Shown here: positions 1 to 64,000 of the stretch, piece by piece
Layout of the letters: each line of letters begins with the position of its first letter
Position numbering within the stretch: position 1 is the stretch's first letter
Sequence record: MN850637.1
Origin: Escherichia phage warpig
Length of the DNA: 64,000 nucleotides
Direction: 5' to 3' (one strand)
The notes under the pieces: model-generated
What the model saw: the letters and a program-made list of their open reading frames with translations, nothing else
Told to the model about the DNA's origin: nothing
Databases searched by the model: none
Program-made: the position numbers and the translations under genes

Positions 1-65
1 GGTAACATGACTCGATATCATTTTGACAATTGTAAGAAAAAATAACCTTATGTAAAACTTGACAA

Positions 66-106
66 GGTGATGTAGGTCTTGATAGGCTTACATCACCTTT
101 TTATTT
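66..106 (+). terminator. Rho-independent terminator-like hairpin (stem GGTGATGTA/TACATCACC) followed by T-run
   Basis: 9-bp inverted repeat at 66-74/89-97 followed by TTTTTATTT. Confidence 0.5.
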
Positions 107-117
107 GGAGTTACATT

Positions 118-453
118 ATGGACTTGTGGCTTTATGTAGCAGTTTGTGGGATTGTATGTCTGATAATCTTATTTATTCTTGGAATAATGCGATTTAGAGA
201 CATCATACAGTCAGATTTTTTGCCTGAGTTTGCCATGATAGTTGGAGTTATTATACTTTGTGTCTTGGCAGTGTTCTATTCGTACAAAACTGTGATATGG
301 ATGGATGCAAACAATTGTGTAAAAACTCATCAACATCGTGAGGTTACTTATTTTGTAAGTGTACTTAGTGGGAACACCACTATACTTGTCCCACAAACTT
401 CTGTAGAGTATCTTTACACATGTGATAATGGTAAAACTATATGGTGGAATTAA
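118..453 (+). CDS. small hydrophobic membrane protein (hypothetical)
   Basis: ORF track frame 79..453; first ATG at 118 preceded by GGAG; hydrophobic N-terminal segments. Confidence 0.4.
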   Translation: MDLWLYVAVCGIVCLIILFILGIMRFRDIIQSDFLPEFAMIVGVIILCVLAVFYSYKTVIWMDANNCVKTHQHREVTYFVSVLSGNTTILVPQTSVEYLYTCDNGKTIWWN

Positions 454-656
454 CAATGACAACACTCTTGAAAGCATTGATATCCATACTACATATAGCA
501 GTCTTCTTCTTTGGAGTTAGTGTTATGGTATGGGGTTTTTCAGACCCACAATGGAGTTTCTCATATCATGGTCAGATGGATTTATGGTCATGCTTCAAAC
601 CATTTTTAGGGTTAGTCATAGCATTCAGTGCATTACCAACTAAGGTGAAATTATGA
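441..656 (+). CDS. small membrane protein (hypothetical)
   Basis: ORF track; hydrophobic stretch LISILHIAVFFFGVSVMVWGF; alternative ATG at 456. Confidence 0.35.
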   Translation: MVELTMTTLLKALISILHIAVFFFGVSVMVWGFSDPQWSFSYHGQMDLWSCFKPFLGLVIAFSALPTKVKL

Positions 657-1048
657 TTAAGTTGAGCCAAAAACAGTTAGAGTGGATTAAAGATTATGCC
701 TCAGAGTGTGGCTCTTGTGAAAAGAATCACGTAAGATACTCAACATTCCACACGGTCTTCACATTGTATATCGGCGACAATGTTCTAAGTGATTCTGTAG
801 AAGATGGTGTAGCATTGCCTAATGAATTGCTTGACAAATTAGCTGTAGTCACTGGAACTTGGTCTGAAGAAGATGGTCACGAACTATCTGATGATGTTGT
901 CTTCTACAGTCTTGAAAACATTATGAATCCAGAGTACATTATGCTAATGACTTGCGCACAAGATTGTGTACCATTACAAAACTTCATTAAAGAGCACTGT
1001 GAAGAATTTATTACTAAACAGGTTCCTTGTCAGGTGGTGTTTGAATGA
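653..1048 (+). CDS. hypothetical protein
   Basis: ORF track; ATG with upstream AAGGTGA; tight spacing with neighbours. Confidence 0.45.
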   Translation: MIKLSQKQLEWIKDYASECGSCEKNHVRYSTFHTVFTLYIGDNVLSDSVEDGVALPNELLDKLAVVTGTWSEEDGHELSDDVVFYSLENIMNPEYIMLMTCAQDCVPLQNFIKEHCEEFITKQVPCQVVFE

Positions 1049-1344
1049 GTAAAACAATTCGAAGAAAAGGTTTAAAGAACGTTCATGGACTCTATGAGTG
1101 GAGAAATGAGGTACGTAACAGAGAAAATGCTTCAGATGTCTACTTCCATTCTGATATGATGTCCAGAAAAGGTGGCTCTTACGACTTCACAAGCCAGCCT
1201 TGTAGAGAGATTAAGAAGGCCACTAAACGTCTTACAAGAACACAAATAAGGCAGCTTTCTAAGACATCCTTCTTAGATGAAGACTTTGACATTGATAGCA
1301 AGTCTCCAAAGAAAGCTGCTCAGAACACTTATATGTATTGGTGA
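1045..1344 (+). CDS. hypothetical protein
   Basis: ORF track; overlapping start/stop with upstream gene (operon-like). Confidence 0.4.
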   Translation: MSKTIRRKGLKNVHGLYEWRNEVRNRENASDVYFHSDMMSRKGGSYDFTSQPCREIKKATKRLTRTQIRQLSKTSFLDEDFDIDSKSPKKAAQNTYMYW

Positions 1345-1353
1345 GGTAACTAG

Positions 1354-1839
1354 ATGAATTACATGGATATTCGACCATTTGATACAGCTAATGGTGAAGG
1401 GGTTCGTGTAAGCCTCTTCGTAGCTGGTTGTAAGCATCACTGCGAAGGCTGCTTTAACAGGGAGTCTTGGAAGTTTAATGCTGGTAAAGTGTTCACTTAT
1501 GCAAACCTATATGGAATCATCCAGTTAATGTGTGACGATGCTGTCAGTGGGTTGTCAATACTTGGTGGAGAACCTCTGGATGATAGAAATATTCAAGAGG
1601 TTACCAATATATGTAAACGTATTAAAACTGTTTACCCAGAGAAGTCTATCTGGCTCTGGACAGGTTTTCAGTTACACGAAAAAATTCACCTAGATGTAAT
1701 GAAATATGTTGACGTGGTGATTGATGGTAAGTATGATTCATCTAAACCAACAGTTAAACCGTATCGTGGTTCTGATAACCAAAACCTCTGGAGAAAAGAG
1801 TATGGGTGGCAAGGTGATTGTCAATGGCGAGCCGAGTAA
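1354..1839 (+). CDS. nrdG: anaerobic ribonucleotide reductase activating protein (radical SAM, NrdG-like)
   Basis: 161 aa; N-terminal MNYMDIRPFDTANGEGVRVSLFVAGCKHHCEGCFN carries the CxxxCxxC radical-SAM cluster motif typical of NrdG. Confidence 0.75.
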   Translation: MNYMDIRPFDTANGEGVRVSLFVAGCKHHCEGCFNRESWKFNAGKVFTYANLYGIIQLMCDDAVSGLSILGGEPLDDRNIQEVTNICKRIKTVYPEKSIWLWTGFQLHEKIHLDVMKYVDVVIDGKYDSSKPTVKPYRGSDNQNLWRKEYGWQGDCQWRAE

Positions 1840-1964
1840 GTCTCGTCGTAAAGTAGGTTATCGGTAAAGGCCACTTTACAATGTTCTACAGAACAAACTT
1901 AACCGTTTGGTGTCACTGAAGAAGAACTTAAAACCTTTTGTGAAAAGATTGAGAGAGACATGAA

Positions 1965-2222
1965 ATGGGACTCTGGAATAGTTTTAAATCAAAAGTAAAA
2001 GCAGCACTAGCTTCATTAGGTATGCTCACTGGTGTTGATGTGACTCATCTTATGCAGAACTTTAAGATGGATGAGAAGCTGGCTAATGAGATTATGAAAA
2101 GTATCTATGTAGGCCGTGGCAAAGGTGGTAAGAAACAAGCCCACCGTCCGTCTGGTGCAGCAGCTATTAAACGAGCAGCTAAGAAAGCTCGTAACCGTAA
2201 ACGTAATAAGAAGGCTAAATAA
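1965..2222 (+). CDS. hypothetical protein with highly basic C-terminus
   Basis: ORF track; Lys/Arg-rich tail KKARNRKRNKKAK. Confidence 0.4.
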   Translation: MGLWNSFKSKVKAALASLGMLTGVDVTHLMQNFKMDEKLANEIMKSIYVGRGKGGKKQAHRPSGAAAIKRAAKKARNRKRNKKAK

Positions 2223-2224
2223 TC

Positions 2225-2545
2225 ATGAGCAAAGTTTATAACACTCGCAAATTACAGATTTTCGTACTGTGCCAGTTTATGGCTAAAGAGTATAACTTCT
2301 ACTATTGTGGTACAGGTTTTATTAGCGATGATGATGGCTCATACCTCCCATTCAAAGAAGCTGTGAAGCTCTTTAATGAAGAGAAAAGCTCTAAGAAAGA
2401 TATTGAAAAGGTTAAGCTAACCTACAGCAAGAAAGATAAGAAGATTATCTGCCTAGATAACTTTGTAAAAGTTACTGGGGAAGCAAAAGAGTTTATGGAT
2501 GAGAGTGAGATTTCATTCACAAGCATCTTGAAAGTAGCTCAGTAA
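2225..2545 (+). CDS. hypothetical protein
   Basis: ORF track; followed by hairpin plus T-run at about 2558-2586. Confidence 0.4.
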   Translation: MSKVYNTRKLQIFVLCQFMAKEYNFYYCGTGFISDDDGSYLPFKEAVKLFNEEKSSKKDIEKVKLTYSKKDKKIICLDNFVKVTGEAKEFMDESEISFTSILKVAQ

Positions 2546-2557
2546 ACAGATACTATA

Positions 2558-2586
2558 GGGGAACTGTAAAGGTTCCCTTTTTATTT
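2558..2586 (+). terminator. Rho-independent terminator
   Basis: GGGAAC..GTTCCC stem followed by TTTTTATTTT. Confidence 0.5.
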
Positions 2587-2596
2587 TGGAGGTAAA

Positions 2597-3112
2597 ATGT
2601 ATCTGTCAAACCTGAAACGTTCGGTTGCAATGTCAGTTCTAAGACTCAGCTTTGATGAGCGTCAAGAGTTTATAGACTCCCACAAATATGACCCTTCAAA
2701 TTCTAATCACATGGTTCTTTGGAATCGTGACAACTTCCGTGAAAGAGCACTTGTCCGTTATTACCCACACTACACAATAGATAACCTGTATGAATGGTGT
2801 GTTGTGAAGAACACCATTGCAACACTGAACAATCTTTGCAGGTATACAGGTAAGCAAACATTTACACTAGGCCACCACAAACCTGTTACAAAAGGTGGTG
2901 AACATCACTGTGCGAACTGGTTTATCCAAACTAAAGCTGATAACCAGAAGCAAGGAGATAGCCTCCTAAGTATCCCTAAGATGACCTATGAAGAGCAAGA
3001 GAAATATATCAAAAATAATATGCCAGATGTGCTTGACAACAACTATACAGATTTGGCAATATCTCTCCTGTTGAAGTTCGAGACAGTTTATAGGGCAACT
3101 TATAATGGCTAA
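2597..3112 (+). CDS. HNH-type endonuclease-like protein (putative homing endonuclease)
   Basis: 171 aa; segment LGHHKPVTKGGEHHCANWFIQTKADNQKQGD resembles the HNH His-His..N..N core. Confidence 0.4.
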   Translation: MYLSNLKRSVAMSVLRLSFDERQEFIDSHKYDPSNSNHMVLWNRDNFRERALVRYYPHYTIDNLYEWCVVKNTIATLNNLCRYTGKQTFTLGHHKPVTKGGEHHCANWFIQTKADNQKQGDSLLSIPKMTYEEQEKYIKNNMPDVLDNNYTDLAISLLLKFETVYRATYNG

Positions 3113-3383
3113 AGAAAAGTGGGGGATTTTACCATTAGTCAGTGAAGGAGGTAATGGTTGTGAGATGTACATGATACGTGGTCATGTTCCAGAACCAATT
3201 GCACTTGAGATGGTAAACAACTTTACAGATGGTTCTTACAAAGACTTAGGAGAGCCAACTATAAAGCAGCAATGGGTAAAGCCTGTCCCAGACAGCACAG
3301 GTAACTGTAGTGTACTTTACCACGTTGTAGACCCTGTAAAATGCAAATCTGCAATGGCAGTAACAAACGTAACTTTTGATTGA
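3105..3383 (+). CDS. hypothetical protein
   Basis: ORF track; translationally coupled to flanking genes. Confidence 0.4.
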   Translation: MAKEKWGILPLVSEGGNGCEMYMIRGHVPEPIALEMVNNFTDGSYKDLGEPTIKQQWVKPVPDSTGNCSVLYHVVDPVKCKSAMAVTNVTFD

Positions 3384-4276
3384 GAGAGAAAACTATGAAA
3401 ACATCTATCCGTGTCACAATTCATTCACCGACTAAAGGAACTCATGAAGAAGAGTTTAACATCATCCAATTCCCTTCTGGTGAGATTGGTGGCCACTTTT
3501 CACAAGAGCTTGTTGATTTTACTGCTTATGCAGCATCATCTATTAACAATGTGGTTATGATTGTAAAGGGTTATGACAAAGACACACTGTTTGCTGTGGC
3601 ACTGGCTAAAGAAGCAATTGACGATTTAGTTCCTCATGATTATGCCCTGAAGACTGTCATTTTTTACTACTTGCCAAATGCACGATACGACCGTCACATG
3701 TTTAAAGGCGACGCAGCAGCTTTAAAGGTTTTTGCTAAACAGGTAAATGCAATGGGATTTGGTGCAGTCTGTGCAGTTGACCCTCACAGTTATGTACCAG
3801 ATAACCTGTTTAACTGCTTCCAAAGTATTCCTCAAAAGGAGATTGCAGTCCACTATGCAAATGACCCTCTAATTGATTACTTAGTAGCCCCAGATGCAGG
3901 TGCTTCTAAGAAGATTGCAGAGACTGCTAAAGAGGCGGATAAACCATATATCACAATGTCTAAGGTGCGAAATCTTAAGACTGGAGAAATCACTGGTATG
4001 CGAATCCTTGACGATGTTGATTTGACCGATAAAACCGTCATGATTCTTGATGATATCTGTGATGGTGGTCGAACCTTCGTAGAGGCAGCTAAACACCTAC
4101 GTGAAGCAGGTGCAAAACGTGTTGAGCTTTATGTAACACATGGTATCTTCTCTAAAGGTGTTGAAAACCTTCTTGACAACGGTATCGACCATATTTACAC
4201 TACAAACTCTTTAGGCGAAGCTAAAGACCGTGGCTTAACACATTATGGTCAAGTTACTGTAGCAAACCTTGATTGA
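3380..4276 (+). CDS. ribose-phosphate pyrophosphokinase (PRPP synthetase)-family protein; candidate ADP-ribose pyrophosphokinase of an NAD+ reconstitution pathway
   Basis: 298 aa; phosphoribosyltransferase-type PRPP-binding loop VMILDDICDGGRTF; directly upstream of a NAMPT-like gene. Confidence 0.75.
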   Translation: MREKTMKTSIRVTIHSPTKGTHEEEFNIIQFPSGEIGGHFSQELVDFTAYAASSINNVVMIVKGYDKDTLFAVALAKEAIDDLVPHDYALKTVIFYYLPNARYDRHMFKGDAAALKVFAKQVNAMGFGAVCAVDPHSYVPDNLFNCFQSIPQKEIAVHYANDPLIDYLVAPDAGASKKIAETAKEADKPYITMSKVRNLKTGEITGMRILDDVDLTDKTVMILDDICDGGRTFVEAAKHLREAGAKRVELYVTHGIFSKGVENLLDNGIDHIYTTNSLGEAKDRGLTHYGQVTVANLD

Positions 4277-4285
4277 AACTTTATA

Positions 4286-4308
4286 GGGGCTTGAAAGCCC
4301 CATTTTGA
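4286..4308 (+). terminator. hairpin GGGGCT/AGCCCC with short T-run
   Basis: inverted repeat between the two NAD-pathway genes; weak T tract, so may be attenuating only. Confidence 0.35.
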
Positions 4309-4321
4309 GAGAGATTAAAAG

Positions 4322-6103
4322 ATGACTAAATCACTTTATGCAGTACCAGCAGGTTTAAACGCAGATGCTTACAAGTCTGGTCATGTTTACCAGTATCCTA
4401 GTGCAACAGAGTACTTGATGTTCAACCTGACACCACGTAGTGACAAATGGTTTAACAGCCCCTTAGCAATTGATGGTGTAGTGGCTTTTGGTATTCAACG
4501 TTTCGTTAAAGATTACTTGATAGACCACTGGAACGCCACTTTCTTTGAACGTGATAAAAAAGAAGCAATTGACGAAATCTTAGAAGTCATGAATGGTGTT
4601 TTGGGTAAAGATGCTATCGGTCGAGAGCATTGGGAAGCACTTCACGACTTAGGCTATCTACCAGTTGAAGTATACGCTGTAGAAGAAGGTACAGTTGTTC
4701 CGATGCGTGTCCCAATGATTGTCTTTCAGAACACTGTTTCAGGTTTCCATTGGGTAGCAGGGTATCTGGAAGATGCTTTCTCTGCTGAGATTTGGAAGGC
4801 TTGTACCATTGCAACTATTGCATTGCACTACAAACGTATCTGTAAGAAGTGGGCTGACCTTACTTGTGACAATGACTTACATTTACCTTACCAGTGCCAT
4901 GACTTTGCTATGCGTGGTATGTCAGGCTTTACTGATGACGCATTTAACGCTGTAGGCCACTTAACCAGCTTTAAAGGGACTGATAGCTTCCCTGCTGTAT
5001 ATACAGCTAAACGCATCTACGGACAGTCTTACCCAGTCTCTGATATTGGTGGTTCTGTACCAGCCACTGAACACTCTGTAATGTGTGCAAACATTGCTTG
5101 GGAAGGTGGTAATGAATTGATTGAAGAGGAAAGACGCTTTAAAGGTGAATTACAAACCTTCCGTCGCTTCTTAACAGAAACTTACCCAACTGGTATTGCA
5201 AGTATTGTTTCAGATACTTATAACTTCTGGAGAACTGTGTCAGAAATCTTACCAGCACTTCGTAAAGAGATTATGGAACGTGACGGTAAACTGGTAATTC
5301 GTCCTGACTCTGGAGACCCTGTACATATTGTCACAGGTTATAAAGCAATCCACTTAGAGTGTGCTAAAAAGGCTTATTACGAGCACCTAAGCAAGCTGGA
5401 AGCCAGTGACACAATGCTGAATGCTGTTCTGAACATGAAGCTTGAAAACATCAGCTATGGTATTGCTGGATGGCTACTGTCAGAAGGCTACGAAATGGTT
5501 GTTGACCGAGAAGACTTTGAAGTTGCTGATACAGTGATGTTGAAAAATACTTATATGGTTGGCTCTGCAAACGTTGTAACACGTCCTGTAGCAGAGATTG
5601 ATGGAGCTATTAAGACCCTGTACAACATCTTCGGAGGGACTATTAACTCTAAAGGGTTTAAGGTACTGGATGAGCACATCGGCCTTATCTATGGTGACTC
5701 TATCACACTGGAACGTGCAAACGAAATCCTGAAGCGTCTGTATGAAATGGGTTTTGCAAGCTCTAACGTAGTGTTTGGCGTAGGCTCTTACACTTACCAG
5801 TACATGACTCGTGACACCTTTGCATTTGCTGTTAAAGCAACTCTTGCAAGCATTGGTGGTAAAGAGATTATGCTTGCAAAAGACCCTAAAACAGATAGTG
5901 GTGTTAAGAAGTCTGCTTTTGGTGGTGTAGCACCTATGTGGGATGGTGATAAGTTGAAAGCTGTAGATGGCTATGGATTCCAGAGCTTTGCAGATGCACT
6001 TGAACATCCAGCTTGTGCTTTACGTTTAGTCTTTAGTGACTCTGAGCAGTACGGTTACACATCTCTTGGTGATATTCGAAATAATATTGACAAGCAGCTT
6101 TAA
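4322..6103 (+). CDS. nadV: nicotinamide phosphoribosyltransferase (NAMPT/NadV)-family protein
   Basis: 593 aa; NAPRTase-family signature LVIRPDSGDPV; N-terminal YKSGHVYQYP. Confidence 0.8.
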   Translation: MTKSLYAVPAGLNADAYKSGHVYQYPSATEYLMFNLTPRSDKWFNSPLAIDGVVAFGIQRFVKDYLIDHWNATFFERDKKEAIDEILEVMNGVLGKDAIGREHWEALHDLGYLPVEVYAVEEGTVVPMRVPMIVFQNTVSGFHWVAGYLEDAFSAEIWKACTIATIALHYKRICKKWADLTCDNDLHLPYQCHDFAMRGMSGFTDDAFNAVGHLTSFKGTDSFPAVYTAKRIYGQSYPVSDIGGSVPATEHSVMCANIAWEGGNELIEEERRFKGELQTFRRFLTETYPTGIASIVSDTYNFWRTVSEILPALRKEIMERDGKLVIRPDSGDPVHIVTGYKAIHLECAKKAYYEHLSKLEASDTMLNAVLNMKLENISYGIAGWLLSEGYEMVVDREDFEVADTVMLKNTYMVGSANVVTRPVAEIDGAIKTLYNIFGGTINSKGFKVLDEHIGLIYGDSITLERANEILKRLYEMGFASSNVVFGVGSYTYQYMTRDTFAFAVKATLASIGGKEIMLAKDPKTDSGVKKSAFGGVAPMWDGDKLKAVDGYGFQSFADALEHPACALRLVFSDSEQYGYTSLGDIRNNIDKQL

Positions 6104-6118
6104 AAGTATATGATAAGA

Positions 6119-6143
6119 GGCTCCTACGGGAGCCTTTTTAATT
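6119..6143 (+). terminator. Rho-independent terminator
   Basis: GGCTCC-TACG-GGAGCC followed by TTTTTAATTT. Confidence 0.6.
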
Positions 6144-6156
6144 TCTGGAGAAGACT

Positions 6157-6492
6157 ATGAAAATCAAAGAAATGAACATCAATATTGTCTTAGAAGAACG
6201 TTGGGAGAACATCAAGAAGCCTGAAGATGGTAAGAAGTTCCTTAACAAAATTTTAGTAGCAGCTAAAGAAGAACTGACTGGCAAGATTGCAGCAGCAATC
6301 ACAATAAAAGTCTGTGTAAAAGGTCTTCCAGACAACCACCAATTTGCGCTTGACGAGTTTAAAGAAAGCTTCTACAATCCAAACAAACAGATGCTTGAAA
6401 GTAACTTTGCAGTATCTACAAGTATCGTCCATGACAGAAGCTTTATCCTTTACAAAAATATGAGAGGTGAGTCATGCAAGCATATTGGATAG
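6157..6492 (+). CDS. hypothetical protein
   Basis: ORF track; ATG preceded by GGAGAAG. Confidence 0.45.
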   Translation: MKIKEMNINIVLEERWENIKKPEDGKKFLNKILVAAKEELTGKIAAAITIKVCVKGLPDNHQFALDEFKESFYNPNKQMLESNFAVSTSIVHDRSFILYKNMRGESCKHIG

Positions 6493-6650
6493 AAATTTTA
6501 CTGTCACTTGGTAGTGTAGCAGTTTTTGTTTACCTTCTTTGCAAGTACTATGCAGAGTACAAGAAGTGTGATTACTGCAACGGGGAAGGGTACACAAGAG
6601 CAGGTTGTTGCCCTATTTGTGGTGGTTCTGGTAAAATGTTTAATAAGTAA
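6474..6650 (+). CDS. small membrane-anchored zinc-ribbon peptide (58 aa, two CxxCxGxG motifs)
   Basis: Not in the >=60 aa ORF track; ATG at 6474 preceded by GAGGTGA; translation MQAYWIEILLSLGSVAVFVYLLCKYYAEYKKCDYCNGEGYTRAGCCPICGGSGKMFNK. Confidence 0.4.
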   Translation: MQAYWIEILLSLGSVAVFVYLLCKYYAEYKKCDYCNGEGYTRAGCCPICGGSGKMFNK

Positions 6651-6678
6651 TTTAACAGTAAACTAAGAGGAAAGTATT

Positions 6679-9045
6679 ATGCGCATGGTAAACGACCACG
6701 CAGAAGTGATTAAGAGTTCAACTTCTTTGGAGACATCTCAAGCACAGATTACAATGACACCTGAAATGTTCAGCCTTTTGAGTTCAGGTGTATACACATT
6801 CAAAGAAAGGGCAGTGATTCGTGAACTGTCATGTAACGCAGTAGATGCTCAAAAAGAAGCTGGAAAAGAGAACATCCCATTCCATGTGCATTTACCTACT
6901 CGATTTGAGCCTTACTTTGAAGTCCGTGACTTTGGAACTGGTTTAACCCATGACAAAGTAATGAGTTTGTATCTGAACTATGGGGCTTCTACGAAGAATG
7001 ACTCCAATGATTACATTGGTGCAATGGGTATCGGCTCAAAATCACCATTTGCAATTGCTCAGTCATTCACAGTATCTAGCTATGTTGATGGTGTTGTTAA
7101 TAAGTACTCTGTTTACCTTGAGAATGGTATCCCTCAAGTAACTAAGCTTACTACCAACCCAACAAATGAACCCAATGGTTTAGCTGTACGTGTAGCAGTT
7201 GCTGACCATCGTATTTCAAAGTTCTTTGAAGAGGCTGGTCACGTATACTCATACTTTGCTGTAAAACCAGAAAGTAACATTGTATATGATGATGTATTAG
7301 CAGATATGAATGTCATTGCCCGTGAAGATGGTGTTTATGATGCTATGATTCATAAGCAAAGCTGGCGTTCTAGTGGTAACAGGACAGAGTTTAATGTGGT
7401 GATGGGTAATATTGCCTATCCAGTGAACATGGAAGCATTACTTGGTGATGATTTCTTCAAAGTCTTGCCAGAGTTTTTCCGTAGGAGCGTAGACCTTGTA
7501 AACATCTACATGCCTATTGGTTCAGTTGCTATAGCAGCTTCTCGTGAAGCCTTGCAGATGAATGATACGACAAAAAATGTTATCATTGAGGCAACTAAAA
7601 AGATAACTGAAGCAATTACAAAGGATGTTATCAAGAAAGTTAATAGCCAACCTACACTCATGGATGCTGCACAGGCTTATGCTGAGTTACGTTTGAACTC
7701 ACGAGAGATGTTTAATGCTGTGTGTCCAAAGCTAGAGTGGGGAGGCGTTAAGCTTGATTCTCTGGAAGAAGAATTACTAAACATTCGTCGTGGGATTATC
7801 TACGCAGAAGACGGCTCAGTCATTTATGAACGTGACGGTAAAGGTAATATCAAGGTTGATAGGAACGGGAACAATATCCCTAAAGTGGATTATCTTTATA
7901 ATCCAGTTGCTTATGTCAAGTTCAACTCTTTAGAGAGTAAGATTCGTGCAGCAGCACTTTCCTACACTCAAGAGGCAAGTATGTTCAATATCTTTGGTGC
8001 AATGCGTAAAAGCCAAATTGAACAGTTTTTGTTCGTGATTAATGACCGTCGTAATAAAAATGGCACTGAGAAGACTGTAGGCCGCAATCAGATTCTGCGT
8101 GGTGCATGTCGAGACTACGCTAGCGAGTCAAGCCTGTTCCACAGATACAATGGTATTGTGTTTGTATTCTCGACTGAAAAAGAGTTAGATGATTTAATCA
8201 ATCTACACAAGCTTGATAAAAGTTTGTTAAAGATTGTGAAGATGTCTGATAAGGAACACCATTATCAGCGTAAAGAAGCTGTGAGGGGTGTTGTAAAACT
8301 CTGGAAAGCTGTTCCATCAGAAACTAAAGCTTCATACACAGAGGTGTCAGAAGACCTAGATACAATTGAAGAACCCCAGCTTTATATCAAGGCAGTAGGC
8401 GACACAGTTGATGGTGAATGTTTTTGCTCATCCCCAGAAGATGTAGCTAAAACAATTGCTAATGTTATAGGAAAAACAGTCTATGTTTTCCGAAAAGCAA
8501 ATTGGAAAAAGATACCAGAAGACTGGATTGAAGTAGATGAGAAGCTATTGAATGACAGCTTAACTGATGTTCACTGGATTAATCATAACAGGTATATGAC
8601 ACGTATCTATATGAATGGTGTCCTTGACCTTACAAGTAGTTGGATTATTGCCAGAAACTTTACGTTTAATAACAAGAAGATTTCTCGCGGGTATTGCTAT
8701 TCACGAGATACAAACAAAACCATCTTCTTAGAAGGTAATGAGAATGCTGTTGAGGCAATGTTTGGTAAGATTCAGTATGTGGCTGCACCGTTTGCATACA
8801 CTTACACTATCAGTGTTCTTCAGGATTTGAAGTCATGCCTTGACAATGATACAAGACTGTACAAAAAGATTAAGAAAGCGGGTGACCGCATGGTTATCAA
8901 ACTGACAAACTATCTTTCAAAAAGAAAACAAGAAAACTTCTTGCTTTCTCATTTAGATTGGAATAAAGTGTCACCCATCGAAGTGAGTAAGTTCTTAGGT
9001 TTTGATGTGAAGTGTGTTCCAGAAGGAACTACAATTTACGATTAA
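6679..9045 (+). CDS. rIIA: rIIA-like protein (GHKL/histidine-kinase-type ATPase N-terminal domain)
   Basis: 788 aa; N-terminal ATPase-like region (RELSCNAVDA...VRDFGTGLTHD...GAMGIGSKSPF); immediately followed by an rIIB homologue. Confidence 0.75.
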   Translation: MRMVNDHAEVIKSSTSLETSQAQITMTPEMFSLLSSGVYTFKERAVIRELSCNAVDAQKEAGKENIPFHVHLPTRFEPYFEVRDFGTGLTHDKVMSLYLNYGASTKNDSNDYIGAMGIGSKSPFAIAQSFTVSSYVDGVVNKYSVYLENGIPQVTKLTTNPTNEPNGLAVRVAVADHRISKFFEEAGHVYSYFAVKPESNIVYDDVLADMNVIAREDGVYDAMIHKQSWRSSGNRTEFNVVMGNIAYPVNMEALLGDDFFKVLPEFFRRSVDLVNIYMPIGSVAIAASREALQMNDTTKNVIIEATKKITEAITKDVIKKVNSQPTLMDAAQAYAELRLNSREMFNAVCPKLEWGGVKLDSLEEELLNIRRGIIYAEDGSVIYERDGKGNIKVDRNGNNIPKVDYLYNPVAYVKFNSLESKIRAAALSYTQEASMFNIFGAMRKSQIEQFLFVINDRRNKNGTEKTVGRNQILRGACRDYASESSLFHRYNGIVFVFSTEKELDDLINLHKLDKSLLKIVKMSDKEHHYQRKEAVRGVVKLWKAVPSETKASYTEVSEDLDTIEEPQLYIKAVGDTVDGECFCSSPEDVAKTIANVIGKTVYVFRKANWKKIPEDWIEVDEKLLNDSLTDVHWINHNRYMTRIYMNGVLDLTSSWIIARNFTFNNKKISRGYCYSRDTNKTIFLEGNENAVEAMFGKIQYVAAPFAYTYTISVLQDLKSCLDNDTRLYKKIKKAGDRMVIKLTNYLSKRKQENFLLSHLDWNKVSPIEVSKFLGFDVKCVPEGTTIYD

Positions 9046-9050
9046 AGTGT

Positions 9051-9124
9051 TTGACAAGGGGCTTCGAAGCCCCTTAGAATAGCCTTACAAAATGATTTAT
9101 TAACTAACAAGAGAGAGTAATAAG
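9051..9124 (+). promoter_or_regulatory. promoter-like element TTGACA-N18-TAGAAT with perfect 16-bp palindrome GGGGCTTCGAAGCCCC in the spacer
   Basis: Read directly; same palindrome-in-spacer layout as the class-1 cassettes at 15-18.5 kb. Confidence 0.4.
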
Positions 9125-10234
9125 ATGACTACTAAAACTAAAGCACAGATTGACGCAGAAATTTACGAACTGGTTAAAGAAGGTAAGCTGACTAAAACAG
9201 CTATTGCACAGAAGTTCAATACTTCAACCCGTTCAGTTGGTCGTGCTGTAGAGCGTCATGAAGCAACCTTAAAAGGTAAGAAAAAGGTAGCTTCTAAACC
9301 AGCTACGAAGACTTTGAAGCAAGTTGCTAAATCAGTTAAAAAGAAAGCTGACAAACCAGTTGAAAAGGTTGTTAAAGAGCCTGTACAGAAAGCTCCGGTA
9401 AATAAACTGCATGAAGCTATGCAGAATGGCAACCAGATTGAGTACATGATTACTGGCGACTCTGTTATCATGACTTTCGGTGCAGATTCTGAAATCGTTG
9501 AATCTACCCATCCGAACTACAAAGAAATCGTGATGGCTGTTGTATCCGGTGAGTATAAGAAAGCTTTCGAACTGATGAACATTCGTAAGTCTATCGAAAA
9601 CTTCACTCAGGGTACTATCACCATCAAAGGTGACAAGTTATTCTACGGTGCTGTTGAGATGCGTTCTACTCTGGTTGACCGTATTCTTCACATGATGAAG
9701 ACTGGAGATAAGGGTTTTGAACGCCTTGTGATGTTCTTCGAAAAACTGATGGAAAACCCATCTAAAGACTCTGTAGAACAACTTTGGGGATTCGTATCTC
9801 ACCTTGATGTTGAAATTGATGAAGAAGGCTACATCATTGGTTGGAAGAAAGTCTCTACTCATGAAGGCAAGCTGGTTGACTCCCACACCTACAGAGTACC
9901 TAATGATTTGGGTAACATTGTAGAAATGCCACGTTGGATGGTTGATAATAACCGTAACGTGACTTGCTCTCAGGGTCTTCACGTTGGTGCTTGGGATTAT
10001 GTTCGTTGCTTCTCAGGTGATACAATCCTGAAGGTTCGTGTCCATCCACGAGATGTTGTATCTGTTCCAACTGATTACAACGATATGAAGATGCGTTCGT
10101 CTCGTTATGAAGTTGCAGCAATCGTTGATAATCAACGTAAAGTGCTGAAAGAATGGGATGGCAAGACTGAAGCTTTGCATGTCATCGTTGGCACTGCTGG
10201 TGAACTAATCTCCCAACGTAAACGTGAAATCTAA
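9125..10234 (+). CDS. rIIB: rIIB-like protein
   Basis: 369 aa; central/C-terminal blocks (LFYGAVEMRSTLVDRIL, KVRVHPRDVVSVPTDYNDMKMR) match my recollection of T4 rIIB. Confidence 0.7.
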   Translation: MTTKTKAQIDAEIYELVKEGKLTKTAIAQKFNTSTRSVGRAVERHEATLKGKKKVASKPATKTLKQVAKSVKKKADKPVEKVVKEPVQKAPVNKLHEAMQNGNQIEYMITGDSVIMTFGADSEIVESTHPNYKEIVMAVVSGEYKKAFELMNIRKSIENFTQGTITIKGDKLFYGAVEMRSTLVDRILHMMKTGDKGFERLVMFFEKLMENPSKDSVEQLWGFVSHLDVEIDEEGYIIGWKKVSTHEGKLVDSHTYRVPNDLGNIVEMPRWMVDNNRNVTCSQGLHVGAWDYVRCFSGDTILKVRVHPRDVVSVPTDYNDMKMRSSRYEVAAIVDNQRKVLKEWDGKTEALHVIVGTAGELISQRKREI

Positions 10235-10250
10235 TAAGTAATTTCTTAAA

Positions 10251-10276
10251 AGGCTGCTTCGGCGGCCTTTTTTATT
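10251..10276 (+). terminator. Rho-independent terminator
   Basis: AGGCTGC-TTCG-GCGGCCT stem followed by TTTTTTATTT. Confidence 0.6.
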
Positions 10277-10334
10277 TGTATTTTGTGCAGAGTGCTGTAT
10301 AATTGTTGTCACGATAAACTAAACAGGAGAACCA

Positions 10335-10883
10335 ATGAAGAAATTGATTCTAGGTTTGTGCTTAATGTTTACAGCACACTTATCTTATGCAGTTGACTGC
10401 CCAGAGCTATCAATTAGCCAAAAAGTAAACATGTTAAAAGCTTACCAGTATGGTGAGAATAACATGGGTAAAGGTTGGGGTATCACTCTAGCTGCTATAG
10501 CCTTACAAGAGTCAGAGTTAGGTCTGAAGGTAGAGAATAAAAAGACACATGATTATGGTATCTTCCAGAATCACTTGAAGACTGTTGTAAAGCGTAACAA
10601 AATTAGTCCTAATGTGGCTAAAAAGAAACTCTTAAAAGACTTTGACTATGCTGCGAAGGAAACTCACAAAGAGCTTGAGTTTTGGACAAAGGTGCATGGT
10701 CAGCCAAAGTCAAAGAAGACTTTACAAAAAGTTTTAGCATCATATAATGCTGGGTATTCGTACAAAATCCCTAAAGCTAAGAAATATTCTCAAGATGTCT
10801 ATAACAACATGAAAGTCATTGCTCAATGTGAATTTGCAATAAACATTTCTAAGGTAAACCATGAAAAAATTAAAAAAGTCTGA
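10335..10883 (+). CDS. secreted lytic-transglycosylase (SLT)-domain protein
   Basis: 182 aa; signal peptide MKKLILGLCLMFTAHLSYA; SLT-like catalytic region AIALQESELG...DYGIFQ. Confidence 0.45.
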   Translation: MKKLILGLCLMFTAHLSYAVDCPELSISQKVNMLKAYQYGENNMGKGWGITLAAIALQESELGLKVENKKTHDYGIFQNHLKTVVKRNKISPNVAKKKLLKDFDYAAKETHKELEFWTKVHGQPKSKKTLQKVLASYNAGYSYKIPKAKKYSQDVYNNMKVIAQCEFAINISKVNHEKIKKV

Positions 10884-11556
10884 TGAAGTACTGTGTCATG
10901 CTTACGACTTACATCCTCATGAGTTAGGTCTTGATTCCTGTGTATGGACTCCAGAACAGTGTAGGGATTTTGAAGACACTGCAAGAGAAGTTGTATGTTC
11001 ACTCGAAGAGTTCCACACATCAGAGCCAATTGTGAATGTTGTAGATAAAGAGACTGGACAAACTATAGGTGTAAGTCGTGATAGCTTAGTCATAGTCAAT
11101 AAAGACCTTGTAGAAAAAGGTAACCTCATCTTAGCAGATATTGATGGTGTTCTTACAAATTTTAATCACGAAGATTGCTCAACGGAATTGACTGATGGGT
11201 CATTCTCACAGTACACTAATCTTCTTGACTCTGTAAGAGCAAAACCAACGTATGTCTTTAGTATTATTGATGCAATTGCTAATCATGCTGCCGTTGGACT
11301 CTTGACAGCGAGAGGCGAATCTCAGAGAATACCTACTGAGATGTTTTTAAGGCATAACACAGAGCATGATTATATGCTTTTTATGCGTGGTTTTGGAACT
11401 AACTCTATAAGTGCAGAAAGTTTGAAAGTGAGAATGATTCAGTCTTGCATTCTGCCTTACTTTAATATAGTATGTTTTATAGAAGATACAGAGAAGAACG
11501 TGCAGAAGGTGAACAGAATCCTTCCACACATCAAAACCATGTTAGTTAAACATTGA
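10861..11556 (+). CDS. HAD-superfamily hydrolase-like protein (possible nucleotidase/phosphatase)
   Basis: 231 aa; DxDG[TV]L-type motif ILADIDGVLTNF. Confidence 0.4.
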   Translation: MKKLKKSDEVLCHAYDLHPHELGLDSCVWTPEQCRDFEDTAREVVCSLEEFHTSEPIVNVVDKETGQTIGVSRDSLVIVNKDLVEKGNLILADIDGVLTNFNHEDCSTELTDGSFSQYTNLLDSVRAKPTYVFSIIDAIANHAAVGLLTARGESQRIPTEMFLRHNTEHDYMLFMRGFGTNSISAESLKVRMIQSCILPYFNIVCFIEDTEKNVQKVNRILPHIKTMLVKH

Positions 11557-11566
11557 GAGAAAACTT

Positions 11567-12031
11567 ATGAACAATATCATTACGGTAGCACTGGACGTTA
11601 CGGCAAACAAATCTGAAGTAGTTCGTAACATTATCAAGAGCAACTTTGAGGGTAAAATCTTCCGTGCTGTCAATGTAAAAGCAGACGGCAACATCCGAGA
11701 GTATCGTGCTCTTTTGAATGTTAAGAAACACGTCAAAGGTTCTGGTTCAACGACTGCACACAAAGAAAACCTGATGACTATCTATGATATGGGTATGGCT
11801 TCAGAGTTAGGTGCTGAAGGTATCGTTAAAGAAGGTGCTCCGTATCGCTCTTTCAATCTGGAAACTGCTCTCATGCTTTCCTTTACAAGTGGTTCTAAAA
11901 CAACTACTTATCTCTTTACTGATGCTGCAACGGTATCTGCTATCAAGGATAACGCTATCAAAGCTGGGGTAGCTGCTGCTGCAAAAGCTTCTTCGATGGC
12001 TGCAAATGTCCTTGCTAAAGTCCTCGGTTAA
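11567..12031 (+). CDS. hypothetical protein
   Basis: 154 aa; followed by a strong terminator. Confidence 0.5.
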   Translation: MNNIITVALDVTANKSEVVRNIIKSNFEGKIFRAVNVKADGNIREYRALLNVKKHVKGSGSTTAHKENLMTIYDMGMASELGAEGIVKEGAPYRSFNLETALMLSFTSGSKTTTYLFTDAATVSAIKDNAIKAGVAAAAKASSMAANVLAKVLG

Positions 12032-12043
12032 GGTTAAGATACA

Positions 12044-12066
12044 GGCTCCTTCGGGAGCCTTTTTCA
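12044..12066 (+). terminator. Rho-independent terminator
   Basis: GGCTCC-TTCG-GGAGCC followed by TTTTTCATTT. Confidence 0.6.
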
Positions 12067-12083
12067 TTTCAGGAGATTGTTAA

Positions 12084-12431
12084 ATGACATTTAAAGAGTT
12101 CTGTCAAGCTACTTTTATAATTGTTTTCTTAGTTGGGGCAGGTGTCTGGGGAGGATACTCTTACAGAGACTATCAAGTTGCTGAAGCTGAGCTAAACAAT
12201 GAGAAACTAATAAGTGTTGCTAAAGATGCTTATCAGGAAGGTTTAGCCACACTCAGCACCAATTACAAAAATGATTTGAAAGATGTGCTTGCTAAGAATA
12301 AGCATACAAAAGAGGTACTAACATATGAAAAAACTAAGCCAGAGTTTTATAATGTTTGTGTTACTGATAACTATGTCAGGGTGTTCAACGAACAAAGTGA
12401 ACAGTACATTCAAAAACTCCCAAGTAAGTGA
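12084..12431 (+). CDS. membrane protein with N-terminal TM helix and coiled-coil (i-spanin-like candidate)
   Basis: 115 aa; TM FIIVFLVGAGVWGGYSY; a lipoprotein gene overlaps its 3' end in another frame. Confidence 0.35.
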   Translation: MTFKEFCQATFIIVFLVGAGVWGGYSYRDYQVAEAELNNEKLISVAKDAYQEGLATLSTNYKNDLKDVLAKNKHTKEVLTYEKTKPEFYNVCVTDNYVRVFNEQSEQYIQKLPSK

Positions 12432-12594
12432 GAGTGACAAGTACACTCAAGAGGAGTCAAGATTCACTGTCAAAGGCAATACCGGTAGTGATGTGGCAGC
12501 AGCCCTTGAGTTTTATCGTGATGGTTTTTACCAGTGCACAATCAAAGCTAATAACCTTATTGATATGATTTTATTAGGAAACAAACAGCAATGA
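12325..12594 (+). CDS. lipoprotein (o-spanin-like or superinfection-exclusion candidate)
   Basis: 89 aa; lipobox ITMSGC after hydrophobic signal; overlaps the previous gene by about 107 nt out of frame. Confidence 0.4.
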   Translation: MKKLSQSFIMFVLLITMSGCSTNKVNSTFKNSQVSESDKYTQEESRFTVKGNTGSDVAAALEFYRDGFYQCTIKANNLIDMILLGNKQQ

Positions 12595-12860
12595 CAGAGA
12601 ATGAAGATACTTTCTATGTAGAAGGGTACTTACTGCTACCACGACCAAAAGAAACTTATATGCGGGTTGATTTTTCACCAACCATTATGGATAACGTGAT
12701 GTGCCATATCTTTATGCAAGGTGTCACAGCACAACTTAAGCATGTTGGTAAAGAGTGCAAAATAAAGGTTGACACTCATCCAGAAATCAAAGAGAATCAC
12801 TACACATGGTTCTTACCAGACTCTAAAGAAATCTTAGCAGTTCTTAAAACGAGGAAGTAA
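12591..12860 (+). CDS. hypothetical protein
   Basis: ORF track; translational coupling. Confidence 0.4.
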   Translation: MTENEDTFYVEGYLLLPRPKETYMRVDFSPTIMDNVMCHIFMQGVTAQLKHVGKECKIKVDTHPEIKENHYTWFLPDSKEILAVLKTRK

Positions 12861-12862
12861 CT

Positions 12863-13189
12863 ATGCAGATTAATGGAAGAGACTTTGTAGCCGTTTACTA
12901 CGAGAAAGATAAAGAAGTTGGAGTAGCACAAGTATCTTATGGTAATGGTAAGTGGCTATATGGAACAATCGCAGTAGTCGGAACAAGAAGTGATACAAAA
13001 ACTTTTAAAGATTGTGTTGACCTTCTTGAAGAATCCATCCACAATCATTGGTGTCTGATATGGATGACTGACAACGAAGTGATAGAACGCTTCAAAAAGA
13101 TTGACATCAACATTGATAGCATTGAGCATGTTGATTTGTATGAGCTAACTGAGAAGGTAAACTATGAAAGTAATACTAGCCAGAGATAA
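12863..13189 (+). CDS. hypothetical protein
   Basis: ORF track. Confidence 0.4.
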   Translation: MQINGRDFVAVYYEKDKEVGVAQVSYGNGKWLYGTIAVVGTRSDTKTFKDCVDLLEESIHNHWCLIWMTDNEVIERFKKIDINIDSIEHVDLYELTEKVNYESNTSQR

Positions 13190-13391
13190 AAAGACACGGA
13201 AACTTATCAGGTCAGCAGTGTTCATTGGACGAAATGAAGTCATACCATTTACAGCAAATGATGTGATAGCTTACCGGAAGAACTTAGTATTCGCTGACTG
13301 TTTACGTGGATTCATCTCTGAACCATTGGAAGACTTTAAAAGTCGTTGTGGTAAAGGCATCATCATTCAAGAGGCAATTATTCATGGCTGA
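13164..13391 (+). CDS. hypothetical protein
   Basis: ORF track. Confidence 0.35.
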   Translation: MKVILARDKKTRKLIRSAVFIGRNEVIPFTANDVIAYRKNLVFADCLRGFISEPLEDFKSRCGKGIIIQEAIIHG

Positions 13392-13584
13392 CTTCTGCAA
13401 AGATTGTGCTATCGAAATGTTCGGACGTGATACAGGTGACTTAAAAGGTCTTATCACTGAAGATGACTTTAAGGCTGGCTATGCAATGCCAGTAATCTGT
13501 GAAGGTTGTGGATGTATCTGGGTAGACCACGAAGGACAGCGTGTAAAACCTTCAGAAGATAAAGAATCTTGGGAGAGATGCTAA
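13384..13584 (+). CDS. small Cys-rich (zinc-ribbon-like) protein
   Basis: ATG at 13384 within track ORF 13306..13584; MADFCKDC...CEGCGC. Confidence 0.35.
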   Translation: MADFCKDCAIEMFGRDTGDLKGLITEDDFKAGYAMPVICEGCGCIWVDHEGQRVKPSEDKESWERC

Positions 13585-14370
13585 ATGGGTATTGTAAAAA
13601 TCATCAATGGGGATATCTTCTCCGCATTTGATAAAGGTAAGTTTGATATTATTGGTCACGGTTGCAACTGTATGAACTTAATGGGTGCAGGTATCGCTGA
13701 CAAGATTTCTAAACTTTACCCAAAAGCATATGAGACCGATACAGAAGTTTATTTGTATGCAGGTGGCATAGGCCACAAACCCTGTGAAAATTTACTAGGT
13801 AATTTCTCTGTAGCACGTTTAAAACAAGGCCGTATAGCTAACCTTTACACTCAGCTTAAGACTGGTAAAGATGCCCGATACAGTGCTTTAGAGTCATCTT
13901 TGAAACAGCTTAACAGATACTGTGAAGTCAATCAGTTGAAGAAAGTCGGGTTACCTATGATTGGTGCAGGTATCGGTGGGCTAGACGCTCAAGCCGTCAC
14001 AGTTATCATTAATCAGGTGATGAAGAGTGTAGATGTGTATCTGTATGTCTATGAAGGAGAGATGTACCACAAGTTACGCTCAGGTTGGAAGAACTACTGT
14101 GAACCAGAATACTTTGCAGGTGTAGTAACGTTCACAGACAATACAGTTACCCTCTTCAGACGAAGAAAAGGTAAGATACATCAAAGTAACCCTCCGGTTG
14201 AAAAGATGTCTCTAAGTAACGCTCTAGTTACCCACCTGTCGAAGAGCAATCACAGGATTGCAGTAACATTTGGTAGTGATGCAGACACTTATATCTATGC
14301 AAGAACTGATGAGGGTATCGAGACAGTTTTCTCTTCGCCAGAAGTTACCTTCTTAGACGCAAAGAACTAA
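13585..14370 (+). CDS. macro-domain protein (ADP-ribose-binding/hydrolase fold) with extra C-terminal domain
   Basis: 261 aa; macro motifs GDIFSAFDKGKFDIIGHGCNCMNLMGAGIA and LPMIGAGIGGL. Confidence 0.65.
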   Translation: MGIVKIINGDIFSAFDKGKFDIIGHGCNCMNLMGAGIADKISKLYPKAYETDTEVYLYAGGIGHKPCENLLGNFSVARLKQGRIANLYTQLKTGKDARYSALESSLKQLNRYCEVNQLKKVGLPMIGAGIGGLDAQAVTVIINQVMKSVDVYLYVYEGEMYHKLRSGWKNYCEPEYFAGVVTFTDNTVTLFRRRKGKIHQSNPPVEKMSLSNALVTHLSKSNHRIAVTFGSDADTYIYARTDEGIETVFSSPEVTFLDAKN

Positions 14371-14440
14371 GAAACTCTGTAGAGTATTCACAATAAACTA
14401 AGCCTTTCTTATCTGGTAAATTTTTCAGGTAAGGAGGGCT

Positions 14441-14640
14441 TTTTCATTTCAGAATTGTGCAGGTATATTTCTATAGAGAAATCTGTAGAGGAAATTTTGA
14501 ACTCCAAAGAGAAAATTCATTTTCAAACTGTGCAGGTAATCTCCAAAGGGTTTTTTCATTTTCAAAACGTGCAGAGAAAAATCAGGTCGGGCAAGAAAAA
14601 TCATTTTAGAATTGTGCAGGTAGGTGGGTGCAGGTGGGGA
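14441..14640 (+). repeat. 4-5 degenerate direct repeats of TTTTCAtTTCAgAAtTGTGCAGGTA-like units
   Basis: Read directly: copies near 14441, 14514, 14553, 14596 and a GTGCAGGT(G)G tail. Confidence 0.5.
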
Positions 14641-14800
14641 TGTCGCCATTTCTCACAAGGCTACCACATCTGGAAATAAAAGTCAACAGAAAAATTTGTA
14701 GCGGATTGAAAAATAATTCTTGATTGTAGTTCTGTTTTGTGGTATTCGCGCGCACCCGTTTCATTACAATTTTTGCAAAAAAATATTTTTAAAATTCCTA

Positions 14801-14879
14801 TTGACTCTTTGAGTATGGTTATCTAATATTTGCATCAGACGGGCAAGCAAGCCCACTTCCTAAACTGGAGAATCTAAAA
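14801..14879 (+). promoter_or_regulatory. sigma70-like promoter TTGACT-N17-TAATAT plus conserved leader CTAAACTGGAGAATCTAAAAATG
   Basis: -35 at 14801-14806, -10 at 14824-14829; leader shared with downstream small genes. Confidence 0.5.
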
Positions 14880-15086
14880 ATGCTTTACAGTCGTGAATTG
14901 ATGGTTACAACTAACGTTAACACAAAGGTAAAACGTTTTTACATGCAAATTTGTGGCGTATGGTCTAGAATATCAGAAGCTGACTATTGCAACTATGTAG
15001 AAACGGCTATAAACTCTAATTGCTACCTTACAAGAAATACAAGAAAGTACATAAGACAGACAGCAATTTACTACTACGATAAATAA
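14880..15086 (+). CDS. small early-region protein (hypothetical)
   Basis: 68 aa; ATG preceded by conserved leader with GGAG. Confidence 0.45.
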   Translation: MLYSRELMVTTNVNTKVKRFYMQICGVWSRISEADYCNYVETAINSNCYLTRNTRKYIRQTAIYYYDK

Positions 15087-15091
15087 AGTAC

Positions 15092-15173
15092 TTTACAAGG
15101 GGCTTATAGTTCGATAGAGTAAGCCCCAGATAAAGAGCTTTGCTAACTAACCTTAAACTAGGAGAATCTGAAA
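15092..15173 (+). promoter_or_regulatory. class-1 cassette: TTTACA-N17-TAGAGT with GGGGCTTA/TAAGCCCC palindrome in spacer, then conserved leader
   Basis: palindrome 15099-15127; leader ends CTAGGAGAATCTGAAAATG. Confidence 0.4.
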
Positions 15174-15554
15174 ATGGCATATCGTGCACCTAAATTCATC
15201 AACAAAGACAACTTTCGCAACGCACTGGAGAAGTCACTTGATGAAAAATTTAACGGTAAATTGATTATTGTTCACGCATTCAATTTTAAGTATGATATTA
15301 ATGGGAATAAAATCAACCATTACACGGCAACCATGATAGATGGTACACTTTCAAGTGAAAAAGCCGTACTGAATGCACTTGCTGGACGCGGTAAAAACCT
15401 GATAAAATGTGATAAGCGACGTTATCAGGGTGGCGCATATGGTTACGATGATGCTGTTTACCATCTTGAAAACATGGGCTATCAAGTAGAAAAAGCTGGA
15501 GTATCACAAATTATCGGGAGTGATGGTTATGTGACAATTTTCAAAATTAACTAA
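15174..15554 (+). CDS. small early-region protein (hypothetical)
   Basis: 126 aa ORF behind class-1 cassette. Confidence 0.5.
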   Translation: MAYRAPKFINKDNFRNALEKSLDEKFNGKLIIVHAFNFKYDINGNKINHYTATMIDGTLSSEKAVLNALAGRGKNLIKCDKRRYQGGAYGYDDAVYHLENMGYQVEKAGVSQIIGSDGYVTIFKIN

Positions 15555-15562
15555 TAAAGTAC

Positions 15563-15643
15563 TTTACAAGGGGCTTATAGTTCGATAGAGTAAGCCCCAG
15601 ATAAAGAGCTTTACCACTAAATCCTAAATTGGAGAACTTAAAA
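15563..15643 (+). promoter_or_regulatory. class-1 cassette (near-identical copy)
   Basis: same palindrome (15570-15598) and leader. Confidence 0.4.
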
Positions 15644-15901
15644 ATGGCTATTATCAAAAACGTTGTAATTACTGCAAAGACTCGTGATGACGCTCGCGTT
15701 ATGGCTAAAAAGTTATGCGGAAAAGTGGTTGACAACGGAAAACAAACTGCTGTAAGGTGGGGCGTGAAAGCTGATAAGCAACTAACCTTAAAACATAATT
15801 CAAACAACCTTTTTAAAGGTGTAAAATCACTCGGTAAAGTGAACGTTTTTACCAAAAAAGGCTATAAAATGCACTTATCACTAACTGGCAATTTAATCTG
15901 A
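15644..15901 (+). CDS. small early-region protein (hypothetical, basic)
   Basis: ATG at 15644 after GGAGAACTTAAAA; track ORF 15629 begins at an in-frame TTG. Confidence 0.45.
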   Translation: MAIIKNVVITAKTRDDARVMAKKLCGKVVDNGKQTAVRWGVKADKQLTLKHNSNNLFKGVKSLGKVNVFTKKGYKMHLSLTGNLI

Positions 15902-15909
15902 TAAAGTAC

Positions 15910-15996
15910 TTTACAAGGGGCTTAAAAGTTGATATCTTAAGCCCCAGATAAAGAGCTTTACCACTAAATCAAGTCCTTAAACTAGGAGATTCAAAA
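15910..15996 (+). promoter_or_regulatory. class-1 cassette (variant palindrome GGGGCTTAA/TTAAGCCCC)
   Basis: palindrome 15917-15945; conserved leader. Confidence 0.4.
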
Positions 15997-16509
15997 ATGA
16001 AAACTGTAGACGCTACCTTTGAAGTTGTAAAAGAAAAATTTTCCATCGTTTATGAGGCTGTTAATTGCTATGAAGCAAGTCATAATCTTGATAATTGGAA
16101 GTTTACAGATGACCATCAAGGCGGTGTGACTGTTAAAAATCCTAACTGTCAGCGTAATGATTTTAAATATGCAATCCCTTTACATTACAGCCTTAAGCAG
16201 CTTTCAAGTGACTATGCAAAACAAGGCCGTGAGAATCCATCGAAAGAGGCTTACACGAGCTTACAGAAAGAACTAGAAAGAGATTTAGAGGCTTCAGAGT
16301 ATAACCTTGCCGCGAAAGTTGTGGATGCAAACGGTAGCACGGTTTTAGAAAGTTTTTATCTTGGTTACGCTTTCGATTGGTGCTATCGTGACGGCGATGA
16401 TTTAGATGACAGGCTAAAAGAGGAAGTGAACAACGCAGACGCAGAATCTGAAGTATTAGAACGCTTGGAAGCATTAAAAGATTCAGTGATGAATATCTTT
16501 AAGGACTAA
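15997..16509 (+). CDS. small acidic early-region protein (hypothetical)
   Basis: 170 aa; conserved leader upstream. Confidence 0.5.
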   Translation: MKTVDATFEVVKEKFSIVYEAVNCYEASHNLDNWKFTDDHQGGVTVKNPNCQRNDFKYAIPLHYSLKQLSSDYAKQGRENPSKEAYTSLQKELERDLEASEYNLAAKVVDANGSTVLESFYLGYAFDWCYRDGDDLDDRLKEEVNNADAESEVLERLEALKDSVMNIFKD

Positions 16510-16518
16510 ATAGACCTC

Positions 16519-16600
16519 TTTACACGGGGCTAACAAGCTGATATGATAGCCCCAGATAAAGAGATTTATCAAATTAACCCTTAAACTAGGAGATTCAAAA
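16519..16600 (+). promoter_or_regulatory. class-1 cassette (variant palindrome GGGGCTA/TAGCCCC)
   Basis: palindrome 16526-16553; conserved leader. Confidence 0.4.
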
Positions 16601-16897
16601 ATGAAATTATCAAATAAAGTCCGTGAAAATTTAAGCAAGTTACTCAACAAAATTGATTTTATCGAGACATCAAGGAATAGTCATGATGTTATGGAATGGT
16701 TGCACGGCAAAATAAAAGGCCGTCGCGTAGTGATTTGCTTATGGAATAGTTGCAGGGAGTATAAAAAACCTGTATTGCAAGTAAATATTTATGACGATAC
16801 TTTTAAAAGTCCAGTAAAATCTAAAAGTGACTTACTAGATTCTTATGAGATAACTGTAAATGGCAAAGTATCACGTAAAGAGGAAACACCATGTTAA
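16601..16897 (+). CDS. small early-region protein (hypothetical)
   Basis: 98 aa. Confidence 0.45.
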   Translation: MKLSNKVRENLSKLLNKIDFIETSRNSHDVMEWLHGKIKGRRVVICLWNSCREYKKPVLQVNIYDDTFKSPVKSKSDLLDSYEITVNGKVSRKEETPC

Positions 16898-17223
16898 TGA
16901 CTGGCATCACTGCAATCATTGCCATTTTCGCGCTATATAAGGCATATAAAGCCTATAATCTAGCAAATAAGGCAATCACACAGCAGGTTAGCAATAACCT
17001 TGTAGAAAGCTTTCTAGGGCGCCTCAGTGATGAGCAAATAAAGCGGCTAGAGATGAGCTTCAGATATAAAGCGAAAACCTATCAGATAAGTGACATCTTC
17101 AAAGATGATTTTCAGTTAGTCGATGATTATAATTCACTGATAAATGCTTTAAATATCAGTGATTTGAAAGACTATTACGCTGTAATTGTTCAAGAATTGA
17201 GCAAACGAAAACAAAGTGTTTGA
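16891..17223 (+). CDS. small membrane protein (hypothetical)
   Basis: 110 aa; N-terminal TM ITAIIAIFALY; overlaps upstream stop. Confidence 0.4.
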   Translation: MLMTGITAIIAIFALYKAYKAYNLANKAITQQVSNNLVESFLGRLSDEQIKRLEMSFRYKAKTYQISDIFKDDFQLVDDYNSLINALNISDLKDYYAVIVQELSKRKQSV

Positions 17224-17312
17224 CACTGGTTTTCAGATAGATTAAATTACACATCAACGGGGCGGGAATGACCTTCCCCACTAAATAAAGTCCTAAACTG
17301 GAGATTCTGAAA
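17220..17312 (+). promoter_or_regulatory. class-2 cassette: TTGACA-N17-TAAATT, 5'-UTR hairpin GGGGCGGGAATGACCTTCCCC, conserved leader
   Basis: -35 17220-17225, -10 17243-17248. Confidence 0.5.
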
Positions 17313-17585
17313 ATGTATACTACTAACAACGGTCGTACTCTAAATGTAACTTTGCGCCACTATGTGAACGGTGTAATGCACTTCGAGGATTTACAAGCCG
17401 AACAACATATCTTAGATTGGCAAGTTGCAGGACTCCAAAAAACTGCTACAGGATACGGGAAAAAGATTCCAACCAGTTGGAAAGTATACTACGAAGGCCG
17501 TTTGCGCAGAATTTATCAGGATGTGCAAAGCAATAGCGCATCGAGTTACATCATAGTAAAAGGTAAAAAGCTGAATTTAGTATAA
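17313..17585 (+). CDS. small early-region protein (hypothetical)
   Basis: 90 aa. Confidence 0.45.
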   Translation: MYTTNNGRTLNVTLRHYVNGVMHFEDLQAEQHILDWQVAGLQKTATGYGKKIPTSWKVYYEGRLRRIYQDVQSNSASSYIIVKGKKLNLV

Positions 17586-17588
17586 AGT

Positions 17589-17671
17589 ACTTTACAAGGG
17601 GCTTATAGTTCGATAAAGTAAGCCCCAGATAAAGAGCTTTACCACTAAATCCTAAATTGGAGAACTTAAAA
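17589..17671 (+). promoter_or_regulatory. class-1 cassette
   Basis: palindrome 17596-17624; conserved leader. Confidence 0.4.
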
Positions 17672-18076
17672 ATGGCTATTAATAATCGCGAGTTATCAAT
17701 CTTAAAAGCACGTTTGACCGTTAACCGGATTAATGTTATTACGTCATCAGCACCGGACGAAACATTGCACAACATTATTGGGAAGATTCAAAGCGTTATC
17801 TTAGACGTTGAAAACGTAAAAAACTCATTGGCTGACGTTGCAGCAGGTATCACGCTAGACGGTGCACAATATGAAATGACCGACATGTTAGGCAAATCTA
17901 AGGTAATGAATAAAGAGCTTGATTTGAAAATGTTTCGATTTGCTGTTAAAGTGTGGCTATCTGTCGAGTATGACGCTAATTTTGCAATCGCTGACTTTTT
18001 CGCAACATGGTTGCAACGTAACTTAACAAATCACGATTTTCGTAATATCTGTGATGCAATTTACGCAGAACTATAA
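17672..18076 (+). CDS. small early-region protein (hypothetical)
   Basis: ATG at 17672 (MAINNRELS...); track ORF starts at upstream TTG. Confidence 0.45.
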   Translation: MAINNRELSILKARLTVNRINVITSSAPDETLHNIIGKIQSVILDVENVKNSLADVAAGITLDGAQYEMTDMLGKSKVMNKELDLKMFRFAVKVWLSVEYDANFAIADFFATWLQRNLTNHDFRNICDAIYAEL

Positions 18077-18085
18077 AAATTTTTG

Positions 18086-18177
18086 TTGACACTGGTTTTC
18101 AGATAGATTAAATTACACATCAACGGGGCGGGAATGACCTTCCCCACTAAATAAAGTCCTAAACTGGAGATTCAAAA
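18086..18177 (+). promoter_or_regulatory. class-2 cassette (identical promoter and hairpin to 17220)
   Basis: -35 18086-18091, -10 18109-18114. Confidence 0.5.
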
Positions 18178-18381
18178 ATGGCTATTATCAACGGTTTAAC
18201 CATTGAAACTACACACATCAAAGATATTAAAGTTGGTGATGTAGTCCTTTCCCACGGCGTAGAGAAAACTGTTACTGCAAAGGATATTAAAGAGGATTCT
18301 TTCATGGGTAGGACTCTCTTCGGTGATTCTTATTGCTTAGGTTATCTTGCAGTTTTAAAAGTTGTCAAAAATAACCGATAA
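18178..18381 (+). CDS. small early-region protein (hypothetical)
   Basis: 67 aa. Confidence 0.4.
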   Translation: MAIINGLTIETTHIKDIKVGDVVLSHGVEKTVTAKDIKEDSFMGRTLFGDSYCLGYLAVLKVVKNNR

Positions 18382-18386
18382 AGTAC

Positions 18387-18467
18387 TTTACAAGGGGCTT
18401 AAAAGTTGATATCTTAAGCCCCAGATAAAGAGCTTTACCACTAAATCCTAAACTGGAGATTCAAAAA
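18387..18467 (+). promoter_or_regulatory. class-1 cassette
   Basis: palindrome 18394-18422; conserved leader. Confidence 0.4.
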
Positions 18468-19010
18468 ATGAAATGCTTTCACGGTACTACTCAAGAAAAC
18501 TTTATCAACCTGATTAATAATGGTGATAAGCCATCAGGTGCATGGAATTGTTCGGATATGGATGGCAATTTTTACGTATACCCAGAAAATAAAATCTATG
18601 GTGACGATGAGGAAGAGATAGTATCCGAAGGTATTCAACAGGCGTTAGGAAATGCCACTATCACGGCAGCTTTCCAGATGAAAACCCAAAACATTGTTAT
18701 CTTGGAACTTGATATTCCAGAGGACGAATTAAATGATGATTATTCTTGTGATAATATGTCTGGCGTAGCAAGTTTTACAGAATACTTCGATTTAAATTGG
18801 ATTAAAAAGGTTTACGTAACCGAGTTTAATGCGATGTTTTCGCCTTTTTGTCTTCCTTCATTGGATAACCCAAATTTAAACTATCTTGATGAGTCTCTGG
18901 AGCTTCTTGCTAAAAGCGTTCAACAGTCGGACAGTATTCAGGTTTTTTGTGACATCATGGATACACTGGCAGGAAACATCGCAGAAGAGGATTTAAAGAG
19001 CTTTTTTTAA
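18468..19010 (+). CDS. small acidic early-region protein (hypothetical)
   Basis: 180 aa; followed by hairpin AGCCCCTTGTAGGGGCT. Confidence 0.5.
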   Translation: MKCFHGTTQENFINLINNGDKPSGAWNCSDMDGNFYVYPENKIYGDDEEEIVSEGIQQALGNATITAAFQMKTQNIVILELDIPEDELNDDYSCDNMSGVASFTEYFDLNWIKKVYVTEFNAMFSPFCLPSLDNPNLNYLDESLELLAKSVQQSDSIQVFCDIMDTLAGNIAEEDLKSFF

Positions 19011-19076
19011 AAACCTATGCAATCACCTTATAAACACTAATCAGCCCCTTGTAGGGGCTTTTAGGGGGCTTAAATC

Positions 19077-19310
19077 ATGCTTACAACCGTTTACCTCATC
19101 CTTTCCATCTGTAATGGTCATTCATGCGATTTTAAAGGGCTTGAAGAGTTTACAGGAAGTAAAGAAAATGCTATTCAAGTTTGCCAGATAGCACGGCAAG
19201 ACTATCCCGCAAGTGATGATATACAATGCTACTTTAAGACAGAAGATAAAGACGGCATCTATTTTGACAGCGTTGACGGTCAATATGAAATTATCATTGA
19301 AAAAGACTAG
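19077..19310 (+). CDS. small early-region protein (hypothetical)
   Basis: 77 aa. Confidence 0.4.
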   Translation: MLTTVYLILSICNGHSCDFKGLEEFTGSKENAIQVCQIARQDYPASDDIQCYFKTEDKDGIYFDSVDGQYEIIIEKD

Positions 19311-19400
19311 ACAAGCCTGATAAAAGTCTGTAAATTGTCAATCAACGGGGAGGGAATGACCTTCCCCACTAAATGAAGTCCTAAACTGGAGATTCTAAAA
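19308..19400 (+). promoter_or_regulatory. class-2 cassette (TAGACA-N17-TAAATT, UTR hairpin, conserved leader)
   Basis: -10 19331-19336; hairpin GGGGAGGGAATGACCTTCCCC. Confidence 0.45.
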
Positions 19401-19742
19401 ATGGCTTATGTAACCGTAATTACCGATAAAGCTGGCGCATCTTGGTCAACTCAGGTTAGTGATAAGATGTCGCCTATGCAGTGCCTAAAATACTTTGAAC
19501 AGTGGAACAAAGGCGAGGACACAAGCCCCTTTCACGTAATGCAGATTATTCATGTAGACAATGAAGGGAAGAAAACAACTCTGAATAGTGAGTACTACGC
19601 AAGCCGTTTTGAAACGAGAAGTAAAGCAATGAAGCTCTTACGTGAGGCCGGATATGGTCACATTGCCGCGATAATCTGGGATGACCTTCTAAAAAGTCAA
19701 CGTATCAGCTATGTAAAGCCTGAAAAAATATTTATCAGTTAA
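19401..19742 (+). CDS. small early-region protein (hypothetical)
   Basis: 113 aa. Confidence 0.45.
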   Translation: MAYVTVITDKAGASWSTQVSDKMSPMQCLKYFEQWNKGEDTSPFHVMQIIHVDNEGKKTTLNSEYYASRFETRSKAMKLLREAGYGHIAAIIWDDLLKSQRISYVKPEKIFIS

Positions 19743-19871
19743 TCAATAACTTACAAAAAACTTTTAAAAAAGTGTTGACAATACCCCTTGACATTGGTAA
19801 CTTTGTTCGAGGGGGTTTATCTAAAAGGGATTAACTTAAAAGATTCTTTATAGATAAACTTAAAAAATTGC

Positions 19872-19962
19872 TTGCAATCAGCTATCAAAACAAGTAAATT
19901 ACTAATCAACGGGAGGGATGACCTCCCCACTAAGTAAAGTCCTTAAACTAGGAGATTCAAAA
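19872..19962 (+). promoter_or_regulatory. class-2 cassette (TTGCAA-N17-TAAATT, UTR hairpin GGGAGGGATGACCTCCCC, leader)
   Basis: -35 19872-19877, -10 19895-19900; extra TTGACA boxes at 19775-19793. Confidence 0.45.
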
Positions 19963-20493
19963 ATGAACAAGTTCAAAGCCATCAATTACATCCGCTCAAA
20001 TAGTGTTATGTCAAAGCCTGTTAAAGACACCTATGAATTCCGTTGTAATGGTGTACACTTTGCAACCATCACCAAATCAGAAAACGGGGCTTATTACATT
20101 CATCGCCGTAATGTTGCAACCGTTGTAGTCTCTCATTTTATGCAAGCTGTAGCAGAGTTATTACCGCTATTCTTAGAGATTTACTTAGATGAGTGTAAAA
20201 ACGTTCACAACCACGTTAAAAACCTTTTAAACAGTTATAAAATGGCTTATGAACGTTCTATCAAGTCCTTAAACAAGTTTTACAACGCACCTGAAAATAC
20301 TGTGTCAATAGCCTATGCTGCAAATGGTGGGATGGTAAACTTATCCAATGTGGAAGAAATCGAACTGCATGACTTACGCCCTGAAGGTTATTCTAAAACC
20401 CTCGGTGAAGGTTTATCATTCAATATCAAGAACTTAGAAAAAACTTTAAAAGATATTGAAAAAGATATTGACGAGACAATCAAAAATCTGTAA
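19963..20493 (+). CDS. early-region protein (hypothetical)
   Basis: ATG at 19963 (MNKFKAINYIRS...); track ORF 19918 starts inside the leader hairpin. Confidence 0.45.
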   Translation: MNKFKAINYIRSNSVMSKPVKDTYEFRCNGVHFATITKSENGAYYIHRRNVATVVVSHFMQAVAELLPLFLEIYLDECKNVHNHVKNLLNSYKMAYERSIKSLNKFYNAPENTVSIAYAANGGMVNLSNVEEIELHDLRPEGYSKTLGEGLSFNIKNLEKTLKDIEKDIDETIKNL

Positions 20494-20558
20494 ATTACTA
20501 ATCAACGGGAGGGATGACCTCCCTACTAAATAAAGTCCTTAAACTAGGAGACTCTAAA
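20468..20558 (+). promoter_or_regulatory. class-2 cassette (TTGACG-N17-TAAATT overlapping upstream stop codon)
   Basis: -35 20468-20473, -10 20491-20496. Confidence 0.45.
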
Positions 20559-20807
20559 ATGGCAACTATCCGCGCAACTGTTAACGAATTTGGCTTCTAC
20601 TCTCTGGATGTTAAATTCGACCTTGTAGGTACTGATAACGCCTTTGAAATGGTGAAAGTTCTTATCAGTCAGACCATCAAAGACTATAATCCTTCAGATG
20701 AGTTCTGGAAAGAAACAAAACAGGAAGTTCTCAAAGAGGGCTATTCATATCACTATTGGGGTGAAAAAATCGTCTCCCTGTACTACGACAAAGAAGGCAC
20801 TAACTAA
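20559..20807 (+). CDS. small early-region protein (hypothetical)
   Basis: ATG at 20559 (MATIRATVNEFG...). Confidence 0.45.
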   Translation: MATIRATVNEFGFYSLDVKFDLVGTDNAFEMVKVLISQTIKDYNPSDEFWKETKQEVLKEGYSYHYWGEKIVSLYYDKEGTN

Positions 20808-20845
20808 TCGACGCAACGGGGCTAAATAGCCCCAGATACCTTTAC

Positions 20846-20873
20846 AGCCCCTTTCCCATAGGGGCTTTTTTAC
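20846..20873 (+). terminator. Rho-independent terminator closing the + strand early block
   Basis: AGCCCCT-TTCCCAT-AGGGGCT followed by TTTTTT. Confidence 0.6.
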
Positions 20874-21289
20874 GTCTTATCAAATCCCTTATACAACCCT
20901 TTCCCTTTCCTTTCCAGAATCTTATCAGACCTTAAAAAGCAATAACTCTATAGTCTACTCTATAGCCTTTTATCAAATCAACTTAAATATAAGCCCATAA
21001 CCCGAAAGGGAAGGGCAACCGTTTAAACGCTCTATAAAGCTCTATAACAGCCTTATCAACCTAACTTAAGGGATTGCATTAACTCACCCTAAAAAGCCCT
21101 TTATAAAGCTTCCCAGAGACTTAAAAGAATCTTATAAGGGTGTAAGCTTTATCATCTCGTTAGCTATCTTGTGAACTACTAAACAAGCCCCTTGATAGTA
21201 ACTGAAAAGTATGTTATAGGGGCTTTAAAGTTACTTTGAAGTAGCTTAAAAGTTACGTAAATGCTAGCCCCCTTAACAATTTCTTAACA

Positions 21290-22300
21290 AACCCTACATA
21301 GTTATGCTTTTAAGGTACTTGTTAGCAACTTGTTAGCACCTTGTTAAATCTCTGTTAAGACCACGTAAAAGCCTTGTAAGAGTCTTTGACATAGCCTTTA
21401 AAGCCCCTGTAAAGCCCTATAAAGAGCTATCTGTACAGTTGGGCTGTAGTTACTAGGAAGAGACTTAAAAGGGGCTATACAGAGCTATACAGAGCTTTTA
21501 AGAGGTATGTTTAAAGAATCACTAAGAAAGGAAAGGGAACGATAAGAAAAAGAGTAGTGACCATGTTAATAGCTTGTTAAAAAGATTAAACACTTGTTAG
21601 AAACTTGTTAATTATCTTAACAAAATAACTCTTAAAAATTAACTTGTTAGCTCTTGTTAGTCATCTGTTAAGATTCTGTAAAGCCTATTCAGCACTTGTT
21701 AATTGGTATTGTTACCAATCCCTAGAAAACTGTTACAGCCTTGTTAGTTCTGTTAAGAATCTGTTAAGACCTCTGAAGTGTTGTTAAGAAGATGTGAGAA
21801 CTGTTAAGAGATTGTTAAGGATATTTTAAAATTTTGCAAAGTACTTGTAAGGGAGCTGTTAAGGGCTACCAAGCAGATATACATCCTCTACAGATATTTT
21901 TGAGTTCCTTCAAAGACCCTAAAAAATGACTTGATAGTCCTATTTTATAAAAATTTTAAAAATCTGAATAATTACCTATACAGTCTTTTAAAAATACAGG
22001 TAGAAACAGGCTTATAAGATACCTTGTTAGTACCATGTTAGACCTTGTGAGATAAGGTCTGTAAAGATATTCCTGTTAAGTTTGTTAAAACAGTCTATAT
22101 AGAGGCTTAGTAATACCTAGTGAACACCTATAGAGAGTCACATAGTTAACCTAGAGATTAAGAGGTGTATAGGAGCTTCTAAGAAGGTGTAGAGAGATGG
22201 TTAAGGTGATTGTATAGACTGTTAAGAAGGCTTGTTAGAGGACTTGTTAGAAGGGTTATACAGAGGGGCTATTAAGACCACTAGATAGTTACTAAGATAC
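21290..22300. repeat. iteron field: about 30 copies of the octamer YTGTTAR(G) plus TATAGAG/TATACAG repeats in an ORF-free region
   Basis: Read directly; examples CTTGTTAG at 21309/21321, CTGTTAAG at 21694/21770/21782, TTGTTAAG at 21802/21832; no ORF >=60 aa on either strand in 20808-22458. Confidence 0.6.
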
Positions 22301-22420
22301 TATATAGTACTATATAACTATATAGAGAGTAAGATTAAGAAGGTTGTTAAGAAGAATAGATATTTTGTTCACATATGATGGTGACCCAGAGGTTGGGACA
22401 ACCGATAAAATTTTATAAAA

Positions 22421-22452
22421 ATTAAAAAGCCCCCGATTAAGGAGGCTCTTAA
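22421..22452 (-). terminator. Rho-independent terminator for the - strand block
   Basis: On the - strand: AGCCTCC-TTAAT-CGGGGGCT then T-rich run. Confidence 0.5.
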
Positions 22453-22458
22453 GATATT

Positions 22459-23052
22459 TTAAATCAGTGTTTCCAGAACTGTTTTTAGGGATGACTTAGT
22501 TGTCTGATAAAAATGAGTGAATCTATTGTTGTTATCGAATATCTGCATCATGATAGCATCCCCCTTGATTGGATACACTCGGATATCATAGTGAAACCCG
22601 TTAAAGACAGCAGAACCATTACAGAACACACTAAAATCATCCACTGAGATATACTCTTCATGACCTGTGATTTTTATACAGACACCCTTACTCGGTCTCT
22701 TAGGGTTGATGTCTTCCATCACAGACATATTCTGTCCACCAAGAGATACCATAGTGACCACTTTACGGTTCTTCTGTTTAAAGTACATTTTAACTTTCTG
22801 CAAAGTATCTTCATAGAACGGATAAGACTTCTCTACAAAGATTCCTTCAAGTGGCTCTTTACCATTTTCAACTTCTCTGTTATGCCGTACTGCAAAGATA
22901 ATTTGTTCGAACCAGTCAAGATTTTCTTCGGAGAGTGCTTCTCGAACATCGTTCCAGTCAAGTACTAGGTAGTTACCTTCAACTTCTTTTAAGTTATCTT
23001 TTTCCATAGCTATCACACCATTATCGTAAAACTTGGTAGGCTGGTACTGCAA
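22459..23052 (-). CDS. hypothetical protein
   Basis: 197 aa ORF. Confidence 0.5.
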   Translation of the reverse strand: MQYQPTKFYDNGVIAMEKDNLKEVEGNYLVLDWNDVREALSEENLDWFEQIIFAVRHNREVENGKEPLEGIFVEKSYPFYEDTLQKVKMYFKQKNRKVVTMVSLGGQNMSVMEDINPKRPSKGVCIKITGHEEYISVDDFSVFCNGSAVFNGFHYDIRVYPIKGDAIMMQIFDNNNRFTHFYQTTKSSLKTVLETLI

Positions 23053-23485
23053 ACTTGTTGCTGTTGTTCTTAATAAGGTCTTCTTCTGTTACTAAGAATG
23101 TAATCCCACATAAGTGCGTATAGTGGCTGTCATACTCAAATATTTTAAGTAAGTATTTACCATCATGATAGACAGATTCTACTACACCTTTTGCAACAAT
23201 CTTTCCAGTCTTGAAATCTTTAAGAGGGTATGTATTACCAACTTTAGGAACTGTTTTCATCTCAGGTTCTTTTAGCTTCTCACCAACTTCTACATCACCT
23301 AGCAAGTGAGAACTTTCAAAAGCTACATATTGCATATAAGCTTCTGAGCATTCCCAGATAAAACAATGTACAAGAGCCTTAGCAGCATGTCTTGAACAAT
23401 TCAACTTATCACAAATCTCTTTGTACATTTCATCTTTAGTTGAGTTGTCAAGCATTGCTTTTTGAACGACTTCTTTAATTTTCAT
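23021..23485 (-). CDS. hypothetical protein
   Basis: 154 aa. Confidence 0.45.
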   Translation of the reverse strand: MKIKEVVQKAMLDNSTKDEMYKEICDKLNCSRHAAKALVHCFIWECSEAYMQYVAFESSHLLGDVEVGEKLKEPEMKTVPKVGNTYPLKDFKTGKIVAKGVVESVYHDGKYLLKIFEYDSHYTHLCGITFLVTEEDLIKNNSNKFAVPAYQVLR

Positions 23486-23537
23486 TTCGCTACCTTCTAA
23501 GCTTCTACAAAGGGGCTATCAAGTAACCCCTAAGCTG

Positions 23538-23762
23538 TTACTCAGACTTTTCAGTCTTCTTATCGGATTTCTTACTAGTCTTCTTCTCAGCTTTCTGCTC
23601 AGGTTCCTTCTCAGGGGTTGCCTTGATAACCATATCAAGAAGCTCTGATAAGTCACTCTTCAGCAAAGTAACAGGCTGCTCATTGTAGAAGTTTTTGTCA
23701 AGATAAACTTTAAACTCTTCTATAGAAGGAAATCCAAAAATTGGTACAGGTGTTTTAATCAT
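23538..23762 (-). CDS. hypothetical protein with Lys-rich C-terminus
   Basis: 74 aa. Confidence 0.4.
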   Translation of the reverse strand: MIKTPVPIFGFPSIEEFKVYLDKNFYNEQPVTLLKSDLSELLDMVIKATPEKEPEQKAEKKTSKKSDKKTEKSE

Positions 23763-23838
23763 TACTTAGTCTCTCCATAGGCATCTTTTAAGATTGCCTT
23801 GTTAATCATTTCAGCGATTGCAAAACGAATACATACAG

Positions 23839-24372
23839 CTATAATTGTAGGTTGCATTCTTTACTTACCTCTTCAAGTTTAACCTCAGAATCCTTAAGTC
23901 GTTTCTTATGAACTCTGAACCTCATTAGTGAGATGATGATACCAGCTAAAGGAACAACATACAAGTACCAGACATCATGCAACTTTGCAGTAATCTGTGT
24001 AATGGTCAAGTCTTGAGCTATGTAGCTGATTGCTGATACAGCTAGTAATGTTGCTAAGAAGAACACTAGTATCATAACAATATTTAGACAACCTCTGGCA
24101 TGATATTCATGCTTAATGCACTTATTCTTTTCGTCAGCAACCCTGTTGTAGTCATTTGTAAAGTCTCTGTAGAAAGCTTTCAAGTATTCTTGATTGTAGC
24201 CCTCAAAGCAACCTGTACCGTACCAGTAATCACCACCAAAATGTGCTATGATACCGGTATCTCCATTTGGTTTTGTTACTCTTAGGGAGACATGATGACC
24301 AGTCTTCTGATAATCTATCTTATATCTTTCTTCGTAAATCATTTTCCAACCCCTCTCAATCGTTTGTTCCAC
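23839..24372 (-). CDS. membrane protein with two C-terminal TM helices (hypothetical)
   Basis: 177 aa; hydrophobic LNIVMILVFFLATLLAVSAISYI and YLYVVPLAGIIISL. Confidence 0.45.
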   Translation of the reverse strand: MEQTIERGWKMIYEERYKIDYQKTGHHVSLRVTKPNGDTGIIAHFGGDYWYGTGCFEGYNQEYLKAFYRDFTNDYNRVADEKNKCIKHEYHARGCLNIVMILVFFLATLLAVSAISYIAQDLTITQITAKLHDVWYLYVVPLAGIIISLMRFRVHKKRLKDSEVKLEEVSKECNLQL

Positions 24373-24587
24373 TCAATGTCAACAAGCCTTTGTAGGACTT
24401 TCCCTCTAGGTGTTACACCCTTTAAATCTGCATCATAGCAACGGTAAAAGTCACCTTCAGCGTGTTTACCATAGCATTTTCTGATATTCTGACTCCTACG
24501 ATATTGTTCTAATAGAGACAGCTTGTAGTAATCTTCAACTGTAGTTAGTTTTTTCATTCTTTCACCGTAGTGTTTCTCTAGAAACAA
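24339..24587 (-). CDS. hypothetical protein
   Basis: 82 aa. Confidence 0.4.
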   Translation of the reverse strand: MFLEKHYGERMKKLTTVEDYYKLSLLEQYRRSQNIRKCYGKHAEGDFYRCYDADLKGVTPRGKVLQRLVDIEWNKRLRGVGK

Positions 24588-24640
24588 AAAAGGGAACTAC
24601 CTCTCGATAGCTCCCATCATAGTCAATATTGTATACTCGG

Positions 24641-25222
24641 TCAAGAGTATTTTTTAGGCAGCAATGCACTGCGCTTGTTACTCTCTTCACTCAACAGTGC
24701 AATGAAATCATCACTTTTACCTTTCCACGGGCTGAATGAAGGAATGTGTTCACGGATAGCCTCAATCACTGTTTTAAGTGCTGTGTTCTTCATCCACCAA
24801 TCAGAATCTGCTGATGCTACCACGTAGTATCCACCGTCATCAGTTAAAATTGGCTCTGAAATACATGGTGAAATCAAAGTGGTGATGATTGAACCGTTGT
24901 TCATGTAGTATGTGCGCTTCATAACCTTTTCAAGAAGCTTGTGAAGGTCACCAAACAGTGTTACAAGTTCTTTGTGGTCGATGTCTTTTTCGAGGCTTGC
25001 TCGGTACTTCAATAGTGCAGCATCAACCTCTCTGTCATTAAACTTGAAATATTGAACTTCATCAACAAGGCAAACACTGATATTGTTCACATTCATAGTC
25101 AACTTACAAACTTTTGCAGGAGAGTTGATGCTTGGTTGAAAAAGTGCAACACACCCTTCAATGTTTCCAAAATGTTGGACTAGTGTTACTTGTGGAGTAA
25201 TATTCTGTTGCTCTTCGGACAT
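24641..25222 (-). CDS. hypothetical protein
   Basis: 193 aa. Confidence 0.45.
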   Translation of the reverse strand: MSEEQQNITPQVTLVQHFGNIEGCVALFQPSINSPAKVCKLTMNVNNISVCLVDEVQYFKFNDREVDAALLKYRASLEKDIDHKELVTLFGDLHKLLEKVMKRTYYMNNGSIITTLISPCISEPILTDDGGYYVVASADSDWWMKNTALKTVIEAIREHIPSFSPWKGKSDDFIALLSEESNKRSALLPKKYS

Positions 25223-25566
25223 TACAGTTTCCTCATTAAATACTTTTTAAGTTGTGTGTTAGGTTTCTCAAAAACTTCTATAGAAGATATCTTGACAGAT
25301 TCACCACGCATACCAGTATGTTTGAATATGTAGTACTCTAGCATCCCTATGTACTTTGCTGGTAAGTCATGCTTGACATATACCGTCACAGAATCTTCAA
25401 ACTCAACAACCTTTGTACCATCTTTGTAGTTAAACTCTTTAGGATGGTTGTAGTTGTCTATATCGTACATTAAAAAGAGTCTTTTACGTTGTAAGTCAAG
25501 CTTATTTGTTAAAGACTCTTTAATATCTGAGAAGTTTTTGTACACTGTGACATGGAGCTTACTCAT
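25222..25566 (-). CDS. hypothetical protein
   Basis: 114 aa. Confidence 0.4.
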   Translation of the reverse strand: MSKLHVTVYKNFSDIKESLTNKLDLQRKRLFLMYDIDNYNHPKEFNYKDGTKVVEFEDSVTVYVKHDLPAKYIGMLEYYIFKHTGMRGESVKISSIEVFEKPNTQLKKYLMRKL

Positions 25567-25852
25567 CGTTAAACTCTCTGACGAAGAAATAGTTGACTTT
25601 GTTATTACCTACCATAAGGTCAAAGCAGGTATTTTCAAAAGGTTTGTTGTAGGCATCGTATGAAATATATGGGTCAGCTACTTGCTTAGTGCTTAACTTC
25701 TTACTTGATGGATTTAAGAGGCCACCATACAGCTTCTTGATAGCCTCTTCTACAACAGACCAGATGATTTCGTCAGTAATTTCTTCGTACAGGTCAAGTT
25801 CACGCTCTAGTGAGAAGTCACAAATAGGGAAAATAACCTGTACTTTACTCAT
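25559..25852 (-). CDS. hypothetical protein
   Basis: 97 aa. Confidence 0.4.
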   Translation of the reverse strand: MSKVQVIFPICDFSLERELDLYEEITDEIIWSVVEEAIKKLYGGLLNPSSKKLSTKQVADPYISYDAYNKPFENTCFDLMVGNNKVNYFFVREFNDE

Positions 25853-26256
25853 TAACGAATCACCTGTGAGACTTGAATTGCTTCAGTTACTGACAAGTCA
25901 CCTACTTTCTCTTCTTTGATAAAAGTGAAGGTGAGTTCAACAGGTTCTTGCTCTTCTTGCTCTTCTTGCTCAACTGGAATACCGTTAAGCTCATCAAAGA
26001 TTGATTGAGTTGTCCAGTCTTCTCCACCATCTGGGTAGTGGATTGCGTAAAGAGGGAACTCTAAATTATACCAAGCAAAAACAGGACAACCATCTGCATC
26101 ATCTCGACATCTGTGGAGATATGTGTTTGTACCTTCAAAATGCAAATGAAGATTACCATTCTTCTCAAAGAGAAGAGCATCTTTCAGGTCTAATTCTTCA
26201 TTTTCACTGTAACGACTGACATCAACTTTAACGTGGATATGACTGCTATTATTCAT
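25852..26256 (-). CDS. hypothetical acidic protein
   Basis: 134 aa. Confidence 0.4.
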   Translation of the reverse strand: MNNSSHIHVKVDVSRYSENEELDLKDALLFEKNGNLHLHFEGTNTYLHRCRDDADGCPVFAWYNLEFPLYAIHYPDGGEDWTTQSIFDELNGIPVEQEEQEEQEPVELTFTFIKEEKVGDLSVTEAIQVSQVIR

Positions 26257-26647
26257 AAAAACCTCTCTCTGCTTGTTCGATTTTTGCTCTTAAAGCTTCA
26301 CAATGTTGTAAATGATAGTTAGCTTCTTGTTCATGTGTTGCTAACTGCCTTTCAAGAACAGTTTTATAATAACTTGCGAGTTGCTCTTTTGTCAATGGGT
26401 GTTCTGAAATAATATCAAGTCCACTTTCACCAAGAGGGTTGAATTGTCCATGTTCGTTGACATTGTAAGTCTCAAACTTGAACAGACCATTGTTCACAGA
26501 CTCAATAGGCGACAGCTCAACAAGCTCTACAGTAAACCGTGTATATACCTTGTCACCTCTTGAAACCACATTGTTTCCGACAATGCGTACAAGCGAGCCA
26601 TTACGAGTGTACTTAAAAGTTCCAAAGTCACTAGCCCAAAGTTTCAT
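26249..26647 (-). CDS. hypothetical protein
   Basis: 132 aa. Confidence 0.4.
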   Translation of the reverse strand: MKLWASDFGTFKYTRNGSLVRIVGNNVVSRGDKVYTRFTVELVELSPIESVNNGLFKFETYNVNEHGQFNPLGESGLDIISEHPLTKEQLASYYKTVLERQLATHEQEANYHLQHCEALRAKIEQAERGFYE

Positions 26648-26659
26648 AGTTTTCTCCTT

Positions 26660-26688
26660 AGAAAATAAAAAAGGCTCCCGAAGGAGCC
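26660..26688 (-). terminator. Rho-independent terminator after the endolysin gene
   Basis: GGCTCC-TTCG-GGAGCC on the - strand followed by TTTTTTATTTT. Confidence 0.6.
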
Positions 26689-26698
26689 TATGAAGATA

Positions 26699-43684: not shown

Positions 43685-44134
43685 ATGTGTTATACAGGCG
43701 ACCCAGCCAATAACCCTCTTGATAGAGTAAGAATCCTCTGCACAGACACTAATAATGATGAAATTCTTATTGAGCAGTCTGTGCTAGAGTGGTTCTATCT
43801 AGAATCTGGAAAGGATGAAAAGAAAGCAGCCATCAAAGCTCTTAAATATTTACTCTTTCAAGTAGCCAAGATGGGAGATGAGAAGGTTGGTGGTGTTTAT
43901 TTACGTAACTCTTCCAGATTCAAATCTCTGAAAGCTGTTTATGACGACCTTGTTAAAAGCTCTGTTTCAGGACTACCCTATGCAGGTGGTATTAATCAGT
44001 GTGACATTGATATGCGTCGTCAAAATCCTTGCTCTGTCAAGAAATACACAGAATATGGTGATGCTGCCAGATACGAAGGCAGAGATTACTGCAACCGTGT
44101 TAATGGCGTATTTATTATCGAGCGAGATGAATAA
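43685..44134 (+). CDS. head-tail joining/head completion protein (hypothetical)
   Basis: position. Confidence 0.35.
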   Translation: MCYTGDPANNPLDRVRILCTDTNNDEILIEQSVLEWFYLESGKDEKKAAIKALKYLLFQVAKMGDEKVGGVYLRNSSRFKSLKAVYDDLVKSSVSGLPYAGGINQCDIDMRRQNPCSVKKYTEYGDAARYEGRDYCNRVNGVFIIERDE

Positions 44135-44616
44135 TGGTTAAAAGGGTTATTCACCCCGCTAGAGCAAAATTAGTCGGGGCTATGAAGAACTTGCAAACGG
44201 CTAATGCTCAAGTTGGGTATTTTCAAGAACAAGGTCAACATAGCTCTGGTTTTTCTTATCCTGCTTTAATGTATTTACAAGAAGTTATTGGGGTTCCTTC
44301 AGCTTCTGGTAAAGTATATCGTAGGTTGTTTGAAATCACTATGATGCTAAACAAACAGACCTTGTTAGAGCAGACTAAGAAGAATCTATATAAGCAACTT
44401 AGCAGTCTCAACACAGACCCTTCAAATACCTTAGAAGCATTTGCAAAGAATGCTCAAAAGGCAATTAAAAGGGGCTTTGGTAACTCTGCTATCCTCCCTC
44501 CTAACGCACCTTCCACAGTCAAGAAAAAAGGCTTTAACGCACCTCTTGTTGAGACAGGTGACTTAAGAGATAACCTTGCTTATAAAATTTCTACTAAGAA
44601 GGGTATTAAGAAATGA
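44134..44616 (+). CDS. head-tail connector protein (hypothetical)
   Basis: position. Confidence 0.35.
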   Translation: MVKRVIHPARAKLVGAMKNLQTANAQVGYFQEQGQHSSGFSYPALMYLQEVIGVPSASGKVYRRLFEITMMLNKQTLLEQTKKNLYKQLSSLNTDPSNTLEAFAKNAQKAIKRGFGNSAILPPNAPSTVKKKGFNAPLVETGDLRDNLAYKISTKKGIKK

Positions 44617-45014
44617 GACTCTTAAACAGGCACAGCTTTGTAGTAAAGCGTAAAGTCTCTGAAGATGGTTATTATAATGATGATGGTGATTGGGTAGCTT
44701 CACAAGATATTGTAGAGGTTAACTGTAAAGGTAATATTCAGCCATATATCAAAGGTTCTGTAAAGAATGGTACACAGATTGCTTTACCGGAAGGTATCAG
44801 GCTTACCGATACAAGAATCCTGTATACCACATATAAACTTAGAACTTCAGATGATGTAGAGTGGAATGAGTCTGATATTGTTATGATTGATGGTCATGAG
44901 TATGAAGTATTTATGACTATGGATTGGTCACAGCAATTAGCCCATACATCCCATTATGAATATATCATTATTAGAAGGGATAAAATGAATGCAGTTAGAA
45001 ACAGCAGAACTTGA
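44613..45014 (+). CDS. tail completion/neck protein (hypothetical)
   Basis: position. Confidence 0.35.
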   Translation: MRLLNRHSFVVKRKVSEDGYYNDDGDWVASQDIVEVNCKGNIQPYIKGSVKNGTQIALPEGIRLTDTRILYTTYKLRTSDDVEWNESDIVMIDGHEYEVFMTMDWSQQLAHTSHYEYIIIRRDKMNAVRNSRT

Positions 45015-45588
45015 AAAAGGTCTAGTTAGAACCTTAGTGGATGTTATTGGTCACAGATTAGCTCGTGATAAAAATAATAGGCCAAACGTAATTAGAGCTT
45101 ACCCTTCTGATAACTCAAATGACAAAGGTTTAAAACCTGACCAGCCATTTATCACCGTACATTGTCAAGATGCTGCAACACCTTATGGTTGGGTTCTTGA
45201 TAAGTTTGTTGAGGATGATGTAGTTTGCTACAGAATTGCTTTTCAGATTCCAGTATTAATTACGGTAAATGGTAAAGGTGCTCACAGTATTATGCTTGAG
45301 CTTAAACAACGATTAGAGATGAGTTCAGTCAGAGATTTAATCCTTGAAGAGACAGGAGCTACAGTATTAGACACTGGAGCTATCCCGAATGACTATACTT
45401 ATCTCAATACAGATTTCGAAAATTCTGCACCTCTTGTTGTAACTCTTGTAAAAAACTCAGTCCTGAAGGATGAACGTGGAAGTATTATTGAGCGTGTCAT
45501 TGTTGATGGTGAGTTGGTTTATGAAGAAGGACAAGAGCCACCAGAATATACTATCCATCTAGATGTAGACTCCAAAGGGGTAAAATAA
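44989..45588 (+). CDS. tail completion protein (hypothetical)
   Basis: position. Confidence 0.35.
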   Translation: MQLETAELEKGLVRTLVDVIGHRLARDKNNRPNVIRAYPSDNSNDKGLKPDQPFITVHCQDAATPYGWVLDKFVEDDVVCYRIAFQIPVLITVNGKGAHSIMLELKQRLEMSSVRDLILEETGATVLDTGAIPNDYTYLNTDFENSAPLVVTLVKNSVLKDERGSIIERVIVDGELVYEEGQEPPEYTIHLDVDSKGVK

Positions 45589-46941
45589 ATGTGGAATCCA
45601 ATTGTTAATGTAGATATTACATTGAACACCGCAGGAACTACAAGAGAAGGTTTTGGTTTGCCACTATTCTTAGCTTCAACAGATAACTTTGAAGAAAGAG
45701 TGCGTGGTTACACTTCCTTAACTGAAGTTGCTGAAGATTTCGATGAGAATACTGCTGCATATAAGGCTGCTAAACAACTTTGGAGTCAGACTCCTAAAGT
45801 AACTCAGCTTTATATCGGTAGACGCGCTATGCAGTACACTGTATCAATTCCTGATGCCGTTACCGAAAGTACAGACTACTCAATTACTGTAGCTGTTGGT
45901 GGTGGAATTTCTCAACCATACCAGTACACAGCACAAGATTCAGACACTGCTGAGGTAGTGTTGCAACAGTTTAAAACACAGATTGAAGCTGACCCAACAA
46001 TCAAAGATAAGGTTTCTGTGAATGTAACTGGTAGCAATGGCTCTGCCACAATGATTATTACCAAAGCTGGTGATAATGACTTTGTGAAAGTAACAACCAC
46101 AGCACAGACTGTATATATTGCAAGTACAACTGCTGATACAGCAGCAACTGCTCTGGCAGCTATCGAAGCTTACTCTACTGACTGGTATTTCATTGCAGCA
46201 GAAGACAGAACTCAACAGTTTGTCTTAGCAATGGCTTCTGAGATTCAGGCTCGTAAGAAAATCTTCTTTACAGCTAACTCCGATGTAACAGCCCTGCAAG
46301 GTACAGAATTAGCCAGTGCAAATGATGTTCCAGCACAGCTTGCTAAGAATATGTACACTCGTACAGTTTGCTTGTGGCATCACGCAGCAGCAGAAGATTA
46401 CCCAGAGATGGCATACATTGCTTATGGTGCTCCATATGATGCAGGTTCAATTGCTTGGGGTAATGCTCAGCTAACTGGTGTAGCAGCTTCTCTACAACCA
46501 TCTAATCAGAGACCTCTGACAAGTATTCAGAAGTCTGCTTTAGATGTACGTCACTGTAACTTTATTGACCTTGATGGTGGTGTTCCAGTGGTTCGTAGAG
46601 GGATTACTTCTGGTGGGGAATGGATTGATATCGTCCGTGGTGTTGACTGGTTGGAATCAGACCTGAAAACTTCTCTGAGAGACTTGCTAATTAACCAGAA
46701 GGGTGGTAAGATTACTTATGATGATACTGGTATTACCCGTATTCGTCAAGTCATTGAAACCTCTCTGCAAAGAGCAGTCAACAGAAACTTCCTGTCATCT
46801 TACACAGTTAATGTTCCTAAAGCCTCTCAAGTTGCTTTAGCAGACAAGAAAGCTCGTATCCTGAAAGATGTTACCTTCGCAGGTATCTTAGCAGGGGCTA
46901 TCTTAGATGTTGACTTGAAAGGTACAGTGGCTTACGAATAA
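45589..46941 (+). CDS. tail sheath protein (putative)
   Basis: 450 aa immediately upstream of a 148-aa tube-like protein, chaperones and tape measure; P2/Mu-like order. Confidence 0.5.
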   Translation: MWNPIVNVDITLNTAGTTREGFGLPLFLASTDNFEERVRGYTSLTEVAEDFDENTAAYKAAKQLWSQTPKVTQLYIGRRAMQYTVSIPDAVTESTDYSITVAVGGGISQPYQYTAQDSDTAEVVLQQFKTQIEADPTIKDKVSVNVTGSNGSATMIITKAGDNDFVKVTTTAQTVYIASTTADTAATALAAIEAYSTDWYFIAAEDRTQQFVLAMASEIQARKKIFFTANSDVTALQGTELASANDVPAQLAKNMYTRTVCLWHHAAAEDYPEMAYIAYGAPYDAGSIAWGNAQLTGVAASLQPSNQRPLTSIQKSALDVRHCNFIDLDGGVPVVRRGITSGGEWIDIVRGVDWLESDLKTSLRDLLINQKGGKITYDDTGITRIRQVIETSLQRAVNRNFLSSYTVNVPKASQVALADKKARILKDVTFAGILAGAILDVDLKGTVAYE

Positions 46942-46956
46942 TAGAGGTAAATTGGA

Positions 46957-47403
46957 ATGGCTATGTATCAGCAATATTCCCCTAAAGACGTTGTATGTAG
47001 CTGGAACGGCATTGCTATTGAAGGCTTTGCTCCAGACTCATTCTTGCGTCTGCAGAGAACATCACCACTTGTGACACCAGTTGTTGGTGCAGGTGGTCAG
47101 GTTGCTCTGACACGAAATGCAGACAAGACAGGTACTATTGAGATTGAGTTAATGCAGACTTCTCTCTCTAACCAGATGCTTTCTGCAATTCAAGCTAAAC
47201 AAGACAATATGGAACTTGAAGAAGATATCTCTTCTAACTTCGTAATCTACGACCCATCAGGCTCTGTTCTGGCAACTGGTATTAACGCTTGGTTGCAGGA
47301 GTTACCACAGATTGAACTTGGTCGTGACCAGAACTCTAAAACTTGGATTTTTGGTTGTGAGAAGTTAGACTACACTTCTACAATTCCAGCGTCAAGTGTT
47401 TAA
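46957..47403 (+). CDS. tail tube protein (putative)
   Basis: 148 aa; followed by strong terminator. Confidence 0.5.
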   Translation: MAMYQQYSPKDVVCSWNGIAIEGFAPDSFLRLQRTSPLVTPVVGAGGQVALTRNADKTGTIEIELMQTSLSNQMLSAIQAKQDNMELEEDISSNFVIYDPSGSVLATGINAWLQELPQIELGRDQNSKTWIFGCEKLDYTSTIPASSV

Positions 47404-47415
47404 TAAATCCTATAA

Positions 47416-47448
47416 GGGGGAGACTTTAAAAGGTCTTCCCCTTTTTTG
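47416..47448 (+). terminator. Rho-independent terminator after tail tube gene
   Basis: GGGGGAGAC...GTCTTCCCC stem then TTTTTTGTTT. Confidence 0.6.
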
Positions 47449-47476
47449 TTTCTTTTAAAAGTATTAAGGAATCACA

Positions 47477-47875
47477 ATGAAAACAGAATCTAGAGTAATT
47501 AATGGTAAGAAAGTAAATATCGTTCTGCTTGGGGCAAGAGATGGTATTAAGATGTCTATGAAGTTGGGTAAAATTGTTGTTCCAACCTTTGCACAGATGC
47601 TATCAAGTCTGACTGACAAGGGTAAGAAAGAAGCTCCAATGGTTCCATTTAAAGAACTTGTTGAAGCTTGTTTTGACAGAATTGAAGAAATTAACCTTGA
47701 AGAGATGGCAACCCTGTTATTTCAAGGGGCAACTGTTGATGACTTCCCACTTAATATTGATACGTACTTCCAAGCAAACTACGGTGAATTTATTGATTAC
47801 TTAGCATTTGCGCTGGAGGCAAACTTCGGAAGTTTTTTCGAAGCAAGCATTTTCAAAAGCCTAACTTCTCAGTAA
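47477..47875 (+). CDS. tail assembly chaperone (putative)
   Basis: 132 aa before tape measure. Confidence 0.45.
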   Translation: MKTESRVINGKKVNIVLLGARDGIKMSMKLGKIVVPTFAQMLSSLTDKGKKEAPMVPFKELVEACFDRIEEINLEEMATLLFQGATVDDFPLNIDTYFQANYGEFIDYLAFALEANFGSFFEASIFKSLTSQ

Positions 47876-47877
47876 AC

Positions 47878-48116
47878 ATGGGTAACACTCTACAGACACC
47901 ACTAACTGATGCTGCTGTAGAGGCAACCTATGAAGAAGCAGACGAGATGAAATTTGTGCTTGCTATTTATGGTATGGAAGGGTGTAAAGAAACACTTGAC
48001 CAACTCTTTGCTATGACATTCTCTGATTTATTATCATTGAGACAATTTCTTGAAATTCAGAGGTCGTATAAAGAGGAAATTGCTTACAACGAACTTAGAA
48101 GAGCAGGAAAAATGTA

Positions 48117-48117
<1 letters not shown>
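47878..48117 (+). CDS. tail assembly chaperone (putative)
   Basis: 79 aa. Confidence 0.4.
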
Positions 48118-56133
<8,016 letters not shown>

Positions 56134-56135
56134 TA

Positions 56136-57284
56136 ATGGCAGTAGGTGAAATTCAAATTAGTGCCTTGCCTCAAGCAGCCTTACCAATTGACCTTAGTGA
56201 TATCTTCCATCTTAAACAGGGTATCGAGGATAAGAGATGTACTCTTGAGCAATTACTTGCTCCACACTCAAGCCTAAGAAATAACCCACATGGTGTTACT
56301 AAGACACAAATTGGTTTAGATAACGTTATTAATGCTCTCCAGTTAGTCGCTGAAAATAACTTATCAGACATTGTTAATGTAGCTGAGGCAAGAGCAAATC
56401 TACAGATTATGTCTTCAGAAGAGGTTAATAATCTTATTCAACAACATATTGATGATAAGAGCAACCCACACAACACCACTAAGGCACAGGTTGGATTAAG
56501 TAATGTTCAGAACTGGGTGACATCTAACCTGTATAATGAGGATGCAGATAAGTATGCTACAGCAAGAGCAGTAAATAACTTGTACAAGGCTGTTCAGGCT
56601 TCTTATCCAGTAGGTACTATCCATCTCTCTATGAATCCTGCAAACCCTTCTACGTATTTAATTTGTGGAGGTACTTGGGAGTTAGTTTCAAAAGGAAGAG
56701 CACTTGTAGGTTATGATAGTGCTTCTAGGCCAGTTGGCTCAACGTTTGGTTCGCAGACTACTGCACTGACAGTTAACAACATTCCTGCACATACTCACTC
56801 AGTATACGTTACTGGTGGTGGTCACACACACGGTGCAACGGCCTCTATCAGTGCTTTTGACTACGGTACTAAAGGGACTACAACGTTTGACTATGGAACA
56901 AAGACTGTATCTACTTATGACTATGGTAACAGAACAACCAGTGCTGCTGGTTTAACACAAACAACATTCATTAATCGTGGTTATGCTGATGGTGGTTGGA
57001 GAGGTTTATCAGTTGAGGGGGCAAGCTATGACCCAAGAGCTACGCTGACAACAGCTAACAACCACACTCACTCTGTAGCAATTGGTGCGCATAATCACAC
57101 AGTTGGGATTGGTGCTCACAGCCATTCTGTTGCAATTGGTTCCCACAACCACTCAGCAACAGTAACAGTAACCGGAGCAGGTGAGCATTCGCACTCTGGC
57201 ACAACTGGCACAACTGGTTCTGGTCAAGCATTTAGCGTTGAACAGCCATCCTTCGTATTGTATGTATGGCAGAGAACAGCTTAA
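56136..57284 (+). CDS. tail fibre protein with His-rich (HxH) C-terminal module
   Basis: 382 aa; C-terminus ...HTHSVAIGAHNHTVGIGAHSHSVAIGSHNHSA... Confidence 0.6.
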   Translation: MAVGEIQISALPQAALPIDLSDIFHLKQGIEDKRCTLEQLLAPHSSLRNNPHGVTKTQIGLDNVINALQLVAENNLSDIVNVAEARANLQIMSSEEVNNLIQQHIDDKSNPHNTTKAQVGLSNVQNWVTSNLYNEDADKYATARAVNNLYKAVQASYPVGTIHLSMNPANPSTYLICGGTWELVSKGRALVGYDSASRPVGSTFGSQTTALTVNNIPAHTHSVYVTGGGHTHGATASISAFDYGTKGTTTFDYGTKTVSTYDYGNRTTSAAGLTQTTFINRGYADGGWRGLSVEGASYDPRATLTTANNHTHSVAIGAHNHTVGIGAHSHSVAIGSHNHSATVTVTGAGEHSHSGTTGTTGSGQAFSVEQPSFVLYVWQRTA

Positions 57285-57294
57285 TTTCTTTACA

Positions 57295-57315
57295 GGGGCT
57301 GTATAGCCCCTTTTA
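57295..57315 (+). terminator. hairpin GGGGCT-GTAT-AGCCCC followed by TTTT
   Basis: read directly. Confidence 0.45.
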
Positions 57316-57330
57316 AGAGGAAAATTTATA

Positions 57331-59682
57331 ATGGCAGATTACAAGTTGAGTGAATTAAACTCAATTGATACAATTCGTTCAGACGACCTTCTTCATGTCA
57401 GGGTTAAAAAGAGACCTGAAATGTTGGGCGATGAAGACCGTCGAATGACCTATCAAGACTTCTTAGCATCTTTTAAACTAGAAAGGTTTGTCCAGATTGC
57501 TGGTAGCACTATGACGGGTGACTTAGGAATTGTCAAGTTACTTTATGGTGGTAAGGCAGTGTTTGACCCTACAGGCTCTTCTGAGATTACTATGGGGGAT
57601 GTTTTAAAGGCTTTTAAAATCAATGCAAATGGTCTTAAACTAACTATTGCAGATGCTTCAAGGTCTGCAACCGTTTATCATACTCTGAATAAGCCAAGCC
57701 CTAATGAACTTGGGATGAGAACTAATGAAGAGAATGATGCAAGATATGCAAGGTTGGCTGTAACAAACACATTCTCTAGAAATCAGAACATTCAAAGTGA
57801 TGGTAATGCACTTCGCCTTAGAAACCAGATTGCAAATAATGCACAATACATTGAGGGTGTAAACCTAGATGGTTCAGCTAGATGGTGGGTTGGTATTGGT
57901 AGCAATGGCGAGGATGCAGTAAGCCTGTATAACAGCAAATACAACTCAGCAGTGATTGTTGCAAGCAATATCTCTGTTAATAAGTCTTTAGCAATCACTG
58001 GTCAAGTTCAGCCTTCTGACTTCTCTAACTTAGATGCTAGATACTTTACTCAGACAGCAGCTAATCAGAGATTTGCGCAGTTAGTTGGTAATAATACCTT
58101 CAGTGGTTTAAACACATTCAGTAATAATGTTAATGTGAACTCTGATGGTGCTGCTATCATTCTAAAAAATAAAACGGCCAATGATACTCTGTTCATCCTA
58201 GCAAGAGACAGTGAAAACAATAATTTGTGGTATATTGGTAAAGGTGATGTAACCTCTAATATCACGATTTATGATTATAATGGTGACACTTCTATTAAAT
58301 TAAACGCGTCTGGTGTAACATTTAATAAGGGTGTAAAAATCACTGGTCAAGTACAACCTTCTGATTGGACTAACATTGACTCTCGTTATGTTCTTATTGG
58401 TTCATACGCAAATCTTGCTAAGAAGAATGAAGCTAACACATTCACTTTACAGCAGAATATTCAATCTGATGGTGAAGCATTAAGAATCTACAGCAAGGCT
58501 CAGAATAATTCTTCTTACATTGTTGGTAAGAATACTGATAACACAAATAAGTGGTTTATCGGTTGTGGTACTAATGGTTCTGGTACGGCATCATTCCATA
58601 ACTACTTGACTGGTGCAAGACTCGATTTAGCTGACGAAATTCTTCTGTCTAAATCTCTACAGATTACTGGACAGGTAAAACCTTCTGATTGGTCTAACTT
58701 AGATGCTAGATACTTCACTCAGTCAGCAGCTAATCAGAGATTCATGGTTGCAGGTTCTACAGGAGAAGCTACAGAGCAGAATGCAGATGGTGTGGCATGG
58801 AACGCTAAAACAGGCTTATATAATGTAACATCACCAAATGGTGATTACACATCACTTGTATTTCAAATGTATCAGGGAGTGTCCTCTTCTACTGCCTGTG
58901 CGCAACTAAAGTTCCAGTATAAAAATGGTGGGATGTGGTACAGAACATCTGTAGACAGTAAAGGTTTTGAGGCTAAGTGGTCTAAGGTTTACACAGAGGC
59001 TCAGAAACCAACCCCTTCAGAGCTTGGTGCATACACTAAAGCTGAAACTAACCAGAAGATTGCACAGGCAGTAAGTGACTCTACAGACCTTAACAAAATC
59101 TATCCAGTGGGTATTGTGACGTGGTTTAACAGTAATGTTAACCCTAATACAGCACTGCCTGGTCTAACTTGGACGTATCTGAACAATGGTGTTGGTAGAA
59201 CTATCAGAATTGCAGCAGCAAACGGTTCAGATGTTGCTACAACTGGTGGTTCAGACTCTGTGACGTTAGCTGTTGGGAACTTGCCTTCACACACTCACAG
59301 TTTTTATGCGACTACCTCATCGTTTGACTACGGAACAAAAAACACTAACACGACTGGTGCTCACACCCACTCTGTGAGTGGTTCTACTTCATCTGCTGGT
59401 CACCACAACCACGCTATCTCGTGGATTGGTCAGAACTCTACACACTATTCTGGTGGTGGTGGTGGTAGAATCGGTACAGGTCCGGGTTACACTGATGGGG
59501 GTGGTGACCACACCCACTCTGTAAGTGGTACTGCTACTTCTGCTGGTGACCATGCTCACAGTGTTGGTATTGGTGCTCACAGTCATACAGTTAGTGGTAA
59601 CACTGGTGGTACAGGTTCTGGTTCAGCATTTAGTGTTACTAACCAGTTCTATAAGTTAATGGCTTGGGTGAGAACTGCTTAA
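57331..59682 (+). CDS. long tail fibre protein with repeated segments and His-rich (HxH) C-terminal module
   Basis: 783 aa; internal repeats (ITGQVQPSDxxNxDxRY); C-terminus ...GDHTHSVSG...GDHAHSVGIGAHSHTVSG... Confidence 0.6.
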   Translation: MADYKLSELNSIDTIRSDDLLHVRVKKRPEMLGDEDRRMTYQDFLASFKLERFVQIAGSTMTGDLGIVKLLYGGKAVFDPTGSSEITMGDVLKAFKINANGLKLTIADASRSATVYHTLNKPSPNELGMRTNEENDARYARLAVTNTFSRNQNIQSDGNALRLRNQIANNAQYIEGVNLDGSARWWVGIGSNGEDAVSLYNSKYNSAVIVASNISVNKSLAITGQVQPSDFSNLDARYFTQTAANQRFAQLVGNNTFSGLNTFSNNVNVNSDGAAIILKNKTANDTLFILARDSENNNLWYIGKGDVTSNITIYDYNGDTSIKLNASGVTFNKGVKITGQVQPSDWTNIDSRYVLIGSYANLAKKNEANTFTLQQNIQSDGEALRIYSKAQNNSSYIVGKNTDNTNKWFIGCGTNGSGTASFHNYLTGARLDLADEILLSKSLQITGQVKPSDWSNLDARYFTQSAANQRFMVAGSTGEATEQNADGVAWNAKTGLYNVTSPNGDYTSLVFQMYQGVSSSTACAQLKFQYKNGGMWYRTSVDSKGFEAKWSKVYTEAQKPTPSELGAYTKAETNQKIAQAVSDSTDLNKIYPVGIVTWFNSNVNPNTALPGLTWTYLNNGVGRTIRIAAANGSDVATTGGSDSVTLAVGNLPSHTHSFYATTSSFDYGTKNTNTTGAHTHSVSGSTSSAGHHNHAISWIGQNSTHYSGGGGGRIGTGPGYTDGGGDHTHSVSGTATSAGDHAHSVGIGAHSHTVSGNTGGTGSGSAFSVTNQFYKLMAWVRTA

Positions 59683-59689
59683 TCCCTTG

Positions 59690-59718
59690 TTGACTGATTG
59701 TTAAGATGGTGTTAATAT
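59690..59718 (+). promoter_or_regulatory. sigma70-like promoter TTGACT-N17-TAATAT
   Basis: -35 59690-59695, -10 59713-59718. Confidence 0.45.
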
Positions 59719-59761
59719 TCTTTATGGGTATTCTCACCATCTTGGCTGATGAGGTGATTAA

Positions 59762-59956
59762 ATGCCTACAATCCTAGCAATTCTTCTAAAAAATCTAGGT
59801 AGTTTCTTCTGGAAACTCATTTTATCCCTTCTGAGTGAATACATGATTGAGAAAGTGTTCTTTAGGCTTGCAAGATATCTTGCGAGTAAAACAGACACAC
59901 CTATCGATGATGAGTTCGTAGACAACTTAGAAAAAGCTTTTAAGGGGGAGAAATAA
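59762..59956 (+). CDS. small membrane protein (holin-like candidate)
   Basis: 64 aa; hydrophobic N-terminal half, charged C-terminus; follows tail fibre genes. Confidence 0.3.
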   Translation: MPTILAILLKNLGSFFWKLILSLLSEYMIEKVFFRLARYLASKTDTPIDDEFVDNLEKAFKGEK

Positions 59957-60328
59957 ATGAAGTGGCTAGAGGAAGCTTTTAAAAACAATATTGGTGCAAT
60001 TGTTGTTGGTATTTTTAGTGTTATTGGGATGTATACCACCATGCAAGTTTCAAGTGGTAAGCAAGAAGTGTCTATCACAACAAAGTTACAGCAGCTAGAT
60101 AATTATTCCAAAAGTAATTATTCAGCTATTCGTGATTTACAGTCTGATATGAGGCTGCTTCAGCTAGGGATGGAGAACCAGAAAGTCCAGTTAGAGAATG
60201 TTAAGGGAGAGAATGCAAAGCTTACTAAGACTCTTGATAAATTCTCTGATAGTGTTAACAATCTGGCTCAATCAGTATCAGCCCTCCAAGCTATTACTGA
60301 AAAGAACACAAAGAATACTGAAAAATAA
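59957..60328 (+). CDS. membrane-anchored coiled-coil protein
   Basis: 123 aa; TM IGAIVVGIFSVIGMY then heptad-rich region. Confidence 0.35.
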   Translation: MKWLEEAFKNNIGAIVVGIFSVIGMYTTMQVSSGKQEVSITTKLQQLDNYSKSNYSAIRDLQSDMRLLQLGMENQKVQLENVKGENAKLTKTLDKFSDSVNNLAQSVSALQAITEKNTKNTEK

Positions 60329-60336
60329 AATTTTAA

Positions 60337-60362
60337 GGCTCCTTTTTACGGGAGCCTTTTTT
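60337..60362. terminator. bidirectional Rho-independent terminator between convergent genes
   Basis: GGCTCC..GGAGCC hairpin flanked by A-run upstream and T-run downstream. Confidence 0.6.
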
Positions 60363-60366
60363 GTTT

Positions 60367-61266
60367 CTACTTACCTACTGACAAAGGTGCTTCAATCTTT
60401 CCTGCATGTTGGTAGTTACTAATTCCACCGATAAAGTCACTTGCAGTAAGATGTTTCAGGTCACTTAAAGTATTAAGTTGTAGACCAATCTCAAAAGTTG
60501 GTGCATGGAACTCTTCATTGTTCATCAGTTCATAAACCTGCTTCATATGATTCTGATAAATCTGAGTATCTCCAAAGACACCTATCAAGTACCGTGGAGT
60601 GTATCCAGTCATCTTACAAAGAACTTCCAGAATAAAACCATAGGATGCAATGTTAAATGGAAGTCCTAAAAAGGTGTCTACAGAACGTTGATACCATTGT
60701 AAGTCAACTTCACCTTCGTTAGTGATATAAATCTGAAACAGGACATGACAAGGTGCTAAAGCCATTGAGTTTGCTGCAATATCTGCTGCATTCCAAGCAT
60801 TAACAAGCATGTAGCGGTCTGTGATATCACCCTTCATCTTCGTTACTAAGGTATCTAATTGGTCTACAACACAACCATTATGACCTTCAAAGTTTCTCCA
60901 CTGAACCCCGTAGATTCTCCCACCTGCATCTTCTAACCAATCCTGTTCAGAGGAATAGTTAGAGCTTAACCAACGTTTAAAATCATCTGACCAGATAGTC
61001 CAGCGTTCCCCATCATTTTCACCCCAAGTACGGTAACGGAGTTCGCCAAGTTTATTCTCACCATTCAGGAACCATAAAGCTTCCCCAATAACTTGCCGTG
61101 TAAACACCTGTTTAGATGTTAAGAGCGGGAAACCAGTTCGCATATCAAAACGAAACTTAGGTGGAGCAAATGCAGAGATAACATCTCCAGTTCGTGTAGT
61201 ACGCAGTTCACCAACTGATAAAACATGGTTCAGGATATTTTTGTAGCTTGTATCTGCTTGTGACAT
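60367..61266 (-). CDS. thyA: thymidylate synthase
   Basis: 299 aa; ThyA-like blocks ...TRTGDVISAFAP..., ...ALAPCHVLFQIY..., ...DTFLGLPFNIASYG... Confidence 0.8.
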   Translation of the reverse strand: MSQADTSYKNILNHVLSVGELRTTRTGDVISAFAPPKFRFDMRTGFPLLTSKQVFTRQVIGEALWFLNGENKLGELRYRTWGENDGERWTIWSDDFKRWLSSNYSSEQDWLEDAGGRIYGVQWRNFEGHNGCVVDQLDTLVTKMKGDITDRYMLVNAWNAADIAANSMALAPCHVLFQIYITNEGEVDLQWYQRSVDTFLGLPFNIASYGFILEVLCKMTGYTPRYLIGVFGDTQIYQNHMKQVYELMNNEEFHAPTFEIGLQLNTLSDLKHLTASDFIGGISNYQHAGKIEAPLSVGK

Positions 61267-61267
61267 A

Positions 61268-61813
61268 TTAAAAGTGCCCTTTTACTTGTGGAACATAAAT
61301 TTCAAAGGTTGCTTTACCATCATCTGAGGGTCTTGACTGCACCTTTGCAAATACACGGTTATCATACAGTTTATCGAAGAAGTTTTCAAAAGGTAAATAC
61401 ACAGCGGCCTCTTCAGTGACTTTATGGAAAACTGTATGGAAAACTACACCAGCATACGGCAAAGCATCGACAAGAACACCTGCACCACCAATTACAAAGA
61501 CATCTTCATCAATAGAGCTATCAAGATACTTCAAAAATGCTCCAAATGACTCTTTACTGGCTTTAGCATACATTACATCATCTTTGCCAAAGTCTATGCC
61601 TAAGTATGGTACAGAATTTGTTAAGATGAGGTTTGCACGTTCTGGTAAAGGTTTACTACCCAGAGTCTTAAAAGTCTCATTACCCATGACTACTAAGTTA
61701 TTTTTAGTGAGTCTCTTAAACTCTTGCATGTCCTGTTTATGTCGAGGCCACGGCATACCAGTTGGAGTACCAAACTCACCATTTTCACCACTTGCAAAGA
61801 TTAATTTAATCAT
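61268..61813 (-). CDS. frd: dihydrofolate reductase
   Basis: 181 aa; MIKLIFASGENGEFGTPTGMPWPRHKQDMQEFKRLT...; adjacent to thyA. Confidence 0.7.
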   Translation of the reverse strand: MIKLIFASGENGEFGTPTGMPWPRHKQDMQEFKRLTKNNLVVMGNETFKTLGSKPLPERANLILTNSVPYLGIDFGKDDVMYAKASKESFGAFLKYLDSSIDEDVFVIGGAGVLVDALPYAGVVFHTVFHKVTEEAAVYLPFENFFDKLYDNRVFAKVQSRPSDDGKATFEIYVPQVKGHF

Positions 61814-62070
61814 TTTGTAAATCCTTTCTTAATAAACCAGTTGATAACATTCTTCACAGCTTTATTGCTATGGTAGATTAAGTGTGGTGTAGGTTGGTAT
61901 GAACCATAAGCCCAGAAAGCAATGATTTCATTACATCCTGTACACCTTGTACTCTCTTCAGCAATATGACCGTTGACTATTTCACTTACCTCACCTTGTA
62001 AGTCTGTACACCCACAATGTGGACATCGGATAGGTGTTCCATCAGACTCATAGCAGTGTTCAATTTTCAT
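61810..62070 (-). CDS. small zinc-ribbon protein (hypothetical)
   Basis: 86 aa; CPHCGC...CTGC. Confidence 0.4.
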   Translation of the reverse strand: MKIEHCYESDGTPIRCPHCGCTDLQGEVSEIVNGHIAEESTRCTGCNEIIAFWAYGSYQPTPHLIYHSNKAVKNVINWFIKKGFTK

Positions 62071-62586
62071 TTACTTAACCTCAAAAACTGGCTCAAGAAC
62101 CAATATAAAGTCTACACAGTCATCTTCTTCATCCAGAATACCATCAAAGTTCTTAGGAACGAAGTCGAAGAGGCTCATAACAAAACAGTCAGAAGTGACC
62201 TTGATAGTTCCTCCCATGTTCTCTACAGTCAACACTGTACGACTTTCTTTTACCTCCCTCAGAAGATTACCCACAAAGTCATCTAAGAAGTACTTCATCA
62301 GTGACTTAAACCCTTTAGGGTAGTCTGTACCAGAGTATGTTTCAATCTGCGGTACAAGTTTAACATTTATACTAGTCTTTGTTAAGAACGTGTTAGAGAA
62401 CATGCTATCAGGTAACTTACAAACAGTCTTTCCAGTACCTTCATGCTCAATCTCAACAAAACCAGCTTCATCGCCACATGTAACTATTTTAAAAGATGCT
62501 TCATTCTCATACTGTGAAGCCATAAACTTTTTAAGCATCTCTTTAAGGAAATCTGCATGAGCATCTTGTAAGAAGATATCAATCAT
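62071..62586 (-). CDS. hypothetical protein
   Basis: 171 aa. Confidence 0.45.
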   Translation of the reverse strand: MIDIFLQDAHADFLKEMLKKFMASQYENEASFKIVTCGDEAGFVEIEHEGTGKTVCKLPDSMFSNTFLTKTSINVKLVPQIETYSGTDYPKGFKSLMKYFLDDFVGNLLREVKESRTVLTVENMGGTIKVTSDCFVMSLFDFVPKNFDGILDEEDDCVDFILVLEPVFEVK

Positions 62587-62599
62587 AGTTAATCACCTA

Positions 62600-62959
62600 T
62601 TATGGGAACAAGCACTTAATGTCATCGTTTTTGAAAACGAAACTTGTGTAATTGTGACCATCAACGTCCAGCCAAACAGCCTGAACATCTACACCATCAA
62701 GGTTGTTGTAAAGCTCTTTGATGAAGTGGTCTTTTACAATCTGACTGCTAGTTGTTTCCAACTTAATGTTCGAGATTGCTGAACCTACAGCCATATAGCC
62801 CATGACACGTTTCTTCTCAGTATGCTTAATCTTACCATCTTTGTAAGCCATAATGAGATTGGAAAGAATCTTTACACCATAATACTTCTCAAGGTGAGTA
62901 GGTACACCATAAAAGCCTAATGCAAAGTTTTCAGAGTGGATAATGTTTTCACGTTTCAT
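62600..62959 (-). CDS. hypothetical protein
   Basis: 119 aa. Confidence 0.45.
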   Translation of the reverse strand: MKRENIIHSENFALGFYGVPTHLEKYYGVKILSNLIMAYKDGKIKHTEKKRVMGYMAVGSAISNIKLETTSSQIVKDHFIKELYNNLDGVDVQAVWLDVDGHNYTSFVFKNDDIKCLFP

Positions 62960-62960
62960 A

Positions 62961-63290
62961 TTAATCTGCCAACCTTAAATTAAAATTAACACCAAATTTT
63001 TCACAGACTCCCAACATATACTCAAGAGAGACATTCCCAGTGAGGTGGATTATGTTGGATACACGAGCTTGAGAGATACCACAAATTTTAGCAACTTGCT
63101 CTTGAGAAAGACCTCTGGATTTAATCTCTCTCTTAAAACGATGTGCAACGAAATCTCTCATTTCGTCTACATCCATTGGACAAATATAACTCCCCATTTC
63201 AGCCTCTCTATCAGCCTCCCAATCATCTTGTGGAGCATAAGGGTCAAAAACCTCATTCATCTTTCTTCTTCCGTTTGCGTGAAGTGTCAA
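62961..63290 (-). CDS. helix-turn-helix (XRE/Cro-type) DNA-binding protein
   Basis: 109 aa; HTH LSQEQVAKICGISQARVSNI. Confidence 0.5.
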   Translation of the reverse strand: MTLHANGRRKMNEVFDPYAPQDDWEADREAEMGSYICPMDVDEMRDFVAHRFKREIKSRGLSQEQVAKICGISQARVSNIIHLTGNVSLEYMLGVCEKFGVNFNLRLAD

Positions 63291-63465
63291 TCAATGAATC
63301 TATGTTTGTAGCCCTAACCTTTTCACGTTCATCGTTAAGATAATCATCAAGAGCCTTTTCAATCTGTGAATCATCTTGACAGATAACTGTAAAGACTGTA
63401 AAGCCATCTGTATCGTCAATTATCTTACCATAACCGCTTCTGGGATGTAACTTTTTAAGAGCCAT
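63253..63465 (-). CDS. hypothetical protein
   Basis: 70 aa. Confidence 0.35.
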   Translation of the reverse strand: MALKKLHPRSGYGKIIDDTDGFTVFTVICQDDSQIEKALDDYLNDEREKVRATNIDSLIDTSRKRKKKDE

Positions 63466-63466
63466 A

Positions 63467-63850
63467 TCAAATACCTGTGCAGCTTCTGTTTTCTAAGAAA
63501 TACTCAACACCGTACATAGCTTTTTGCATCAAATCTTCTTTAAACTGGATACGGTGGTTGAGCATCGCCTGTACATCAATATCATCATGGTGTTTCTCTT
63601 TAATGTTTGCAGATTGCAGGAAATACTCTGCAAGAACGCGATATTGATAGTCAGTTACCTTATCAGTCATCTCTGTCAAAGACTCTTCAGAGATTGGTTT
63701 AAGTAGCTCACCATTAGCTAGAGCAACACCTTTAACAATCTGGCAAGTGTCTTCTGGAACACCTGATAAGTCCACATTTGGGAGTTCTGTTGCATTGACT
63801 GGTAAATTCATTGCCATAACCATTGCAGCAGCTAATAAAATCTTTTTCAT
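63467..63850 (-). CDS. secreted/periplasmic protein (hypothetical)
   Basis: 127 aa; signal peptide MKKILLAAAMVMAMNLPVNA. Confidence 0.45.
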   Translation of the reverse strand: MKKILLAAAMVMAMNLPVNATELPNVDLSGVPEDTCQIVKGVALANGELLKPISEESLTEMTDKVTDYQYRVLAEYFLQSANIKEKHHDDIDVQAMLNHRIQFKEDLMQKAMYGVEYFLENRSCTGI

Positions 63851-64000
63851 AATGACCTCAAAGTTATATTAAATTTTGTATTACATTGAGTATAAAAATA
63901 AGCTATAACACCTGACTTGTCAACAGATTTTATAGCTTATTTGGCAGATTTTTTATAAGGCTACTGCCATCCTTCCATACCTTACCACACCAAACCACAC

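Follow-up and report, generated by a model that had tools for sequence, protein, structure and literature searches.

What is the function of 1.55 kb of phage DNA that appears to carry no gene and is filled with one short repeated word? The question is raised by positions 20874-22420 of the 64,000-nucleotide stretch of Escherichia phage warpig (MN850637.1) that we analyzed, referred to below as the window. An earlier note, made from the sequence alone, described the region as free of ORFs of 60 aa or more on either strand and as flanked by convergent terminators. It offered five roles (replication origin, packaging or terminus recognition, partition-like site, nucleoid-protein landing pad and structured non-coding RNA) without choosing among them. 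The absence of ORFs and the terminators are both borne out by our analysis. Between positions 20808 and 22458 the largest ORF is 47 aa long and represents read-through of the repeats. Hairpins followed by T runs are present on both sides, and terminator-like sites number four, compared with 1.2 expected. The + strand gene block, whose last gene stops at 20807, is closed by an intrinsic terminator at 20846-20876 (hairpin 20846-20866; a 7-bp stem with five G-C pairs, then TTTTTT). The - strand block, whose last gene ends at 22459, is closed by one at 22425-22450 (hairpin 22450-22425; a 10-bp stem with five G-C pairs, then a T run). Phage AYO145A has annotated terminators at the homologous places of both. 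The ten ORFs that flank the region correspond only to PHROGs of unknown function.

The identity of the region is apparent from comparison with relatives. The window belongs to Felixounavirus; the region has matches in 256 phage records, with garuso the closest at 94.5%. In UAB_Phi87, a direct terminal repeat (DTR) of 608 bp was determined by Bal31 mapping and run-off sequencing (PMC4837284). The printed repeat (PMC4837284 Fig. S1) aligns to window positions 21272-21872 with 91.9% identity; this mapping used the sequence in the paper's supplement, because the GenBank record JN225449.1 is an earlier version opened elsewhere than at the termini. Ro111lw and SLAM_phiST56 carry identical sequences of 613 bp and 611 bp, respectively, at both ends of their records, in each case starting with GCCCCCTTAACA and ending with TGTTAAGGGCTACC. 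By homology to these three phages, the window holds a single collapsed copy of a 604-bp DTR at 21267-21870, with GCCCCCTTAACA at its start, TGTTAAGGGCTACC at its end and the motif reading outward at both ends. The ends were transferred by homology; the left one is uncertain within 21253-21275 and the right one within 21870-21872. Sources (the BPS15Q2 record start, PhageTerm-type starts and the UAB_Phi87 run-off) disagree on the left end by as much as 14 nt.

Independent records open at the same place. At least six Felixounavirus records start at GCCCCCTTAACA (H12, E9, I14.1 and Ro111lw) or no more than 14 nt away (NBEco004 and BPS15Q2), and the records that open at or near this word come from at least three laboratories. 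The record starts, together with boundary words that are invariant in 16 phages, indicate fixed, non-permuted termini at conserved nucleotides. DTRs have also been reported by PhageTerm for Philippine coliphages, including H12, and for Pr103Blw and NBSal004. The 127-bp end overlaps of the NJ12 and PC79-13 records were not accepted as terminal repeats, as they look like assembler k-mer artefacts.

From these alignments we conclude that a Felix O1-like phage almost certainly has its DTR and termini in this region. A linear genome was assembled as if circular, to judge from the alignments, and its two terminal repeats appear once. The + strand genes lead into the right genome end and the - strand genes into the left, which accounts for the convergent terminators and for the absence of ORFs. 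Of the roles offered in the earlier note, packaging or terminus recognition is thus the one whose location holds, since the genome ends and the DTR of the group map to 21267-21870; the note had missed that a linear genome has its terminal repeat here.

The repeated word is YTGTTAR. It occurs 25 times on the + strand and three times on the - strand of positions 20874-22420 (28 in total), and its TGTTA core 30 and four times (34 in total), in agreement with the earlier count of roughly 30 copies. First-order Markov simulations of the region gave 1.25 ± 1.1 copies, with a maximum of seven, compared with the 25 observed, so that the motif frequency is well above what base composition predicts. The whole window has 93 YTGTTAR matches. 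The region, 2.4% of the sequence, accounts for 28, and the remaining 65 agree with the shuffle expectation. The densest 300-nt interval of the region contains 14 copies, and no interval elsewhere contains more than three. Successive copies are 11 bp apart, start to start, in 12 of 35 pairs, and pairwise distances peak at 11, 20-22, 31-33, 42-44, 51-55 and 65 bp. The motif period is therefore about 10.7 bp, or about one helical turn, and several short arrays with a period of 10-11 were also identified by Tandem Repeats Finder. The spacing of 4-12 bp given in the earlier note is better described as phasing at about 10.7 bp. The TATAGAG and TATACAG repeats that the note placed near 22.1-22.3 kb exist, but they are few and are not confined to that interval: TATAGAG is at 22098, 22129 and 22321, and TATACAG at 21476, 21486, 21977 and 22257. 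The word CTCTATA is at 20946, 20958, 21030 and 21040.

The DTR contains 24 of the 34 TGTTA cores; the other ten are outside. At the left terminus, a boundary element on the - strand (21267-21290, GCCCCCTTAACAatttcTTAACA) has two motif copies 11 bp apart that face outward to the terminus. Two copies are present here, three in most relatives and four in heid. Among Felixounavirus and Suspvirus phages, 12 have GCCCCCTTAACAatttcTTAACA without any change, and Mooglevirus has the variant GCCCCCTTTACA. Array A (21319-21412, + strand) has four YTGTTAR copies spaced exactly 11 bp apart (21319-21358), a period of 11 with 94% matches, and TGTAA variants at 21375 and 21408. The central segment (21413-21563) is without TGTTA and without multi-base indels among relatives; it includes GCTATACAGA repeats at 21474-21496 and a purine-rich tract at 21521-21556. 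Array B (21564-21862, + strand) comprises about 20 TGTTA or TGTAA copies phased at 9-13 or 20-22 bp, with one - strand copy at 21618, and stops 8 bp short of the right terminus. Similarity to Erwinia phages at the nucleotide level is detectable in this array alone. Inside it, a 22-nt cassette at 21701-21722 (AATTGGTATTGTTACCAATCCC), a 7-bp inverted repeat with a 4-nt spacer, is optional and differs in position between phages. The right boundary block (21831-21883, + strand) is invariant in 16 relatives and consists of ATTTTGCAAAG (21831-21841), TGTTAAGGGCTACC (21857-21870), which ends at the terminus, and AGATATACA (21875-21883), which is just outside it. The outward TGTTAA copies end 6 bp from the left terminus and 8 bp from the right one. 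With arrays just inside both DTR ends, repeated subsites bracket the cleavage positions, which is the arrangement looked for in a terminase site.

The DTR lengths of 16 relatives fall on an 11-bp ladder from 569 to 625 bp, and all eight multi-base indels are of 11, 22 or 23 nt. The 604-bp repeat of the window has one 11-bp unit fewer at its left end than most relatives. Across ten phages from three genera, conservation is 92-93% for the cores versus 80% for the spacers. The pattern extends to another genus. The Erwinia phage M7 (Kolesnikvirus) has a 444-bp DTR that is identical at both record ends, as are those of Ro111lw and SLAM_phiST56, whereas the window shows the collapsed copy. At its left end M7 has three outward motifs at 11-bp spacing, with TTAGCCACTTTTACAtttcgTTAACAactttTTAACA at the left terminus, and a + strand array spaced 11, 20 or 22 bp continues up to the right end. 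Its right terminus aligns to the right boundary block of the window with an agreement of about 2 nt (E 1.7e-10), and both M7 termini align to those of the window within 2-4 nt. About ten other Kolesnikvirus records open at the same place, within 10 nt of each other.

Helical phasing, cores that are more conserved than spacers and indels only in units of 11 or 22 bp strongly support the prediction that the TGTTA array is a set of protein-binding sites. The earlier suggestion of a protein-binding iteron field is thus supported by the anatomy of the sequence, namely phasing, core conservation and quantized indels. A structured non-coding RNA transcribed from the region, also suggested in that note, could be argued from the motif strand bias of 25:3 and from DTR folding z-scores of -1.8 (+ strand) and -3.2 (- strand), but these scores are accounted for by motif copies in inverted orientation at either end of the DTR. 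An Rfam scan of 20500-22800 (E ≤ 1) gave no relevant match, the sole match being a sub-threshold Phe_leader over a terminator (24.8 bits versus a gathering score of 55). A sigma-70 promoter scan was at chance (nine found versus 7.7 expected), and the terminators on both sides face inward and stop read-through into the region. Moreover, indels of 11 and 22 nt maintain the helical phase of DNA and not the pairing of an RNA. No transcriptome for the genus was found in the literature. We consider an RNA to be extremely improbable.

A host protein could also be the occupant of the array. The idea is that a host DNA-binding or nucleoid protein insulates, for example, the two convergent transcription units. 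Winged-helix regulators of the PhoB/OmpR type bind head-to-tail sites of 11-bp periodicity, which the periodicity of the array recalls; all hosts are Enterobacterales, and CTGTTAAgaatCTGTTAAG resembles the pho-box half-sites, CTGTCAT. On the other hand, the core may be unlike known host consensus sequences, no comparable array is present elsewhere in the 64-kb window, and the conservation of the boundary words and the location at the termini point to a phage function. Occupation by a host factor is, in our estimation, very unlikely.

The DTR is bordered by unique non-coding sequence on both sides. The flank at 20874-21266, which adjoins the right-hand DTR copy in the virion, has 10-11-bp repeats of the types CTCTATAG, CTATAAAG and CTTAAAAG and only two TGTTA cores, and is 67-94% conserved per 50-nt bin across three genera. 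The flank at 21871-22420, which adjoins the left-hand copy, has three TGTTA clusters, all on the + strand: C (22024-22088), D (22219-22250) and E (22344-22350). It also has CTATATAG repeats at 22095-22135 and 22298-22327, and the sole AT-rich tract of the region (21934-21982, ≥87.5% A+T). A packaging model gives no specific account of the ten TGTTA cores and the other conserved repeats in this roughly 1 kb of conserved non-coding flank.

The AT-rich tract brings in the replication origin, another of the roles in the earlier note. Origins, too, are classically laid out as phased direct iterons beside an AT-rich tract. On this reading, replication would begin beside the terminal repeat, with a phage initiator or helicase loader bound to the TGTTA iterons and melting of the tract at 21934-21982; such an origin may act alongside packaging. 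The direct, helically phased iterons together with a single tract of this composition speak for it, and T7 has secondary origins near its ends. However, the tract is outside the DTR, 70-150 bp from the nearest arrays, whereas most motifs are inside. The flanking genes have no replication-related domain, no initiator gene is nearby, and no DnaA-box-like site within one mismatch occurs in the region. The turn in GC skew at about 20 kb merely tracks gene orientation, and an origin has no need of outward motifs exactly at the two termini. No origin mapping for the genus was found in the literature. For the origin proposed earlier, neither an initiator gene among the flanking ORFs nor a DnaA box was found, and we regard this reading as unlikely.

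We also scanned IMG/VR for three TGTTAR copies 11 bp apart. Most of what it returned was single chance matches and Ounavirinae contigs. Dense TTAACA/TGTTAA arrays also turned up, in other contexts, in a few unrelated contigs, and no neighboring protein family was found to be common to the array-bearing contigs. One of them (viral contig L090) has TAACA arrays beside a DUF927/Cch-HTH helicase gene, an origin-like setting that counts in favor of an origin. Because similar arrays are found in unrelated contigs and other contexts, the motif type is not diagnostic of packaging.

Comparison with known systems places the region among terminal repeats. The Ounavirinae DTRs of UAB_Phi87 (608 bp, experimental), Pr103Blw (581 bp, PhageTerm) and M7 (444 bp, GenBank record) are like the window in sequence, flanking genes and boundary words; they are orthologous to 21267-21870, and nothing essential differs. 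The T7/T3 junction has a terminal repeat of 160-230 bp flanked by short-repeat arrays (SRL and SRR), with pac signals. It shares with the window a non-permuted genome, a short exact DTR, one copy per concatemer junction and clustered short words. In T7, however, the arrays flank the repeat, whereas here most motifs are inside it and helically phased. T7 also has its own RNA polymerase and a recognized small terminase, gp18; no equivalent was found in the window, where the large terminase is of the T4 type. Repeated subsites for small terminases are known from the R sites of lambda cosB, the pacL and pacR boxes of SPP1 and the pac hexamers of P1. As in the window, short repeats bracket the cleavage positions in these sites, where the nuclease is presumably positioned by a nucleoprotein complex. 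The window differs in having about 25 copies in 600 bp, strict phasing at one turn, cuts 604 bp apart and no small terminase gene beside that of the large terminase.

The type II centromere parC of plasmid R1, bound by ParR, has ten 11-bp iterons. Tandem iterons of 10-11 bp are also what the array presents, and the likeness is a good physical analogy for the way in which the array may be bound: on such iterons a small protein coats one face of the DNA and forms a superhelical complex. It is an analogy and not membership, as there are no par genes, the phage is virulent and the array is at the genome termini. Domains of the partition NTPase and adaptor are absent from the ten flanking ORFs, and the phage group is described as strictly lytic (PMC11737134). 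The partition-like site proposed in the earlier note is accordingly unlikely.

If the array serves the genome ends, its protein could act on ends that are already formed. Once the DNA has been injected, a protein bound to it might pair the left and right repeats for recombination into circles or concatemers, or protect or anchor the ends. The array fills the very repeat that must recombine, both virion ends present the same motif, and the phasing and quantized indels fit a cooperative filament. Homologous recombination of 600-bp repeats, however, needs no specific sites, and the outermost motifs at the cut sites are better explained by end formation. We therefore hold pairing or protection of the repeats to be distinctly unlikely.

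We return to the formation of ends. On the sequence evidence, a role of the motif array in terminus generation or packaging has about an even chance of being correct. The combined reading, that the region is the genome end (concatemer junction) of a Felix O1-like myovirus and that its array serves terminus generation or packaging, is one we somewhat favor. The large terminase gene (36846-38462) encodes a T4-type protein (Terminase_6N/6C). With Pfam and PHROGs, no small terminase was found next to it; the upstream side has tRNA genes and an acidic ORF of 66 aa only. This ORF was considered as a candidate and rejected: it has no Pfam match, belongs to a PHROG of unknown function, probably forms a coiled coil and is unlikely to bind DNA. 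In the Pharokka annotation of H12 no small terminase is listed in the 45 kb examined, including the neighborhood of the large terminase, and only a large terminase was found in UAB_Phi87 (PMC4837284). The ten ORFs flanking the array have no match in Pfam, and no candidate binder is among them.

A mechanism can be proposed that starts from what is observed, namely the location of the termini and the statistics, phasing, orientation, conservation and quantized indels of the motifs. The TGTTA(A/G) motifs would be putative sites for a sequence-specific DNA-binding protein, probably encoded by the phage. The identity that we propose for this binder is that of the missing small terminase or of a DTR-recognition factor. 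With one site per helical turn, its subunits would line one face of the DNA and polymerize along, or wrap, the repeat of about 600 bp into one nucleoprotein complex. The outermost outward sites (TGTTAAGGGGGC on the left and TGTTAAGGGCTACC on the right) would position the large terminase, which would cut 6-8 bp beyond them; the chemistry of cutting, like the duplication of the repeat, is a supposed part of the scheme. One cut would be made per DTR boundary. The repeat would next be copied, as happens in other short-DTR phages, giving a packaged genome with a copy of the repeat at both ends. The virion DNA is predicted to start with GCCCCCTTAACA and to end with GGGCTACC. In its strongest form, which we put forward tentatively and consider rather doubtful, the array would act as scaffold for a terminus-defining complex of a kind not described before. 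A non-canonical protein would replace the small terminase, polymerize on about 25 phased sites and wrap the whole repeat, the outermost outward-facing subunits would set both cuts, and changes in the length of the repeat would be confined to whole turns, in steps of 11 bp.

In kind, the region is ordinary: it is a phage terminal repeat. The DTR was already known in the group, whereas the phased array inside it appears to be undescribed. The UAB_Phi87 paper (PMC4837284) and the Felix O1 and wV8 genome papers are without comment on a phased array inside the repeat; the latter two do not discuss the region, and the PhageMaP study of Bas63 was aimed at genes and not at the genome-end region. Felix O1-type phages are widely used for typing of Salmonella and E. 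coli, in biocontrol and in therapy, and engineering of them is under way, Bas63 being an example. The position of the ends, 21267 and 21870, is of practical use for rebooting genomes, for their synthetic assembly and for annotating them correctly; most public records open at another position and show only one copy of the repeat. Together, the phased array, the outward boundary motifs and the 11-bp ladder provide a testable handle on how short-DTR myoviruses recognize and duplicate their ends.

The region at 20874–22420 lacks any ORF of 60 aa or more, as the earlier note had claimed; its longest ORF is 47 aa. The convergent terminators described there are also present, as inward-facing intrinsic hairpins that border the region at 20846–20866 (+ strand) on the left and 22450–22425 (− strand) on the right. 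Matches to the region were found in 256 phage records, all of them Felix O1-like (Felixounavirus, Suspvirus and Mooglevirus), with garuso as the top match (94.5%). In all matching phages, an equivalent ORF-free gap of 1.6–1.8 kb separates the same two convergent genes and is annotated at most as 'repeat_region' or with terminators. No candidate binding protein is apparent near the region because none of the flanking genes has an assigned function.

The roughly 30 ordered motif copies noted earlier correspond to 25 YTGTTAR matches on the + strand and 3 on the − strand, or to 30 and 4 for the TGTTA core. Composition-keeping simulations of the region predict 1.25 ± 1.1 motif copies, far under the observed count. 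The remaining 62.4 kb of the window has 65 matches, about what chance would give (~69 predicted from whole-window shuffles). The densest 300-nt stretch of the region contains 14 copies, compared with at most three in any other 300-nt stretch of the window. Copy-to-copy distances peak at 11, 20–22, 31–33, 42–44, 51–55 and 65 bp, a phasing of ~10.7 bp. The copies share the consensus (C)(T/C)TGTTA(A/G)(G/A)(A), and its main forms are CTTGTTAG (n = 9) and CTGTTAAG (n = 8).

We mapped onto the window the ends of GenBank records that begin or end inside the region. Ro111lw and SLAM_phiST56 carry identical sequences of 613 and 611 bp, respectively, at their two record ends, starting with 5'-GCCCCCTTAACA and ending with TGTTAAGGGCTACC-3'. 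The H12 record starts with the same word, E9 and I14.1 share the 17-nt alignment offset of H12 and Ro111lw, NBEco004 ends at about the place where H12 and Ro111lw start, and BPS15Q2 starts 14 nt upstream of their start word. For UAB_Phi87, Bal31 digestion together with run-off sequencing established a 608-bp direct terminal repeat (DTR; PMC4837284), and the sequence of this repeat (Fig. S1 of that paper) aligns to window 21272–21872 with 91.9% identity. Two 581-bp repeats were reported for Pr103Blw using PhageTerm (PMC8303462), and the literature lists Philippine coliphages, including H12, and NBSal004 as DTR phages; the Felix O1 paper merely inferred 'short terminal repeats'. From the mapped record ends and the UAB_Phi87 alignment, the predicted DTR spans 21267–21870 (604 bp), with its left boundary within 21253–21275 and its right within 21870–21872. 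The window, a circularly collapsed assembly, holds a single DTR copy; in the virion, the right-hand copy adjoins 20874–21266 and the left-hand copy 21871–22420. Judged from sequence, the region comprises the terminal repeat and genome ends of a Felix O1-like phage, which largely explains what it is. Comparison with homologous regions of related phages, which the earlier note had proposed, places a terminal repeat at the same position. Among the candidate roles named there, packaging or terminus recognition gains support, since genome ends of relatives map inside the region, and an origin or RNA is less favored.

Two peculiarities of the records were also seen. SLAM_phiST56 has 50 additional nt ahead of its left DTR copy. 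NJ12 (OQ845959) and PC79-13 (OR687644.2) each have an exact 127-bp overlap at both ends (loci L004, L005, L008 and L009 of the comparison), annotated 'repeat_region' in PC79-13. The overlaps have their ends at 21879 and 21849, near the true right DTR boundary, and look like assembler k-mer overlaps instead of biological terminal repeats.

Of the 34 TGTTA cores, 24 lie inside the DTR (21 on the + strand, 3 on the −); the left flank holds two and the right flank eight, all on the + strand. A second, smaller family, partly palindromic (CTCTATAG, CTATATAG and TATACAG), is enriched too, chiefly in the flanks. A pair of − strand copies (GCCCCCTTAACAatttcTTAACA), spaced 11 bp apart, opens the DTR; array A comes next, with four + strand copies spaced by exactly 11 bp. 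The central 150 bp is without the motif, and array B, with ~20 copies, ends in TGTTAAGGGCTACC at the right terminus. An outward-reading motif lies 6–8 bp from each DTR end, so both virion DNA ends carry one.

Across 10 phages from three genera, TGTTA cores are 92–93% conserved, compared with 80% for the spacers within arrays and ~84% for the entire 1.65-kb gap. The boundary words plus the words outside them (...GTTACGTAAAtgcTA up to one boundary, AAGCAGATATACA onward from the other) show little or no variation among 16 phages. DTR-equivalent lengths in the 16 phages are 569, 570 (four), 579 (three), 580, 591 (two), 601, 603, 604, 611, 613 and 625 bp, spanning 569 to 625 bp in steps of ~11 bp. 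The left-terminus 11-bp TTAACA unit (window 21267–21290) is present in two copies here, three in most relatives and four in heid, and arrays A and B differ among relatives by whole 11- or 22-bp units; the DTR lengths thus form an 11-bp ladder. Multi-base indels in an alignment of 12 DTRs are of 11 nt (three), 22 nt (four) and 23 nt (one), with no other sizes, and there are only four 1-nt indels. The arrays therefore keep their helical register, which points to constraint on DNA geometry and cooperative protein binding. The earlier suggestion that the region may encode a structured non-coding RNA is unlikely, as the indel pattern fits DNA geometry rather than RNA.

A 22-nt cassette, AATTGGTATTGTTACCAATCCC, at window 21701–21722 consists of a 7-bp inverted repeat with a 4-nt spacer and TGTTA mid-way. 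The 64-kb window has a single copy; most relatives lack the cassette, which is found at three sites in the DTR: in the window and heid (L002), in Ro111lw (L020), and in SUSP2 (L015) and UAB_Phi87. In every case it adds exactly two helical turns, and it has the look of a small operator-like module that is either mobile or duplicated.

In Erwinia phages (Kolesnikvirus), nucleotide similarity is limited to the right part of array B. The M7 record has a 444-bp repeat at both ends, and about ten further Kolesnikvirus records share its start position. The M7 DTR starts with TTAGCCACTTTTACAtttcgTTAACAactttTTAACA, in which three copies face outward at 11-bp intervals; at its right end a + strand array with 11/20/22-bp spacing is followed by ATTTTGCAAAG, ~30 nt and the terminus, with AGATATACA immediately outside. 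In local alignments both M7 termini fall within 2–4 nt of the window termini. Given this layout and the matching termini, the DTR architecture is kept across the subfamily even where sequence has diverged.

The motif array is thus a conserved, phased and orientation-specific part of the terminal repeat. We infer that a sequence-specific protein would bind TGTTA(A/G) along one helix face and assemble cooperatively along the repeat. The outermost, outward-facing copies would direct the large terminase (TerL) to cut just beyond each DTR boundary, and the repeat would afterwards be duplicated in the same manner as in other short-DTR phages. TerL (36846–38462, Terminase_6N/6C) belongs to the T4 type. 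No small terminase is recognizable in the genome portion covered here, none is listed in a Pharokka-annotated relative, and the literature on UAB_Phi87 (PMC4837284) likewise reports none. Upstream of TerL are tRNA genes and a 66-aa strongly acidic ORF (36639–36839, + strand; phrog_4397, a family without assigned function; no Pfam match). This ORF lies directly upstream, at the place expected for a small terminase gene; from its composition, DNA binding by its product is unlikely.

A replication origin would also account for the phased direct iterons and for an AT-rich tract (21934–21982), but the flanking genes include no initiator gene, there is no DnaA box, and most motifs, plus the termini, point to end formation. 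A role of the arrays in pairing DTRs to form concatemers, or in protecting the ends, is compatible with the data, which do not separate it from the packaging model. A host factor might instead occupy the array, given a resemblance to tandem winged-helix sites.

When IMG/VR was scanned for three phased motif copies, the hits were mainly due to chance; a few unrelated contigs had dense TTAACA/TGTTAA arrays. These have 11-bp spacing, often in opposed blocks (L090, 4700–5000; L102, 7297–7540; L105, 10870–10980; L056, 6270–6470). The L090 arrays lie directly downstream of a helicase gene (DUF927/Cch-HTH), a setting like that of an origin, and those of L056 and L102 are directly upstream of genes without assigned function. 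From these cases, one-turn iterons of the TGTTAA type seem to turn up in phages in differing roles; short iterons like these are evidently reused for other functions, so the motif by itself proves nothing.

Elsewhere in the window, a conserved ~22-nt word, TAAACTAGGAGAnTCnAAAATG, which includes the ribosome-binding site and start codon, precedes five or more small genes in the + strand block (15154, 15978, 16582, 19944 and 20540, + strand; 0 expected by chance), surrounded by bigger repeated blocks of 70–110 nt. It resembles the 'start-associated sequence'-like 26-bp repeat of phage Mordin (PMC4611695). A 471-aa ORF (30126–31541, + strand) directly upstream of the 21-tRNA-gene cluster (31707–36416) has an H12 homologue annotated 'RNA-binding protein' and a homologue described as Ro60-like (Bas63 PhageMaP preprint). 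Several listed ORFs of this stretch, 35292–36242 among them, coincide in part with tRNA genes and are likely to be spurious.

Phages of this group were already known to have a DTR, whose sequence is published for UAB_Phi87; the window holds the orthologue. In the available literature we found no description of a helically phased motif array inside the DTR, of outward-facing copies at both termini, of an 11-bp ladder in repeat lengths, or of the conservation of this layout in Kolesnikvirus. The DTR is alike in kind to terminase recognition regions in its repeated subsites and to the T7 concatemer junction, which has arrays of short repeats, and physically resembles ParR–parC centromeres in its 11-bp iterons; it belongs to none of these families because their defining genes are absent. 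The phased array is thus one testable structural feature, apparently undescribed, in an otherwise known kind of element.
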